A stretch of DNA of 64,000 nucleotides, taken from assembly GCA_013166775.1 (NCBI GenBank), contig JABLTJ010000001.1, forward strand, positions 64,001 through 128,000. Direction: 5' to 3'. This DNA comes from Promethearchaeati archaeon (lineage in GTDB: Archaea > Asgardarchaeota > Heimdallarchaeia > Heimdallarchaeales > Heimdallarchaeaceae). Every line of letters starts with the position of its first letter. The stretch's first letter is position 1. Under the pieces are notes generated by a model. That model was not told the origin of the DNA. It ran no database searches and saw only the letters and a program-made list of their open reading frames with translations. The position numbers and the translations under genes were made by a program. Shown in pieces: positions 1 through 64,000 of the stretch.

Positions 1-2
1 CT

Positions 3-230
3 GTAGCCATAAAGAATCTATATGGTGGTCGGAAACAAATTAACGTTCCAATTATTGGCGAAGAAACAACTGTGAAAGTGGAAAAAGACGATGTAATAAT
101 TGAAGGAATAGATAAGCAAGCTGTTGGACAGACAACTGCCAATATGCAAGAAGCTTGTAGATTGAGAGGTAAGCGCAGAAAAGATCCTGAAACTTTTCTT
201 GATGGAGTCTGGCGTTGGGATCGAAATTAA
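3..230 (+). CDS. rpl6: 50S ribosomal protein uL6, C-terminal part (runs off window start)
   Basis: Manual translation VAIKNLYGGRK...IEGIDKQAVGQTTANMQ...KDPETFLDGVW; matches archaeal L6 C-terminus; lies before L32e. Confidence 0.9.
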   Translation, partial: VAIKNLYGGRKQINVPIIGEETTVKVEKDDVIIEGIDKQAVGQTTANMQEACRLRGKRRKDPETFLDGVWRWDRN

Positions 231-383
231 TACAATTTCTTCATTTCACCACACTCTTTTTTTTTCCTAGATTTATCACTTATTTTTTCACTTATGAATT
301 TCTTAACAATAACAAGTATTAAAAAGTCCATTAGAAGTGATAGCATAATACTTTGATAAGGTAACATTCTACTGTGAGTCCCT

Positions 384-923
384 ATGACAGTTGATAAAAA
401 GAAATTACTGAAAAAGCGCAAAGAAATAAGCGCGAGAAGGCCTAAATTTGTCAGACAAGAGAGCTGGCGCTATAATCGAGTTAAGAAAAGTTGGAGAAAA
501 CCAAAAGGAATAGATAATAAAATGAAAGAAAAACGCAAAGGAGTTCCTCGAATGGTTAAAATCGGTTATAGAGGGCCTAAAAATGTCAGAGGTCTACATC
601 CTTCCGGTTATCAAGTAGTTCATGTTGCCAATGTTTACGAGCTTGATTACATCGATAAAGAAACAGAAGCTGTTATGATTAAACATACAGTAGGTGGAAG
701 AAAAAAACAACTAATTCTTGATAATGCATCAGATATGGGGTTGAAAATCCTGAATCCACCTGCAAGAATTGAAGAAATCGGAGATATACTCGATGAAGCC
801 GTACTTGATGAAGAATATGAACTGCTTGATGAAGATTTAGAGGAAGAATTCGAAGAAGATTTCGAATTAGATGAAAATCTCAAATTGGATGAAGAAGATA
901 AATCAGAAGAGGAGTCTTCTTGA
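384..923 (+). CDS. rpl32e: 50S ribosomal protein eL32 with acidic C-terminal tail
   Basis: RPKFVRQES...WRKPKGIDNK...GYRGPK.VRGLHPSG motifs; spc-operon synteny. Confidence 0.96.
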   Translation: MTVDKKKLLKKRKEISARRPKFVRQESWRYNRVKKSWRKPKGIDNKMKEKRKGVPRMVKIGYRGPKNVRGLHPSGYQVVHVANVYELDYIDKETEAVMIKHTVGGRKKQLILDNASDMGLKILNPPARIEEIGDILDEAVLDEEYELLDEDLEEEFEEDFELDENLKLDEEDKSEEESS

Positions 924-948
924 TAAAACTAAGTAACAGGTGTTATTA

Positions 949-1413
949 ATGGATGTTAAAACACAAAGAAGAATAGCAGCTAAAATAATGAAAATTGGCG
1001 TAAACCGAGTAAAGATTGATCCGGATAGTCTAGCTGACATTTCTCTTGCTATTACAAGAGAAGATGTTAGACGTCATATAGATGATGGTGATATTAAGAA
1101 AAGAAAAATTAAGGGAGTAAGCCGAGGTCGAGCAAGAGCCGTTGCAATTAAGAAGAAGAGAGGACAAAGAATTGGTCCTGGAAGTCGAAAAGGTCCAAAA
1201 TATTCTCGCCTTTCAAGTAAAACAAGATGGATACATAAAATCAGAGCACAAAGAAAGTATCTTCAACAATTGAGAGATGAGGGATATATTGATACTCTTA
1301 ACTATCGAAAATTATACCTTCAAGCAAAAGGAGGTTTATTCCGATCAGTTAGATATCTAAGGACCTATATTGCAGAGCACGGATTAGCCAAAAAACGTCT
1401 TCCTGAGTTATAA
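949..1413 (+). CDS. rpl19e: 50S ribosomal protein eL19
   Basis: QRRIAAKIMKIG.NRV..DP, AITREDVR, GPGSRKG; ATG at 949 after AGGTG SD. Confidence 0.96.
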   Translation: MDVKTQRRIAAKIMKIGVNRVKIDPDSLADISLAITREDVRRHIDDGDIKKRKIKGVSRGRARAVAIKKKRGQRIGPGSRKGPKYSRLSSKTRWIHKIRAQRKYLQQLRDEGYIDTLNYRKLYLQAKGGLFRSVRYLRTYIAEHGLAKKRLPEL

Positions 1414-1426
1414 AAGGGTGGTAAAT

Positions 1427-2071
1427 ATGTCAAAAAGAAGAAGAAAAGGTATCAGAAAGAAAAGAAAATTACAACCTAAAAAACGAAGATATGGACCACT
1501 CTATCGAGTTCCTTTCAGAAGACGTAGAGAAATGAAAACTGATTATCAGCAACGTAAAAGACTCTTGAAATCAGGAAAGATAAGGTTTGTTGCACGCCCC
1601 TCAAACAAACAGGTTTTAGTTCAATTTATTGAGTCTAGAATAGGGGGAGATAAGACTTTTGTTCAAATCAGTTCATCTGATTTGAAAGATTATGGTTGGA
1701 CAATCTCAACTTCGAACCTCCCAGCAGCCTATCTAACTGGCTACCTTGCTGGAAAGAAAGCTCTCCAATCAAAAATCAAGGAAGCTATTCTGGATATCGG
1801 GATTCATACAGCAAATCCTGGTACTAGGATTTTCGCTACTTTGAAGGGAGTAGTTGATGCAGGAGTAGATGTTCCTTATAATGAGAGAATGCTACCATCT
1901 GAAGATAGAATTAAAGGCGAACATATTAAGTCATATGCAAAGATACTAGCTAAAGAGGATAAAGAGAAATACGATAAACACTTTTCAAATTATCTCAAAG
2001 TTGACATTAAACCTGAAGATTTGCCTAATTTGTTTAAAGAAACAAAAACAAAGATAGATTCAGTGGATTAA
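1427..2071 (+). CDS. rpl18: 50S ribosomal protein uL18
   Basis: GPLYRVPFRRRRE.KTDY, NLPAAYLTG, ILDIG, GVVDAG; basic N-terminal extension. Confidence 0.95.
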   Translation: MSKRRRKGIRKKRKLQPKKRRYGPLYRVPFRRRREMKTDYQQRKRLLKSGKIRFVARPSNKQVLVQFIESRIGGDKTFVQISSSDLKDYGWTISTSNLPAAYLTGYLAGKKALQSKIKEAILDIGIHTANPGTRIFATLKGVVDAGVDVPYNERMLPSEDRIKGEHIKSYAKILAKEDKEKYDKHFSNYLKVDIKPEDLPNLFKETKTKIDSVD

Positions 2072-2082
2072 GGTGAAAAAAA

Positions 2083-2727
2083 ATGAGTAGAAATTTATAC
2101 TTTGATTTAGATGAGTGGGAACCAAGAACTAGAGTAGGTAGGTTAGTAAAAGAAGGAAGAATAACAACTATAGATGAACTCTTTCAACAAGGACTCCCGC
2201 TTGTTGAACCTGAAATAGTAGATCTTCTGTTTGGAGATACTTTAGAGGATGATGTAATAGATATTAGTCTTGTTCAAAGACAAACAGACGCAGGAAGAAA
2301 ACGTAAATTCCGTGCTACTGTTGTTGTAGGTAATAAAAACGGATATGTTGGTGTTGGTGAAGCTAAGCTAAAAGAAATTGGTCCAGCAATCAAGAAAGCA
2401 ATGATCAATGCAAAACTTAACATCAGACCAATAAGGAGAGGATGTGGATCATGGGAATGTACTTGTGGTACTCCTCATACTGTCCCCTATAAAGTTAAAG
2501 GAAAAGTTGGTTCAACAGAAGTGATAATTTATCCTGCACCAAGAGGGTTAGGATTAGTTACAGGTAATACTGCGAAAACTGTTCTGGAATTAGCAGGAAT
2601 ATCTGATGTGTGGAGTAAAACCTTTGGTGAAACAAGAACTACATCGAATTTTGCTAAAGCAACATTCGAAGCTCTAAAAAATACATATTCAATCATGGCT
2701 CCGTATGATTGGACAAGGCAAAGGTGA
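2083..2727 (+). CDS. rps5: 30S ribosomal protein uS5
   Basis: [39 protein letters not shown]. Confidence 0.97.
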
Positions 2728-2732
2728 AGAAG

Positions 2733-3221
2733 ATGAGTCAAGTAAAAAATGAATCTGATTTACTAGCGGTAATCCGATTAAAAGGTCAAATTAATGTAAA
2801 TTACAAAATACAAGCAACCTTGGATATGTTAAATGTCAGAAGAACCAATTATATGACTTTAATCCCTAATACTCCAACTTATCTTGGAATGTTGAAAAAA
2901 GCTCAGAACTTCATTACATGGGGAGAAATTAGTCAAGATATTCTAAAACATGTTTTAGAAAAAAGAGGAGAAATAGCTGGTAGAAAAAAATTAACTAACA
3001 AACACCTCAAAGAGCATACAGAATATTCAACTATAATTGAATTATCAAAGGCTTTACACAAAGGAGAAGTAACCATAGGGGATATACCTGAATTGAAAAA
3101 ATTCTTTAGACTCCATCCTGCTAGAAAAGGATATCGTGGAATCAAAAAGGGATTCGCTGAAGGTGGCGAAGTAGGTTATAGAGGTAAAGCTATAAACGAA
3201 CTAATTGTGAGGATGGCTTGA
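2733..3221 (+). CDS. rpl30: 50S ribosomal protein uL30
   Basis: AVIRLKG, ITWGE, FRLHPARKG, GYRGKAINELI; ATG after AGGTGA. Confidence 0.95.
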   Translation: MSQVKNESDLLAVIRLKGQINVNYKIQATLDMLNVRRTNYMTLIPNTPTYLGMLKKAQNFITWGEISQDILKHVLEKRGEIAGRKKLTNKHLKEHTEYSTIIELSKALHKGEVTIGDIPELKKFFRLHPARKGYRGIKKGFAEGGEVGYRGKAINELIVRMA

Positions 3222-3226
3222 TAAGA

Positions 3227-3670
3227 ATGACAGTGCGAACAAAAAGGAAAGGAAGGAAACATCGTGGTTCAAGAACCCATGGATGGGGAATAGTTAGGAC
3301 ACATCGAAAGAGTGGAATGAGAGGTGGAGTAGGTAACGCAGGTGCTAAATCTCATCACTGGATATTGACAGTCAAAGGAATGAGACCCCCCATTGGTAAG
3401 CATGGTTTCAAACGCCCTCAAAAAAGACAAAAGAAAGACAAAACCATTAACATATCACACGTTGAAGCAATGTTACCTTCTCTTATTGATGATGGAATAG
3501 CAACAAAAAAGGGTAATACTTACCAAATTAATCTATCTGAATTAGGTTATAAGAAGTTGCTTGCACAAGGAGAAATTGGAAGTCCTTTAAATCTTATAAT
3601 TGAATCAGCTAGTGAGAGAGCGATTGAAAAGATAAAAGGTGCTGGGGGCAAAGTAACTCTCCAAAAATAA
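3227..3670 (+). CDS. rpl15: 50S ribosomal protein uL15
   Basis: RGSRTHGWG...HRKSGMRGGVGNAG, GKHGF, AIEKIKGAGG. Confidence 0.95.
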   Translation: MTVRTKRKGRKHRGSRTHGWGIVRTHRKSGMRGGVGNAGAKSHHWILTVKGMRPPIGKHGFKRPQKRQKKDKTINISHVEAMLPSLIDDGIATKKGNTYQINLSELGYKKLLAQGEIGSPLNLIIESASERAIEKIKGAGGKVTLQK

Positions 3671-3704
3671 GCATTCTTTCTTATAAACAAACAATTTTTT
3701 TCTT

Positions 3705-4718
3705 TTATTTTTCTTTCTTCTGGCTAGGGTAAGTATTTCTCCCCATTAGAACCTTCTTTACACTAGCAATAAGTCCCTGCTCTTTTTCTTCTAGCTTATT
3801 TGAATCTATTTGAGCTTCACCTAAAGCAATTAATTCATGCTTTAAAGAGAAAATAGCTATTAAATCTCCCTTTTGGAAATTATTTGTATACTTTGATACG
3901 CCTGGTAGAGCCAATGGTGCACCATGACACAATGTATCAACAGTTGTATCTTTAACAAATATTTTCGATAAATGTTTTACACCATATTCCATAGGTAAAA
4001 TAATGTTTCTTAGTGGTATTTCATCTCTCTCCTCCTTATACCATTCAAAAGCATCATATAAGTCTTGAAGAGTGGTTAGGAAATTATCTTCATTAAAAGG
4101 TCCTGTGGTTATTCTTCTTAATTCTTTCATGTGTGCTCCACATGATAAACTCTGACCAATATCGTGACAGAGTTTACGTATATAGGTACCTGCTTGACAT
4201 TTTACTCTGAAAAGAACCTCCATTTCTTTGATCTCGAATACATCTATTTCATAGATTTTCCTAACCCTTAGTACTCTTTTTACACTTGCTCTTACAGGTG
4301 GCCTTTGGTAAATGTCACCAACATATTCTTTCATTATTAAATGTAGCCTCTCCTCTTCTAATTCCCTATGTAATCTCATATTACAGACGTATTCCTTGCC
4401 AGATAAAAGAAGCGTATTGAGTATCCTTGTAGCTTTTCCCAAAGCTACGGGTAGAACTCCAGTTACTTGGGGATCCAATGTTCCTGAATGTCCGGCTTTA
4501 GGAATATCGAGAATTTTTTTTATGTAACTAACTACCTCGTGACTAGTTGGTCTTGCTGGTTTGTCGATATTTATAATTCCATAATCCAGCAGTTCCTCAA
4601 TTGAACGTTGCTGAGGTATTTTACCCCATTTAAAATCAGTTGTTTCACTGGATAATGTAATTAAATCTTCTTTCTCATTTTCTAGGAAAATTTGTTGAAG
4701 TGAAAAATTTATTGGCAT
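3705..4718 (-). CDS. cbf5: H/ACA RNA-guided pseudouridine synthase Cbf5 (TruB family, PUA domain)
   Basis: IDKP..PTSHEVV, GHSGTLDP, GTYIRKLCHDIG, C-terminal PUA domain. Confidence 0.95.
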   Translation of the reverse strand: MPINFSLQQIFLENEKEDLITLSSETTDFKWGKIPQQRSIEELLDYGIINIDKPARPTSHEVVSYIKKILDIPKAGHSGTLDPQVTGVLPVALGKATRILNTLLLSGKEYVCNMRLHRELEEERLHLIMKEYVGDIYQRPPVRASVKRVLRVRKIYEIDVFEIKEMEVLFRVKCQAGTYIRKLCHDIGQSLSCGAHMKELRRITTGPFNEDNFLTTLQDLYDAFEWYKEERDEIPLRNIILPMEYGVKHLSKIFVKDTTVDTLCHGAPLALPGVSKYTNNFQKGDLIAIFSLKHELIALGEAQIDSNKLEEKEQGLIASVKKVLMGRNTYPSQKKEK

Positions 4719-4769
4719 CTTATCACCGAAATTAGATAGAGAAATTAGGGAATTAAAGAAAAATCCTCT

Positions 4770-5045
4770 TTAAGGAACAATCTTTTCTTCCATATATTTT
4801 TTTAGATTAGCTTTTTCAATTGCGGCGATTACTTCTTCATCAGTGGCATCACGTTTTATTGCAACTGTCTTATCTGTGGGTTCCACATGTCCTATATTAC
4901 AACGACGACGTTTAACTGATGAGAGTGATTTTGGACCAGTAAGTAACACAAAGTTCTGGTTTACTAAATCAACTATCACTGCCTTCTTTCCTGCCTCTCT
5001 TCCATTTGTTTTTACAATAATTCTTCCTACTTGAATTGCTGTCAT
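4770..5045 (-). CDS. rpl14e: 50S ribosomal protein eL14
   Basis: VGRI.VK..GREAGKK.VIVD, VKRRR.N..HVEPT; cmk-L14e-cbf5 synteny. Confidence 0.95.
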   Translation of the reverse strand: MTAIQVGRIIVKTNGREAGKKAVIVDLVNQNFVLLTGPKSLSSVKRRRCNIGHVEPTDKTVAIKRDATDEEVIAAIEKANLKKYMEEKIVP

Positions 5046-5596
5046 TTAATTTCACCTTTTATTATTTTTTTTACTGCTGTCATAATAATCTGAACGCAAT
5101 CAGTTGCATCGAATTTATTCGAGTTGACTATTATATCATAGATAGATAAATCTGAAATATCTATATTATACAGTTTTTGATATCGTTCTTTTTCAGATTT
5201 TTCCCTAGTTAAAGTTTCTGTTTTTATAGTATCAATTGATTTTTTCTCTCTTAGAACCATACGTTGAATTCTAACATCTAGGGGCGCAGTAATATAGACG
5301 AGTAAATCTGCTATATCTTTTAGAACCCAACCCCCCAATTGAGCATCGATAACAATATTATCTTCTGCTTTTGCAATTTCCAAGGTTCTATCATCAATAA
5401 ATCTATCAATCTCCTCCCTTTTTTCTGCAATCTTACTGAATTCTTCGATGTTCTTACCTTCTTCTCTAGCCATATCCCTAAACAACTCGCCTGCAGAGAC
5501 ATATTTATACTTAAGCTGTTCTGCAATTCTTTGAGCTGCTGTACTTTTTCCGGAACCATGAGGACCTGAAACTGCAATGATTTGCAAGGTAGCCAC
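5042..5596 (-). CDS. cmk: Archaeal cytidylate kinase
   Basis: SGPHGSGKST P-loop, SAGELFR, RE.SE..RY..LY.ID; synteny. Confidence 0.92.
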   Translation of the reverse strand: MATLQIIAVSGPHGSGKSTAAQRIAEQLKYKYVSAGELFRDMAREEGKNIEEFSKIAEKREEIDRFIDDRTLEIAKAEDNIVIDAQLGGWVLKDIADLLVYITAPLDVRIQRMVLREKKSIDTIKTETLTREKSEKERYQKLYNIDISDLSIYDIIVNSNKFDATDCVQIIMTAVKKIIKGEIK

Positions 5597-5601
5597 TTCC
5601 T

Positions 5602-5865
5602 CTATGACGTTACTCGAGCTTTTGCTTTAATTCCACTTTTTAAGCAACGAGAACACATATATCCCGCATGAACTCTTGTTGGTAAACGCTCTGATTTTGA
5701 TGTTTTTCTTACTTTGCTCTGATGTCCAAAAACAACACCATGCAGATCTGCTCCACATTGTGAACAGTGTGCCTTCTTTGTTTTTTTGTTAATTCTTCTT
5801 ATTTTAGTTTGAGAAGGTGTTCTTACTTTTCGAGTTTTTGCTACACGTAATGAAGGTCTAACCAT
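5602..5865 (-). CDS. rpl34e: 50S ribosomal protein eL34
   Basis: RTP, C..CGA.LHG, SKSER.P.R..AGYMC..C. Confidence 0.93.
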   Translation of the reverse strand: MVRPSLRVAKTRKVRTPSQTKIRRINKKTKKAHCSQCGADLHGVVFGHQSKVRKTSKSERLPTRVHAGYMCSRCLKSGIKAKARVTS

Positions 5866-5875
5866 TTCTATTTCC

Positions 5876-6556
5876 TCATTTTTTTGCTATATCTTTTGTG
5901 GCTATTCGTTTGGTTTTTGCGAGTTTCTCTTTAGTCACTGAAGTTGGAGTTCTCTTCTTTTCTTGTTTTGGTTTTTTCTTAGTTTGTGTTGCACCAGAAG
6001 GAGTAACACCAAACAATCTAGATATTAGTGATCCAAAAGCAAACGCTGTGATGAAATACCACAATGTAAAAGGAACTTTTGCATACCTAACTCCAGTCGC
6101 AGGATCTGTATATGGTTCAGTCCAACTTACTCCTATCCATGGAAATTCACTTAAGTTAAAGGGAAGCCAAGCATAATAATGACCCGTATATGCCCTGCGA
6201 AGAATAGCAAATAATAACAAGAACGGAATGGTTGTAAAGAGCATAGGTTTCATTCGTTTAAACATCATAGAAGATTGCATTTTCTTAATTCTCTCTTCAT
6301 CTCGTTTAACGCTTAACCATAATTTCTTATCCGCTGATTGCATAGCTTTCTTTCTTCGTTGATTCCAATCATTTACTTTCTGCATACTTTCTTTCAATTC
6401 ATCTACATTGGTTAAAAGTCTTGTAACCGTGGTTGAAAATATTGAAAGCATTATAGCTATAAGTGTAATAACTAACGCTGATGTAGGTCGGTCATTCCAA
6501 TTATTACCTGCAATCCATTGTGCAATAGAATTTAACCATTGATCCCAAAAAGCCAT
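5876..6556 (-). CDS. DUF106 / EMC3-TMCO1 (Oxa1 superfamily) membrane insertase
   Basis: TM1, coiled coil, MKPM..T.IP, WYF motif; canonical position upstream of rpl34e. Confidence 0.85.
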   Translation of the reverse strand: MAFWDQWLNSIAQWIAGNNWNDRPTSALVITLIAIMLSIFSTTVTRLLTNVDELKESMQKVNDWNQRRKKAMQSADKKLWLSVKRDEERIKKMQSSMMFKRMKPMLFTTIPFLLLFAILRRAYTGHYYAWLPFNLSEFPWIGVSWTEPYTDPATGVRYAKVPFTLWYFITAFAFGSLISRLFGVTPSGATQTKKKPKQEKKRTPTSVTKEKLAKTKRIATKDIAKK

Positions 6557-6651
6557 TTTTAAACCACTTTCAATGCATATGCTTACTTACACCAAATTGG
6601 GGTATATTTTAAAAGCTTTTGTAACTGGAGTTTACTATCCTTACCAAATTC

Positions 6652-8190
6652 TCATTTCTTTTCATTTAATAAACTTAATAATGAATCTCTTTTTTTCTCA
6701 TCCGTAAAGTAATGACTCAATTCTTCAATTTCTCTTTTTATTCCTTCCTTCTTTTCTATTTTTGAATCGATTTCATAATACTTCTCAAATAATTCTAAAA
6801 TTACATGAATAATCTTCTCATCTTTCATCATTTCTAATGATATAAGTTCTCTATTGTTTCTATAGAAATCGTATGCTCTTATGTATGCTCCTATTCTCTC
6901 CCTTCTCTCATCTTTCTTTTCTTCTAGTTTGTTGAGCATATCCACAATTTTAATTAGAAACGTTATTATATCTTTAACTTCTTCCCCTTCGTACATGTAA
7001 TGTATCCTGCTCAAGAATGATTCAATCATTTCAAAATATGGTAAATCTATTCCCTCTCCCGCAAATTCGAGTAATTTCTTCCCATAAATTTCGAATATTG
7101 GTCTCATATTTTTTTCCTTTACTTCCCATTGCAAAAAAAGAGCTTTCTTTAGATCATTTAATATTTCTCTACATAATCCCCTTATTTGTGTTTCTTTTTC
7201 TCCTTGCTTCTTTTTCTTCTTGTAGAAATTATAAAGTAACGCACTTCTCATCAATCTCTCATTAATGATATTTTCACATTCATAGTATTGTTGATTGGAT
7301 AAACTATCTCCTAAATTTATACAAAAAGTTATCTTAAATAGAATGGTGGATAGCAAGATTAATTTTCTTTCTATTATGTTTTCTTCATCTTTCACATATG
7401 GATTCTGAAGTATTGTAGAATAGAAATTCACTAATGCACGTAATATATTTCTTGCTAAATTCTCTTCCTCATCCTTTTCAAATACCCTATTTTTGAAATA
7501 GAAAAATCTATTATACACTTCCGCAACTATACTGAAACCTATCCCTACTTCTGGAAATGGTTGTAAGATGTCTCCTGTTTCTATTTTTCTATTTAGATTC
7601 TCTGCTATCTTTTCCACTTTTTTTTCAAAACTATATTCCTTCTGTAAATCGTATTTTGATAGTACAGTCTCTGTTGCATCTTCTGATAGAATGTATTTTG
7701 CAGTAGATAAATATTTTAATTCTTCATCTGCTAGTTCAAACAAATTTAAAAAATCCCAATCAATAAAGCCAGATCTACTATCAAATTCTTTTTCTCCGTA
7801 TTTCTCCTTAAGGTATTCTCTTGTTTTCCTCTCATATATTACATCAATAAATCGTTCTTTCTCTTTTTGATATTGAACTCCTACAATAAAAGCTGTGGGT
7901 TCTTTTTCATTTATTAGACTATTACACGAATGGCATTTCTCCTCCCCTTCTTTGATTGAATTTTGACAATTAGAGCAAAGTAATTCTTTAGAGAACAAAA
8001 GAATCCCACATTTAAAACAGAACTTAATAGATGAATTGTTCATTACTTTACAGTTTATGCATTGATAAACTGAATGTGCTATTTTTTTATTCAACATTAT
8101 TTCAACACACTGTCTACAATACCTATGTTCTTCTGTACATTTAAGCTTTCTGAAGCAAAAAGAAAGTAGATGAGTGAAACTGTTGCTCAC
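6652..8190 (-). CDS. Hypothetical protein with N-terminal double zinc ribbon and helical E/K-rich body
   Basis: CINC...FCFKCG...CSNC...CHSC; 512 aa ORF; true start may be ATG 8097. Confidence 0.7.
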   Translation of the reverse strand: MSNSFTHLLSFCFRKLKCTEEHRYCRQCVEIMLNKKIAHSVYQCINCKVMNNSSIKFCFKCGILLFSKELLCSNCQNSIKEGEEKCHSCNSLINEKEPTAFIVGVQYQKEKERFIDVIYERKTREYLKEKYGEKEFDSRSGFIDWDFLNLFELADEELKYLSTAKYILSEDATETVLSKYDLQKEYSFEKKVEKIAENLNRKIETGDILQPFPEVGIGFSIVAEVYNRFFYFKNRVFEKDEEENLARNILRALVNFYSTILQNPYVKDEENIIERKLILLSTILFKITFCINLGDSLSNQQYYECENIINERLMRSALLYNFYKKKKKQGEKETQIRGLCREILNDLKKALFLQWEVKEKNMRPIFEIYGKKLLEFAGEGIDLPYFEMIESFLSRIHYMYEGEEVKDIITFLIKIVDMLNKLEEKKDERRERIGAYIRAYDFYRNNRELISLEMMKDEKIIHVILELFEKYYEIDSKIEKKEGIKREIEELSHYFTDEKKRDSLLSLLNEKK

Positions 8191-8350
8191 ACATCTTTAA
8201 TTCAGGAAATACCTCCCCAGTTTGCTGTTACCCACTTAAAGAAATCAATTGCTTTTGGTGTTTTAGGTTTCAAATACTTCACAAAGTGGAAGAAATAAAC
8301 ATTTCATATTTTGTCTTTTTTTCTTCTATTTCTTTATCAAGTTCGATTTT

Positions 8351-9085
8351 TTAGTTATTTTTCTGTAGAAGCACAAAGAAGTTATCTTTTCCACTTTTCC
8401 CTCCTGCTAGAGTAATGTTACATATTTCCAAATTACTAGCTTCTAGAATCCCTAAAAGTTCTCTCTTTGTAAATAAATGATAATATCTATTTGCCACTAC
8501 GTGTTTATCTTTATTAAACCAAGGAAGAAAAATATCCCCGTGCCTCCATTTATTATTTAAGATTTTTTTTATTGGAAAAGCAATTATATCAAATACCATT
8601 TTTTTCAGAGTATCAGGTTTCCATCGTCTCCAAAATGATAGGATGACATATCCTTTAGGCTTTAGAATATTTGAAATATTTCTCAATACAGCTATTGTCT
8701 CTTTTTTATTTTCCAAGTGATGAGCAGTTGCAATACACAAAATTAAATCTGCTGCATTCTCTCTTATTGGGATTCTTCTCATATCGTTGTTTAGAATGTG
8801 GAGCTTTTGAATAGGGAGATCAACTAAATTCCTCAGTAAATCAATTGATAAATCTGAAGCTAAAAAGTGCCATTCTTGATCCTTAAGAAGTTCCAAATTT
8901 CTTCCATTTCCTGTACCAATATCTACTAGTACCCCCTCATAGGGTAGGGAATGTTGTTTTCCAATATTTATAAGATATTGTTGGAAATCTCTCCATGGTC
9001 TATTTTTTACTTCGACATATTTTGGAGTAATCTTCCTATATTCCTCCATTAAACTATATTCGTTGCTTGAGCTCTTTTTCTTCAA
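8351..9085 (-). CDS. Class I SAM-dependent methyltransferase, Trm9/ALKBH8-like
   Basis: DIGTGNGR motif I, IATAHHL, RYYHLF as in Trm9-family tRNA wobble methyltransferases. Confidence 0.75.
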   Translation of the reverse strand: MKKKSSSNEYSLMEEYRKITPKYVEVKNRPWRDFQQYLINIGKQHSLPYEGVLVDIGTGNGRNLELLKDQEWHFLASDLSIDLLRNLVDLPIQKLHILNNDMRRIPIRENAADLILCIATAHHLENKKETIAVLRNISNILKPKGYVILSFWRRWKPDTLKKMVFDIIAFPIKKILNNKWRHGDIFLPWFNKDKHVVANRYYHLFTKRELLGILEASNLEICNITLAGGKSGKDNFFVLLQKNN

Positions 9086-9206
9086 TATGATAAAGCTGTT
9101 GTGATTATATATTTCAATTTTCTTTTCTGAACTATCAATGTAGCTTATGATAAATTTTAAATATTCACTTTTCTTTACTCAAAATGAGTGAATTATTTCA
9201 AAGAGA

Positions 9207-10166
9207 GTGAATGAAATGGCAGAACTTAATGTGGTTGTTGTAGGTGTAGGGAGTTGGGGAAAGAATCACGCAAGAGTATTCAACGAACTACAAGAATCAA
9301 ATTTAATAGGTGTTTATGATCTTGACCAGAACAAAGCTAAGATTCTTGCAAAGCAATTTAATGTTAAATCATTTCCCAATTTAGAAGATATTTTCAATTC
9401 GGAACAAGTAGACGCTGTAACAGTTGCATCTCCAACATCAACCCATAGTGAAATATCTCTAAAAGCTATTGAACACGGAAAACACGTTTTAATTGAGAAA
9501 CCAATGACAAGTTCGATAGAAGAAGCTGAGAAAATCATAGAAAAAGAAAAAGATTCAGATGTTGTTGTTTCTGTAGGTTTCATTGAAAGATTCAATCCAA
9601 TTGTTAAAAGATCAAAAACATTGATTGAAGAAGCTGAACTAGGGGATTTAGTACTTATTAGTGCTAGACGTTTAGGTCCATATTGGCCTGATAGATTGAA
9701 AGATGTTGATGTCATCAGGGATGTGAGTATACATGATATTGATGTTTTTGGATATTTATTAGGAAAAGATCCTATTTCTGTTTATGCTAGAGGAGGAAAA
9801 TTAAGGCACCCATATTTCGATTATGCGGAAATATTGCTAGATTATGGAGAAGGAATCACTGGATTTATTGAATCAAATTATCTTACTCCACATAAACTTC
9901 GAAAACTTATGCTAACATGTGAGCAAGGAATTGTTGAAGCTGATTACATCACTCAAGATTATGTAATTGAAGATCAAGAATGGGCAAAGCAACAAAAGAT
10001 TCAATGGCAAGAACCATTAAAGGCAGAGATGTTGAGTTTTATTAATGCTTGTTTAGCGAAAAAAACACCTCACATTACATCTACTGATGGCTTGAAAGCT
10101 TTAAAGATAGCCGTAGCATCAATAAGGAGTATTCAATCACATAAGGTTATCGAACTTGATTTATGA
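9207..10166 (+). CDS. Gfo/Idh/MocA family NAD-dependent oxidoreductase (sugar 3-dehydrogenase-like)
   Basis: GVGSWG..HAR, HVLIEKP, GFIERFNP, D.SIHDID. Confidence 0.9.
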   Translation: MNEMAELNVVVVGVGSWGKNHARVFNELQESNLIGVYDLDQNKAKILAKQFNVKSFPNLEDIFNSEQVDAVTVASPTSTHSEISLKAIEHGKHVLIEKPMTSSIEEAEKIIEKEKDSDVVVSVGFIERFNPIVKRSKTLIEEAELGDLVLISARRLGPYWPDRLKDVDVIRDVSIHDIDVFGYLLGKDPISVYARGGKLRHPYFDYAEILLDYGEGITGFIESNYLTPHKLRKLMLTCEQGIVEADYITQDYVIEDQEWAKQQKIQWQEPLKAEMLSFINACLAKKTPHITSTDGLKALKIAVASIRSIQSHKVIELDL

Positions 10167-10205
10167 TATTTTTTAAAAAGAAAATAAAAAGAAAAGTGTG
10201 AGTGA

Positions 10206-11654
10206 CTATTTTAAGCCAAGCAATCCAGCAAGTGCTGGTACTGTCTCACTAATCTGTTCACTCGCAAATATCTCATAATATTGTCTTAGGATACCCGTTG
10301 TAAGTAGAATTCCTGTACCCGTACCTAACGCTCCTAGAAAATCTGCTACTGCAGCTAGGATACCAATAAAGAATCCTCCTATCCATGCAGCGATAGGAAT
10401 ATATCTTTCGAGATATCTTTCAACTATCTTTGGATTACGTCTAAATCCCGGAATTTGCATATTTGCATCCAATAATTGCTTTGCAACATTCTTTGAACTC
10501 ATACCTGCCGTATCTATCCAGATCCGTGAGAAAACACCACAGAGTATTATCATGAAGAACATATATGCAATAGCATTCCCAGGATGGACTCCAACCTGTT
10601 CTGGTCCATACGGAGCCGTAGTTAAGGCAGCCAATCCTGAGACTGGCTGCAGTTGAGTCGTATCCGGTATTTCTTCCCATCTCCCCATGAAATTCACTAA
10701 GAAGAATTTGATACCCGTACTCTCATTTGACCATTTGTTGTGCATCAGATTTGATATGAAGTAAACATTAGCAAAGAGAGCACTAACAAGTATTACTGGA
10801 ATGTTGGAAGTATATAGGAACTTAATTGGATAGCGAGCTGGCATTTTATATTGACTATGTTGAACAGGAATTTCAACCTTTATAGAATCAACATAAATTA
10901 CCATTGCGAATACTACAATTGTAGCTAACAAACCAACAAGATCTGGGGTTCTTCCAGGTCTACTGAATGGAGTGGCTACATCACCTCTACCTATTCCTTG
11001 AAAGAAGGCTAAAATAGCTCCTCTATACCACATCACTCCTCCAGATGATTCTTGAGTCAAACTAAACATTCCATCAAAGATATTGAAACAAACACTTGCA
11101 GCAATAAAGAGACTTATTCCACTTCCTAGTCCATATCCTTTCTGAATAACTTCATCCATAAGCAAGATAACCAATCCTGCTACAATTAATTGTGTTAAGA
11201 TAAGCATTTGTGCTTCAAAAGTTAGATCTTCACCATAAGCACCACCAAGAATATATGCTAAAGCTTCGAACAGAGTCATCAATATAGCAAGTACTTTTTG
11301 TGTTCCAGTGTACAATGCTCTTTCCTCAGAACTAGTGAAATCTACTTTGATTATCTGCGAACCCACTAGTAGTTGCATAATCAAACCTGCTGTAACAATC
11401 GGACCAATACCGAGTTCAGCTAAACTTCCTCTTTGGGAAGCTAATATTGCTCTCATTGCAAAGAAAGGATCAGTACCTTGACCTGCTTCTCTTGGTACGC
11501 CGACAATGGGTATATTCAGCATTGCTAAATAGAGAGCCAGTATTCCGAAAGTCCAAGCTAGCTTTCTTTTGAAAGAAGGCTTTCTCGCTGGTTTTTTTAT
11601 TTCAAACGTAAAACGTTGAAATGGTTTGAAAAGCATCAAAAACTTCGAAGCCAT
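10206..11654 (-). CDS. secY: Preprotein translocase SecY/Sec61alpha
   Basis: LAELGIGPIVTAGLIMQLL, GLGSGISLFIA, YPIKFLYTSNIPVIL, IPGFR, GTGTGILL. Confidence 0.97.
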   Translation of the reverse strand: MASKFLMLFKPFQRFTFEIKKPARKPSFKRKLAWTFGILALYLAMLNIPIVGVPREAGQGTDPFFAMRAILASQRGSLAELGIGPIVTAGLIMQLLVGSQIIKVDFTSSEERALYTGTQKVLAILMTLFEALAYILGGAYGEDLTFEAQMLILTQLIVAGLVILLMDEVIQKGYGLGSGISLFIAASVCFNIFDGMFSLTQESSGGVMWYRGAILAFFQGIGRGDVATPFSRPGRTPDLVGLLATIVVFAMVIYVDSIKVEIPVQHSQYKMPARYPIKFLYTSNIPVILVSALFANVYFISNLMHNKWSNESTGIKFFLVNFMGRWEEIPDTTQLQPVSGLAALTTAPYGPEQVGVHPGNAIAYMFFMIILCGVFSRIWIDTAGMSSKNVAKQLLDANMQIPGFRRNPKIVERYLERYIPIAAWIGGFFIGILAAVADFLGALGTGTGILLTTGILRQYYEIFASEQISETVPALAGLLGLK

Positions 11655-11740
11655 AGGTGTCACCGGTCGGTTTTAATCCAATAGAAGTGCTTCTATTTAT
11701 AAGCATTTTTGCCTTCAACAAATTTCTACGGCAGTTATTT

Positions 11741-12346
11741 TCATTTTGAAAGAACACAGCCTCTGAAGTATTTGTATGAATGTTTAAATGAGTGATATGG
11801 CCAAATTTTATCTTCGGTTATAATAATATCATTAGCAAATGCTAGTGCATTACCTATACCCAATCCAATCTCTCTGATTTCTCGGCTAATGAAATTATCC
11901 CATTTAGCTAAATCTTGATCTTCTTGTGTTTTCTCGAGATATCTCCCTGAAACCTTGAAACGATCTGGATTCTTTACTCTGTTGAATCTTGTATTCTGAC
12001 TTGCATGAAAACCCAATACCTTTATGTTTTTTGTACCAAAATGCTTTCTAGCAAAATCAATTTCAGCTGGTGACTTTATACCATTTAAAAGAAGAATAGA
12101 TGAATCTTTATAGTTTTCATACTCATATTCAAGAATAGCTTGAGTAAATGCAGTAGGGTCTTTAGAAAGAAGTTCTTTAATTATCTTCGATGTATTAGTG
12201 TGATTAACCTCTAAACCTTGGTGTTTGATTTCATGATAAACAGCATGACCTGTCTCTATCATTGGGATTCCTTTTTCTTCTCTTAACGTATGGCCATGTG
12301 AGGACTTTCCACTAAGTTGCATTCCCACAAGTATGAAGACTTTCAT
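11741..12346 (-). CDS. P-loop nucleotide kinase-like protein (UPF0200/dephospho-CoA-kinase-like)
   Basis: GMQLSGKS P-loop, GIKSPAE, RF.R, RE.REIGLG. Confidence 0.65.
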   Translation of the reverse strand: MKVFILVGMQLSGKSSHGHTLREEKGIPMIETGHAVYHEIKHQGLEVNHTNTSKIIKELLSKDPTAFTQAILEYEYENYKDSSILLLNGIKSPAEIDFARKHFGTKNIKVLGFHASQNTRFNRVKNPDRFKVSGRYLEKTQEDQDLAKWDNFISREIREIGLGIGNALAFANDIIITEDKIWPYHSFKHSYKYFRGCVLSK

Positions 12347-12467
12347 CGTTTCCGTTTTCTAATATAGGAGTAGAAGAAAAGGTTTTCGGACTAATATTGT
12401 TCTAATATTAGCACCTCATGGTAATATTTTTATTACAAACAAATTTACACCTCTATAATCATTTCTT

Positions 12468-12552
12468 GCCAGGATATCCAAGCGGTTACGGAGATGCATT
12501 GGAAATGCATTGCCCTTGAGGCGCCGGGGTTCAAATCCCCGTCCTGGCTCCA
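12468..12552 (+). tRNA. tRNA-Ser(GGA), long variable arm, encoded CCA
   Basis: Acceptor GCCAGGA/TCCTGGC; anticodon arm ATGCA-TTGGAAA-TGCAT; variable arm GCC-CTTGA-GGC; T arm CGGGG-TTCAAAT-CCCCG. Confidence 0.95.
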
Positions 12553-12614
12553 TTTTCTAAATAAAATCACGCTTTAAAATTCTCGCTTAAGCAAATACTT
12601 AAAAAAATCATATA

Positions 12615-12735
12615 TGCAGTCTTCTTGAAATCGTTTGTGCTATAATTGAAAGAAAGCACATGGCGAAGCTCGATGGAGAACAACTCTCCCATTCTTGAAT
12701 TAAGAAGTGTAGAGCACTGCAACTTCGGGTTGTGG
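12615..12735 (+). ncRNA. Candidate structured RNA / 5' leader of rps13 operon
   Basis: Nested helices TGCAGT/ACTGCA, TCGTT-TGTGCT/AGCACA-T-GGCGA, GCTC/GAGC, GGAGA/TCTCC, TTCTT/AAGAA in an otherwise AT-rich spacer. Confidence 0.5.
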
Positions 12736-12761
12736 AATACAAAATAATGAAAAGTGATAAT

Positions 12762-13205
12762 ATGTCATTTCGCCATTTAGTTAGAATTAAGTCTACAGAT
12801 TTAGAAGGGCATCTTCCCGTTTCTCTAGGTCTTTCAAAGATATCTGGAGTAAATAGAAGATTAGCTCAAACAATTGTAAGAACTCTTAACATCTCTTCTT
12901 CTGAACGCGTTGGTTCTCTTACTGATGTAACTATAAAGGAAATTGAAAGTATCATTTCTGATCCAGTCGCTGCAGGAATACCAGAATGGATGGTTAATAG
13001 AAGGAAAGATCGTCAAACAGGTGATAATTTACATATCACTGAGGCTCAGCTTATTCTCCAAACTAAGCAAGATATCGAAAGATATATCCGTATTCGTAGC
13101 CGACGAGGAATCAGACACTCATTTAAACTTAAAGTAAGAGGGCAAAAGACTCGAACCCATGGAAAAAGCGGAACAACCGTGGGTGTATCGAAGAGGAAAA
13201 GATAG
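12762..13205 (+). CDS. rps13: 30S ribosomal protein uS13
   Basis: FRHLVRI..TDL.G, IPEWMVNRRKD..TG, RGIRH...LKVRGQKTRT. Confidence 0.96.
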   Translation: MSFRHLVRIKSTDLEGHLPVSLGLSKISGVNRRLAQTIVRTLNISSSERVGSLTDVTIKEIESIISDPVAAGIPEWMVNRRKDRQTGDNLHITEAQLILQTKQDIERYIRIRSRRGIRHSFKLKVRGQKTRTHGKSGTTVGVSKRKR

Positions 13206-13214
13206 GGTGAGAAC

Positions 13215-14297
13215 ATGGGTGGAATTAGAAGACAAAGAAAGAAAATCATAACTCCTGGTCATCCATATGATCAAGCTCGATTAGAAAGAGAACTCCCCTT
13301 AGTAGGAGAATATGGTCTTAGAAATAAACGCGAATTATGGAAAGCTAGAACCGTTCTCTCAAAAGCTAGACAACAAGCTCGTGGTCTTTTAGCTCTTGAT
13401 CCTGATATCAGAAGCCAAAGAGAAAGAGAACTTCTTTCACGATTATCAAGATTTGGAATGCTTTCAGAAAGTGCTGATTTGGATTCAGTTCTTGCGTTAG
13501 ATGTAAAAACAGTACTTGATCGAAGACTACAAACTATTGTTTTCAGAATAGGTTTAGCTAGTACACCTTATCAAGCTAGACAATTTATTTCACATAGACA
13601 TATTGCAATAGACAAAGGAGTAGTTACATCACCAAGTAGGTTGATAACAGTAAAAGAAGAAAGCGGAATTGCTTATGCTCCAAGATCCCCACTAAATAAT
13701 CCACAACATCCATCTAGACCACAAGCTCCTCCAGTAGTTGAGGAACCTGAAAAAACTGAGAAACCCAGGCCCAAAGCTAAACCTGCTCCTAAGGAAGAGC
13801 AACGTAAACCTGCTCCTAAGGAAGAGCAACGTAAACCTGCTCCTAAGGAAGAGCAACGTAAACCTGCTCCTAAGGAAGAGCAACCTAGGGTAATCGAAAA
13901 GAAAGCAGAGGTTAAACCTAAGGAAGTAGAAAAGAAAGCAGAGGTTAAACCTAAGGAAGTAGAAAAGAAAGCAGAGGTTAAACCTAAGGAAGAGCAACCT
14001 AAGCCCAAACCTACACCTACACCTGAGGTGAAAGAAGCACCAAAAGAGAAAAAACCTCCTGCTAAACCTATCGAGGAGAAATCTAAAGTTGCAACTATAG
14101 CTGATCTTTCTCAGATTGAAGGTATAGGTGCAAAGACAGCAATGCTTTTACAAGATCATGGTTTCAAAACCGCACAAAAAATCGCTGGATCATCAGTTGA
14201 TGATATTACTAAAGTTCCAGGAATTGGCCCAGCTACCGCTGAAAAGATGATCAAGAACGCAAAGGCTCTTGTCAAAAAAGCAGGGGAAGGTAAGTAG
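13215..14297 (+). CDS. rps4: 30S ribosomal protein uS4 with long repeat linker and C-terminal helix-hairpin-helix domain
   Basis: [27 protein letters not shown]; about 190 aa extension ending in [12 protein letters not shown]...[11 protein letters not shown]. Confidence 0.93.
13778..13884 (+). repeat. 27-bp tandem repeat, about 4 copies (KPAPKEEQR), inside rps4
   Basis: TAAACCTGCTCCTAAGGAAGAGCAACG at 13778, 13805, 13832, 13859. Confidence 0.95.
13896..13992 (+). repeat. 33-bp tandem repeat, about 3 copies ([11 protein letters not shown]), inside rps4
   Basis: GAAAAGAAAGCAGAGGTTAAACCTAAGGAAGTA at 13896, 13929, 13962. Confidence 0.95.
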
Positions 14298-14305
14298 GTG
14301 ATTTT

Positions 14306-14752
14306 ATGAGTGAAACAAAAACAGAAAAAACAGAGACAGAAGCTAAAGAAGCTAGACCAAGGAGAAGAGAATCAAAATTCGGTATTGCTCACATTTTTTC
14401 AAGCTATAATGATACTATTGTTCACATTACTGACATCTCCGGTGCTGAAACTTTCAGCCGTAAAAGCGGAGGAATGTTTGTCAAAGCAGACAGAAACGAG
14501 TCCAGTCCTTACGCAGCAATGAAAGCAGCAAATGCAGCGGCACAAGAAGCGCAAAGTAAAGGAGTGTATCAACTATATGTACGTTACAGAGCACCAGGAG
14601 GACATAAAAACCGTACTCCAGGACCAGGAACACAAGCAGCATTACGATCGTTGAAAAGGTCAGGAATGAGAATACTAAGACTAGAAGATGTAACACCTCT
14701 CCCACACAATGGATGCAGAAGAAAAGGGGGCCGTAGAGGCCGTAGAATGTAA
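14306..14752 (+). CDS. rps11: 30S ribosomal protein uS11
   Basis: [44 protein letters not shown]. Confidence 0.97.
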
Positions 14753-14800
14753 AATTCATCTTCTTTCATTTTTTATTTTATTACTTTTATTTTTGTAATA
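14753..14800 (+). terminator. Probable T-rich archaeal terminator after rps11
   Basis: Multiple oligo-T tracts immediately after the stop codon. Confidence 0.5.
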
Positions 14801-14860
14801 TTTGGGTTTATTAAGCAATTTATCTATTATGTTTTTGATTGATTTGAGTCTAGAAAATGA

Positions 14861-15028
14861 AGGAAGTACTTTACCCAAGGAAAACGAACCTGTATAGTGC
14901 TGGGAGCAGGGAATACTCTGGAAGAGGTAATTCAAACAGGCTGCAGCAGTATTCCCAAACGCTATTCTGATCCACGATTCAGAATTGATATTGGAATGGA
15001 GTTTATTATTGAGAAAATAGTATTTTGA
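14861..15028 (+). pseudogene. Remnant resembling the C-terminus of phosphoribosylamine-glycine ligase (PurD)
   Basis: Start-less frame KYFTQGKRTCIVLGAGNTLEE...RFRIDIG resembles PurD T.GGRVL.V...G.T..EA...R.DIG. Confidence 0.4.
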
Positions 15029-15914
15029 AATCTTCTGGGGCTATACTTGCAGTTTTGTTTGCAATATCTCTCATTTCCAAATAATGGTCCCTCATACCCG
15101 TTTCTGGATATCTGATATTATAATGCCTGTATCTGACGAATGCTGTGCAAAGTGCACCATATATTGTAAAAGATTGCAAACTATCCATTTCTCTATTACT
15201 GAGATGACGAACAGAGAGATACCCCCTAAGTAATTCCGACATCTTGATAAAATCCAGTTTGGCATCCACTCTGCAGCTCCCCACAAACGCCATACCAATA
15301 TCCATTGCATAAGGGGCAATACAAGCCTCTTCGAAGTCAATTAGGTAATATTTATCGCCCACAATCACATTATCAGCAAAAACATCTGAATGAATAACTC
15401 CCTGTGGAAGATCCATAGGTGGGAAATCAAAGGAATACAACCAAGATTTGAACTCCGGGTTCTTCCAGTGATCTGTCTCGAACCAGTGAGTATGCCCGTA
15501 GGGATGATCAACAGGTAATTGAGTATCTAGGTCAAGGCTATGCAGTTGAGCGATTAAACATCCGAGATCAAATACGCGATCTGACGAGGAAAGAATAGAT
15601 CCAGGTATGAATTTTTTCAAAATAACTGGATATCCCTTGTAATCAACCGAATAACTACCGTCTTCTGAGACAACGGGTTTGTAGGTTTGAAATTGTGCAC
15701 CATTCAGTTGGAGAACAAGATCAAGCACACCCTCGATCTCCTCATGAGATTTCTCATTACAGACTGTAAGAATAAACTCTCCACTGCTACTCTTCAGGAA
15801 GTAGGATGTATTGGCCGCACCTCCATGTATGTACCTGAAATCATGTACATAACAAGCAAATTTTTCAGCAAGAATAGTAATGGTCTTGAAGTTAAGATTA
15901 CTCAGTTTGGCCAT
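15006..15914 (-). CDS. Aminoglycoside-phosphotransferase-fold kinase (homoserine kinase type II-like)
   Basis: GG.ANT.Y, LAQLH-type motif, GVIHSDVFADN, LIDFEEA. Confidence 0.85.
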   Translation of the reverse strand: MAKLSNLNFKTITILAEKFACYVHDFRYIHGGAANTSYFLKSSSGEFILTVCNEKSHEEIEGVLDLVLQLNGAQFQTYKPVVSEDGSYSVDYKGYPVILKKFIPGSILSSSDRVFDLGCLIAQLHSLDLDTQLPVDHPYGHTHWFETDHWKNPEFKSWLYSFDFPPMDLPQGVIHSDVFADNVIVGDKYYLIDFEEACIAPYAMDIGMAFVGSCRVDAKLDFIKMSELLRGYLSVRHLSNREMDSLQSFTIYGALCTAFVRYRHYNIRYPETGMRDHYLEMRDIANKTASIAPEDFKILFSQ

Positions 15915-15924
15915 CCAATCCCCT

Positions 15925-16050
15925 TTATGTGATTCTATATGGTCTCACTGGATCGAAGTCGATGAGAAGAATATCTCTCCATCCTTTTCGTATGCCATCT
16001 TTTGATTCTATAGGAGAGACTCCATGAGAGATTTCATCATCACTGAATAT
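15925..16050 (-). pseudogene. Remnant resembling the C-terminus of a 2OG-Fe(II) dioxygenase (BsmA-like)
   Basis: Start-less frame FSDDEISHGVSPI...GWRDILLIDF ending just upstream of the kinase start. Confidence 0.5.
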
Positions 16051-16103
16051 CGATCGATCGTTTAAATATAATTCTTTTATAGTGAAATCAGCTTCCTTCC
16101 TTA

Positions 16104-16547
16104 ATGAGTCTTGATATTGATTTGACCAAAATTAACTACAGTTTTCTTCACAAACCTTTGCTTATTGGAGGGAAAGCGATGGAGTATTATGAACTCCGTA
16201 AAGCTGGTAACGATATAGATTTTGTTATCTCCACTGAAGATTATGAGGGATTAAAAAAGAAGTATCCTGATCCTGAATGCCATAGAGATTTGTTTGGTGA
16301 TTTAGGAGTAATGGTAGAAGAGTTTGAAATTTGGAAATGCATCTGTCTGTTTGATTATGAATTATTATCTGAAAACGCTATCGAAAAAGAAGAATATTTG
16401 ATTATCTCTTTAGAGAAACTACTTTTCTTAAAAGCTATAGCAATGAAAGAAGAGAAATATCACAAAGATTTGAGGTTGATAGTTCAGAGGATTTTGGACA
16501 ATCAGTATGATGATGCAAAATGGAAGGAGAAATATTTGAAAAAATAA
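16104..16547 (+). CDS. Hypothetical nucleotidyltransferase-fold protein
   Basis: IGG.AM..Y.LR...DIDF signature; K...D near the C-terminus. Confidence 0.65.
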   Translation: MSLDIDLTKINYSFLHKPLLIGGKAMEYYELRKAGNDIDFVISTEDYEGLKKKYPDPECHRDLFGDLGVMVEEFEIWKCICLFDYELLSENAIEKEEYLIISLEKLLFLKAIAMKEEKYHKDLRLIVQRILDNQYDDAKWKEKYLKK

Positions 16548-16602
16548 CTGTAGAATGCAATTTTTTCTTTCATTTTTGTATTACTGTAGTTTTTATCTTT
16601 AC

Positions 16603-17469
16603 TTATTCAATCGTATCCCAAAATTCCTTTGTTGGATGTTCAACAGATTCAATCAATTGAATGTCATGCCAGCAGAAATCACATACATCTTCTCCTTCCA
16701 TAATTGTTTTGTTTCTTGTTAAAATGAAATGTTTATTGACACTTCTAGCATGAGTATAATCATTATAGCAAGAAGTGAGAAAACCAATCTCTTTATCGAA
16801 AGAGGGGTCAAAATCTTCGAATACTTCGTAGATCATACAGCGAGTGAGCTTACAACCAACTTTTCCATCTTGAATCTTGAATAGAGAGAAGATATGAGTT
16901 TTTGGAAAATGTTCTTTATACAATTCAAGCATACCATCAACAGTTTCCATATATGGAGAATTTACTTGATGATGCTTTACTGATACTTCAAGAAATTCTT
17001 TGTATAACTCAATTGTTTCTTTTCTTGGTAAAATTTTTGTTAGAGAGAGTAAATAGATGTAATGAGGAATTTTTCTTCCTTTAAATCGATCAAAAGCTTT
17101 TATCTCAATTTCATCATCATCAGGATTGATGTTGTATTGCCTTAGATTAAAATATGTCTCAAGCATGATTCTCATGTTTCTTAGAAGATTAGGATAAGAG
17201 TGAAGTAAATCCAATTCAACATTTCTTTCATAATTATCGTAGATGTTGCTGTAACCTTGTTCTTTCCGTAGTTGGTTATCAAAATCATTCTTAATCTGGT
17301 CAACATATAACTGAAGAATCTCTTTTCGATTTTCTGATATGAAAACTAATAATGAATCTAATTGTTGGATTGAGGGATTCAATAGATTCTTTATATTTTC
17401 CAAACTAACGAAATTATTGTCATATTGATTGATTCTATCTACTTCCATTCTCTCAATCACTTGTATCAA
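16603..17469 (-). CDS. L-2-amino-thiazoline-4-carboxylate hydrolase family protein
   Basis: RC...E, C..D, LTR.KTIMEG..VCDFCW C-terminal motif. Confidence 0.75.
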   Translation of the reverse strand: MIQVIERMEVDRINQYDNNFVSLENIKNLLNPSIQQLDSLLVFISENRKEILQLYVDQIKNDFDNQLRKEQGYSNIYDNYERNVELDLLHSYPNLLRNMRIMLETYFNLRQYNINPDDDEIEIKAFDRFKGRKIPHYIYLLSLTKILPRKETIELYKEFLEVSVKHHQVNSPYMETVDGMLELYKEHFPKTHIFSLFKIQDGKVGCKLTRCMIYEVFEDFDPSFDKEIGFLTSCYNDYTHARSVNKHFILTRNKTIMEGEDVCDFCWHDIQLIESVEHPTKEFWDTIE

Positions 17470-17559
17470 AACGCCTTATGCACTCTTATTAACTTATTGC
17501 CTAACAAATCAAACAAACAAAAAAGCATTTTAGCTAGATTTGAGATGTTGTGATATTAC

Positions 17560-17958
17560 TCAGTTTGAACTCTTCTTAATATTATCTTGTAATTCTAGTA
17601 GTTTTTCGTATTGCCAAACTCGCTCCTTTGTATTAACTTTAGCCGCATAATTTGCAGCGTGAATCGCATGACTAGGAACATGGGAAATAGAAGCAGTGTG
17701 TCCTGCAGCCAGAGCAATTGCATAAGCAACTTCATCATCAGTCTCACGAGTAGCAATATGAGATTCAAATGCAGCAGACCGTGCGACACCTACCTTTATT
17801 TCTCCTTTCACCCCTGCACGAGCTGCTTCTACAGCTTTTCTCAGTCGGTTATCATTTGGGTGCTTCTCCTTAAAATACGATAACACGTACCCAACACAAT
17901 CACTAGCCCAAATTGCTAATACTTTTTGATCCATTTTGTTTGCAAGCTCTGAAATCAT
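17560..17958 (-). CDS. Imm5-like putative immunity protein, probably decaying
   Basis: LAIWA.DC...VL..F....P.D.R.R.A.EAAR, AAGH, H...HA.HAA.YA, ER.WQ; upstream coding-like stretch is out of frame. Confidence 0.65.
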   Translation of the reverse strand: MISELANKMDQKVLAIWASDCVGYVLSYFKEKHPNDNRLRKAVEAARAGVKGEIKVGVARSAAFESHIATRETDDEVAYAIALAAGHTASISHVPSHAIHAANYAAKVNTKERVWQYEKLLELQDNIKKSSN

Positions 17959-18121
17959 CTTTTAATGTCACTATCTCTTTTGTTATTGAAACTAATTTCT
18001 TTCATTTCAATCATCTTAATCATTATCTATACCGATAGATAAATGTTGCACCAAATCCAATTAGATCTAATCAAGCAAATCTTTTATACAAGCAAACTTG
18101 GCTTTTCATTCGTGATTTTCA

Positions 18122-18877
18122 ATGTATGGACTCACTTTCAAACCTAGAATTAACGAGATTAACATCAAAGGGAAGTTACAATTCCCAGCTATAATCAATT
18201 ATTTCCAGCATATTGCTTACAAACATGCACATGATCTTGGGGTGGGTCATGAACAGCTTTTCCCTAAAGGTCTTACATGGTTACTCCTAAGATATACAGT
18301 GGAGGTTGTTCGCTATGCAAGATTGGAGGAGAAAATCAAAGTAGTAACTTGGGTAGCAGAATCGGAAAATCCAAGATATACTCTTAGAGAATTTGAACTC
18401 TATGATGAGGAGAATAAAGTACTTTGCAAAGCAACAACAAGTTGGTTGCTCTTTAATTTCAGAAAGAGAAAGTCAGTGGATTTCAAAGAGTACTGGCCTG
18501 AGTTTAAAGCTGAGAATAAAAGAGCTGTAGAAGATGCTTTTCCTAAACTCCGCCTACCACAGAAAGCTGATATAAAGAAAATTATGAATGTAAGGATGCA
18601 CGATTTGGATATAAATCAACATCTAAACCATAGAGTAAACATTGAATGGTTAATTGAAGGAATGCCAGAAAAAATCTTGAAGGATTATGAATTGACTAAA
18701 TTAGAAATCAGCTATAAAGAACAAGCTTTTTTTGAGGAAGAAATAATCGTTGAGACTGAGATTGTAAAGAAACAAGAAAAAGACCAGCTTGAAGCAGTTC
18801 ATCGTTTAATTAAAGGGAAAAAAGAAAAACTTGTTTCTAAAGCAATAACCCACTGGCAGTCATATCATAATAGCTAA
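18122..18877 (+). CDS. Acyl-ACP/acyl-CoA thioesterase (double hotdog, FatA/B-like)
   Basis: YFQ.IA..HA..LG, W.L.R, REF, DLDINQHLN catalytic motif. Confidence 0.85.
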   Translation: MYGLTFKPRINEINIKGKLQFPAIINYFQHIAYKHAHDLGVGHEQLFPKGLTWLLLRYTVEVVRYARLEEKIKVVTWVAESENPRYTLREFELYDEENKVLCKATTSWLLFNFRKRKSVDFKEYWPEFKAENKRAVEDAFPKLRLPQKADIKKIMNVRMHDLDINQHLNHRVNIEWLIEGMPEKILKDYELTKLEISYKEQAFFEEEIIVETEIVKKQEKDQLEAVHRLIKGKKEKLVSKAITHWQSYHNS

Positions 18878-18913
18878 TTGTAAAATTGCTCTAAGGAATA
18901 AGGAAAGGATTTT

Positions 18914-21100
18914 ATGGCAAAGTCAGATGACGAGAAAATATATGGTTATGCAACCATTAATCCTCAACATGAAGTTATTGCAGGAAGTTATGGCACTTGG
19001 TCTCTAACTTTAACTGTTGGAAAACACGGGATAGACGATGGTGGTCACATTAAGATTGCTTGGCGAGATGTAACTAATTGGCAAAGACCACAATTTTCTG
19101 AGAAAGAACAACCTAATTACACAACAATTACTACTTCTGGAAAAGCTGAGTTCAGCCTAAAGTTTGAAGATTTGGGCTATATTCGTCCATGGAGACCTTG
19201 CTTAACTATAACTGTGTATGATGGGAACTTAAGGGAAGGAGATACAGTTACAATTACATATGGTGATACTAGTAAGGGTGGTCCTGGGGCTATGGCTCAG
19301 ACTTTTGTGGAAGATAGCTTTGAATTCCGAGTTTTTGTTGATCCTTTTGGAACAGGACTTTATACATTGATTCAAGATTCACCAGTTCTGGAAATTGTAG
19401 CAGGTGAACCAGAAGAACTAAAAGTTGTAGTTCCTTCAGAAGTCGTTGAAGGTAATTCTTCTTGGCTTTCAGTAAGAATGGAAGATAGGTGGGGAAACCA
19501 TACATCAAAATTCACAGGAACTATTAAACTTGCATCTGATAATCCTAATGTTATACTTCCAAATCCATACACATTCGAATCAACAGATAGAGGAACTCAC
19601 CGATTTGAAGATTTAGTCTTTCAAAAACCTGGAATTTATTTCATTACTGTTTCTGATACAGAGAAAAACGAATTTTCTTGTAAAAGCAATCCAATTGTAG
19701 TTTATGAAAAGAGATTAAATAAAATGCTCTTTTGGGGAGATTTACATGGACAAACTGAAGAAACTGTTGGTACTGGAACTGTTGAACAGTATTTTTATTA
19801 TGCAAAAAATGTTGCAGCACTTGATTTTGTATCTCATGTAGGTAATGATTTTCAAATCACTAAAGAACACTACAAGGACACTCAAAGAGTTGTTAAAAAA
19901 TATCATGAGCCAAGGAAGTTCATTACTTTTCTAGGTTATGAATGGTCAGGAAACACCCCAGCAGGTGGAGACAATAATGTCTACTTCCTTAATGATGATC
20001 ATCTTACCATTCACCGTAGTAGTCATGCTCTCATTGAAGATAAATCTGATGAAGAAACAGATTGTTATCCGATTTCTGAGTTATTAAAGACTTATCGTGG
20101 AAGAAAGGATGTCATGGTAATTCCGCACATTGGTGGGCGTCATGCAATTTTGGATGATCATGATCCTGGTTTAACTCCTTTCATAGAAATATGCTCAGTT
20201 CATGGACATTTTGAGTGGTTTGCTCAAGAAGCCATTGTGAAAAAAGGTTTGAAAGTTGGCTTTGTAGGAGGAAGTGATGATCATACAGGAAAACCTGGAG
20301 GAGCGCTACCTGTTTCATTAATGGAAGCAGTAAAAGGAGGATTGATGGGTGTTTTCGCGAAAGAATTAACTCGTGAATCTCTGTGGGAAGCTTTCCAAAA
20401 AAGACATGTATATGCTACAACCGGAGAGAGGATTATCCTACGTGTAACATGCGGTAGTGCGATTATGGGAGACGAAATTACTCTTAATCAACCACAACCA
20501 TTAGATGTGGAAGTTATAGGAACTTGTGGTTTGGATAAAGTAGATCTTATTCGGGGAGCAGAGACGATATATTCTCACCAATTAACTCAATTTGATTCAA
20601 ACTCCGAAATACTCAAAATAGTTTGGTGTGGTGCTAGAGTTTCAACAAGAAGAAGAAATTCGGATTGGAGTGGGGAAATCAACATAGATAAAGGAAGAAT
20701 CAAATCTGCAGAAGAATTCGCATTTGACCTTCCATGGCATAGAATCACTGAGAAGACTGAACAAAAAATTCGCTGGATCTCAACAACCTCAGGAGACTTC
20801 GATGGAATTATCCTAAAGTTGGATGCACCAGAAGACTCTCAAATATTTTTTGACACTAACCTGGTTAGGTTATCTTTCCAACTCAACCAGTTAACAAAGC
20901 CCATGGTTGCTGATGCTGGAAAATTTGAACAGAAAGTAGAGGTATCACGGATTTCAGGAAAAGCAACACCAACGAGTGTGAAGTTTGAGTTTACGGATCA
21001 AAATATGAAATTAGGTGTAAATGCTTATTATGTTAGAGTTGTTCAAAGTAATGGAGAAAAAGCTTGGTCAAGCCCTATATTCATAAATTATGAAGAATAA
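18914..21100 (+). CDS. DUF3604 / PHP-like metallohydrolase domain protein
   Basis: WGDLHGQT, GYEWS, PHIGGR, EICSVHG, GSDDH.G.PG, YATTG.RI, YYVRVVQ..GE.AWSSP. Confidence 0.8.
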   Translation: MAKSDDEKIYGYATINPQHEVIAGSYGTWSLTLTVGKHGIDDGGHIKIAWRDVTNWQRPQFSEKEQPNYTTITTSGKAEFSLKFEDLGYIRPWRPCLTITVYDGNLREGDTVTITYGDTSKGGPGAMAQTFVEDSFEFRVFVDPFGTGLYTLIQDSPVLEIVAGEPEELKVVVPSEVVEGNSSWLSVRMEDRWGNHTSKFTGTIKLASDNPNVILPNPYTFESTDRGTHRFEDLVFQKPGIYFITVSDTEKNEFSCKSNPIVVYEKRLNKMLFWGDLHGQTEETVGTGTVEQYFYYAKNVAALDFVSHVGNDFQITKEHYKDTQRVVKKYHEPRKFITFLGYEWSGNTPAGGDNNVYFLNDDHLTIHRSSHALIEDKSDEETDCYPISELLKTYRGRKDVMVIPHIGGRHAILDDHDPGLTPFIEICSVHGHFEWFAQEAIVKKGLKVGFVGGSDDHTGKPGGALPVSLMEAVKGGLMGVFAKELTRESLWEAFQKRHVYATTGERIILRVTCGSAIMGDEITLNQPQPLDVEVIGTCGLDKVDLIRGAETIYSHQLTQFDSNSEILKIVWCGARVSTRRRNSDWSGEINIDKGRIKSAEEFAFDLPWHRITEKTEQKIRWISTTSGDFDGIILKLDAPEDSQIFFDTNLVRLSFQLNQLTKPMVADAGKFEQKVEVSRISGKATPTSVKFEFTDQNMKLGVNAYYVRVVQSNGEKAWSSPIFINYEE

Positions 21101-21125
21101 AGAATAGTAAGAAAGTTAGAGAGAG

Positions 21126-21335
21126 ATGAGTGAAGAAAAGAAGAATAATGTTGTAGGTTTAGGTTCCTGTACTATGGACATAATTTTTCCTGTTGATGAT
21201 GTTATGAGGATGGAACTTAGTGTTTTCAATGATGATACTACAGCTATCTCTGTTATATTATTAACTCCATGGGAAAAAGACAGTTCAATTTTTGCATACA
21301 AAGCTTTTTCTAATGTAAATTATAAGCAATTTTAG
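21126..21335 (+). pseudogene. Internally deleted, truncated paralog of the PfkB kinase at 22328
   Basis: Matches residues 1-31 joined directly to about 107-134 of 22328..23347, then terminates. Confidence 0.85.
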
Positions 21336-21345
21336 GTGTAAAATT

Positions 21346-22182
21346 TTGTCTATTGAAAAAGTCAAAGAGAATGTTTACGCTATTACAGATGGAAGTACAC
21401 GTGGTAATGTGACAGCTTATGTCTTACCTACTCAGATAGTTTTCGTTGATTCTGGTATGAATATTCCATTAATTAAAGAATTCAGAAAGCATGTTGAACA
21501 AGAAACAGGGAAGAAAGCTTCTATTCTATTTATTACTCACGAACATGGCGATCATGTTTTTGGCAACCAAGCTTTTGAAGACTGTGAAATAATAACTTCT
21601 GAGTTTACACATAAAGAAATGCTTGTATCCAAAGAGAAAAACTGGTCTCCTGAAGCTATAGAAGAGTGGAAGAAGAATGCAGACGACCCTTCAACTTTGG
21701 ATGGCTTAAAGATTGCTCTCGCTACTAAAACCTTTGCAGATGAATATGAGCTTGTAGATGGTGATGTGAAGGTAATTGCAAAGAGAACAGGGGGGCATAC
21801 AGAGGGTTCAAGTTATATCTATTGTCCTAATTACAATGTATTGTTTGCTGGAGATAACTTGTTTAATAGACAATTTCCTTGGGGAGGACCACCTTCAGCC
21901 AATCCAATTAAATGGATTGAAGCATTGAAAGAATATCTTTCTCTTGATATCGAACACTACATTCCAGGTCATGGCCAGATATCTGATAAGGAACCAATAG
22001 ATGAATTCTTGGTTTATCTTGAAAATGTTACATCACTGATAAAAGAACAAATTGCCACTGGAAAGAGTGAAGAAGAGATATTAGAACAAGCAGAAAAAAT
22101 CGAATATTATCCTCCCCGTGAAGGAAGAGAACAATGGAAGAATGCTACTCTAAAGAAATGGTATGATGTTCTATCTACCTAA
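21346..22182 (+). CDS. Metallo-beta-lactamase fold hydrolase
   Basis: THEHGDHVFGN, GGHT.G, FAGD, PGHG. Confidence 0.9.
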   Translation: MSIEKVKENVYAITDGSTRGNVTAYVLPTQIVFVDSGMNIPLIKEFRKHVEQETGKKASILFITHEHGDHVFGNQAFEDCEIITSEFTHKEMLVSKEKNWSPEAIEEWKKNADDPSTLDGLKIALATKTFADEYELVDGDVKVIAKRTGGHTEGSSYIYCPNYNVLFAGDNLFNRQFPWGGPPSANPIKWIEALKEYLSLDIEHYIPGHGQISDKEPIDEFLVYLENVTSLIKEQIATGKSEEEILEQAEKIEYYPPREGREQWKNATLKKWYDVLST

Positions 22183-22327
22183 ATTTTTTACTTTCAAAAT
22201 TGACTATAACAATTTAGTTATTACTTATTTCTTAATTACCGCTATTTGAGGAATGACAAACCTAGAATATTTTATAAAATCAATGCTAATTGGTAGATTA
22301 TTAATTAAAATGATGGTATGAATAGAA

Positions 22328-23347
22328 ATGAGCAAAGAAACGAAATATGATGTTGTTGGTTTGGGTTCCTGCACTATGGACATGATTTTTTCTGTTGATG
22401 ATGTAATGAGAATGGAGCTTATCGGGAAAAATCACTCGAAAAAAAAATACATGGCAATAGAGCATTCCTCAAAACTGAATGTGAAGAGTGTGAAATTTCA
22501 TCCTGGAGGTTCCGCAGCTAATGCAACTTGTAATCTCTCTCATATTGGATTAAAAACAGCGTTCATTGGGGGAATTGGGAATGATATGAATGGAAAAGCT
22601 TGCTTGGATGATATGAAAAATCACGGTGTTGATGTTTCGGGAGTAAGTGTGTTTGATAATGATACAACTGCAATTTCTGTTATACTCTTAACCCCTTGGG
22701 GAAAAGATAGTTCAATTCTAGCATATAAGGGTGCAAATAATTTATTTTCCGAAAAACATATACCAGAAGATAAACTTCTTTCAACAAGATGTTTTGTGTG
22801 GACATCCTTAACTTCAGATAAAGGATTAAATGCTATCAAAAAATGCATTGCATTAACAAAATCAGTAAACAGACTGATAGCAGGCGCTCCATCAATTTCA
22901 ATCATCAAGAACAGATTAGAAGAAGCACAATCTCTTCTAAAGGAATGTGATATAACAAGTTTAAATGAGGAAGAATTAATTGCTCTTACAAATGAGCAAG
23001 ATGTAATTAAAGGGATGAAGAAATTATTCGATTGGGGGCTTAAGATTGTTAATGTTACGTTTGGAAAAGAAGGTCAGTGGCTAAGTGATGGAAAGATTAT
23101 TATCAAAACAAAACCACCAAAGATTTTTGTTGAAGATACTACAGGTGCAGGTGATGCTACCATGAGTGGGATAATCTATGGACTTCTTGAAAATAAAACA
23201 TTACAAGAGACAGCTCAAATAGCTTCAGCTTTAAGTGCTATGGAAATTGAAGCACCTGGAGTAAGAGTTGGAACACCGCTGGAATATTCAGAACTTGAAG
23301 AGTTTATGAAGAAAAATGAGGTATCTCAAGAAGTCAGCGATTTCTGA
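22328..23347 (+). CDS. PfkB/ribokinase family carbohydrate kinase
   Basis: GGSAAN, GGIGND..G, NEEE, DTTGAGDA. Confidence 0.92.
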   Translation: MSKETKYDVVGLGSCTMDMIFSVDDVMRMELIGKNHSKKKYMAIEHSSKLNVKSVKFHPGGSAANATCNLSHIGLKTAFIGGIGNDMNGKACLDDMKNHGVDVSGVSVFDNDTTAISVILLTPWGKDSSILAYKGANNLFSEKHIPEDKLLSTRCFVWTSLTSDKGLNAIKKCIALTKSVNRLIAGAPSISIIKNRLEEAQSLLKECDITSLNEEELIALTNEQDVIKGMKKLFDWGLKIVNVTFGKEGQWLSDGKIIIKTKPPKIFVEDTTGAGDATMSGIIYGLLENKTLQETAQIASALSAMEIEAPGVRVGTPLEYSELEEFMKKNEVSQEVSDF

Positions 23348-23425
23348 ATAATCTTATCTATTTTATCCCCTTTTTCAAAAATCTACATAAAATTTAAAGA
23401 AATATAGACTCTTCTATAATTACGG

Positions 23426-24124
23426 ATGCCTTCTATATCAGAAATGGAGAACAACATGCTGAAAAATTGCATTGTGAGGGAGGATTCCAACTGTATTGAA
23501 TGTGAGCTTAATGGTGAATTAATTTGCTTTGTAGATAAGAAATTCGCAAATAAGTTTTCAATTGGAAATATCGCCTATAGACTTTTAGCTTTTGGAATAT
23601 TCATCTTCTCTGGATTACTCATTGGACATTGGTGGATGTTAATATCCTATGCAAGTACAGTGTTGATTACTTTTGTAATAATCGAACCTCGATTATTATG
23701 TAGTCATTGCCCTTTCTATGAAAAAGAAGGAAAGTGTCTAAAATGCTGGGCTTTGAGAGGGATGCCAAAATTATGGAAATACAGTCCTGAGCCAATAAAT
23801 AAGATAGAAAAAACACTTATGCTCATATTAGGGAGTTTCATTGATTTATTACCCTTTCTTGGATCGATATGGGGGATCTTCTTCTTCTTTATGAATATCG
23901 AAGGGAATCTTGTATCAGGGATAGGAATAATAATTAGTACAGTGCTGTTCTTGATTGTCGTTGGTTATTTTTCTAAAGTTCTGCTTGGATATGCTTGTAA
24001 AAAATGTGCAAATTTTTCCTGTGCAATGAATAAAGTTCCAAAAGAAACCATCAATAAATTTCTCGAGAAAAATCCTGAGATGAAAAAAGCTTGGGTAAAT
24101 AGTGGTTGGAAAATAGAAGAATAA
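23426..24124 (+). CDS. Cys-rich four-TM membrane protein of unknown function
   Basis: Hydrophobic segments; CSHCPFY and CKKCANFSC.MN motifs. Confidence 0.7.
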   Translation: MPSISEMENNMLKNCIVREDSNCIECELNGELICFVDKKFANKFSIGNIAYRLLAFGIFIFSGLLIGHWWMLISYASTVLITFVIIEPRLLCSHCPFYEKEGKCLKCWALRGMPKLWKYSPEPINKIEKTLMLILGSFIDLLPFLGSIWGIFFFFMNIEGNLVSGIGIIISTVLFLIVVGYFSKVLLGYACKKCANFSCAMNKVPKETINKFLEKNPEMKKAWVNSGWKIEE

Positions 24125-24187
24125 CTATTTCAGTTTCAACTTTGTCCCCAAATTCTTTTTTAAGCAGTTAATGACTTCATAATTAGA

Positions 24188-24997
24188 ATGACTAAAACAT
24201 TAGAAGAAATTATTAATTCTTTAAGAAATCTAACTGATAAAGAAGTGTATCGATCATCAGATTTTGGAATTGAGTTTGGAACATATGCTCCAAGAGTCTT
24301 AAGCGCAATAAATGTCAAGAGCATAGTAGTGTCTCCTTTTGTAAATCTTAAGTTGATACATTTTATGAATGAAAACAAAGCAAATCTAGTATTGACAGTT
24401 TTACCTCTTCCATTTACTACCAAGAATTTTCCTCTCTCTGAAAGCAATTTTGAGATCTTACGGTCACTAGTTACGAATAATATAAAGACAATGAAACTCC
24501 CAGAAGAATGGATATGTGCAAAAAATGGGAGTTTCAAATACTTTGCTCAAACACTTGGAATAAGTAAAATCGAACCTTTTAATCTGACATTGAATTCAGA
24601 GAAAACAATACCATACTGGAGTCTTCCTAATCTTTCATACGAAGATTTTCTTTCATCTTTAAGTCATTCAAATAAAAAATGGTTGACATATCCCTATGCT
24701 CCTAGTGATTCAAAACTATCCATTGTACTTGAGAAGCAAAGTTTTTCTCAGGATGATTTTGAACAATTTAAGAAAAACAGTATTTCAACCATTTTGAGTT
24801 TCAATTTGGATACAAGAAGAGTACATGAATATCAAAAACATAAGATTAACTACATCTTTATCCCTTTCCTGGATTATTGCAACATTTCATTAAGGAAATT
24901 TTCACAAATTTTACAATTGGAAACAAATGAAAAGGTTCTGTTTTATTCACACAAAACAATAAATTGGAAATCTTATGAAGAGCTAAAACTTAATTAG
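24188..24997 (+). CDS. Degenerate Nif3/DUF34-like protein
   Basis: N-terminal pattern TLEEII..L...D.GIEFG...VKSIVV...ANLVLT..PL.F; metal-binding HH replaced by VL. Confidence 0.55.
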   Translation: MTKTLEEIINSLRNLTDKEVYRSSDFGIEFGTYAPRVLSAINVKSIVVSPFVNLKLIHFMNENKANLVLTVLPLPFTTKNFPLSESNFEILRSLVTNNIKTMKLPEEWICAKNGSFKYFAQTLGISKIEPFNLTLNSEKTIPYWSLPNLSYEDFLSSLSHSNKKWLTYPYAPSDSKLSIVLEKQSFSQDDFEQFKKNSISTILSFNLDTRRVHEYQKHKINYIFIPFLDYCNISLRKFSQILQLETNEKVLFYSHKTINWKSYEELKLN

Positions 24998-25045
24998 CTT
25001 AAGTTTTTTTCTTAAATAGAAGATACTCAATGAAGGGGGAGTATA

Positions 25046-26371
25046 ATGAAATCTCTGATTCCACTAACAATAACAATCTTATCTCAAATAGAGAAAGGGA
25101 AATCTATCCGTGTTGAACTTAGAAAGACCATTTCTGAATATAAATTGAACAGAGAAGAAGAATCAACTCTATATTCGTTGGTTTTTGAGATTTTCAGGAA
25201 ACTGAATGTTATTGATCTTTACATAAAGAAGAGTAGTTCCTCTTTTTCAATCAAGAAAATATCAAGTAAGACCCGAGCTCTTCTTAGAATTGCAACATAC
25301 CTATTGAAAGTTGATAATAGGCAATTTGAATATGTAAAAGAAAACCTAGAATCTTATTATGAAAATATTCAGGAACTAGGATTTGATGAGATTCTGAAAT
25401 TGATACAGGATATAAGAGAGGAAGAACTTTATGCGAATAGAGTAGATTTAGCTTCCAAATTATCAATTGAGTTTTTTACTCCTACTTGGATTGTTAGAAA
25501 ATTCATAAATCAGTGGGATGAGGATTTTGCAACCGAACTAGTATCTACATTTATTCAGAATCTCCCAGCATATGTTAGAGTAAATCCTTTCAAATCTAAC
25601 CTTGAAGAAATTTCCACAAATTTTAGGAGCAAAAAAATAACTTTCGAAACTGTTAAAGCGATTGATGGGCTTCTTAAGATAACAGAGAGTGAATTACCCA
25701 TCCCTCAATATGATGTGTTTAAAGAAGGAAAAATAGTTATTCAACAAAAAGCTTCCGCATTAACATCACTTGTTTTAAATCCTCAAGAAGGAGAAAAAAT
25801 ACTCGATATGTGTGCTTCTCCTGGAGGAAAAACTTCTCATCTAGCAGCTTTATTGGGGGATGGAAGTAATATTGAGGCTGTGGATATTAATGAAGAAAGA
25901 ATGAAGATTTTGAAAGAAAGACTAAAGCTACTTGGTATAACTTCAGTGAAAACCACGCAAGCAGATGCAAGAACACTCCATAATCAAACAAGAGAAGAAT
26001 ATGATAAAATCCTTCTTGATCCTCCCTGTTCAGGATCAGGTACTTATTCTTCTAGACCTGAGATAAAATGGAGAGTAAAGCAAAGAGACTTGAGGTGGTA
26101 TATTAATCTACAGCAAGATTTACTCAAAGAAGCTTCAAAACTTGTTAAAAAAGAAGGAACTATTGTTTACTCAACTTGTTCTTTATACAGGGAAGAAAAT
26201 CATGAAATAATATCTTCCTTTTTAGAAAGAAACAGTAATTTTTCTTTAGCAGAGGCAACTCCAATGCTAGGTTTACCATCTCAACTACTGCAAAACAAAG
26301 CACAAGAACTATATCCACATATTCATGAGACAGAAGGCTTCTTCATTGCAAAGGTTAAAAGAAACAGTTGA
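25046..26371 (+). CDS. RsmB/NOP2/Sun family RNA m5C methyltransferase with NusB-like N-terminus
   Basis: LDMCASPGGKT, ILLDPPCSGSG, VYSTCS...EEN, GFFIA. Confidence 0.92.
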   Translation: MKSLIPLTITILSQIEKGKSIRVELRKTISEYKLNREEESTLYSLVFEIFRKLNVIDLYIKKSSSSFSIKKISSKTRALLRIATYLLKVDNRQFEYVKENLESYYENIQELGFDEILKLIQDIREEELYANRVDLASKLSIEFFTPTWIVRKFINQWDEDFATELVSTFIQNLPAYVRVNPFKSNLEEISTNFRSKKITFETVKAIDGLLKITESELPIPQYDVFKEGKIVIQQKASALTSLVLNPQEGEKILDMCASPGGKTSHLAALLGDGSNIEAVDINEERMKILKERLKLLGITSVKTTQADARTLHNQTREEYDKILLDPPCSGSGTYSSRPEIKWRVKQRDLRWYINLQQDLLKEASKLVKKEGTIVYSTCSLYREENHEIISSFLERNSNFSLAEATPMLGLPSQLLQNKAQELYPHIHETEGFFIAKVKRNS

Positions 26372-26419
26372 AAACTAATCTTCCAACTGATTGATAAATA
26401 GTTTTAGATATTGATTTTC

Positions 26420-27052
26420 TTAGTAAATGCTATCCAGTAACACATCTATTTTTTTAATTAACTCAGATCTAAGCTGATGACGTGGAGGTTTTTCCATGCT
26501 TTTAGCAGTTTCAATATTTGTATCGAAGAGAATTTTTGATGCAAGAGTCTTAACAATTTCTTCAACATCATAGTTCTTCAAATCACCAATTTGAGTTCTA
26601 TCCTTGACTACATCTCTTATTACAGCTTCACTTTCTTCAAATGAGAGAGTCAAAGGCTCTGATGAGCTAAAGTCTTCATGTATAATTGGTCTAGTTTTTT
26701 CACCATAAACAAACGATGTTGTTTGTTTCTCAGGAATGTGTTCTACTCTAATTTCGGATTCTGGATGTGAATCCATCTTATCCAATATGTATGTAAGTAT
26801 TCGATCTTTATCTTCCTGTTCGATATTTATAATTTGATATTTCGATCCTCTATTTGTTTTCAAATTTGTTGCTGCTCTTCCTGCAGAATATGACAAAGCG
26901 CTAGATATTCCAGTTTTTCTGTAAATGTAAATTTTCTTACCTCTTCTGTCGATTATTAGAAAAGCATCTCCTTCATGAACTAAACTTTCCTTTACGGGAG
27001 GAACCTCATGATAACTGCCATCTTTTTGAACCGAAAAAATTCGGAAAACCAT
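26420..27052 (-). CDS. Single gelsolin-domain protein with C-terminal extension
   Basis: IFSV.....EV.....L...DAFLIID....IYIY....S......A...A..L...G.....I.Q pattern of a gelsolin repeat. Confidence 0.65.
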   Translation of the reverse strand: MVFRIFSVQKDGSYHEVPPVKESLVHEGDAFLIIDRRGKKIYIYRKTGISSALSYSAGRAATNLKTNRGSKYQIINIEQEDKDRILTYILDKMDSHPESEIRVEHIPEKQTTSFVYGEKTRPIIHEDFSSSEPLTLSFEESEAVIRDVVKDRTQIGDLKNYDVEEIVKTLASKILFDTNIETAKSMEKPPRHQLRSELIKKIDVLLDSIY

Positions 27053-27121
27053 TAATTATCACCCCAATTATTAAACATTAGGCAGAATACTAAATAAGAA
27101 TTTCTTTTTATAGTGTTTTTT

Positions 27122-27838
27122 TCACTTATAGAGCGTTTTATCAGAAATTTCTGCATTACTGAATGCTCTTTTACGCCTTAAGCAGGACTCACATTTACCA
27201 CAGTGAATGGGTTTTCCATCATTTGTCCAATCTTCTACATTATAGCAAGAAGAAGAAAATTCAAGATTTGCTCCTTTCTTTTCAAGATATTTTACTATGT
27301 CGGATTTTAATAAATCATGAAAAGGTGCTTGAATTCTTACTTTGTTCATACATCCTAAAGTAAGTGATTCATTCATTTTATCCACAAATTCCTTTGTATT
27401 ATCAGGAAATGTTTCCCCCTCTTCTAGATTTGCCCCAAAGATAATATCAACAGGTTCTTTCATGCTATCAGCAAAAGATGCTGCAATAGACAAAAGCAGG
27501 ATGTTTCTGCCTGGAACCCATACTTGTTTTGCTGCTTCGTTTGTAATTGCTTTCTGATCTAGTTCAGAGAAATTTGAAAAAGAAGGAGGTTCTTTTTCCC
27601 TCTTTGATAGCTTGGAACCTGCAAATTTGGTAAACTCTCCTAGAAAAGGAATTGCGATAACCTTTCCTTCCAAAGAAAGAAGAGATCTATATTTTTGATT
27701 TGCTTTTTCTATAACTTCATCCTCTTTGCTCCAGTAAAGTAAACTCAATAGTATAACTTTCTCATACCTATCTATGGACCAATAAACACAAGCAGTAGAA
27801 TCCAACCCTCCAGAAAACAAAACAATTGCAATGCTCAT
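27122..27838 (-). CDS. queC: 7-cyano-7-deazaguanine synthase
   Basis: SGGLDS, WVPGRN, FPDN, SCY...HCGKCESC. Confidence 0.93.
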   Translation of the reverse strand: MSIAIVLFSGGLDSTACVYWSIDRYEKVILLSLLYWSKEDEVIEKANQKYRSLLSLEGKVIAIPFLGEFTKFAGSKLSKREKEPPSFSNFSELDQKAITNEAAKQVWVPGRNILLLSIAASFADSMKEPVDIIFGANLEEGETFPDNTKEFVDKMNESLTLGCMNKVRIQAPFHDLLKSDIVKYLEKKGANLEFSSSCYNVEDWTNDGKPIHCGKCESCLRRKRAFSNAEISDKTLYK

Positions 27839-27873
27839 AATTTTCCTCTTCTATAATTTTTGTTTCCACCTAT

Positions 27874-28338
27874 TCAATCTTCTCCTGAATAAACAACCGT
27901 GCTAGTTGGAGTTTCAGACATTATGATTGTAATTTTGAACTGTGGATATTGTTCTTCTATTAAGTTATGAATATATTTTGAAAACAGTTCTACTGTTGTT
28001 GATTCTATTGGAATAAAAACCACATCTTCTCTTGGTAAACGGTAAAGTTTCCCTTCACAAGTATTAATAATTATTTGCTTATCTTTAGTTTCAATTTGTA
28101 GATCTTTGCTCTTTGATGGTATCAAGGTTTTGTGATCAAACTGTTTCAGCATCTTTATCACATTTGATTTAAACAAACCAAAATCTATGATCATATTATT
28201 TTCATCAAGTTCTCCCTCAATCTCAATTTCCACTTGATAATTGTGACCATGAATTTTTGCACATTTATCATGTCTAACTAACATGTGGGCAGAAGCTATG
28301 GTTAACTTATCTCCTGAAATCCTTAATTTCATGTTCAT
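27874..28338 (-). CDS. queD: 6-carboxy-5,6,7,8-tetrahydropterin synthase
   Basis: SAH.....KC..IHGHNY, DF, FDH, TTVE, ET. Confidence 0.9.
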   Translation of the reverse strand: MNMKLRISGDKLTIASAHMLVRHDKCAKIHGHNYQVEIEIEGELDENNMIIDFGLFKSNVIKMLKQFDHKTLIPSKSKDLQIETKDKQIIINTCEGKLYRLPREDVVFIPIESTTVELFSKYIHNLIEEQYPQFKITIIMSETPTSTVVYSGED

Positions 28339-28341
28339 TCC

Positions 28342-28974
28342 CTAAATTGATTTTGTTTTCGCTACATCCTCTTTTACCATCTGTACTTCATCAACATACT
28401 GTTTTATTACAGATATTATCCATTCCTTAAGTTGATTATCTTCAAATTTGAGTTCTAATAATCCTATTGCCGTTACATGCTGTGGAAATCCTGAGCTTCC
28501 AACATTTAATCCTAAGTGTATTTTACTGTTAGTTACTCCTACTGAAGCAATTGCTACATTTAGTTTTTTCTCACCAATGTATATGTCTGTTCCTTTTCTC
28601 TGGGCTTTAATCCCCTTTGCATTCAATTTTTCCAAAATTATTAATATAAGCAATCGAAGACGATAATATTCTATCTCTAGATTTGGTGGTTGAATATCAA
28701 ATTCTTCAATGATTATATGTAAACTATCACTGGAACTTATCAGAATCTCTGCCAAATGTGATTCTCTTTGAATATCCTTGATATCTACCATTTCTGCGGG
28801 AGATAAGCTCATACCACCTCTAAAGACAAGAATACTATTTCCTAAGACATCATAATTATTCGCTATATATTGACTAGATAGCTGTGAACCATCATATACT
28901 ATGCTGTTTTTGAAATCTTCTACAACAATGTTATAAGATTGATACTCACTTTTTTTCAATTTGCTCAAATCCAT
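28342..28974 (-). CDS. DUF366 family protein (biotin/lipoate ligase-like fold)
   Basis: YDGSQL, G.SI.VFRG, EMVD.KD, R.G.D.Y....KL.V.IA, KIHLGLNV. Confidence 0.8.
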   Translation of the reverse strand: MDLSKLKKSEYQSYNIVVEDFKNSIVYDGSQLSSQYIANNYDVLGNSILVFRGGMSLSPAEMVDIKDIQRESHLAEILISSSDSLHIIIEEFDIQPPNLEIEYYRLRLLILIILEKLNAKGIKAQRKGTDIYIGEKKLNVAIASVGVTNSKIHLGLNVGSSGFPQHVTAIGLLELKFEDNQLKEWIISVIKQYVDEVQMVKEDVAKTKSI

Positions 28975-29914
28975 TCAATTGTTTTTTTAATCTCTTCAGT
29001 GTTGTTCTTACCTCTGCCACAGCATTGTGTTGATGAATGCTTTCATAGTTTATCTGTTTAACTGCAATAACTGTTTCCTCTGGATGCTCAGAGAATCTTT
29101 CACTTACCTTTTGTAAAATAGAACGAACAACATCTTCCACAAAAACTGGATTTTGATGAGCATAAAGAACAACAGCTTGCTCATCTTTCCTTTTCAATAC
29201 TTCATGAACAGGAGAACTCATTGAATTTTCAAGAATTTTAATAACATCTTCTAGTTCTACTCTTTCTGAATCTCTTGGTTGTTCAAAGAGTAAAATTGAT
29301 TTTGATCTTTGATTATGAGCAGCTATGGGAACAAGTTTTAGGATTTTATCAACATCCACAGTACTGAATCCTTCTTTCAGCAATCTCTCTTTTGTGATAT
29401 CTTTTGATAGTTCTTGCGAGCATGGACAAACAGTAGTTCCTTCCACCTCAGCACCAATAATCTTAGTTATTTTTATTCCCTTATCAGTTCTCTCTGCATA
29501 AGCCCCAGCTCTAAGTACATGTACGCTGGTTTTATTTTCTAAGATCGCTTCTGAAAAAGTTTCCATTTCATAGTCAGCACTTAGATTCACTTCAGCAAAA
29601 TTAGCTCCTGGTTGCACTTCAATAACCTTTTCTGCAATCTTAGCGCATAACTCTTCACTATCAACTATTACTTCACTACTTAATGTAGAGATTACCTCGT
29701 TAATAGCTTCAATGTTTCTTGACATATGGATACCCCTTTTACTCGGAAGTAAATCGACAAAAACATCGATTCTAGCAGATAATTCATTGTAAATTCCAAA
29801 TCTTTTTCTTCGAATTATCTTTGGTACATTACAAACCCCCACTCTACGTAATCCTATCTGGATTTTTGATTCATATGCTTGAACGTCGGATAATTCTTTA
29901 CTTCTTAGTTCCAT
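28946..29914 (-). CDS. mptA: GTP cyclohydrolase FolE2/MptA family
   Basis: DVQ, RVGV, RGIHMSR, TVCPCS, HNQRS, LKR.DE, NP.FVED.VR, ESIH.HNA.A. Confidence 0.9.
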   Translation of the reverse strand: MELRSKELSDVQAYESKIQIGLRRVGVCNVPKIIRRKRFGIYNELSARIDVFVDLLPSKRGIHMSRNIEAINEVISTLSSEVIVDSEELCAKIAEKVIEVQPGANFAEVNLSADYEMETFSEAILENKTSVHVLRAGAYAERTDKGIKITKIIGAEVEGTTVCPCSQELSKDITKERLLKEGFSTVDVDKILKLVPIAAHNQRSKSILLFEQPRDSERVELEDVIKILENSMSSPVHEVLKRKDEQAVVLYAHQNPVFVEDVVRSILQKVSERFSEHPEETVIAVKQINYESIHQHNAVAEVRTTLKRLKKQLNGFEQIEKK

Positions 29915-29926
29915 TTTAAATACCTT

Positions 29927-30733
29927 TTATAATATATCCAAGAATTTGTGCATTTGAACTGAAATTCCTATCTTATCTGGAGGAAGATATTCCGATGCTA
30001 TTCCTGAAAGCTCGATTATTTGTTCCCATGTTGGTTGTAAGATATTAGATTTAGCTGGCGGAGTAACAATTTGAATTACTATTGGTACCCCTATTCTACC
30101 ACATAATTTTGCTATTACTTCAAAATCTTCTTTTCTTGAGGATTTAGATATCACAGTTTTTGCAAAGACTTTAGCGTTGTTCTTTAATATCTCACACATT
30201 TTAATCTCTCTCTCTACTAACATTTCCCAATTGAGTGATGCTTCTGCACTACGATCTTTAACATCAACACAAGCAAAATCAATCAAATGTATAATTCGTT
30301 TCAAAAAATCTATATCTTCAGTATAAGCTGTTTCCAGATAAATCTTATAATTTTCTTTTTTGAGAAGGATAAGTAGTTTTTCTAGAAATTCAGGCTGATG
30401 TAGAGGTTCTCCTCCTGTAAAGCTAATTGAATGCAAATCATTAGTTGTTAAGTTTCTTATGGCTTCCAATATATTTTCTACTGTTACTGGATTATTTATA
30501 CCTCCAAAAGATTGTAAGCCTGCTTTTTCTTCTATTAGACATTGCTTAGGTTGATTTGCTTTTGCTTCTGGAGAGTCACACCATCTACAACCCTTTGTTC
30601 CTAGTAATCCTTGTGAAAGAGGACATCCTGCGAATCTAATAAAGATTTGTCGCAATCCATAGCAGCTACCTTCTACTGAAGCTCCTTCTCCTTGGAAACT
30701 TGAAAATATCTCCTTTATATAACCCTGTGACAT
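29927..30733 (-). CDS. queE: 7-carboxy-7-deazaguanine synthase (radical SAM)
   Basis: EIFSSFQGEG, FIRFAGC..., CRWCD, SFTGGEP, Q.HK C-terminus; que operon context. Confidence 0.9.
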   Translation of the reverse strand: MSQGYIKEIFSSFQGEGASVEGSCYGLRQIFIRFAGCPLSQGLLGTKGCRWCDSPEAKANQPKQCLIEEKAGLQSFGGINNPVTVENILEAIRNLTTNDLHSISFTGGEPLHQPEFLEKLLILLKKENYKIYLETAYTEDIDFLKRIIHLIDFACVDVKDRSAEASLNWEMLVEREIKMCEILKNNAKVFAKTVISKSSRKEDFEVIAKLCGRIGVPIVIQIVTPPAKSNILQPTWEQIIELSGIASEYLPPDKIGISVQMHKFLDIL

Positions 30734-30812
30734 TAGACTAATTTTTTCTCTAATCTAAATAAGAATTCCTTATGTTGATAGAATTGTTCAGTAATTCAGT
30801 AATACAATCTCC

Positions 30813-31316
30813 CTATAAGCTATATCTTCCGATTTGTTCAAATGTAGCATATTTTTCAATATATTCCTTAACTTTTCTTGCATATTCCTTTGGATCTCTT
30901 TTCATTAAATTAGCAGCTGTTGAATTGAGTGGATCATCAGGATTTGGATTACTCAAAATGAATCGAATAGATTCAATTACATCCACTAAATTATTTGCTG
31001 GTGTCCAATCAACTCCAAGAACACCAACACAAATTCTCGTATCAAAGACATTAGCATGAAAAACCTTGGTAAGCATTCTCACTTTTGGTGGTTTAAATGG
31101 ATATTCTCGTGGTATATCAATTTCCAGAACAAACACCCCACCCTCATACAATCCCGCTCCAAAGATAAATCCTCGCCATGATAAAGTATTTCCATCAACT
31201 GGCTTAAATGTAGGTAATTCCTTTTTAAGCTCATTTGCTTCTATAGCGATTCTTGGCCAGAATTCTTCTTCAGATAACATATGCTCATAACCTTTGGTAT
31301 TTGCTAATAATCTCAA
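30813..31316 (-). CDS. Ubiquitin-conjugating enzyme E2 family protein
   Basis: W.G.I.G...YEGG.F, YPFKPP, FHANV...RIC (catalytic Cys), WTPA, PNPDDPLN. Confidence 0.93.
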   Translation of the reverse strand: MRLLANTKGYEHMLSEEEFWPRIAIEANELKKELPTFKPVDGNTLSWRGFIFGAGLYEGGVFVLEIDIPREYPFKPPKVRMLTKVFHANVFDTRICVGVLGVDWTPANNLVDVIESIRFILSNPNPDDPLNSTAANLMKRDPKEYARKVKEYIEKYATFEQIGRYSL

Positions 31317-31326
31317 GGTTATACCT

Positions 31327-31491
31327 TTAATAGACTCCTGATTTACCCTGTTGCATCTCTAACAATATCATAAGTATTGCTGAGATTAATCCTTTTTGAT
31401 CTCCAGCTATCTTTCTGAATTCTTCTCTTTCTAGCATCAATGCAAGAGATCGCCATCTCACTAATAACTCTACGATATCTCTTTCGCTCAT
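31327..31491 (-). CDS. Small 54-aa ORF upstream of E2 (not in ORF track)
   Basis: MSERDIVELLVRWRSLALMLEREEFRKIAGDQKGLISAILMILLEMQQGKSGVY; GAGG before ATG; ends 10 bp before E2. Confidence 0.5.
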   Translation of the reverse strand: MSERDIVELLVRWRSLALMLEREEFRKIAGDQKGLISAILMILLEMQQGKSGVY

Positions 31492-31638
31492 TAGCCTCAT
31501 TTATGAAAAGTTTGCTAGATTTATTAAGATTATGTAAGGTTAAAGTCTTATGAGTACATGCTTTTTCTAGAGCTCATCTAACGCTTCCTATTCCAAAAGT
31601 TTTTTTATATACAAAGTGTTCATTTTATGTGAGAGTAC

Positions 31639-32340
31639 ATGAGTAGCCCAGAAGAAATGCTTGTTCAACTAATAAACTCAATAAACAAATTGTCGAATCT
31701 TGTGCAAAATGTAAATGAAGCAATAAATAAGCTATCAAACCAGATATCAAAACTAGAAGATAAAATGACTGGTTTCTCATCTGTTGAAAATCAAGTCTCT
31801 GAAGTAGGTTTAAAGCTTGGAGAGATTCCAGGACTAAAGACCATGATTGAAGGACTTAATGCTAAAATTGATGGAATGACACCTAAAAAAAGTAAAAAAT
31901 CTGCACCACCACCTGCCGCAGAGGTAACTCCACCTCCCGCTGCTGAATCTGCACCACCACCTGCCGCAGAGGTAACTCCACCTCCTCAAGAGTATGTATC
32001 ACCAGGTGTTGAAGAAACAGGAGGCGTTTCATCTTCCGATGCAGCAGATGCAGCTTTTTCCGCGGTCTCTGCAAAATTCAAACACATTACTCAGATGATA
32101 AGCCCTCAATCCAGTTGTGGCTCTATAGCTAAAATGCTAGAGGAACTCAGAGATGAGGTAGAGACTCATGTTGGTATGTCACCAATGTTATATGAACTTA
32201 ATTCTTGGGTTCAAAGAATAGGCAAAATGCCTGAGTCTGATATTCTCTTACCAGAAGTGCATAGCGAGTTAGTTGAGAAATTGGATGATTGGCTAAATAG
32301 AGTAACAAAAGCTATTCATCTGAAGTATCAAGAGGAGTAA
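31639..32340 (+). CDS. Hypothetical protein: N-terminal coiled coil, Pro-rich repeat linker, helical C-domain
   Basis: Heptad pattern aa 5-80; SAPPPAAEVTPPP x2. Confidence 0.75.
   Translation: MSSPEEMLVQLINSINKLSNLVQNVNEAINKLSNQISKLEDKMTGFSSVENQVSEVGLKLGEIPGLKTMIEGLNAKIDGMTPKKSKKSAPPPAAEVTPPPAAESAPPPAAEVTPPPQEYVSPGVEETGGVSSSDAADAAFSAVSAKFKHITQMISPQSSCGSIAKMLEELRDEVETHVGMSPMLYELNSWVQRIGKMPESDILLPEVHSELVEKLDDWLNRVTKAIHLKYQEE
31898..31985 (+). repeat. Direct repeat, 40-bp unit with 48-bp period, 2 copies
   Basis: AATCTGCACCACCACCTGCCGCAGAGGTAACTCCACCTCC at 31898 and 31946. Confidence 0.9.
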
Positions 32341-32426
32341 AGATTCCAACGAGAGTAATACCCTCATTAATATCGATATGATACTTATTTTTTAACATAC
32401 TAAGAGGAATATATATACGAATTGGA

Positions 32427-33062
32427 ATGAATCTTAATGATATAAAGGGTGTAATAGAAATTCAGGGTGAAACATATGATCCAAGAACAATTCTCCAAGC
32501 AATTTTAAATCAAGGATTAAAAATACAAATGACTAATGGCTCTTTATTAGTTGGAAGAACTTTCATTGATCCGTCATCAAATCTCACTCCAGAGTCATCA
32601 CCTTGCCCAATAATAGATCATTGCAAAATTTATGATAAAGTAAAATATGATTCAATTATTGCAGGTACACCACATCTTTCTTCATTAGATTTAGAATCAA
32701 GTTTCTCCTCTTTGGATCTATTTCAATCGTCTCCGAATGAATCAAGTAGAACTTATAGAGACCGAATTGAAGTAAATGATGAGGATATTGATATTAGAAA
32801 CCTTTTTGCAGACTCAACACCTCATGAGTCTACATCAGATATGGATGATGATTTTGATTTTCAATATGGTACGGATTTAAATCCTAAAACATCGTTTGAA
32901 TCCAGGGAAATGATTGGTTTATCATCACCAACTCGTTATGGCAAACCCCGTATAAAACCAAATAAAATTCCTAATAATCTAAAAGGTGGGTGCCCAGGAT
33001 GCAAGACCACAATTAATATTAATTGGAAACACTGTCCTTTCTGTGGATATATGATGAATTAA
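32427..33062 (+). CDS. Hypothetical protein with C-terminal zinc ribbon
   Basis: CPGC...WKHCPFCG; Ser/Asp-rich middle. Confidence 0.7.
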   Translation: MNLNDIKGVIEIQGETYDPRTILQAILNQGLKIQMTNGSLLVGRTFIDPSSNLTPESSPCPIIDHCKIYDKVKYDSIIAGTPHLSSLDLESSFSSLDLFQSSPNESSRTYRDRIEVNDEDIDIRNLFADSTPHESTSDMDDDFDFQYGTDLNPKTSFESREMIGLSSPTRYGKPRIKPNKIPNNLKGGCPGCKTTININWKHCPFCGYMMN

Positions 33063-33079
33063 TTAAATTTCTTTAGAAA

Positions 33080-34411
33080 TTACTCACTTCCTTCTACATC
33101 AACACATCCTTCAGGAGTAATAGCGAATACTGCTTCAGTTTCAGGAAGATATGGTGAATCGTAAATACGAATAATTCTTTTTTCTCCCTTTGATTTTCGT
33201 AAATAAAATCTTGTAATTGCCCAGTGACCTAAAATGTTCCCACCTATTGCTTGTGTAGGATCTCCAAAAAACGCTGCTGGATTTGATTGAACTTGATTTG
33301 TAATTGCTACAGCAACATTATAAGTATCTGCTAATCTGCCAAGTATCCCAAGATGATAATTTATTGTTTGTTGCCTTTCAGCAAGTGTTCCTCTACCAGC
33401 ATATTCTGCTCTAAAATGAGCTGTAGCTGAATCTAATGCTACCAATCCATATTCATCTTTATGATTGTAAAATAATTCCAACAATCTTTCAACCAAACTC
33501 ATTTGATGGTCAGAATTATATGCTCTTGCATATGTTATATCTCTTAGAACATCTTCGAATTTCTTCTCCCATCCTAATTCCTTCTGTAATTTCCCATGAA
33601 TAGCTTTTATTCTACTAGGAGAAAAGGTTCCTTCAGTATCAATAAAAACTGCTTTCTTATTTACTCCTCCTAGTTCTGAGGGTAACTGTACAGTTACACA
33701 GAGTTGATGACACAATTGTGATTTACCTGATCGAAAAGGACCAAACATTTCAATAGTTTCACCTAATCTCACCCCAGATACGCCTAATTCATCTATTGAT
33801 GTTAATGCATCTAGTGATTTAATGCCATAAGTAAACGCTGGTGCATCTTTTTGTTTCTCCAGAATGTCATATGCATTTATAAATTCAATTCCACCACGTA
33901 AATCTTTAAGAGAAACTTTGTATTTCTTTGCTGCTGCTGATGTTATTCCATATTTCTCTTCCAATTCCCTAATTGGTGTAGTTTCAAGAAGATAGACATT
34001 CAGACCCTTTTCTCTTAACATCTCTGCTGTGCCTTTTCCAATTCCAGGAAGATCTTCCAAACTAATTTCTTCTTTGAAGAACTTGTACTTTGGTATTACT
34101 TCCATTACTGCTGTTCTTATTTTTTTAGCAATAGCCCTCTGTACTCCCAAATCTTGAAGTTCAATCAATCTAGTGGTCATTAATTGTTCAATAGTTGTTA
34201 TCTCATTTTCAATAAGAACCTCGAGAGTTTTTTTACCTAAGCCTGGGATATCTTTTAGTTTCATTATTACTTCTTTTTCAGCTTTTTCTGCTTTTTCTGC
34301 TTCTTCTTCGCTTTCTTTTCGAGCTATTTCAATTAGGTGTTCTTCATATTCTTCTTCAATTTCTTTTGCATCTGGTTTGGCTATTTCTTCCTGCTTCTTC
34401 TTACTCATCAT
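33080..34411 (-). CDS. radA: DNA repair/recombination protein RadA with duplicated N-terminal HhH domain
   Basis: GPFRSGKSQ.CHQL, IDTEGTF, RAYNSDHQ, FRAEY.GRG.LAERQQ, TNQV, GGNILGH. Confidence 0.92.
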   Translation of the reverse strand: MMSKKKQEEIAKPDAKEIEEEYEEHLIEIARKESEEEAEKAEKAEKEVIMKLKDIPGLGKKTLEVLIENEITTIEQLMTTRLIELQDLGVQRAIAKKIRTAVMEVIPKYKFFKEEISLEDLPGIGKGTAEMLREKGLNVYLLETTPIRELEEKYGITSAAAKKYKVSLKDLRGGIEFINAYDILEKQKDAPAFTYGIKSLDALTSIDELGVSGVRLGETIEMFGPFRSGKSQLCHQLCVTVQLPSELGGVNKKAVFIDTEGTFSPSRIKAIHGKLQKELGWEKKFEDVLRDITYARAYNSDHQMSLVERLLELFYNHKDEYGLVALDSATAHFRAEYAGRGTLAERQQTINYHLGILGRLADTYNVAVAITNQVQSNPAAFFGDPTQAIGGNILGHWAITRFYLRKSKGEKRIIRIYDSPYLPETEAVFAITPEGCVDVEGSE

Positions 34412-34582
34412 TATGCACCAATGCTAATTCAAACAAGAGGTTAGAGTATATAAAGATAATACTTAATTTACTATCTAACTTTCCTAAATTTAACTTCTTC
34501 GAAGGGAGACCCCATTGTAAAAGTAAAGAAAAAAAGAATATTCTAATGTCTTCAAACATGCAACTTAAATTATAACATTCTT

Positions 34583-35092
34583 TTAGAAATCTATCCCTTT
34601 TCTAGCTTCAATACCTTTGTTATAAGGATGTTTTTTTTCATCAACATAGATTAAGTTGTCCGCTCTTTTTCGAATACTTTGAGGTATTTTTCTTCCGGTG
34701 ATAATTATTTCCTCTGTTATAAATTTGAATAGCGTTTGGATTTCTTTCCATCTCACAAGCTTAAAGAAAAGAGTTACTCCTAACTCATCCAATAGCAATA
34801 TATTTCGTTTGTTGATTTTCAAAAAATCTTTCAGTTCTTGAATGCCTATTTTAATGGAATTCCTAAAATCTTTTCTATTGCTCGTTTTAGTAAAGAACCC
34901 TTCTTTACCAAAGTAGAACCATTCAATCGCATCATATTCTTTGAAAAAATAGCATTCCCCACAATTCTTTCCTGTTTTGAGAAACTGAGCAACAGTTATT
35001 TTTTTATTCAACAAAGACTGGAGATAAATGTGTCCTAAAGAATAAGTTGTCTTGCCTTTCCCTTCACCATAGATTATTGTGAGTCTCGCCAT
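34583..35092 (-). CDS. cobO: Cob(I)alamin adenosyltransferase CobO/BtuR family
   Basis: YGEGKGKTT, QFLK, LLDE, TGR, KHPY.KGI.ARKGIDF. Confidence 0.85.
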   Translation of the reverse strand: MARLTIIYGEGKGKTTYSLGHIYLQSLLNKKITVAQFLKTGKNCGECYFFKEYDAIEWFYFGKEGFFTKTSNRKDFRNSIKIGIQELKDFLKINKRNILLLDELGVTLFFKLVRWKEIQTLFKFITEEIIITGRKIPQSIRKRADNLIYVDEKKHPYNKGIEARKGIDF

Positions 35093-35154
35093 TTTGATCC
35101 CTAGAAGTTTTACATTCTTAAATATTAAGCAGTTAAATAAACACCAAGAATTGT

Positions 35155-35616
35155 TTATGAGGTTTTTACTTCATCCGCTTCTTCCTCATTCTTCTGAACA
35201 TCTTTTTTTCCTGAAATTTCTTTTTCTTGTTGCTTCTTTTTCCCTATAAGTTGTTTGGCTGTTTTATCATACATCTTTCCAGTTCCATCACAAACAGGAC
35301 ACATTTCTGTTCGAGCTTCTTTTCTTCTTCCAGTATCCACATATCCAGTTCCATAACAATAAGGACAATTAACTCCAATAACTCGCGCACCTCTTCTAGA
35401 ATAGATAAAAGATAAAGTTGCAAAGAGAACTCCTAAAACGATAAAGATGATTCCAGCATTTTCCAATCCCCTCCCATCCCCTCCCTGTTCAGAAATTAAA
35501 GCTCCCCTATCATATGTATATAATCCTATGATGAATAATATTGCCCCTAAAAGGAACATTAAGTAATAAGTAACGTAAATCTTTAAATTGGAGGTTCTCT
35601 TGATTTTTTTACTCAT
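35155..35616 (-). CDS. Two-TM membrane protein with DnaJ-type zinc finger
   Basis: Two hydrophobic helices then CPYCYGTG and CPVCDGTG. Confidence 0.75.
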   Translation of the reverse strand: MSKKIKRTSNLKIYVTYYLMFLLGAILFIIGLYTYDRGALISEQGGDGRGLENAGIIFIVLGVLFATLSFIYSRRGARVIGVNCPYCYGTGYVDTGRRKEARTEMCPVCDGTGKMYDKTAKQLIGKKKQQEKEISGKKDVQKNEEEADEVKTS

Positions 35617-35671
35617 TGAAGTAAATTTTATTCAAACGCTGAAAAACATTGTGTTCTTATTTGAATGGCTA

Positions 35672-36223
35672 TTATCTACCAGAAGATCGTCTTCTGTAAT
35701 TTACCATTGCTGATGCCACTAGTGCTGTAACAAACTCCCCTACTCCTTCACCTGTTAAAGCTGAAGTTTCTCTATATCTACATCCTAATTTTCGACTTAT
35801 ACGCTCTGCATCTTCTCTGTTTACCTCACGACCAACATCTGTTTTGTTTCCAACCAAAGTAATGTCCACTTTGAGATCTTGTTCTCGCAGCTCTCTTATC
35901 CAATTAGCGCATTCTTTAAACGATTCTTTGCTTGAAACATCGAAAATAATTGCAGCAGCATTAGTACCTGGGTAAAGAAGTTTTCTTACAACACCGAATC
36001 TGTTCTGGCCTGCCATATCATAAAATAATGCTACAGCTTTCCCCTTTTTTGTTTTAAAAGAATATGAGTGAAATTCAGCACCACAAGTTGGTTTATATTT
36101 TTGTGAGAAAGAATTCTCTGTTAATCTTTTACAAATTGACGTCTTGCCAGATTTACCTGGCCCACAAATAGCCAACTTATAGATATCATAATCTCTGAAT
36201 TTTACTTGTACCCTAGAGCCCAT
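35672..36223 (-). CDS. Rab/Ras-like small GTPase
   Basis: G1 GPGKSGKT, G2 PT, G3 DMAGQ, G4 NKTD, G5 SA. Confidence 0.92.
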   Translation of the reverse strand: MGSRVQVKFRDYDIYKLAICGPGKSGKTSICKRLTENSFSQKYKPTCGAEFHSYSFKTKKGKAVALFYDMAGQNRFGVVRKLLYPGTNAAAIIFDVSSKESFKECANWIRELREQDLKVDITLVGNKTDVGREVNREDAERISRKLGCRYRETSALTGEGVGEFVTALVASAMVNYRRRSSGR

Positions 36224-36329
36224 TCAATGAGCACCACTTAACACCCTTCAGATTAAATTAAAAGACGGTGTAATACTAAGCAATTACGAGAAAAATATCT
36301 TCCTTCATCTACGGGATAGTATTCTATTT

Positions 36330-36351
36330 ATGAGAAATTCACTTTTCTCAT
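36330..36351. promoter_or_regulatory. 8-bp inverted repeat between divergent genes (possible operator)
   Basis: ATGAGAAA-N6-TTTCTCAT. Confidence 0.3.
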
Positions 36352-36418
36352 TATTATAGAAAACCATAGATTATACTCAGTGGTTAATTCTTAAATATGA
36401 AGATTCTAATTTAATAAT

Positions 36419-37273
36419 ATGACAACAGAAATCACGAAGGTTGTTGTAGTCGGAGCAGGAACAATGGGGAGTGGCATTGCATTGGTTCTTGCTCAAGCTG
36501 GAATAGAAGTTAACTTAGTTGATACTGAACAGAAATATCTAGATTCTGGAGAAAATCGAATACGAAGATTTCTTGAGGGAAGTGTAAAAAGGGAAAAGAT
36601 GACACAGGAAAAAGCCGAAGAAATAATGAATCTTATTAATCCAATGTTGGATTTATCAAATGCAGTTGAAGGCATTCAGATAGTGATTGAAGCTATTGTT
36701 GAGGATGAATTAACAAAAAAAGCACTTTTCAAAAAACTTGATGATTTATGTGATGCGGGAGTAATTTTTGCTAGTAACACTTCTGCAATCAGTATAACAG
36801 AATTGGCTTCTGTAACAAAAAGAAAAGGAAAATTTGTAGGAATGCATTTCTTTAATCCCCCGACTCTGATGAAGCTAGTAGAAATAATAAAGGGTGAACA
36901 ATCAGAAGAAATCTTTGTTGAGAGAATAAAGTCACTCTGTGTAAAGTTAGGTAAGATTCCAATACCCTCAAATGAAGCACCAGGATTTATTATTAACAGA
37001 TTATTATGGCAATTTTTAAATGAAGCGTATAGGCTTCTAGAATCTGGAATAGCGGAAGCAAAACACATTGATGAAGCAGTAAAACTTGGATTGAATCATC
37101 CAATGGGGCCTTTTGAGCTTTCTGATTATATAGGATTAGATGTATTATTACAGATCGGAGAATATATATCCGAACAACTTGGGGAGGAATATACTCCGGT
37201 TAATTTATTAAAATTGATGGTTGACGAGGGGAAGTTAGGAAAGAAGACTGGAAAAGGTTTTTATGACTATTAA
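36419..37273 (+). CDS. 3-hydroxyacyl-CoA (3-hydroxybutyryl-CoA) dehydrogenase
   Basis: GAGTMGSGIA, EAIVE, SNTS, GMHFFNP, PGFI.NR, HPMGP, GKKTGKGFY. Confidence 0.93.
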   Translation: MTTEITKVVVVGAGTMGSGIALVLAQAGIEVNLVDTEQKYLDSGENRIRRFLEGSVKREKMTQEKAEEIMNLINPMLDLSNAVEGIQIVIEAIVEDELTKKALFKKLDDLCDAGVIFASNTSAISITELASVTKRKGKFVGMHFFNPPTLMKLVEIIKGEQSEEIFVERIKSLCVKLGKIPIPSNEAPGFIINRLLWQFLNEAYRLLESGIAEAKHIDEAVKLGLNHPMGPFELSDYIGLDVLLQIGEYISEQLGEEYTPVNLLKLMVDEGKLGKKTGKGFYDY

Positions 37274-37313
37274 GTAGTGGCTTAGATTTGAAAGAAATAG
37301 ATAGATTAGCTAT

Positions 37314-38018
37314 CTATCTTCTCCTTATATAGAGAACTACTGAAGCAACAACTGCAGCTATAATTGGAATAAATGCGAAAACGAACCATCCCCAACCGAT
37401 TTTGATTTGTTTTCCAAGCCTCCAATTAGGAACGGAGCTATCCCAAACATCCTCTTCTGAATAAAATTCCAAGAGCAAATCAAGTTGACTACTGGCTTCA
37501 TTCAAATCTGGATAATGATCATAATATGTCATATCTGCCCTTGGTAAACTTCTGGATCCGCTATCGCCACTGGTAACATTATAGAAGAAAATGAATTCCG
37601 TACCATTTACTATTTGTGAAATATTGAATGTTAGCACATTTTCTGTAAAATAACCATATGTTATATCCATTGCAGTGAACCCATTTTCTGATGACGATTG
37701 CATTGGGTTTTCTAATGTAATGTTACCGTCATCAAGACTACCAAATTCACATGAAGTTAGTTTCAATGATTCTGTTACAGTAAGGTTTAGAGTTACAGTT
37801 ACATTGGTAATTGTATAATTAAAGAAGTTTTTAATAAAAATACCAACAGTAAAATTCGAATCTACAGGCACTCTGTTCTGCATTTTTTGCTGGCCAAATA
37901 CTAATTCATTCGAAGGAATGTAACTATTAGTTGGTTTTATGAATAGCATAGTAAAGATTAATAGAGTAGTTAGTGCAATTTGGATGTTTTTTTTCATTGT
38001 AAAACTCCTTGAAAGCAT
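37314..38018 (-). CDS. Signal peptide + Ig-like domain + C-terminal TM protein, TRAP-beta(SSR2)-like
   Basis: Signal peptide, NR......FTV..FIKN....I.NV, G...LPRA..TY, C-terminal TM with RRR tail; many N-x-S/T sequons. Confidence 0.5.
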   Translation of the reverse strand: MLSRSFTMKKNIQIALTTLLIFTMLFIKPTNSYIPSNELVFGQQKMQNRVPVDSNFTVGIFIKNFFNYTITNVTVTLNLTVTESLKLTSCEFGSLDDGNITLENPMQSSSENGFTAMDITYGYFTENVLTFNISQIVNGTEFIFFYNVTSGDSGSRSLPRADMTYYDHYPDLNEASSQLDLLLEFYSEEDVWDSSVPNWRLGKQIKIGWGWFVFAFIPIIAAVVASVVLYIRRR

Positions 38019-38125
38019 AAAAAGTGAGTATATTTTTAACTTTAACTCTTCATGTCAACGAATTTTCTGCTGCTTTATATCTTCTGACTAAGAGAAATCA
38101 ATAAAAATTTAGAAAAATGATTTGG

Positions 38126-38842
38126 TCACATGAGATCTAAAGTGCTTTGATATGCCCTCACTATATCTATGCTCTCAATATCTGTTGATTTTGCTACAAG
38201 TTCAGGAAGCTGGAAATTTAACCAATTCATTGCATCTTCCATTTGTTTTCGCATATTTGGATCTGTCTTTCTAAAAATGTCAACCAATAAATCAAAATCG
38301 ACACTCTGTTTTTCAGATATAACTGCTAACCAAGATTTTAGTGTCTCTATTCTTTGACTTGGTAAAATGAATTCAACACTGTTGCTATTTCTGTATGTTA
38401 CTACAATTCCTTTGATTTTAACTGGCATCAGAGGTATGAATTGACCACCTAATTGAGTTCGAAACAATAGAGAAAGTATTTTAGTTTTATCATTAATTCT
38501 TAATCTATCGTAAAGCTGATCGTAGTCTACTAATGTTGCTCCAAAGAAGATTTTGGTACTTTCATGTTCTATATTTAACGCTGATTTGGATTCAAGTACT
38601 GTACCATAATCCTGATCTCGAAATCGAATTGAGATGATTCTGGGTAAATCCCGAGTTAATTTTTCTAATACTTTATCTATCTCGCCTTCTATGACGAGAT
38701 CATCACCAGAAAAAGAAAAGCGAGGGTCAAAAATACGTTTTATTGTTATTAATTCTTCCTCCAGGGCTGAATACAATTCATTTAAGATTTCAATTCTTAG
38801 CAATTTTTGTGAAACTCTAATCATTGTAGTTTGAATCATCAT
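38126..38842 (-). CDS. Hypothetical protein directly downstream of polB
   Basis: 238 aa ORF starting 10 bp after the polB stop. Confidence 0.7.
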   Translation of the reverse strand: MMIQTTMIRVSQKLLRIEILNELYSALEEELITIKRIFDPRFSFSGDDLVIEGEIDKVLEKLTRDLPRIISIRFRDQDYGTVLESKSALNIEHESTKIFFGATLVDYDQLYDRLRINDKTKILSLLFRTQLGGQFIPLMPVKIKGIVVTYRNSNSVEFILPSQRIETLKSWLAVISEKQSVDFDLLVDIFRKTDPNMRKQMEDAMNWLNFQLPELVAKSTDIESIDIVRAYQSTLDLM

Positions 38843-38852
38843 AGATCCCCTT

Positions 38853-41648
38853 TTAGCTAAACCAGCTATCTAGCGATTTTTGTCCTTCAATAGATTCTTC
38901 CCAAGATATGCCGATAGTATCTAGTAACTGTATTAATGTTGACATTAGTAATTCTTTTACTTTTGGAATGTCAACATCAGTTTTTTTAGCCAGTTGAATT
39001 GGCTTCACAGAACATTCGTTGCTACCACTTATCTTATCTGATAATTGAATAGATTGCGTTTGAATTTTAAAGGATTTTGTCTTTATGAAGCTTATCAAAC
39101 TACCCTCTGTTGGTTTTTCTCCATCTGGAAATGCAAGAATCAATTGAACAGCTGCTTGTAAGGGTTGTGTCCAGCTATCATATTTATTGAGTTTTTTAGA
39201 AAGAGTGACTCTAATAGCCAAATCCTCAAGATTGAATTCTTTTTTGGATATTTTCTGATTTTGTCTTTGAATAATTTTAATGATTCTTTTCTTTGCTTCC
39301 TCTAATTCTTCTGAATTCTGAACCTTTGATAGAATGTCAAGAGCATCTTCAAAAGGTCTTTTCGCTAATTCTGGGGTGTTTTTTTTCTTTCCCATTAATC
39401 CTTTCACAATTGGATAACCTTTTGTTGTTATACCAAAGTAATTCTTTTTTCTGTCAGAAAGACCACAATAACGAAAAACATAATCGGTAGATAATTCAAT
39501 TTGAAAAGTGTCCATGCTCCATCTCTCTAATTCATCGATATTATCCATTGTTGGTTGGAGAACGAATATACTATCGGTATCACCATAAAGAACTTTCAGT
39601 CCAAGCTTTTCTTCACAATATTGTTTCGTCTTTGATATTGCTTCTCTTGCAAGTGCTGCAGTTGATTCTGCTACTGGAGGACAATATAATGCAAAGTTAT
39701 CTGAACCAAATACACCATAACTTGCATTCAAAAGAACTTTCAATGATGATTGAATTACATCGCTTTGGTTTCTCTCTGATTCACTCAGTTTCTGATCTTT
39801 TGCTCTATCTTTAAACCAATAAACTCTGATATCTCTGATGAATCCTATCAACATTGAGCTTATTCCTACATGTTGATTACATATCCAGTGATTTGTCTCT
39901 GGGATCCTATTTCTCTTACATTCTGCATGAGAACAATTTATGGTCTCGTAAGAGAGATTTCGTGTTTTTATCAGAGAAGGGTACAAACTGGCGAAATCAA
40001 GTACATGAACATCCCACCAAATTCCTACTTGAGGATCAATGACTATTGCTCCTTGATACTTTTTGCCTTTGATAATTGCTTCTGTGGATGTGCCTCCTTT
40101 CAAATGAAGAATATCTTCCTGTCTTGGAATAAGATAATTACGAAGACGATGTTCATTGTACATCCAGTTTTGAATCCAAATACTAACGCTAGATCTTGTA
40201 AAATCATCAATTGGCATTTTTGTGATTCTAGATAACATAAAAATTAATTCAATAGCTTGATTGTTATTGAAAGTAGTTAACTCAAGGGTTATTTCAGAAT
40301 CTCTAGCATTATATTCTATTAATTCTTCCAAATCCAAATCCCAAATAAATTTCTCAAGTTTGAGTTTTTCCTTTCCCAATAACGTTTTTCCGAGTTCATC
40401 CAAGGTGACTCTATCATATGCTCCACCAAAAGCATAAATTCTCATTGCTGGTTGTCGGAAGAATCTATACAAATCAATATGGGCTCCATTGGTAAGATAG
40501 ACATCTTGAGTTCTTGTTCGAACAAATGGAATCAATTTTCCATCTATTTCTAATTTTTTTGCTCTATTATCTAAATATAGAAAATCAAAATTATCTCCAT
40601 TGAAAGTAATAACAATTGGATACTCACTAAGTTTACGAAAAACAGTTTCTAGCAATTCTTTCTCATTATCAAATTCCATGAATTTTCTTTGTGTTTTTCT
40701 TTTGTCAAGAGGTTTTTTCTCCTTATTCAAAACGTATACAATGGTTTCTCCTTGGTTGTCAGAAATACCAACAGAGATGACTTCTTCCTCAGCTGAATGA
40801 GGACTAGGAATTTTGTCCTTTTCACTATGCAATTCGATATCAACTGAACACCTCTTAATATCAGGAATAGGAGCAAAAAATAAAGGCATATATTGCTCTA
40901 CAAGCTTCAGAATTTCCTGTTTTTGCTCTTGAAAAATTGATGTTATACCTTTTTTTACTTCTCCAGGTATTTTAGGTTCAACTCGTTTCAAATTACCATT
41001 CTCAATTTCATAATACAGTCCAGGAATCAATTGTTTGTCATAGATGTAATTTAGATGATAACGAATATTAGCTTCAAAAGAGGGGGTTATCCTTTCTCTA
41101 TAACTATCTTCTTTGCCACCTATTGCAAGCGGATTTGTAGCTAGAACTTTCGTGAGAGTTAGATCTTTATTTGATAGTAGATTGTGTTTTTTTGTTACTT
41201 CACAACCAACAAATTCTTTCTCGTTTTGTAGAAGGTTTTCTATATCGGTTTTTTTCATTGTTGTAATAAGATATGGCAAGTGATTGGTATTATCATACCA
41301 TCTGTAAACTTTACCATCTTCTGGATTAAACAGTTTTAAATAAGCTAGCTCGGCTTTTCCATCGTATTTTACATCAATTAAATACGAAGGAGGTAAGTCT
41401 TCAGGAGCGAGAAATATGTATTCGTTACCTTTTTCTTTTTGTAAGTGTTCCTCTAATGTTGCTGTCTTTGTCTGATTGCTTCCATTACTGATTTCCTCGA
41501 AATCCTTTCTATTGTTTGGGGGAGCTTCTTTATTCTTTACTTCGTTATTTTTACCCTCAATTTTACTATTAGCATGAAAGAAAGTATCAAGGTTGTTCTC
41601 AGCACCTGTATTTTCGTTGTTATCTATGGTTCCTTTTGCCTGTTTCAA
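38853..41648 (-). CDS. polB: Family B DNA polymerase, PolB1-type
   Basis: DIE and TFNGDNFD exonuclease motifs, DFASLYPS, KVLLNASYG, YGDTDS, KKNY; YDG...A..KL...WYD.T.H.PY N-domain; C-terminal QKSLDSWF PIP box. Confidence 0.95.
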   Translation of the reverse strand: MKQAKGTIDNNENTGAENNLDTFFHANSKIEGKNNEVKNKEAPPNNRKDFEEISNGSNQTKTATLEEHLQKEKGNEYIFLAPEDLPPSYLIDVKYDGKAELAYLKLFNPEDGKVYRWYDNTNHLPYLITTMKKTDIENLLQNEKEFVGCEVTKKHNLLSNKDLTLTKVLATNPLAIGGKEDSYRERITPSFEANIRYHLNYIYDKQLIPGLYYEIENGNLKRVEPKIPGEVKKGITSIFQEQKQEILKLVEQYMPLFFAPIPDIKRCSVDIELHSEKDKIPSPHSAEEEVISVGISDNQGETIVYVLNKEKKPLDKRKTQRKFMEFDNEKELLETVFRKLSEYPIVITFNGDNFDFLYLDNRAKKLEIDGKLIPFVRTRTQDVYLTNGAHIDLYRFFRQPAMRIYAFGGAYDRVTLDELGKTLLGKEKLKLEKFIWDLDLEELIEYNARDSEITLELTTFNNNQAIELIFMLSRITKMPIDDFTRSSVSIWIQNWMYNEHRLRNYLIPRQEDILHLKGGTSTEAIIKGKKYQGAIVIDPQVGIWWDVHVLDFASLYPSLIKTRNLSYETINCSHAECKRNRIPETNHWICNQHVGISSMLIGFIRDIRVYWFKDRAKDQKLSESERNQSDVIQSSLKVLLNASYGVFGSDNFALYCPPVAESTAALAREAISKTKQYCEEKLGLKVLYGDTDSIFVLQPTMDNIDELERWSMDTFQIELSTDYVFRYCGLSDRKKNYFGITTKGYPIVKGLMGKKKNTPELAKRPFEDALDILSKVQNSEELEEAKKRIIKIIQRQNQKISKKEFNLEDLAIRVTLSKKLNKYDSWTQPLQAAVQLILAFPDGEKPTEGSLISFIKTKSFKIQTQSIQLSDKISGSNECSVKPIQLAKKTDVDIPKVKELLMSTLIQLLDTIGISWEESIEGQKSLDSWFS

Positions 41649-41874
41649 GTTTATTAAGCCCTCTTCATTGATTCTATAAGCATTTGAGAAGTTCTTATGA
41701 TTCTATTGTAATTTTTCGTCTAATATCTAGACTCGAAACGATATTAAAATACATCAATATATTTGTTATTGTTAGAAAGTAAAAATTCTTTTCAGAATCT
41801 TGGATTATTACAAAGAAACATAAATATTCAAATTTTCATTTATACCTATTCATTTATTTAGTTAGTTATTTGGC

Positions 41875-42318
41875 GTGATATATATGAGATCGTTATTTGA
41901 AAAATTAATTAATGTACACTTCATTAAACTGGAAAAAGGAGAAGATATACTAGAAACAATAGTGAATTACTGTAAAGAAGTAAATCTCAAATCTGGAGCA
42001 ATTTATGGGTTGGGAGCAGTAGAGAAAGCCTCTTTAGGATTCTATGATTTAAATTCAAAGACTTACTTGACTAATGATTACAAATTCAATGCTGAGATTT
42101 TGAACTGCACAGGAAATATAGCAAAGAATAAAGAAACTGGGGAATACATTGCTCATATACATATGACAATTGGAGATGCTGAAGGTAAAACATTTGGAGG
42201 CCATCTGCTTCCCGGTAATCCTATAAGTGTAACTGGTGAATTTACTATATTCGAGATAGATACAATTTTGGAAAGAGAACTTGATGATGAATTCAAGCTT
42301 CTTCTCTTAAGCTTGTAG
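41875..42318 (+). CDS. PPC/DUF296 domain protein
   Basis: KLEKGED, GLGAV, EI....GNI, HIH, GGHL. Confidence 0.88.
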   Translation: MIYMRSLFEKLINVHFIKLEKGEDILETIVNYCKEVNLKSGAIYGLGAVEKASLGFYDLNSKTYLTNDYKFNAEILNCTGNIAKNKETGEYIAHIHMTIGDAEGKTFGGHLLPGNPISVTGEFTIFEIDTILERELDDEFKLLLLSL

Positions 42319-42435
42319 AGTTATTTTCTCTTAATCTCATCATACTCACGTTTTCTTTCACTTTACTTATCAACCCGCCCCCGAACAAACTTTTAATAAT
42401 GTAGAATGCTTTTATCTTATTGAACAAGTTAGATC

Positions 42436-43449
42436 GTGGTTACAGTGTCTGAGATAATTCAAGAAATACTAGAAAGCGGTGCAATATTAGTTGTTAACCC
42501 AACAGTTATGGAAACAAATCCTGATGATTTTTTAGATCACTATGGTCATATTTTAGATGTTATAGCATTAGTAGCAAAAGGAAGATCAGGTTTTACTTTC
42601 TATCAAAGTAATAGTGCACCTAAAGATAAAAATAATGGGGTGTTCTTCCACTCTTTTTGCACAATTGCTGATAATATGGGTATCAAGGTTGATGCTTTTC
42701 TTTATGTTCATGGTGACAATTTTCTTTCTCAAAATGCAGATTTTAGAGTATTCAATAGTGAAGGTTCCACTATTTCTTCATATGCTTGTCCAAGTCAAGA
42801 AAATCTTAGCAAATACACAGCTGCAATAGCTATGGAAATTGCTCAGTATCCAATAGAGGCATTAATTCTTGATGATTTGATGTTATCTAATAAAAGAACA
42901 TGTTTCTGCGATAGATGTAGAAGGATTTTTGCAAGTAAATGGAATATTGAAAGAGATTTTGGTCTCGAGTTTCTCGAATCAAGAGATTTGATAATTGATT
43001 GGCATGAATATCGTTATACTTACCTAAATCAAACTTTAAGGGAAATTACTGACGCTATTAAAAATCAGAAAAACATTGATATCTCTACTGTGATTAAAGC
43101 CGATAGGGAGACTAATTTTATAGAAGGAGCTCAAGAACATTTCGGTCAAAATCTAGCTGAATTAGCAAGAATTACAAATAATTTAATAATTCATGTTAAC
43201 CCATGGAGTGAGAGTTTTCCTGCTCCTAGCAGCAATGAATACCAACAATTGATGAATTCATTAGCTGTGTTAAAAGAATATTCAGGTTCTGGAATTAAGC
43301 CCTCACTATATTTCTGGAACATCACATCTTCAGAAAAGCTCAAAATTGCATTGAAATTAAAAGAGGATTTACGGGCTGAAAAATTGTTTATCGAACCTTC
43401 TCTTCCACATGATTTCACAAAAAGAAGAACTACAAATCTTGGGTTTTAA
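42436..43449 (+). CDS. Glycoside-hydrolase-like TIM-barrel protein
   Basis: K..SG...Y.S, ACPS, LDD, CFCDRC..F, W...R patterns of GHL-type families. Confidence 0.5.
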   Translation: MVTVSEIIQEILESGAILVVNPTVMETNPDDFLDHYGHILDVIALVAKGRSGFTFYQSNSAPKDKNNGVFFHSFCTIADNMGIKVDAFLYVHGDNFLSQNADFRVFNSEGSTISSYACPSQENLSKYTAAIAMEIAQYPIEALILDDLMLSNKRTCFCDRCRRIFASKWNIERDFGLEFLESRDLIIDWHEYRYTYLNQTLREITDAIKNQKNIDISTVIKADRETNFIEGAQEHFGQNLAELARITNNLIIHVNPWSESFPAPSSNEYQQLMNSLAVLKEYSGSGIKPSLYFWNITSSEKLKIALKLKEDLRAEKLFIEPSLPHDFTKRRTTNLGF

Positions 43450-43451
43450 TA

Positions 43452-44792
43452 ATGAGCCTTGAAAAATCAATTGAAGAAATAAAGAAAATGTTTTGGGGAG
43501 TACTGAAAGGCAAATTTAGTCCAGATGAGGAAGAAGATGTAAAAGCTCATTTAATAACAAATTTAGCAACACTTACCTCCTATGCAAAATCATACTTACC
43601 TCCTGAGCAACAGGAAGAATACGAAAAACACTTTTCTAAAGCAAAGGACGCTCTACTAAAATTTGATAGTGCTGGACCTTGGTTTCGTGAACTACCAGCA
43701 ATGATTGATACAGTTTATAATATTATAACTCATGCAAATATGCTTCAAATTGAGTATAGACGATTCAGTGGAACTGACGAAAATACCATCCAATATTTTC
43801 AAACAAAACTTGAAAGCCTTGAAATGAATGTTAACTCGATGTTTGAGGATTTAAAGAAATTGAAGAAGCATACAGCTACTGTGTTAGGAACACCAGTACC
43901 TGTTGAAGCTGAGGAAGAAGAAATCAAAGAGGATGTTATTGACAAACTGCCTAGAGAACCAGAGGAAGTTTCATCAATTCTAGAACCTGAAGAAGAAACA
44001 GAAGTTAGTAAGATTGAAGATGTAGGGGAATTTCAACCTCAAGAAGTTATAGAGGAATTTCAGTTAGATACAGAAGATTCTGAAGAAGAATCCAATGAAG
44101 AAACGATGCCTTTAGAAACACAAGAGTTAATTGAAGGGATTGAACTTGCTTCTCAATATGAATTTGATCAAGAGCCTTTTGTAGAAACAATAGAATCTGA
44201 ACAAGAATCCTTAAAGAAATTAGCCAGTCTCTTATCAGCTCTAGATCCAGGAGATGATACTGTCATATCCCCTCTTACTGAGAAACTAATGTCTTTAGGT
44301 GATGATGAAGAAATTTTAATCTCTGAAGAACCTCCGATAATAGAAGAGGGTTTAAGTAAGGAGGAAATTGCGGATGCACATGCCTATCACTCTTCTGTTT
44401 CCCGATTAACCAATGTTCTTTCAGATCCTGAAACTCAAGAAGATGCTGCTCAATTCGTTTCCTCAATAAAGAAAACAATAGCTACAGTGTCTCAAGAAAA
44501 GGATTTCGAGAAAGGAGAGAAATCTCCATTGACAAAAATAATCGAAGCTGAAGCAGGAGAAGTTGAAAAACCGCCTGTACAAACAGAGGATATTCAAAAT
44601 ATCATTAAACATTTGGAATCAAGAAGAGAGAAAGCAATTGAGAGAATTCATCAATTAGAAGAAGCATTAACTACTGAGAAAATAGATGAAGAAGAGTGGC
44701 AAGAATTAAGGATAAAAGCTGAACGTCACATGTTACGTATTGAAGATACACTTGATGGTTATAAGCGATATCTTAACAAATTACATAGTTAA
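43452..44792 (+). CDS. Acidic helical/coiled-coil hypothetical protein
   Basis: 446 aa, E-rich middle, C-terminal coiled coil; 2 bp after the previous gene. Confidence 0.75.
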   Translation: MSLEKSIEEIKKMFWGVLKGKFSPDEEEDVKAHLITNLATLTSYAKSYLPPEQQEEYEKHFSKAKDALLKFDSAGPWFRELPAMIDTVYNIITHANMLQIEYRRFSGTDENTIQYFQTKLESLEMNVNSMFEDLKKLKKHTATVLGTPVPVEAEEEEIKEDVIDKLPREPEEVSSILEPEEETEVSKIEDVGEFQPQEVIEEFQLDTEDSEEESNEETMPLETQELIEGIELASQYEFDQEPFVETIESEQESLKKLASLLSALDPGDDTVISPLTEKLMSLGDDEEILISEEPPIIEEGLSKEEIADAHAYHSSVSRLTNVLSDPETQEDAAQFVSSIKKTIATVSQEKDFEKGEKSPLTKIIEAEAGEVEKPPVQTEDIQNIIKHLESRREKAIERIHQLEEALTTEKIDEEEWQELRIKAERHMLRIEDTLDGYKRYLNKLHS

Positions 44793-44806
44793 TCACACTG
44801 AAACAA

Positions 44807-45241
44807 ATGGATGTAACAATGACATTTCTTATTCATTTTTACTATGGAAATAGACTAGAAGTTTTTCAAGCAGGTCTTGGAGTTATTATTAGGGGTCTGG
44901 GACATTCAAGAAAAGCAAGAATATATCTCATAAACGATTCTTTTCCATGGGTTGATGAACTAGAACAGAAAAGTGAACTACCTCTTCAGATAATCGCAAG
45001 AGATGCAACTAAGAATCTTTTAAATGAAGTTCAAAAGGAATTGAGAGAATTAGATGGTGAAATTTGCCTCCTAGCTAATTTTGACTTGCTATTTGATAGT
45101 TGGTTGGAAATTGAAGACTTTCTTTCACTAGCTAAAGAAATTAACAAAACGAATGAAGTAATAATAACTTGTGAGTACAAATATGATTTACTAGAAGATT
45201 TGGGAGACTATGTTAGTTCTTTTGAATCACAAGAATTGTAA
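44807..45241 (+). CDS. Degenerate CobO/BtuR-like protein
   Basis: IHFYYG....F.AGLG..IRGLGH, EVIIT, L..L.DYVS; lacks GKGKT. Confidence 0.5.
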   Translation: MDVTMTFLIHFYYGNRLEVFQAGLGVIIRGLGHSRKARIYLINDSFPWVDELEQKSELPLQIIARDATKNLLNEVQKELRELDGEICLLANFDLLFDSWLEIEDFLSLAKEINKTNEVIITCEYKYDLLEDLGDYVSSFESQEL

Positions 45242-46018
45242 ATCTACTGCAATATGTGCGATTCTTGGAGCTAGCCATCTGATAATTCTTGTTTTATTTA
45301 TAGATGCTTTATTAGATATCTCTTCTGGAGTTACTTTATCTAGTCTATCCTCTACTATATCTTGTATTGTATCTTCCGAAAGAATTTTTTCTGTAACCTG
45401 CCAGTGAATATATCCCTTCCCTTGTTTTAAAGAATAGAAAGCCAAAGGTAGAGCTCTATCAGCTTCAATAGGCAATGGTAAAAGAATTCTGTTTACTTTA
45501 TTAGAGAATTTTTCCGGAACGATTTCAAAAGCATCTCCTAGGTGTGGAAAAACTCTATCTTGGCATTTATTGAGTTCTATATTATTACATAAATATTGAT
45601 AAGCAAATTCATTGATTTCAATACAATGAACTTCACACAAACTTTGTTTAGATGCAATAGTAATCCCAAAAGGACCAACCCCTGAGAAGAAATTTAGTAT
45701 TTTTTCATCCTTCTTTACTAAATTTGCAATTCTTTGTCTTTCAAAGCTTAAACGTGGAGAGAAGAATGCTTTCTCTAAATCAACACAAAATGAATTTCCA
45801 TGTTCTTTATAGATTGTAACAAAAGTATTCTTTCCCATTAAATGTTTAAGATCCCTTCTACGTTCTTGACCTTGAACTTTTGAAGTTTGGAGAACTACTG
45901 TTCTAATATAAGAGTGTTTATCCATCTTCTCTTTTGCGAATTCTTTGAGTGTTTTTTTGTCAGCAACTTCTCTAATAATAAGAATGGTTCCTATTATTTC
46001 AAAAGCTAAATTCTTCAT
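45227..46018 (-). CDS. Trm5/Tyw2 family tRNA-modifying SAM-dependent transferase
   Basis: EIIG.I.I, KEHG..F.VD....FFSPRL..ER.R, FSGVGPF, EIN..AY..L..N..LN. Confidence 0.85.
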   Translation of the reverse strand: MKNLAFEIIGTILIIREVADKKTLKEFAKEKMDKHSYIRTVVLQTSKVQGQERRRDLKHLMGKNTFVTIYKEHGNSFCVDLEKAFFSPRLSFERQRIANLVKKDEKILNFFSGVGPFGITIASKQSLCEVHCIEINEFAYQYLCNNIELNKCQDRVFPHLGDAFEIVPEKFSNKVNRILLPLPIEADRALPLAFYSLKQGKGYIHWQVTEKILSEDTIQDIVEDRLDKVTPEEISNKASINKTRIIRWLAPRIAHIAVDLQFL

Positions 46019-46077
46019 CTTCTCACTTTTATAATGCCATTAAGAAAGGTTAAACAATCATTTTACTGTGTTCAAAT

Positions 46078-48231
46078 TTAATTCTGTGGAACTTCACGAA
46101 TAGAAGGTCCCTTATACACCGCACGATCGAAAGCAAGTCTTCGCATCTGAGGTTGGGTGTTAATTTCCTCATAATATTGTGCTGTTAATCCTGCAATTCT
46201 GCCAAAGACAAAAACAGCTTTGGCCAGTTTAGGATTTATGCCCATATCAGCTATAATCGCACCAATAACTCCATCTACATTGATGGGTAGATTCATACCT
46301 CTAACTCTATAAAATGCATCACTAACTAGTTTTGATACAGCAACACATTCTTTAGCATAGCCTGCTTTTTCTGAAAGATCCCATAGAACATCTCTTCTAG
46401 GGTCTTGTGTATGTATACGATGACCTAATCCTTCGATTCTTTTTCCAGCTTTGATTGTCTCTCGGATTGTTTCAAATGCAGTTTCATCAAGATCTTTATT
46501 GTTTTCTTTAGCATTCTTAACAACTGATAAGAAGAACTCTGCTGCTTTTTGACCAGCACCACCATGAACATCTGTAATAGCTTGAGTACCAGCTGAAAGA
46601 GCTACTTCATAATTTGCTCGTGTTGATGCTAAAATACGGGTAGCTTGTGCAGAAGGTGGTGTGACTCCATGATCTACGCAAGCTGTGATTATCGCTTCGA
46701 GTAATTTAATTTTTGACACATCAGAAGGTATTTCACCTACTAAACCTAAGTAAATTAATTCTGAAAATGAAACATCCTCTTTCTGCAAATTTATGATTTT
46801 ATCTTCATTATTGAAGAATTTAGTAAGATATTTTAATACCCTACCAAGTGCGTATGCTACTACTTTGGATTCATCATTAGCTTCTCTCGCAAAACTAGAT
46901 AAATTATCATCAAGTAGCAAAAATGTACCTATTACTTTTGCAACATCTGTTTCATTTAAGATATTATAATCATTAAACAATTCATCCTTTAAAGCTTTTA
47001 ATGCAAGATTCTCCAGCTCAGCTATTTGTTTAACAGGAAATTCACCTTTATTTAGTAAATACGCTGTTTCAAGTAATCCCTTTCTTGCAATAATCTCTTG
47101 CAAAGGATATCCTCTAATTATCAAATTGTTTGGCATAACATTTGTAATTAATGTACCCCAAGTGGGTTCTGGAGATTTAGCATCCCATTTTTTACGCATT
47201 CTATTGTAATAATCTTCGATTTCAAAGTAGGTTTTTCCTAACTTAGATTTTACAACTTCAATCAAATCTCTTTGATGATTAACTACAGTAGCTCCTGCTT
47301 TTTCTAATGTTTCTTTTTTTGAATTGAAAGTACCATAATTCTGTCCTGGAGCTATCACCGCTCCAGCATGTCCCATTGTTTTTCCTTCTGGAGCATTAGC
47401 TCCTGAAATTAATGCGACTAATGGTTTAGGATATTTCTCAGGATGAGCTATCATATCCTGTGCGAGTAATTCTTCTTGCATCCCTCCTATTTCTCCGGCA
47501 ACTACTACTAAATCTGTCTCTTCATATTTCATTACTAACGAAACTAGATCTACAAATCTAGAACCTATTGCACCGTCTCCTCCTACTCCTAATACGCCAT
47601 TTTGTGCAATTCCTGCACTAGCTAACGCATCTGACATATGATAGAGAATTGCTCCACTTCGAGATAAAATTGTTACACCTTTTGCCCCCACTTCTTCTCC
47701 AACAATTTGTGCTTGAAAAATATCTGGAAGCATACCAATTTTTATTCCTTCTGGTGGAAAAATTATTCCTGGTGTGTTTCCACCAAATAAAATTGTCTTA
47801 TGTTTTCTAGCTTCAACTAAAATATCTCTTACATCTTTTAATGGGATAAATTCAGAGATTAGAACAACAATAGGTATTCCTGACTTTATCACTTCAATTG
47901 TTGCATCTTTAGCAGTAGAATAATGTCTCCATATGCTAGCAACTGCAATATTTGGGTGATTATTAATTGCTTCCTGTGCAGAATCATAAACGGGTATAGT
48001 TTCATGTACCTTTGTTCCTCCTCTACCTGGAGCTACACCACAAGTAACATTAGTTCCATATTCCATCATGAGTTGCGCATGTCTAGTTCCTTGTCTACCA
48101 AGACCAACTATCATAGTTTCTATTGTTTTTGTTTTAGTGATTTGTTCTGCTAGCTCTGGCCTAATCTCTTTAATTAAGTAATACAATAAACCTTGATCTG
48201 GTTTTAATTTTCCTTCTACCATTGCTCTCAC
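46078..48231 (-). CDS. ATP-citrate-lyase-like alpha chain: succinyl-CoA-synthetase-alpha domains fused to citryl-CoA lyase domain
   Basis: GGNTPG, SRSG, GEIGG, MGHAGA phospho-His; then IRGY, DHG..PPS, HGGA, GLGHR.H..DPR, NVDG. Confidence 0.85.
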   Translation of the reverse strand: MRAMVEGKLKPDQGLLYYLIKEIRPELAEQITKTKTIETMIVGLGRQGTRHAQLMMEYGTNVTCGVAPGRGGTKVHETIPVYDSAQEAINNHPNIAVASIWRHYSTAKDATIEVIKSGIPIVVLISEFIPLKDVRDILVEARKHKTILFGGNTPGIIFPPEGIKIGMLPDIFQAQIVGEEVGAKGVTILSRSGAILYHMSDALASAGIAQNGVLGVGGDGAIGSRFVDLVSLVMKYEETDLVVVAGEIGGMQEELLAQDMIAHPEKYPKPLVALISGANAPEGKTMGHAGAVIAPGQNYGTFNSKKETLEKAGATVVNHQRDLIEVVKSKLGKTYFEIEDYYNRMRKKWDAKSPEPTWGTLITNVMPNNLIIRGYPLQEIIARKGLLETAYLLNKGEFPVKQIAELENLALKALKDELFNDYNILNETDVAKVIGTFLLLDDNLSSFAREANDESKVVAYALGRVLKYLTKFFNNEDKIINLQKEDVSFSELIYLGLVGEIPSDVSKIKLLEAIITACVDHGVTPPSAQATRILASTRANYEVALSAGTQAITDVHGGAGQKAAEFFLSVVKNAKENNKDLDETAFETIRETIKAGKRIEGLGHRIHTQDPRRDVLWDLSEKAGYAKECVAVSKLVSDAFYRVRGMNLPINVDGVIGAIIADMGINPKLAKAVFVFGRIAGLTAQYYEEINTQPQMRRLAFDRAVYKGPSIREVPQN

Positions 48232-49535
48232 CTCTTTATTCCATCTTGACTCTTTATTTTGAAGCCATATTCTATTCCATCTTTAATTACATCTGCCATG
48301 ATTTTCTTATTTCCCACAACAATGTGTAAATCCTTTAATGGTTCTGGTGTCTCTCTCTTAGCTTTTTCGAAATACTCACGAGCTGCTGCTAAATCAGTAC
48401 CGACCATTCTACCGAAGATAGGTATCATCCTTTTTCTCTTTGTATATCGATCTCTTAATGACATGATTAAACCACGGATAAATATATCACAGCTGGAAAT
48501 TCCTCCGAATCGACTTGTGATTATCAAATCAGTAGCCGGATGATCCATAAGTAAATGAAACATATCTGCTACCTTGCTGAGTGATGGGCCACCTCCACTA
48601 TCCATGAAATTTATTGGAACAACTTTACCGTTAAAATAGCGATTTCCTACATTAACGACTTCATCAATAGAAAAAATTCCATAGCCTGCTCCTCCAGGAA
48701 CCAATCCCACATAAAGTTTATCTTTTTCTTTTTCAAACTTCTCAGGCTCATCGAGTAAGTCTAAATAAGGAAAACCTATTCTGTAAGCCTTATCCTCGAA
48801 AATTGTTTGTTCTGAAATATCATGTCTTTTACTTCTTGGATCTATTCCAATAGATTTCAATAAAGGCTCTTGCCTATACAAACTATTGTCATCAAGTACT
48901 ACTTTTGCATCAGCAGCAATAATATTCTTATCCTCTGAAACAATTAGAGGATTTATTTCGCATATTTTTGCTTCCACAGTTTGAAAAGCAGAATAAAGGG
49001 ACTGAATAGTTGTTTTTAGTTGATTCTCCGATCCCATCAAATTTGAATCACTCTTAACCAAAAATTCTACTGCTTCATCTGCTATAATACCTGGTAGTTC
49101 TTTTACATTTTCCAGAATAATCTTTTTCCAAATTTTTTCAGGATTTTGTCTAGCAACTTCTTCTATGTCCACTCCACCACTTGCTGATGCTACTATTACA
49201 ATATCAAAGGTTGCTGGATCAGTAGTAACTGATAGATAAATTTCACTTGAGATATTGACAGCTTCTTCTAGCAGTATTTTTTCTATTGAGTACCCATGAA
49301 TTGAGAGTTTAAGCATTTCACTGATAATTGTCTTTGTCTCATCAATGTTTTTTGCCTTTTTAATCCCACCAGCTTTACCTCGACCTCCTATCAACACCAT
49401 CGCTTTGATCATTATTGGAAAGGATATTGAAAAATCATCTAATTGCTCAATATTTTCAACTATAGCAATTTGTTGAGGGATTCTCATTCCAAATTTTCCG
49501 AAAATCTGTTTAGCTTCGTATTCATATAATCTCAT
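48228..49535 (-). CDS. ATP-grasp acyl-CoA synthetase beta chain (citryl-/succinyl-CoA synthetase-like)
   Basis: MRLYEYEAK, KA.VL.GGRGKAGG, EINPL, DAK..LDDN, GAG, NF.D.GGG, FGGI..CD. Confidence 0.85.
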   Translation of the reverse strand: MRLYEYEAKQIFGKFGMRIPQQIAIVENIEQLDDFSISFPIMIKAMVLIGGRGKAGGIKKAKNIDETKTIISEMLKLSIHGYSIEKILLEEAVNISSEIYLSVTTDPATFDIVIVASASGGVDIEEVARQNPEKIWKKIILENVKELPGIIADEAVEFLVKSDSNLMGSENQLKTTIQSLYSAFQTVEAKICEINPLIVSEDKNIIAADAKVVLDDNSLYRQEPLLKSIGIDPRSKRHDISEQTIFEDKAYRIGFPYLDLLDEPEKFEKEKDKLYVGLVPGGAGYGIFSIDEVVNVGNRYFNGKVVPINFMDSGGGPSLSKVADMFHLLMDHPATDLIITSRFGGISSCDIFIRGLIMSLRDRYTKRKRMIPIFGRMVGTDLAAAREYFEKAKRETPEPLKDLHIVVGNKKIMADVIKDGIEYGFKIKSQDGIKR

Positions 49536-49547
49536 TTTTAATTTCCT

Positions 49548-51401
49548 CTATTCTGAATGTAGTTTTTGATAGTGTTTGATTAATCCTCCAGCATTAAAAA
49601 TATCAAGAAGTTCTTCTGGTAATTTTGGGAAGTGGAAAACATGTTTTCCATTTGTTATTTTTCCATTTTCCAAATCGATATACATCGATTCATTTTCATC
49701 AAAATTGTCTATGAGTTCTGGATGTACAATAATAGGTAATCCCTGATTTACAGATGATCTATAAAATATTCTCGAAACTGATTTAACAATAACAGCTTTC
49801 ACACCTGCGGTTGCTAATCCTACTGCAGGATGTTCTCTTGAGGAACCACACCCAAAATTTTCTCCTCCAATAACAATATCCCCCTCTTTAATTCTCAATG
49901 CAAAGGACTCATCTAGACCCTTAAACAAATGAGGTACTATTTTCTCACCATCCGATGATTTTATGTCATAAGTTAACCCCCCAGCAAACATTTGATCTGT
50001 ATTAAAATCGTTTATGTCGCTATAGTTCCATATGTTTTGATTATTTCTATTATCCTCAGATGTAATTACAAGGATTTTTGTTTCCAAAGCTCTTGGTTGG
50101 AGATTTATTTGTTTCTCTTTATCTTCGATTTTTATTGAAAGATATTCTCTAGGATCAACTATCTTACCAGCAATTGCAGATGCTGCTACGGTAGCAGGAG
50201 ATGCTAAATATATTGAAGAATTTTTGTTCCCCATCCTTCCCAGAAAATTTCTATTTGCAGTTGATATAATATTCCACCCATCTGCAGGAATTCCTTGCCC
50301 CTTCCCTAAGCATGGACCACAGCTGCATGAAAGAATTGTAGCCCCTGCTTCAACTAGTATTTGAATAATACCGTTTTCTATAGCTTTAAGATAAATTTCC
50401 TGAGAAGCTGGTGCTACGAGGAAAACAACTCCATCTTTTACCCTTTTATCTTTCATTACTGATGCTGCAATAGTTAAATCATCTAATCGGGCATTTGTAC
50501 AAGTGCCAAGAAAAGCTTGATGGATTGATATTTCACCCACATCACTAATAAATTGAGCATTATCTACTTGATGAGGAATTGCAATAAGTGGTTCTAAATC
50601 ATCAAGAGTAATAGTAAGAATTTGACTAAAAATAGCATCATCATCTGACCAGAATAATTCTTCTTTTGATACAATATCTTCGTTATCATGTTTCCTTTTT
50701 AACCACTCGATTAGAATTGCATCTGGTGGGAAAATAGCTGTTTTTGCACCCATTTCTGAAGCTAAATTAGTAAGTGTCATGCGTTCAGAAACACTTAGAT
50801 TTTTTACTCCTTCTCCATGGAATTCAATAGTTTTATATAGTGCTCCAGCTGCGCCAATAGTATTCATGATGTATAATGCAATATCTTTTGCGTAAACACC
50901 AAGGGAAAGTTTTCCTTTCAATTCAATTTTTATTGTCTCAGGAACTCTGAACCATGTTTTCCCTGTCAACCATAATCCTGCAGTTTCTGTTCTGTCAATT
51001 CCTGCTGAAAATGCAGCAAAAGCTCCACTTGTACAAGTGTGGGAATCAGAACCCACTATAAGCATGTTTGGTAGAGCATGATTTGACATCAGTTGATGAC
51101 ATATTCCTATTCCCTCATCATAATAATTTGTGATGTTTTGATTCTTTACTAATTCTCTAATGATCTTATGATCATTAGCAATAGTAACACTGGTTGGAGG
51201 TGAATCATGATCTAGCACAATAACCAAACGATCAGGGTATTTGATTTTTGTACCGCCCATTTTCTGGAATGTTTTGTAAATAGATGCTGAATTGTCGTGA
51301 GATAAGATTAGATCTGGTTCTGCAAAAATTATGTCTCCAGCACTTACTGATTGTTCAGTTTTATATGAAAATAATTTTTCTGAATAAGTTTTTCCAGTCA
51401 T
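49548..51401 (-). CDS. Fused large+small subunit aconitase/isopropylmalate-isomerase family protein
   Basis: SHDN, LDH, GICHQ, DSHT, CTN.R, CGPC, NRNF.GR; then NTDQ, NFGCGSSREH. Confidence 0.9.
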   Translation of the reverse strand: MTGKTYSEKLFSYKTEQSVSAGDIIFAEPDLILSHDNSASIYKTFQKMGGTKIKYPDRLVIVLDHDSPPTSVTIANDHKIIRELVKNQNITNYYDEGIGICHQLMSNHALPNMLIVGSDSHTCTSGAFAAFSAGIDRTETAGLWLTGKTWFRVPETIKIELKGKLSLGVYAKDIALYIMNTIGAAGALYKTIEFHGEGVKNLSVSERMTLTNLASEMGAKTAIFPPDAILIEWLKRKHDNEDIVSKEELFWSDDDAIFSQILTITLDDLEPLIAIPHQVDNAQFISDVGEISIHQAFLGTCTNARLDDLTIAASVMKDKRVKDGVVFLVAPASQEIYLKAIENGIIQILVEAGATILSCSCGPCLGKGQGIPADGWNIISTANRNFLGRMGNKNSSIYLASPATVAASAIAGKIVDPREYLSIKIEDKEKQINLQPRALETKILVITSEDNRNNQNIWNYSDINDFNTDQMFAGGLTYDIKSSDGEKIVPHLFKGLDESFALRIKEGDIVIGGENFGCGSSREHPAVGLATAGVKAVIVKSVSRIFYRSSVNQGLPIIVHPELIDNFDENESMYIDLENGKITNGKHVFHFPKLPEELLDIFNAGGLIKHYQKLHSE

Positions 51402-51410
51402 TTTATATCC

Positions 51411-51917
51411 TCACATCTTATCCCCTAATTTCAATAAACCACCCGCTTTCATAATATCTAAAGCAGGTTTCGGAATAGGATTACATTTTATCTTTGTTCG
51501 CTTGTCAATATTCAAGATAATTGAATTACTAACATCAATTTCTAAAGTATCAAGATCATCAATTAAGAATTCTAAAATACCGGGAGCTTCAACAAGCAAT
51601 AATCCTGCATTTACAGCATTGCTATAATAAATTGGACCAAAAGACTCACCGATGATAGCTTTGATTTTATGAGCAAGAAAACCAGTTACAGCCTGTTGTC
51701 TAGTTGAACCCTTTCCAAAATTTTTACCAACAACTAAAACCTTGTTTTCGTGGTTTTCTTTCCCAAAGTTTTCATAGCCTTCCAAATTTCCAAAAATATG
51801 TGGCTTAATTTCTTGTGGATCATGTATAGTTAATAGGGATTGATGAAAAATTTGATCAGTATCAATATCGTCAACTTTTACTAATTTTGACTTTCCACTT
51901 ATTTTTTCTACACTCAT
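51411..51917 (-). CDS. Aconitase-family small subunit (LeuD/HacB-like), divergent
   Basis: DIDTDQI, GKNFGKGSTRQQA, SFG.IYY.NA.N.G. Confidence 0.85.
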   Translation of the reverse strand: MSVEKISGKSKLVKVDDIDTDQIFHQSLLTIHDPQEIKPHIFGNLEGYENFGKENHENKVLVVGKNFGKGSTRQQAVTGFLAHKIKAIIGESFGPIYYSNAVNAGLLLVEAPGILEFLIDDLDTLEIDVSNSIILNIDKRTKIKCNPIPKPALDIMKAGGLLKLGDKM

Positions 51918-53198
51918 TTAATCATCTCTTGTTTTAGGTAGTGCAATCTTTCCTTCAATTGCTGTTGATGCAGCTACAATAGGACTGGCTAAATAAACAT
52001 CTGCAGGACCGATTTTTCCTTGCGTATTACGATTACCTGTTGTCATAGTAACAGCTGTTTCTCCTCCCGTTAAACCATATTGGCCTTTAGCACATGTTGA
52101 GCAACCAGCTCCAAAGAAATTTCCTCCAGCATCAAGAATAGTTGTCATGCTGTTTTCCTTATGTGCTGAAATAAAATCTTCTCGAGTTGCAGGAACTATT
52201 CCTAATCGTACTTCAGGATTGATCTTCTGATTCTTCAGAATTTTAGCAGCTTCTCGAATATCTGCCGCAGTTCCATTTGTGCAAGAACCAATTATTATAG
52301 AATTTATTGGGGTTCCTAAAACTTCTTCGATCGGCTTCACATTATGTGGATGAGGAGGGCATGCAACATAGAGTCCTAAATCATGAATATCAATTGTAAG
52401 TTCAGAGATGTAATTTGCGTTTCCATCTGCAGTTAATGCTTCTATCTCAATATCTTGTTTTCTGTAATATTCTACTGTTACTTCGTCAGGAGGAATAAAA
52501 CCTATAACTCCCGAAGCTTCAGTGATTAATGAGCACAGAGTAATACGATCTTCGATATTTAGTTTTGAAATAATATCTCCATAAAACTCTACAGCTTGAC
52601 CTGTGATACCATATTCATGCAGCTGTTTTAGAACATACAAAGCTAGATCTTTTGAAGTTGTTGGCCATTTGTATTCTCCTTTTAACGTTATTTTTACCGT
52701 TTCTGGAATTTTAATCCACGATTTACCTGTTTTCATGGCAAAAGCAAGCATCACATCTCCTGCTCCTTGCCCTAAAATTCCTAAAGCACCTAGAATATTA
52801 TAATGACTATCAGCTCCAAAAGCTATATCACCAGGTTTTGAAAATCCTCTGCGAAAAAGAAGATGTGAGCCAATACCCGATCCTAGATCGGTGACACGAA
52901 TATTGTGCTTTCTAGCAAATACTCTGATTTTTTCCTGATCTAATGCATGCTTAGGATCATTACCATAGGGATAACAATCAGGAGTAAAAATAATTTTTTT
53001 ATTATCGAAAGTTAGAGCATCTAGGTAATTTTTTTGAAACAGATCTATAACTTGTGGTCCTGCGTAGTCTCTTGCCGTTACAAGATCAAGATTAATCCAT
53101 ACAATATTACCAGGATATATCTCATTATCAAGCTCATTAGAATGAGATTTAATTATCTTCTCTATAAGTGTAAAGCCCTTCATTTCGTCCAATTTCAC
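51918..53198 (-). CDS. Aconitase-family large subunit (LeuC/HacA-like), divergent
   Basis: TLIEKI, DSH, GSCTNG, C..C, NRN, YLASP. Confidence 0.85.
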   Translation of the reverse strand: MKLDEMKGFTLIEKIIKSHSNELDNEIYPGNIVWINLDLVTARDYAGPQVIDLFQKNYLDALTFDNKKIIFTPDCYPYGNDPKHALDQEKIRVFARKHNIRVTDLGSGIGSHLLFRRGFSKPGDIAFGADSHYNILGALGILGQGAGDVMLAFAMKTGKSWIKIPETVKITLKGEYKWPTTSKDLALYVLKQLHEYGITGQAVEFYGDIISKLNIEDRITLCSLITEASGVIGFIPPDEVTVEYYRKQDIEIEALTADGNANYISELTIDIHDLGLYVACPPHPHNVKPIEEVLGTPINSIIIGSCTNGTAADIREAAKILKNQKINPEVRLGIVPATREDFISAHKENSMTTILDAGGNFFGAGCSTCAKGQYGLTGGETAVTMTTGNRNTQGKIGPADVYLASPIVAASTAIEGKIALPKTRDD

Positions 53199-53351
53199 GA
53201 GTTAGTAAGAAGGTAATAAGGATATCTCTATGTGTTAGAATAAAAGAAAAGCCAAATGAAGAAATATTATTGAAGGATTGCATTCGGTTGATAAATTTTA
53301 TTTAAAAACTAATTTTCTCATATTATAAAATAGAAAGAAAAAAGATGAAAG

Positions 53352-54491
53352 TTAATTCATCTCTTGTATTTTTGTAACAATAGCATCTGCCATTTCTGTG
53401 GTTGTTGAAGAACCACCCATATCATACGTACGAACTTTACCTTCTACTATAACAGCTGCAATTGCATCTTCAACTTTCATGGCCATCTCTTTTTCTCCAA
53501 GCCAATCTAACATCATTTTTGCTGACAGAATCTGTGCTATAGGATTGACTTTATTCATACCTATATATTTAGGAGCTGAGCCATGACTGGGTTCAAATAC
53601 AGCAAAATTATCGCCTATATTACCAGAACATGCAAAACCTAGACCCCCAACTAATTGAGCACACAGATCAGAAACAATATCTCCAAACATATTGGATGCA
53701 ACTAAAATACCATAATTTTGTGGATTCTTGATCAACCACATACACATTGCATCTATATTTGTTTCCCAAAGTTCTTTTCCTGAGTACTCTTTGATTAACT
53801 TGCGAGCTTCACGTATCATCATTCCGCTTGTTTCTCTGATGACATTTGGTTTTTCAACAACAGTAACTGTGGGATAATCAAACTCTTTAGCATAATCCAT
53901 GCTAGCCTTAAGAATTCTTCTTACACCTTTTCTGGTGAAAATTCGAGTAGAAATAGCAATATCATCTAGGTTTACCTCTGCAAAGCGAGTTGCTTTTGGA
54001 TGATTATCAACTAAAGTTTTCATCACATCTTCAGGAACTGGGTGGAATTCTATACCAACATATAAACCCTCCGTGTTTTCACGGAAAACTACAAGATCTA
54101 AGTCATCTCTAAAGTTTAGAGGATTACCGGGATAAGCTTTACATGGACGTAAATTGATATACAAATCGAACAATTGTCTTAGTTTTACAATTGGACTGGA
54201 ATAAACTAATCCTTTTCCTTGTAATTCAGGAGCTAACTCTTTTTGTGCTTCTTCTTTAGGTTTTGATGTAATGGCAGAAAATAGACAACAATCAGACTGT
54301 TTTAGCAATTCAATCGTTCTATCAGGTAATGGATTACCTTCTGTTTTCCAGAATACCCAACCTATATCCCCCCATGTATAGTTAGCTAGTTCACTAAATC
54401 CAACAGCATCAAGAACTTTCATTGCTGCATTCGTTACATCTTTTCCTATCCCATCTCCTGGGAGAACTGCAATTTTGTATTTTTTACTCAT
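53352..54491 (-). CDS. Isocitrate/isopropylmalate dehydrogenase family protein
   Basis: PGDGIG, LRQ.FDLY.NLRP, RENTEGLY, N.FGDI.SD, EP.HGSAP. Confidence 0.93.
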   Translation of the reverse strand: MSKKYKIAVLPGDGIGKDVTNAAMKVLDAVGFSELANYTWGDIGWVFWKTEGNPLPDRTIELLKQSDCCLFSAITSKPKEEAQKELAPELQGKGLVYSSPIVKLRQLFDLYINLRPCKAYPGNPLNFRDDLDLVVFRENTEGLYVGIEFHPVPEDVMKTLVDNHPKATRFAEVNLDDIAISTRIFTRKGVRRILKASMDYAKEFDYPTVTVVEKPNVIRETSGMMIREARKLIKEYSGKELWETNIDAMCMWLIKNPQNYGILVASNMFGDIVSDLCAQLVGGLGFACSGNIGDNFAVFEPSHGSAPKYIGMNKVNPIAQILSAKMMLDWLGEKEMAMKVEDAIAAVIVEGKVRTYDMGGSSTTTEMADAIVTKIQEMN

Positions 54492-54505
54492 AATCTACAC
54501 TTTTG

Positions 54506-55069
54506 TTATTTGTTTTCAAATATTTGTTTAACTGGAGCAAAACAAAGAAAATCACAACGATGAATAATTTCTACTTCTGTTAATCTGGGAATTTTATCTC
54601 CTTCCTTACTATGAAAAACTATAGCCTGGCGTACAATAAGAGGCAAATCAAATTCGTAAACTAATTCCAATCCCATTGCAGGATGACGAATGTATTTTCC
54701 ATCCTTAGTTTGAATGATTTTTCCTGTTTTATCTCTTTCATACTCGATGAATTTACCAACATCATGTAGTAACCCACCTGCAATTAACTCATCCTTGTTT
54801 AATTTATCTCCAATTCCGAGCATCTCATATCTCTCATATGTAGCTATACACATTTGTGTAACTGCACGAATATGCTTGATAATAGATATTTTTGGAATTG
54901 AATTTTTCCCAATTAATTCAGGAATTAATAATGTGAAAGGAATCAGATGAAGATCTTCTTCATTCCACCCCCCTATATTAATTGCTTTTTCAAGAGCTTT
55001 AATCACTTTGTTTTTCAGTTCTTCATTTCCTATTTCTTCTATTTCAGGAAAGAGTTTTTTTATTTCCAT
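54506..55069 (-). CDS. HD-domain protein
   Basis: IPFT, H...V, LLHDVGK, RHP, HS. Confidence 0.85.
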   Translation of the reverse strand: MEIKKLFPEIEEIGNEELKNKVIKALEKAINIGGWNEEDLHLIPFTLLIPELIGKNSIPKISIIKHIRAVTQMCIATYERYEMLGIGDKLNKDELIAGGLLHDVGKFIEYERDKTGKIIQTKDGKYIRHPAMGLELVYEFDLPLIVRQAIVFHSKEGDKIPRLTEVEIIHRCDFLCFAPVKQIFENK

Positions 55070-55208
55070 TCAAATGACCTTTTTATCGCTGTATTAGATA
55101 TTTATACCATTAATTATCATTTTCGATAATACTCATAGAATTTGTTATTGTAGAGTAATTAAAATTTTTGTTAGTATCTTCATTTCCAATTAATTAGTTT
55201 CTTATAAA

Positions 55209-55613
55209 TTAACTATCTATGTAACCAAATAAAGCTAGTTTATTCTTTCCATGTAATGCGATGACTGCAATACCCTTTTCTCTAAGTTTTAATCGTAATT
55301 CCGAATCATTAGTAGCTACAATTGAATTGTTTTCAATAGCTAGTCTTTCAATTTCATCATCAGCTAGTCCTTCTATATTGGATTCAAGAATTCTATATTT
55401 ATTTACCAGTTCTAAAGCAAGTTTTGCTTTTTTTTGAGTAGAAGGAGGGGCATCCAACATGATTTTCTCTAGTTCACAAACAACAATTTTTGGGACAACT
55501 ATTTCAAAAGAAATGGGCAGTATTCTTTCCAACTCGAGAGAAATATTAATTTTCTTTTCTAAAGGTAACATTAGCATGCTAGAATCAAGTATAACTAACA
55601 TGAAAAACCTCAT
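55209..55613 (-). CDS. PIN-domain protein (Fcf1/Utp24-like)
   Basis: LDSS.LM, V..EL, ADD.I, VATND..L; follows aIF2gamma. Confidence 0.88.
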   Translation of the reverse strand: MRFFMLVILDSSMLMLPLEKKINISLELERILPISFEIVVPKIVVCELEKIMLDAPPSTQKKAKLALELVNKYRILESNIEGLADDEIERLAIENNSIVATNDSELRLKLREKGIAVIALHGKNKLALFGYIDS

Positions 55614-55614
55614 T

Positions 55615-56928
55615 TTAATTTTCTAAGATTTTCCCTACTCCTATTAAACGAAATCTACCTGCAATTTTCCTGGATATAGCTATTTTGCTATTTGTAGGTG
55701 CTGCTACTTCTCGATTTAGTCTAATCTTTGCCTTTCCCCCTCTGATCTCTGTAATGACTCCTGCTGTTTTAGCAGTACCAACATTCAACATTAATGTCTC
55801 CCCTTGAGCTAAAGGTTGAACCTTTGTTATCTCTTCTGAACCTACAACATGTTCCATTAGATGAATAGAGAGTTCAAGATTGGTTCTGATAGGTGGTGAA
55901 TTTCCTGGTGTTGTAATAATATTTCCTGCCATTTTATCTGCCTTAACTAACGAAGGATCTAATTCTGTTCCTAGTGCTACTAATCCTCCAGAATGAGCAC
56001 TCTTTACAAGTCCTTGTTCACCTATAGATATACTAACAGCTTGTGTTGTAATTGGTGAATAAATTGTTTTATTTCCTTTCTTTATAGAGATGCCTGGAAC
56101 AATTTCAATTTCATCTCCTACCTTTATTTGCCCTCTTATGATTGTACCACCCAATGCTCCTCCTTTCAACTTCTCAGGTTTTGTACCTGGTCTGTTTATA
56201 TCAAAAGATCTAGCAACATGCATTTCTAAAGGACTCTCTTTATCAAAATCAGGTGTTGGGATGTGTTTTTCTATCTCACAAATTAAAACATCTAAATTAG
56301 CTTTATGCATTGCACTAATAGGTACAATGGGTGCATTTTCTGCAATAGTACCTTTTATGAACTCCTGGATTTCTTTATAATTTCTTTTAGCTTCCTCTTC
56401 TGTTACAAGCTCAATCTTGTTCTGAACAATTACTATATTAGGGATTTTCAGAATCTCCATTGCTGCAAGATGTTCTCTTGTTTGTGGTTGAGGACATCTA
56501 GAATTAGCTGCGACTAGAAGTATTGCACCATTCATTAAAGTTGCACCAGAGAGAAGAGTTGCCATTAAAATTTCGTGTCCTGGACAATCAACAAATGAAA
56601 CCCTCCTAAGATATTCAGAAGGTGTGCCACATTTTGGACATGTTTCCTCTATAGTGTATGCTTCAGGTTCTGGACATTTTGGACATTTGCGGAATTCAGT
56701 GTCAGCATATCCAAGTCTGATAGAAATTCCTCTTTTTAATTCCTCGGAATGATCATCAGGAAACTTTCCTGTGAGAGCCTGAACTAATGTTGATTTTCCA
56801 TTATCAACATGTCCGATTGTTCCAATATTAACAACTGGTTGACGTATTTTCTTATCTTCTGTAATTTCTTTACTTTTTTTGGTTGAAGATGTTTTCTCCT
56901 CATCTACAGAGGATGTTTTTTCACTCAT
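55615..56928 (-). CDS. eif2g: Translation initiation factor 2 gamma subunit
   Basis: QP..NIG..GHVD.GKST, EELKRGISIRLGYA, DCPGHE.LMA, PQPQT.EH, QNKIE, RSFDIN.PG. Confidence 0.96.
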   Translation of the reverse strand: MSEKTSSVDEEKTSSTKKSKEITEDKKIRQPVVNIGTIGHVDNGKSTLVQALTGKFPDDHSEELKRGISIRLGYADTEFRKCPKCPEPEAYTIEETCPKCGTPSEYLRRVSFVDCPGHEILMATLLSGATLMNGAILLVAANSRCPQPQTREHLAAMEILKIPNIVIVQNKIELVTEEEAKRNYKEIQEFIKGTIAENAPIVPISAMHKANLDVLICEIEKHIPTPDFDKESPLEMHVARSFDINRPGTKPEKLKGGALGGTIIRGQIKVGDEIEIVPGISIKKGNKTIYSPITTQAVSISIGEQGLVKSAHSGGLVALGTELDPSLVKADKMAGNIITTPGNSPPIRTNLELSIHLMEHVVGSEEITKVQPLAQGETLMLNVGTAKTAGVITEIRGGKAKIRLNREVAAPTNSKIAISRKIAGRFRLIGVGKILEN

Positions 56929-57185
56929 TATCTCTCATCTACGAATAATAATACTGACTATGTAAGTGTTCTTACTATGTGGTTTTTAAGTTTCTTTATT
57001 AATAATAATTTTGTAATTTTTCATTTCTCAATAATTTTGTGTTCAGCTGATTCACTAAATATTGTAAAATTGAAAGTGATGAAATTGCTTCTATCTCTAA
57101 AAAATAGAGAAAATATTTGCTATAAGTATGTTTAAAAATAATAGGACAGAACCAGCAATGTAGAAATTTGTGAGATGATATCATC

Positions 57186-57761
57186 GTGTATTATACAGTA
57201 AAAGTTAGGGATACATTACGAGTTCCACCCAATAAATTTGATGAAAATCTTTCCCAAGTTCTCGCAGAAATTGCTAGAGAGAGTTTCGAAGGGAAGATTG
57301 ATCCAGATTTAGGTTTCATTGTTGCTGTTACTGAAATTAATAAAATCTATCAGGGTAAATTAATATCAGGTGATGGTGGAGCATATTATGAAACCGATTT
57401 TGAATTATTATGTTATCTTCCTGAAATAGGTGAAGTAGTAACAGGAGAAGTTGTGGAATGTGTTGATTTTGGTGCTTTTATTAGAATAGGAACAATAGAC
57501 GCACTCTGTCACGTTTCTCAAATAGCAGATGATTATTTCAGATACATCCCTAAGAATGCTGTTTTAAGAGGAGATAAATCAAAACGAGATTTACTTGTGA
57601 ATACACGAGTTCGTGCAAGAGTAATTGCAGTTAGTATCGGTAAATCTGCAATAAGAGTAGGTTTAACCATGCGTCAGAATTCTTTGGGTGCTTTTGATTG
57701 GATAGATGAATGGAAAGATAATCTTAAGAAATCTGACTCTTCAGCGAAGGAGGCATCCTAA
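57186..57761 (+). CDS. rpoE1: RNA polymerase subunit E' (Rpo7)
   Basis: RVPP..F, GDGGAY, FGAF.RIG..DAL.HVSQ, GLTMRQ..LG. Confidence 0.95.
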   Translation: MYYTVKVRDTLRVPPNKFDENLSQVLAEIARESFEGKIDPDLGFIVAVTEINKIYQGKLISGDGGAYYETDFELLCYLPEIGEVVTGEVVECVDFGAFIRIGTIDALCHVSQIADDYFRYIPKNAVLRGDKSKRDLLVNTRVRARVIAVSIGKSAIRVGLTMRQNSLGAFDWIDEWKDNLKKSDSSAKEAS

Positions 57762-57949
57762 TGTCGAAAGCTTGTAGAATTTGTCATCTTATAGTTGAGA
57801 AAACTGCTAATATGTGCCCAAGCTGCAAAACACAAGATTTATCTTCTGAATATACTGGCGAAGTTTTCATTTTAAATCCAGAAATTAGCGATGTAGCAAA
57901 AAGGATGAAAATAAGCAAAAAGGGTCATTATGCTTTACGCGTTCGGTGA
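57761..57949 (+). CDS. spt4: Transcription elongation factor Spt4 (RpoE'')
   Basis: KACR.C......CP.C, LS..Y.G, PE.S.VA, G.YALRVR. Confidence 0.93.
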   Translation: MSKACRICHLIVEKTANMCPSCKTQDLSSEYTGEVFILNPEISDVAKRMKISKKGHYALRVR

Positions 57950-58497
57950 AAAATTTGGATTTTGAGGGTAATAAAGATTATTTTCTGCCTGAAGATCAAA
58001 GAAAATACTTCAAAAAACCTTTAGATGAACTTTTTTGTGAAAAAAAAGATATTAATAGAATTATTAATCAAATATCCAACGATGAATCGATTCCAAAAAT
58101 TATCTCTGTAGGTGATGTTGTTACTCAAACTTTTCTAATCAACTCAATTATTCCAGATATAGCAATAATTGACGAAAAAGTCCAGAGAAAAAAAATAAAG
58201 AAACAAGATTATTCTCTTTTCGAGCAAGAAGTAGTGGAGAATCCCCCGGGATCGATTACGCAAGCTGCCTGGAATAAAATTCGTTCTGCAATAAAAAAGG
58301 ATGATAACAAAATCATTATAAAAATAACGGGAGAAGAGGATTTGCTGGTACTCCCAGTGATAATAGAAGCACCTTACAATTCAAAAGTCTTATATGGACA
58401 ACCTAATGAAGGTGTAGTATTAGTAACGGTCACTAAAAAAATGAAGCAAAAAGCAAGACAACTATTACTTAGAATGGTGAAAGTTGATGAAAATTGA
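57946..58497 (+). CDS. DUF359 GTP-dependent dephospho-CoA kinase
   Basis: SVGDVVT, D.K..R, NPPG.I, GEEDL..LP, YGQP.EG. Confidence 0.9.
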   Translation: MKNLDFEGNKDYFLPEDQRKYFKKPLDELFCEKKDINRIINQISNDESIPKIISVGDVVTQTFLINSIIPDIAIIDEKVQRKKIKKQDYSLFEQEVVENPPGSITQAAWNKIRSAIKKDDNKIIIKITGEEDLLVLPVIIEAPYNSKVLYGQPNEGVVLVTVTKKMKQKARQLLLRMVKVDEN

Positions 58498-58786
58498 TAT
58501 AGTCAAGAAAACTGAAAATAAGCTACTGGAAAGAACAGAAATTGAAGTTCAAGTAGAACACCATGGGGAAGCTGTTCCAAAACGAGATGATTTTCTAAAT
58601 AGAATATCGGCTTTATTGAATAAAGAAAGAAATCAAGTAGTTTTGATTAAATTAGAAGCAAAATATGGTATGGGTGTAAGTACCGCTCTAGTTCATGCTT
58701 ATGAAAGTGCTGAAAGGGCAAAAGCTGTTGAAAGAGAATATTTACTTAAACGATCTGGGATAGGGAAGGAAGAAAAACAGGAGTAA
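58487..58786 (+). CDS. rps24e: 30S ribosomal protein eS24
   Basis: NKLL.R.E, H....P.R, YG.G, YES; synteny. Confidence 0.93.
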   Translation: MKIDIVKKTENKLLERTEIEVQVEHHGEAVPKRDDFLNRISALLNKERNQVVLIKLEAKYGMGVSTALVHAYESAERAKAVEREYLLKRSGIGKEEKQE

Positions 58787-58798
58787 TTTGGTGAGAAA

Positions 58799-58969
58799 AT
58801 GAGTTCTGTACATAAAAGATACGAAATCAAGGATGGAAAGATTGTGAGAAAAAAGAAGGTGTGCGAACGTTGTGGAGATTCAGTATATATGGCTGAACAC
58901 AAAGATCGCCGAACTTGTGGTAAATGTGGTTTTACTACATATGAAAGAGGACGAAAAGCATCAACTTAG
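58799..58969 (+). CDS. rps27ae: 30S ribosomal protein eS31 (S27ae), no ubiquitin fusion (not in ORF track)
   Basis: MSSVHKRYEIKDGKIVRKKKVCERCGDSVYMAEHKDRRTCGKCGFT. Confidence 0.95.
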   Translation: MSSVHKRYEIKDGKIVRKKKVCERCGDSVYMAEHKDRRTCGKCGFTTYERGRKAST

Positions 58970-59024
58970 TTTTTTAATTTCTCACAATAGAAAAATTTAA
59001 CTTATTGTTAACGATTTCTCTTTT

Positions 59025-59101
59025 GGCGAATGACTGATTGAGACGGCTTAGATGTGTCAACACATAGGATAGAAAACCTAATAGGACGCCGATTAATCTG
59101 A
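59025..59101. ncRNA. Candidate small structured RNA element
   Basis: GATTGA/TTAATC and CGGC/GCCG enclosing hairpins ATGTG/CACAT and AGG/CCT; GC-richer than its flanks. Confidence 0.3.
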
Positions 59102-59167
59102 AAAAATTATCACAAATATTAAATGCATCTCTTTTATTTAATAATTAGAATAAAGGAGCTATAACAA

Positions 59168-59677
59168 ATGAAAACTCTTGAAATAAAAATACCAGAAGGC
59201 CTTTTAGATTATCTCCAAAGACTAGTTGACGAAGATAATTTTGAATCTGTAGAAGCTTTTATTTCACATGCTTCTTATTGGTTAGCTGAATTATATGGGT
59301 TTGGAGAAAAAACTGAGGGAAAAAGCTTAAGTGATTTGATAGCAGAACAAATAATTTCAAAAACAGGGAAAGTAGAAAAAGTTGCTCCTAAGGCAGAGGC
59401 ACAGGTTGCTCCCAAGGCAAAGCCACAAGCTGCTCCTAAAGCAAAAGTGATAGACCACGACATACCTAACCACGATATAATTTTAGAGTCTTTCGGATCT
59501 GCAAAATTCATGTACGAAGATGCTATTTTTGCTTCATGTCAATTTGCAACATTAAAACAAGGAAACCCTCCTTTATCGAAGGAAGAATTTATCAAAAACT
59601 TGGAAAAGATGGAAGAAGCTGGGATTCTGACTCAAATTAAACAGGCAGAAAAAACTATGTGGAAGAAACTTGAGTAG
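59168..59677 (+). CDS. Hypothetical protein, ribbon-helix-helix-like N-terminus and winged-helix-like C-terminus
   Basis: MKTLEIKIP..L...L..LV....F.S...FI; APKA x3 linker; LEKMEEAGIL. Confidence 0.6.
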   Translation: MKTLEIKIPEGLLDYLQRLVDEDNFESVEAFISHASYWLAELYGFGEKTEGKSLSDLIAEQIISKTGKVEKVAPKAEAQVAPKAKPQAAPKAKVIDHDIPNHDIILESFGSAKFMYEDAIFASCQFATLKQGNPPLSKEEFIKNLEKMEEAGILTQIKQAEKTMWKKLE

Positions 59678-59704
59678 AATCCTTTTTAATAAATTTCTTT
59701 TCCG

Positions 59705-60391
59705 TCAATTATTTTCCGAAAGAGCTTTTGCCATTTCAAATAAAACTTCTTGCGGTTCTTTTGATTTAACAAATCCAGAAGCTAATAATACTCCTCTCGA
59801 ACCAAGTTTTATGGCTTCTGAAACATCTTTTGCTGTTGAAACACCAGCACCAACTAGAGGTTTTACATTTGGATTCATCTCAAGTATAGCTGTTATTGTT
59901 TTTTCTACTAATTCTGGTTTAGTTGTGACAGATACTCCACTTCCAATTAATTCTGGAGGTTCCATTGCGCAAGCTTCTGGTGATAGCGCTGCTGCAGCTC
60001 GACTAGCTTGAAGATTGTTTGAGCAGACACAAGTCATGAAATCTAGATTCTTTGCACGACTAATTATTCCTTCGATTTTATCCAAGGTTAATCTATGCTC
60101 TGAATGATTAACAAGTGTTCCTGAAGCTCCGCTTTCGATAATAGCTTCAATCAAGTTGTTCCCTGTGAAGCTACCAGGCTCATTAGCATCAACATGTTGA
60201 GAAAAAACAGGTATATCTACAGATTCCGATATTAATCTAATATCTGTAGTATGAGGACATACTATAATTTCTGTACTAGTTTCTATTGCGACTTTCTCAG
60301 CAATTTTTGCTAAGTTTAAACCATTTTCTCCTAACGATTGAATATAGTTTTTGAAGTTTAGAATGATTACGGGGAAGATTATTTTTTCCAT
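59705..60391 (-). CDS. tpiA: Triosephosphate isomerase (archaeal type)
   Basis: NFKNY, QH, NHSEHR, EPPELIG, GAGV, GVLLAS; likely start ATG 60391. Confidence 0.95.
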   Translation of the reverse strand: MEKIIFPVIILNFKNYIQSLGENGLNLAKIAEKVAIETSTEIIVCPHTTDIRLISESVDIPVFSQHVDANEPGSFTGNNLIEAIIESGASGTLVNHSEHRLTLDKIEGIISRAKNLDFMTCVCSNNLQASRAAAALSPEACAMEPPELIGSGVSVTTKPELVEKTITAILEMNPNVKPLVGAGVSTAKDVSEAIKLGSRGVLLASGFVKSKEPQEVLFEMAKALSENN

Positions 60392-60512
60392 AAGAACAAA
60401 TAAATTGATGCAATTTAAAAAAGTTCCTTGCAACGGAAAGATCCATATACCAATGTTGAAATCTTTAAATAGTGTAAGCACAAATTAGACTTATAGAAAA
60501 TCCAAATCGTAC

Positions 60513-61034
60513 TTGGTGATTTGTTTGTATGGTGCTGACCAGATAAATACAATTCTACATGAAATTATTACAAGTGATGCTAATATCAATCATGTTATAT
60601 TAGCAGATAAAACAGGATTAACACTAGCTTATTCTTCTCGATTTGCTTTCGATGAATTCGAGACAGAAGCATTAGGAGCTATCGCTAGTGCAGTATATTT
60701 AGCTAGTGAACAGCAAGGTCAAAACGTTGGGCTAGCAGAACTAGATATAATCATATCTGAGTTTCAGGATGGGTTAATATTAGTTGCAAGCTGTGGTAGT
60801 ACAGTATTATGTCTTATTACTGATACTGGAGTTGCACTAGGAATGGTAAGAAGAACCATGAAAATTGCCGCAGAAAAAATAAGGAATATATTGGATGTTG
60901 AAGCTAAACCTGTACCTCCTCCAGAAGTTCAACCAATACCTGCACAACAACCTGTTGTAGTTGAAGAAAAGAAAGTACAGGACGAGTTTATCTCCGATCT
61001 AGAGCTTGCATTACGCGAACTAGAACAATTTTAA
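60513..61034 (+). CDS. Roadblock/LC7 (MglB/LAMTOR-like) protein with Pro-rich linker and C-terminal helix
   Basis: ILAD.TGL.LA, E.LGAIASA, G...L, E..DG, LG.VR. Confidence 0.85.
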   Translation: MVICLYGADQINTILHEIITSDANINHVILADKTGLTLAYSSRFAFDEFETEALGAIASAVYLASEQQGQNVGLAELDIIISEFQDGLILVASCGSTVLCLITDTGVALGMVRRTMKIAAEKIRNILDVEAKPVPPPEVQPIPAQQPVVVEEKKVQDEFISDLELALRELEQF

Positions 61035-61059
61035 AGAATCATTTACTATTGAGGAATGT

Positions 61060-61896
61060 TTGATGGATTCAAATGCTCAAAAAGGAGGAGTTGAAAGAGT
61101 AGGGAAAAAGGAACCTATCGTTGATTTAAGGGGAGAACTAATTTTAACAGGCATAAGATCTCTTGATCTTAAACTCGGTATGGAGCTATCGAATCGAAAA
61201 GGAATACCAAAAGGCTCCCTGATTTTAGTAAGTTATCCTTCTGATACAGTGATACCAACTCTTTTCGTGCAAAGAATTTTATTAAATTGGGCCCAAAAAT
61301 CTGATGATAATGTCATTTTTTATGTACATAGTGGGAGACCTTACAGTCATGTTTTACGATCTTTTCAAGCATATGAATGGGACGTTAAACCTTTTGAAGG
61401 TAAAAACTGGTATTTTGAAAATATGTTTGACTTATCAAGTTCTGCAATGGTTTCAGCACTCAAATTAGGAAAGATTGAAGTTCGACGCAAAACATATGTA
61501 AAAAAAGTAATTGAAAGAATGCTTCATGTAAAAGAGAACCAAAACAAGAAATGTTTCAGTGTTTTTGATGATCTCTTATGGATGAAAGAAGATCGATTAG
61601 ACGAAGATTCTAATACACTTATAACTTTTCTAAAAGACGCAATAATGTCTTTTAATCAAATAGAGGGTGTGCACTTCTTCTTATTACCTCAGGGGGTACT
61701 TGAACCAGTAGCGGAAAGAATAATCATGAATGCAGCACAAGGAATTTTCTACTTTTCGAGAAGTACAGTAGGAAGCAGAATAAGAGATAATTTTGCAATA
61801 ACAAAACTGATGGGGGTAGCATACATTAGTGAAAACTTGGAGATAACTCCTTCAGAAGTAGAAGGGTTCAAAATAGAATCAACAGCAAAAATATAG
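61060..61896 (+). CDS. Degenerate KaiC/RAD55-like RecA-fold protein
   Basis: TGI..LD..L....GIPKGSLILV followed by YPSDTVIPT in place of Walker A; ends EGFKIE. Confidence 0.7.
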   Translation: MMDSNAQKGGVERVGKKEPIVDLRGELILTGIRSLDLKLGMELSNRKGIPKGSLILVSYPSDTVIPTLFVQRILLNWAQKSDDNVIFYVHSGRPYSHVLRSFQAYEWDVKPFEGKNWYFENMFDLSSSAMVSALKLGKIEVRRKTYVKKVIERMLHVKENQNKKCFSVFDDLLWMKEDRLDEDSNTLITFLKDAIMSFNQIEGVHFFLLPQGVLEPVAERIIMNAAQGIFYFSRSTVGSRIRDNFAITKLMGVAYISENLEITPSEVEGFKIESTAKI

Positions 61897-62718
61897 TTGA
61901 TAACAATGGAAGAAAGAGAGGAGAAAGAAACAGAGGAACCAGAAGAATTTCAAGAAATTGCAGATGAGATATCAAAACTATCAGAAGAAGTAAAAGAAAT
62001 AAAAGACAATTTTAAATCTAGTCAAAAAGAAAGCAAGGGAATTTTTCAATCATCGAATAGGAAGAAAACATCAACACTAGAGTTATCACCAGCGCTTGAG
62101 TATGTTAACGAGTTATTGGAAAACTCATCTGAACAAATAATTTCGGAAATGAAGTCAGAATTTTTTAGATTATTTAATTTCCTATCGAGTATGATGTCGG
62201 TTTCGTCACAAAGAGATAGAACACTAGCAGAAGAAGTGAGAGAGTTTATGGAAACTCCAAGTGTGAAAACTTCGGAGGAAACAAGAGAAACAGGAGAAAC
62301 AGGAGAATGGGGGAGAGAAAAGGAGATGCTAAAACTCCTATTAGATGAGAGAGAATCACTAATTTACGAACTATCAGATCAATTAATAGCAATAGAAGCA
62401 GAAAACAAGAATCTGAAAGAGAAAATGGAAGAAATAAAAGTAGAAAGAAAATTATGGGAAAACCAAAAAGAAGTGTTCGAGAGATTAGTAACAACAGATC
62501 CAAGATTCAATATAATTACGTTGCTAAGAAGGATGGGAGTAATAGCACCAATACAACTGTCGTTTGTGCTAGGAGTATCATTATCACAAACAAGGAAGTA
62601 TATAATGGAACTAGAAAAAATGAGAATAGTGCAGGTAAATGAAGATGAAACAGTGGTGTTACATCAAGCATTTAATGAAGAAACAATGAATGTGAAAATA
62701 GAAAAAAAGGAAGAATAA
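61897..62718 (+). CDS. Coiled-coil protein with C-terminal winged helix
   Basis: Heptads; DPRF.I...L...G.....QLS..LG.S......Y..ELE....V. Confidence 0.75.
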   Translation: MITMEEREEKETEEPEEFQEIADEISKLSEEVKEIKDNFKSSQKESKGIFQSSNRKKTSTLELSPALEYVNELLENSSEQIISEMKSEFFRLFNFLSSMMSVSSQRDRTLAEEVREFMETPSVKTSEETRETGETGEWGREKEMLKLLLDERESLIYELSDQLIAIEAENKNLKEKMEEIKVERKLWENQKEVFERLVTTDPRFNIITLLRRMGVIAPIQLSFVLGVSLSQTRKYIMELEKMRIVQVNEDETVVLHQAFNEETMNVKIEKKEE

Positions 62719-62733
62719 AAAGAAAAGAAAAGT

Positions 62734-63303
62734 CTATTGTTGAGCATAAAGCTTCTCATAGAAAAGAACAATATTCTTAAGAAGAGTTTTGAAAGCTTCA
62801 TCAACATTTTCGCCAGTTTTAGCAGAAGTCTCAATATAAGGAACGGTGAAACCAGACCAACCAGAAAGAGAACGAGCATATTCTTCAGCTTGATCACGCA
62901 TAATAGGATCTTTAGCTGTAGAACGTAAATCAGATTTGTTACCAATGAGAACAATAGGAACAACACGATTACTGTTGTTCTTAAGAAGTTCAGCAATCCA
63001 AGAAGGAATGTTTTCAAAACTGGAACGACGAGAAATGTCGAAAACAAGAAGACAGCCAGAAGTGCCGCGATAATAAACCTCACGAACAGCAGAAAATCTT
63101 TGTTGACCAGCAAGATCCCAAATTTGAGCAACGAAATCTTGGTCATCGATACGTAAACGTTTGACAGCGAAGTCAGCCCCTATAGTCATACTGTAGCCGT
63201 CCTTAAATCCCTCTCCCAGGTATGTTTTCCTTAGGCTTGTCTTCCCTACTGCTCCGTCTCCCAGCAGTGTTATTTTGAATATTTTTCTTTGTCCCGCAGC
63301 CAT
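62734..63303 (-). CDS. Rab-like small GTPase
   Basis: GDGAVGKTS, TIGADF, WDLAGQ.RF, YYRG, GNKSD, ETSAK; no C-terminal Cys. Confidence 0.95.
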   Translation of the reverse strand: MAAGQRKIFKITLLGDGAVGKTSLRKTYLGEGFKDGYSMTIGADFAVKRLRIDDQDFVAQIWDLAGQQRFSAVREVYYRGTSGCLLVFDISRRSSFENIPSWIAELLKNNSNRVVPIVLIGNKSDLRSTAKDPIMRDQAEEYARSLSGWSGFTVPYIETSAKTGENVDEAFKTLLKNIVLFYEKLYAQQ

Positions 63304-63419
63304 AGCCTTTCCCCTATCACTGTCCTTTTTTCTATACTCTTCTTTCTTCTTTTTACTTTAAATATATTGTGTTAATCCTATCCCTCCAATTCTTTCTAAT
63401 TTTCTTTATTTTTTTTCAC

Positions 63420-63998
63420 TTATTCAGCTCCGAATGATCTCCAGTTTTTCACCAGCCACTCATATATTTTCATATACTTCTCATCTGCTACTGCTTTAAC
63501 CAAGGTTTGCAACAGTTCTTTTTCTATTTTTTCCAGATACATCATCAGCAGATTGTTATTATTAGGTAGCATCCAGGCTAGCGTCGTTTCTAAAGTTAAT
63601 TTGTCTATCTTACGGTATGAACATGCACCCATTCTTAATTGCTTTCCTCCGTATTTCACTATTCCTTCTTTGAACACGAAATTCTCCGCTGCTTCCTTTC
63701 CTATATTTCTAAATTTAAGATTATGGCCTAAACTTTCTTTTACCCATTTAAAGAATTCATCATAGTTTCTCTTGTATTCATTCAGCAAAATTAAGTATAG
63801 TAATAATCTTTCTCTTATCTCGATATCTGGCACCCCTGAAAGAACATTTAATTTTATTGATGTCTCTTTTGCTAATACTTTTCCGACAAATCCTCTGTCA
63901 TATCCTCTCCCTATCAATTGTTCTTTCCATGCTTTTACTTGTTTTTTTCCGTATTCTTTAGATGAAAACGCATTTAAGAAGAATTTATTCCTATCTGC
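63420..63998 (-). CDS. Hypothetical protein, 5' part outside the window
   Basis: Frame stays open to the window edge beyond the listed start at 63917. Confidence 0.7.
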   Translation of the reverse strand, partial: ADRNKFFLNAFSSKEYGKKQVKAWKEQLIGRGYDRGFVGKVLAKETSIKLNVLSGVPDIEIRERLLLYLILLNEYKRNYDEFFKWVKESLGHNLKFRNIGKEAAENFVFKEGIVKYGGKQLRMGACSYRKIDKLTLETTLAWMLPNNNNLLMMYLEKIEKELLQTLVKAVADEKYMKIYEWLVKNWRSFGAE

Positions 63999-64000
63999 TC

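Follow-up and report, generated by a model that had tools for sequence, protein, structure and literature searches.

A local, recurrent purine/pyrimidine strand flip inside a Rab-like gene of a Heimdallarchaeaceae archaeon, associated with insertions and partial gene copies

RESULTS

Genes at the locus

The window, i.e., the whole stretch of DNA that was analyzed, comprises 64,000 nucleotides of contig JABLTJ010000001.1 (designated C1) of the genome under study (designated G000). The following genes and reading frames lie at the locus.

61060..61896, + strand: KaiC-like gene
61897..62718, + strand: gene for the coiled-coil protein of a Roadblock / KaiC-like / coiled-coil operon
62664..63146, - strand: hydrophobic ORF of 160 aa that overlaps Rab in a different frame
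62734..63303, - strand: Rab-like small GTPase (Ras family)
63420..64418, - strand: p332, an orphan gene of no known family

Skew was expressed as the purine fraction at four-fold codon sites (R, purine; Y, pyrimidine), and skewed patches were called with a four-fold-site HMM. The Rab protein is 97-99% identical to its orthologues in the genus, and the 12 orthologues that were aligned had mixed codon use. Another Rab gene in the window (35672..36223), which the earlier note on this DNA had taken as a control with mixed codons, indeed scored 0.54. No known RNA family was found in the region 61000-64000.

The flip and its two arms

As had been noticed from the sequence, codon usage switched abruptly within the Rab gene. 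Of the four-fold sites in codons 1-42, 17 were R and 3 were Y; in codons 43-189, just one was R and 71 were Y. After the flip, AGA, AGY, and TTR gave way to CGT, TCT, and CTT. On the + strand, the four-fold purine fraction was approximately 0.5 up to 61700, 0.84-1.00 at 61707-63196, and 0.16-0.32 from 63208. The flip was thus described by three features.

61707..63196: left arm, with purine-rich silent sites on the + strand (185 four-fold sites, 0.94 purine)
63175..63208: focus, where a purine run passes into a pyrimidine run, at Rab codons 42/43 (motif TIG/ADF)
63208..64000 and on to approximately 794 bp beyond the window end: right arm, with the + strand pyrimidine-rich (119 four-fold sites, 0.19 purine)

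In the KaiC-like gene, the left arm covers only the final 63 codons; it then takes in the entire coiled-coil gene, the spacer of 15 bp, and codons 43-189 of Rab. The right arm, which is weaker than the left, takes in Rab codons 1-42, the spacer upstream of Rab, and p332. The proposal that the asymmetry belongs to the DNA strand regardless of gene orientation held, as patches keep their + strand polarity across oppositely oriented genes; the spacers follow the skew as well. A skewed block in the convergent + strand genes had also been described, and it was recovered; however, its supposed gradual onset from 61650 was not, since a sharp step was found at approximately 61705 instead.

The palindrome at 63180-63196, put forward as a central landmark, did not stand up. 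Its 7-bp arms pair at 6 of 7 positions, and it is missing from the equivalent flip of a Rab paralogue on contig C53, which lies at the identical position. No inverted repeat centered on the Rab flip was found; the only matches were low-complexity A-rich/T-rich ones, none of them centered there. A long hairpin between the arms was ruled out together with the palindrome on the same grounds.

Rarity and recurrence in the genome

Across 3242 ORFs of the genome, the gene-level purine fraction was 0.49 (sd 0.07). The coiled-coil gene (0.91) was the second highest and Rab (0.20) the third lowest among them, and the gene beyond the Rab spacer, claimed to be purine-loaded on its coding strand, scored 0.78. 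A flip scan over 403,041 positions returned only five R-to-Y loci and one Y-to-R locus of equal strength. It had been considered that such flips might occur at most convergent gene pairs; the flips number six genome-wide, and none lies at a gene boundary. Their switch width was 3-33 bp. Skewed patches numbered 55 and made up 0.6% of the bases, with arms of 0.1-1.6 kb, and the four-fold G+C rose from 0.17 to 0.21-0.24 within them. Moreover, 19 of the 43 patch loci lay at most 2.5 kb from a contig end, compared with an expected 10.9% (p=3e-8).

Two further candidates were dropped. A p192-like secreted family seemed tied to the flips (three of the six strongest), but the association was post hoc and not significant without the seed genes. 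A "fossil" skew in a DUF6512 gene past the insertion described below was found at the same level in other species.

The highly expressed genes ranged from 0.38 to 0.53 overall, and some of them (EF-1alpha, thermosome subunits, and RNA polymerase A') were slightly pyrimidine-ending, at 0.38-0.46.

The silent-site pattern could be attributed to translation-level codon selection or to an overprinted gene in the other Rab frame. The lean of highly expressed genes to pyrimidine endings would agree with the former, and the 160-aa ORF, which overlaps part of the pyrimidine block, with the latter. However, the skew tracks the DNA strand across convergent genes and spacers, the value of 0.01 in the Rab C-terminal part is far below that of any highly expressed gene, and orthologues at 97% protein identity lack the skew. 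Furthermore, pooling all genes revealed no 5'-to-3' codon trend along their length. We read the 160-aa ORF as a by-product of the pyrimidine-rich strand rather than a gene, because stop codons need purines; the skew also runs about 1 kb past it. This pair of readings is already largely refuted, and we give it almost no weight.

The earlier note had also listed a replication origin or terminus among its options. In every 10-kb bin of the 288-kb contig, the four-fold purine fraction was 0.44-0.53; Cdc6_C matches were found on contigs C35, C52, C107, and C25 and none on C1; and the center falls in Rab codons 42/43, not in AT-rich intergenic DNA with ORB-type repeats. These results speak against an origin or terminus of the chromosome. 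Nor was there support for a polarity signal read by a translocase or for a segregation site, and the central palindrome is not conserved. If replication started locally at the flip, or if initiation there aborted and left a bubble (for instance in an integrated element), the exposed strands would be the lagging-strand templates, which run 5'-to-3' outward from the center. The geometry and base-sharp switch would match those of a bidirectional origin, and an orc1/cdc6 gene is found 2.4 kb from the sole flip of opposite sense (contig C35). Nevertheless, we consider such an origin or bubble improbable: a replichore-scale skew and a cdc6 gene on C1 are lacking, the center is inside conserved coding sequence without an AT-rich spacer or repeats, the skew ends sharply within 0.1-1.6 kb, and two paralogues were struck at the same codon.

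Equally improbable, in our judgment, is divergent transcription or R-loops starting at the flip, by which the non-template strands would be damaged or the transcripts selected to be all-pyrimidine or all-purine. Two transcripts diverging from the flip would have non-template strands of the right geometry, the reach of 1-1.5 kb is like that of hypermutation domains coupled to transcription, and the three GTPase loci carry a TTTAAR motif at a distance of 22-31 bp from the flip. However, TATA-like motifs upstream of patch starts were not enriched (5 of 55 versus 6.9% at random positions), the switch is sharper than two promoters on one TATA box permit, and the normal Rab transcript passes straight through the flip.

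Comparison with relatives

The possibility of a chimeric assembly junction, raised in advance, was checked with separate contigs obtained in three runs of a single study, perhaps the one from which this assembly came. These contigs read through 63178 with 0-1 differences; their breaks fall in a repeat at 63450-63490, not at the flip. Together with the intermediate states in the sister species G006 and G035, the spanning contigs rule out an assembly chimera.

In line with the suggestion to align orthologues, G006 and G035 were found to carry a weaker version of the Rab flip. The N-terminal purine fraction was 0.85-0.90 in G000, G006, and G035; that of the C-terminal part was 0.01 in G000 and 0.19 in G006; and the whole-gene value was 0.20 in G000, 0.36 in G006, and 0.33 in G035. 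For the coiled-coil gene, the coding-strand value was 0.91 in G000; the sister species had 0.57-0.58, and nine others had 0.45-0.61.

Between G006 and G000, the left arm showed 42 T>A, 21 C>A, 18 T>G, and 6 C>G changes and only 9 reverse changes, while transitions amounted to 57/kb, compared with 58/kb in the flank. The left arm arose through transversions in one direction, and the transition rate did not change. A bias was likewise present at codon positions 1 and 2 (15 versus 2), and the amino-acid changes went toward purine codons in the + strand genes and from E to D in the Rab body. In the coiled-coil gene, approximately 30 of the 38 pyrimidine four-fold sites had changed, a rate roughly 20 times that of the flank by hand estimate. 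The changes setting G000 apart from both sisters were 48 Y>R to 1 R>Y in a three-way comparison. In the two sisters, which lack the insertion beside Rab, R>Y outnumbered Y>R by 14:3 and 19:4, and the flanks were balanced; the left arm decays there. The new pyrimidines on the depleted strand were about 72% T and 28% C, with which the patch composition agrees. Hypermutation by a DGR or a deaminase was rejected, since all four Y-to-R transversions were raised and transitions were not.

A bias in fixation and a bias in mutation predict one and the same substitution pattern. A recombination hotspot with strand-asymmetric biased gene conversion, which would act on fixation, was weighed. A recurrent break at the focus would be resected to leave 3' tails (the + strand on the left and the - strand on the right), these tails would form heteroduplexes with other alleles or chromosome copies, and R.R and Y.Y mismatches would be resolved so as to keep the purines of the invading strand. 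Such a process would affect transversions alone, and the four classes do scale about equally, as if the two mismatch types were treated unequally. Moreover, the geometry agrees with canonical 5'-to-3' resection, the G+C rise in patches and their association with variable islands and contig ends are in favor, and the arm lengths resemble those of conversion tracts. On the other hand, the roughly 20-fold acceleration demands a very strong bias, no direct sign of recombination or of a nuclease was seen, and the sharp outer edge at 61705 is unlike the gradient of a typical tract. We know of no such mismatch rule in archaeal repair, which also counts against conversion. We regard it as doubtful, albeit less so than any of the other alternatives to the reading that we prefer.

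Inserted DNA beside Rab

The right arm adjoins and enters DNA that distinguishes G000 from its relatives.

C1:127383 to approximately 132656 (window part 63383..64000): 5.3-kb insertion, absent from relatives

The insertion starts 205 bp from the focus and contains p332. It is missing in the eleven relatives with aligned loci (G001, G005-G008, G010, G013-G016, and G035), and the right arm from 63383 onward has no counterpart in any compared relative. It also holds a second p332 copy as fragments and a gene for a secreted/TM protein whose codons are extremely pyrimidine-rich. The coding strand is purine-loaded in each of the three p332 copies, and the right arm may therefore be partly intrinsic to the inserted DNA. 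The stacked p332 remnants suggest serial insertion.

p332 matched no Pfam or PHROG family, had no relative in viral contigs, and found only itself at near lengths in a search of 5.8 billion proteins; its AlphaFold model (pLDDT 43) was unusable, and an Atlas look-up of a 520-aa relative gave no usable match. In the islands, no nuclease, integrase, Rep, polymerase, or recombinase family was detected with Pfam and PHROGs. At the Rab locus, neither an att-like direct repeat (no repeat longer than 9 bp joins the island ends) nor a truncated Rab copy or displaced Rab 5' fragment was found.

Variable DNA and partial gene copies at other flips

Five flips have DNA absent from the compared relatives 0.2-0.9 kb away. 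On C72, 1.77 kb missing in G006 and G001 adjoins the stop codon of a GTPase gene; on C87, homology with G006 stops just past the fhs stop codon; and on C103, the upstream DNA had no match in G006 or G001. Truncated fhs copies in G012, G013, and G016 start at codons 275-281, the flip being at codons 282-295, and truncated GTPase copies of the C72 type in G013, G018, and G034 start at codons 71-75, at the flip. These copies sit 2.4-9 kb downstream of the intact gene. As the relatives' truncated copies start at the flip, the fhs and GTPase flips mark island-insertion junctions. At the ABC ATPase locus, no truncated copies and no att-like repeat were seen. However, G006 retains both arms at the C72 GTPase without that island, and in G013 the island is present and the host side is not purine-rich; the presence of an island thus does not suffice and is not needed in every case.

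One might suppose that both arms, or at least the island-side arm, once resided on a mobile replicon with extreme strand bias and entered by recombination, the flip being a crossover junction. Pyrimidine coding is seen throughout the genus in gene fragments borne by islands, displaced pseudogene copies among them (0.14-0.23 purine for fhs; 11 R/31 Y and 11 R/26 Y for the GTPase). The fhs 3' part of G000 is 71-80% identical to that of G006, compared with about 90% in the flanks, the patch edges are sharp, and the skew is present in all p332 copies. Such a mosaic is nevertheless unlikely, and somewhat more so than conversion. G006 and G035 align collinearly with the left arm, transitions have diverged as far in it as in the flank, and its transversions alone are one-directional, so it fits change in place. 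Furthermore, the cargo genes of the islands show no skew (0.47-0.53, and 0.69 in one case), no p332 relative was found in viral contigs, and the opposite extreme skew on the host side at five loci is left unexplained.

DISCUSSION

A proposed junction-centered substitution process

The abrupt flip in Rab is real, local, recurrent, lineage-specific, and transversion-only, and it is associated with insertions and partial gene copies. Among the options of the earlier note, a localized strand-specific mutational footprint overlaid on coding DNA fits the evidence, whereas the origin or terminus, the translocase signal, and the segregation site do not.

We propose a two-sided, strand-specific substitution process centered on the inner edge of a mobile-island recombination or insertion junction, to which we assign a probability of roughly one in three. 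There would be a fixed point from which the strand running 5'-to-3' outward on each side loses purines via transversions. This point would be the inner edge of the junction at which mobile islands settle next to conserved genes and replace part of them. In the likeliest mechanism, DNA transactions tied to the islands would repeatedly expose the outward-running strands there as single-stranded DNA, for example through nicking and strand displacement or through a D-loop or R-loop-like bubble that persists. The single-stranded DNA could lose purines, leaving putative abasic sites, and a purine copied opposite an abasic site would turn purines of the exposed strand into pyrimidines and cause no other change. 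Most changes would then be restricted to silent sites by purifying selection on the proteins.

That a purine is inserted opposite an abasic site is established (the "A rule"), and we infer that the T-heavy new pyrimidines match it. The Rab locus would, by analogy, work like the fhs and GTPase loci. The simplest model of break damage is wrong in sign, because the single-stranded tails of a resected break are the strands opposite to the depleted ones.

More tentatively, a new family of Asgard mobile islands may insert at internal codons of conserved genes by a site-specific, two-sided strand-displacing or nicking reaction, with double-zinc-ribbon and p332-like genes as the recurrent ones. The kilobase-scale, transversion-only flip would be a by-product that grows with the island and decays after its loss. 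If this is true, a new mechanism of recombination has left, in the flips, a scar that can be read in the genome.

A pyrimidine share of 99% at the silent sites of one strand, reversed over a few bases, goes far beyond known codon-usage or skew behavior. It shows that the mutational equilibrium of the genome can be overridden by a local DNA process, at about 20 times the rate of neutral transversions. To our knowledge, the mobile elements and recombination enzymes of Asgard archaea are largely unknown. If the link to island junctions holds, the flips can serve as a sequence-only locator of integration or recombination sites, island gain and loss can be traced through time, and the strand polarity of the reaction can be inferred in these uncultured archaea. 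Skewed blocks are an annotation hazard as well: they yield long spurious ORFs, and the atypical codon usage of skewed native genes can be mistaken for foreign DNA.

Comparison with known systems

Searches of the literature on purine/pyrimidine strand asymmetry or origins in Asgard archaea turned up no account of such flips, and a paper on aloposons proved unrelated to skew. The layout is compatible with a free-standing homing endonuclease; p332, however, belongs to no known family, its structure model was unusable, and it is absent from sisters that still show the flip.

Islands that integrate into the ends of conserved genes leave a displaced partial copy, as at tRNA/tmRNA-type att sites and in tycheposon arrays. 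Similarly, lineage-specific islands adjoin the target gene here, truncated fhs and GTPase copies in relatives start at the flip, and the stacked p332 remnants recall serial-insertion hotspots. Unlike those systems, no integrase or att repeats were found here, and the targets are protein-coding genes at internal codons. We know of no kilobase-scale purine/pyrimidine skew described beside att sites.

Replication-associated skew, such as bacterial GC skew and the gradients of vertebrate mitochondria, shares the base-sharp change at silent sites and the unequal single-strand exposure. It lies on the keto/amino axis and involves transitions, whereas the present asymmetry lies on the purine/pyrimidine axis and involves transversions, is far more extreme, reaches 0.1-1.6 kb, and has no replichore-scale component.

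Strand-coordinated mutation clusters around breaks and transcription-coupled somatic hypermutation also flip polarity at a focal lesion and reach 1-2 kb. However, those are deaminase-driven somatic transitions, while the changes here are germ-line, accumulated, transversion-only, and selection-filtered, and their sign is opposite to that of damage on resected 3' tails.

Purine loading (Szybalski's rule; Forsdyke) is likewise an asymmetry of purines versus pyrimidines at third codon positions. It proceeds gene by gene with transcription, whereas the block at the Rab locus ignores orientation and leaves two thirds of Rab pyrimidine-loaded on its coding strand.

A sharp switch inside the Rab-like gene

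The window, positions 64001-128000 of contig C1, comes from a 3.85-Mb genome of 115 contigs with 33% G+C, and its silent sites switch abruptly from purine to pyrimidine (the flip) at about 63178, within the following gene.

62734..63303, minus strand: Rab-like gene, Ras family

The codon switch described in the earlier note was borne out, the four-fold sites ending in purine and pyrimidine numbering 17 and 3 in codons 1-42, and 1 and 71 in codons 43-189. On the plus strand, the four-fold purine fraction was about 50% until about 61700, 84-100% over 61707-63196 (left arm) and 16-32% from 63208 onward (right arm); the left edge was a sharp step rather than the drift noted earlier. The genome baseline was a coding-strand fraction of 0.49 (sd 0.07; 3242 ORFs), and the three genes at the Rab locus were among the most extreme of these ORFs. 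The other Rab gene (35672..36223), taken as a mixed-codon control, behaved as such (0.54). An operon of Roadblock, KaiC-like and coiled-coil genes (60513-62718) is convergent on Rab; its KaiC match lies under the Pfam cut-off (24.9 vs 26.6 bits).

Contigs from three sequencing runs, which belong to one study and are possibly the source of the present assembly, cross 63178 with 0-1 differences. Therefore, the flip is not a chimeric assembly junction. These contigs break at 63450-63490, within a repeated gene end, rather than at 63178.

A chromosomal origin or terminus, which had also been suggested, was not supported, since the four-fold purine fraction stayed at 0.44-0.53 at the 10-kb scale throughout the 288-kb contig C1. 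The orc1/cdc6 genes sit on contigs other than C1, in agreement with the earlier note, in which no cdc6 gene was seen. No real inverted repeat centred on the flip was found, and the palindrome seen there is not a conserved landmark, being missing from the paralogue on contig C53 although the flip falls at the same codon. No Rfam family matched at the flip locus.

Recurrence across the genome

Similar flips were counted genome-wide, and five equally sharp purine-to-pyrimidine switches and one opposite switch were found.

Sharp switches in the genome
C1: Rab-like gene, purine-to-pyrimidine, TIGADF position
C53: Rab paralogue, purine-to-pyrimidine, same TIGADF position as the C1 Rab
C72: another small GTPase, purine-to-pyrimidine, at DTGGQE
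C87: formate-tetrahydrofolate ligase (fhs), purine-to-pyrimidine, codon about 295
C103: ABC ATPase, purine-to-pyrimidine, codon 65
C35:21184-22268: M42 peptidase gene, the genome's only pyrimidine-to-purine switch

An orc1/cdc6 gene lies 2.4 kb from the C35 flip, with a 620-bp intergenic gap between them. A three-state HMM marked 55 skewed patches over the whole genome, summing to 24 kb. No flip fell at a gene boundary, patch strand polarity was unchanged across oppositely oriented genes, no codon trend along genes appeared in the all-gene pool, and the purine fraction of highly expressed genes was no lower than 0.38 (0.38-0.53). Therefore, translation-level causes are by-products at best, and an other-frame ORF of Rab was set aside likewise.

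Among the patches, a pyrimidine-coded one without a partner arm covers RNA polymerase A' codons from about 25 to 135 (C52:55162-55492; 56 sites, 0.95 purine on the plus strand). Two paralogous secreted-protein genes (C8:985-2163 and C57:3962-5182), both on short contigs, each carry about 850 bp of pyrimidine-coded sequence; therefore, their skew was either inherited via duplication or re-created.

Evolution of the Rab locus

Twelve aligned Rab orthologues in the genus, with 97-99% protein identity, had mixed codons; the sister species G006 and G035 showed a weaker form of the switch.

Coding-strand four-fold purine fractions (studied genome; G006; G035; others)
Coiled-coil gene: 0.91; 0.58; 0.57; 0.45-0.61 in nine others
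Rab N-terminal part: 0.85; 0.90; similar in G035; 0.30-0.68 in others
Rab C-terminal part: 0.01; 0.19 in G006; 0.27-0.50 in the nine others
Whole Rab gene: 0.20; 0.36; 0.33

Against G006, transversions in the left arm numbered 87 from pyrimidine to purine and 9 in the reverse direction, each of the four classes being elevated in roughly background proportions; transitions were unchanged (57/kb vs 58/kb in the flank) and the flanks balanced. Codon positions 1 and 2 shared the bias (15:2), as did amino-acid replacements, N>K, D>E and Q>K among them. In the coiled-coil gene, about 30 of the 38 pyrimidine four-fold sites had changed, by hand estimate about 20 times the flank rate. If conversion at a break were biased between the strands, the identical substitution pattern would result; we regard this as unlikely.

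Compared with both sisters, changes ran 48:1 toward purine, their direction being assumed from the state common to both sisters. The properly polarised sister changes were biased toward pyrimidine (14:3 G006-specific, 19:4 G035-specific). So the skew was already present in the common ancestor, has spread outward from the flip in the studied lineage and is decaying in both sisters.

Inserted DNA and probable recombination junctions

In all compared relatives, the Rab upstream region is joined straight to downstream genes. A 5.3-kb insertion, present only in the studied genome among those compared, starts 205 bp from the flip and contains the orphan gene p332 with pieces of a second copy; a third copy lies upstream of the Rab paralogue on C53.

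63420..64000, minus strand, the gene running to C1:128418: full p332, 332-aa orphan protein
C1:129076-129384, C1:130651-130893 and C53:18425-18778: truncated p332 copies

One full and two or three truncated copies were counted, all purine-loaded on the coding strand. The sisters lack the insertion and most of the adjacent gene, DUF6512, still present in more distant relatives; this joint absence is consistent with loss through one deletion. At the other flips, DNA missing from compared relatives was found within 0.9 kb. Of the 43 patch loci, 19 lay no more than 2.5 kb from a contig end (10.9% expected; p=3e-8).

Distant p332 relatives (24-29% identity) are domains within 518-2979-aa ORFs of other species. 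Of these, one occurs in the G013 island adjoining the C72-type GTPase, and another in G016, 1.8 kb past the fhs stop. In three islands, a double-zinc-ribbon protein directly adjoins the junction gene.

L025 (studied genome, C72), 898-1716: double-zinc-ribbon protein
L094 (G013), 9123-10382: double-zinc-ribbon protein
L074 (G016), 1093-2358: double-zinc-ribbon protein

The first two share 51% identity, and the G016 fhs-island protein is more distant (23%, E=3e-11). These genes, together with the p332-like ones, may mark one island family. A 17-member family of ~200-aa proteins (C1:130018-130596 and 16 other loci) has a signal peptide and a basic-tailed C-terminal membrane anchor; three of the six strongest flips have a member within 3 kb, by post hoc statistics.

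Truncated fhs copies in relatives begin at codons 275-281; the fhs flip itself falls at codon about 295 in the studied genome and at about 282 in G012. The G012 fragment contains two stop codons; intact fhs lies 4.9 kb upstream of it, with unskewed cargo between. Truncated copies of the C72-type GTPase begin at codons 71-75, exactly where the flip falls, in three species. Such copies are the scars expected of inserted DNA carrying its own gene-end copy; therefore, the fhs and GTPase flips are recombination junctions. No truncated copies of Rab or the ABC ATPase were found, nor an integrase anywhere searched. In G016, fhs is split between two contigs (C40 end, C155 start) at codons 259-275, near the flip, and therefore assemblies break at such junctions; a 1.6-kb contig carries a second copy of the fhs 3' part.

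Possible origin of the skew

The G013 island lacks the purine-rich host side, so island presence is not sufficient for the skew; G006 keeps the C72 flip without the island, so it is not strictly necessary either. The right arm may be partly intrinsic to the inserted DNA. Mosaic import of arm DNA accounts well for the island-side arm but not for the arm on the host side, whose changes arose in place; we regard such import as unlikely.

In all five flips, the strand running 5' to 3' away from the flip point is depleted of purines. An origin-like bubble at the flip fits this geometry but found no support, and is very unlikely; divergent transcription from the flip, which fits equally and is equally unsupported, is just as improbable. 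Of the earlier proposals, the localised strand-specific mutational footprint survives in a junction-centred form: with a probability of about one in three, we read the flip as a footprint of the strand-displacement type. The geometry fits strand displacement starting at a junction nick or bubble. The observed restriction to purine-to-pyrimidine changes, at both purines and with transitions untouched, would follow if abasic sites had a purine placed opposite them during copying; the new bases on the depleted strand were ~72% T and 28% C. The flip geometry is the opposite of that of damage on resected 3' tails.
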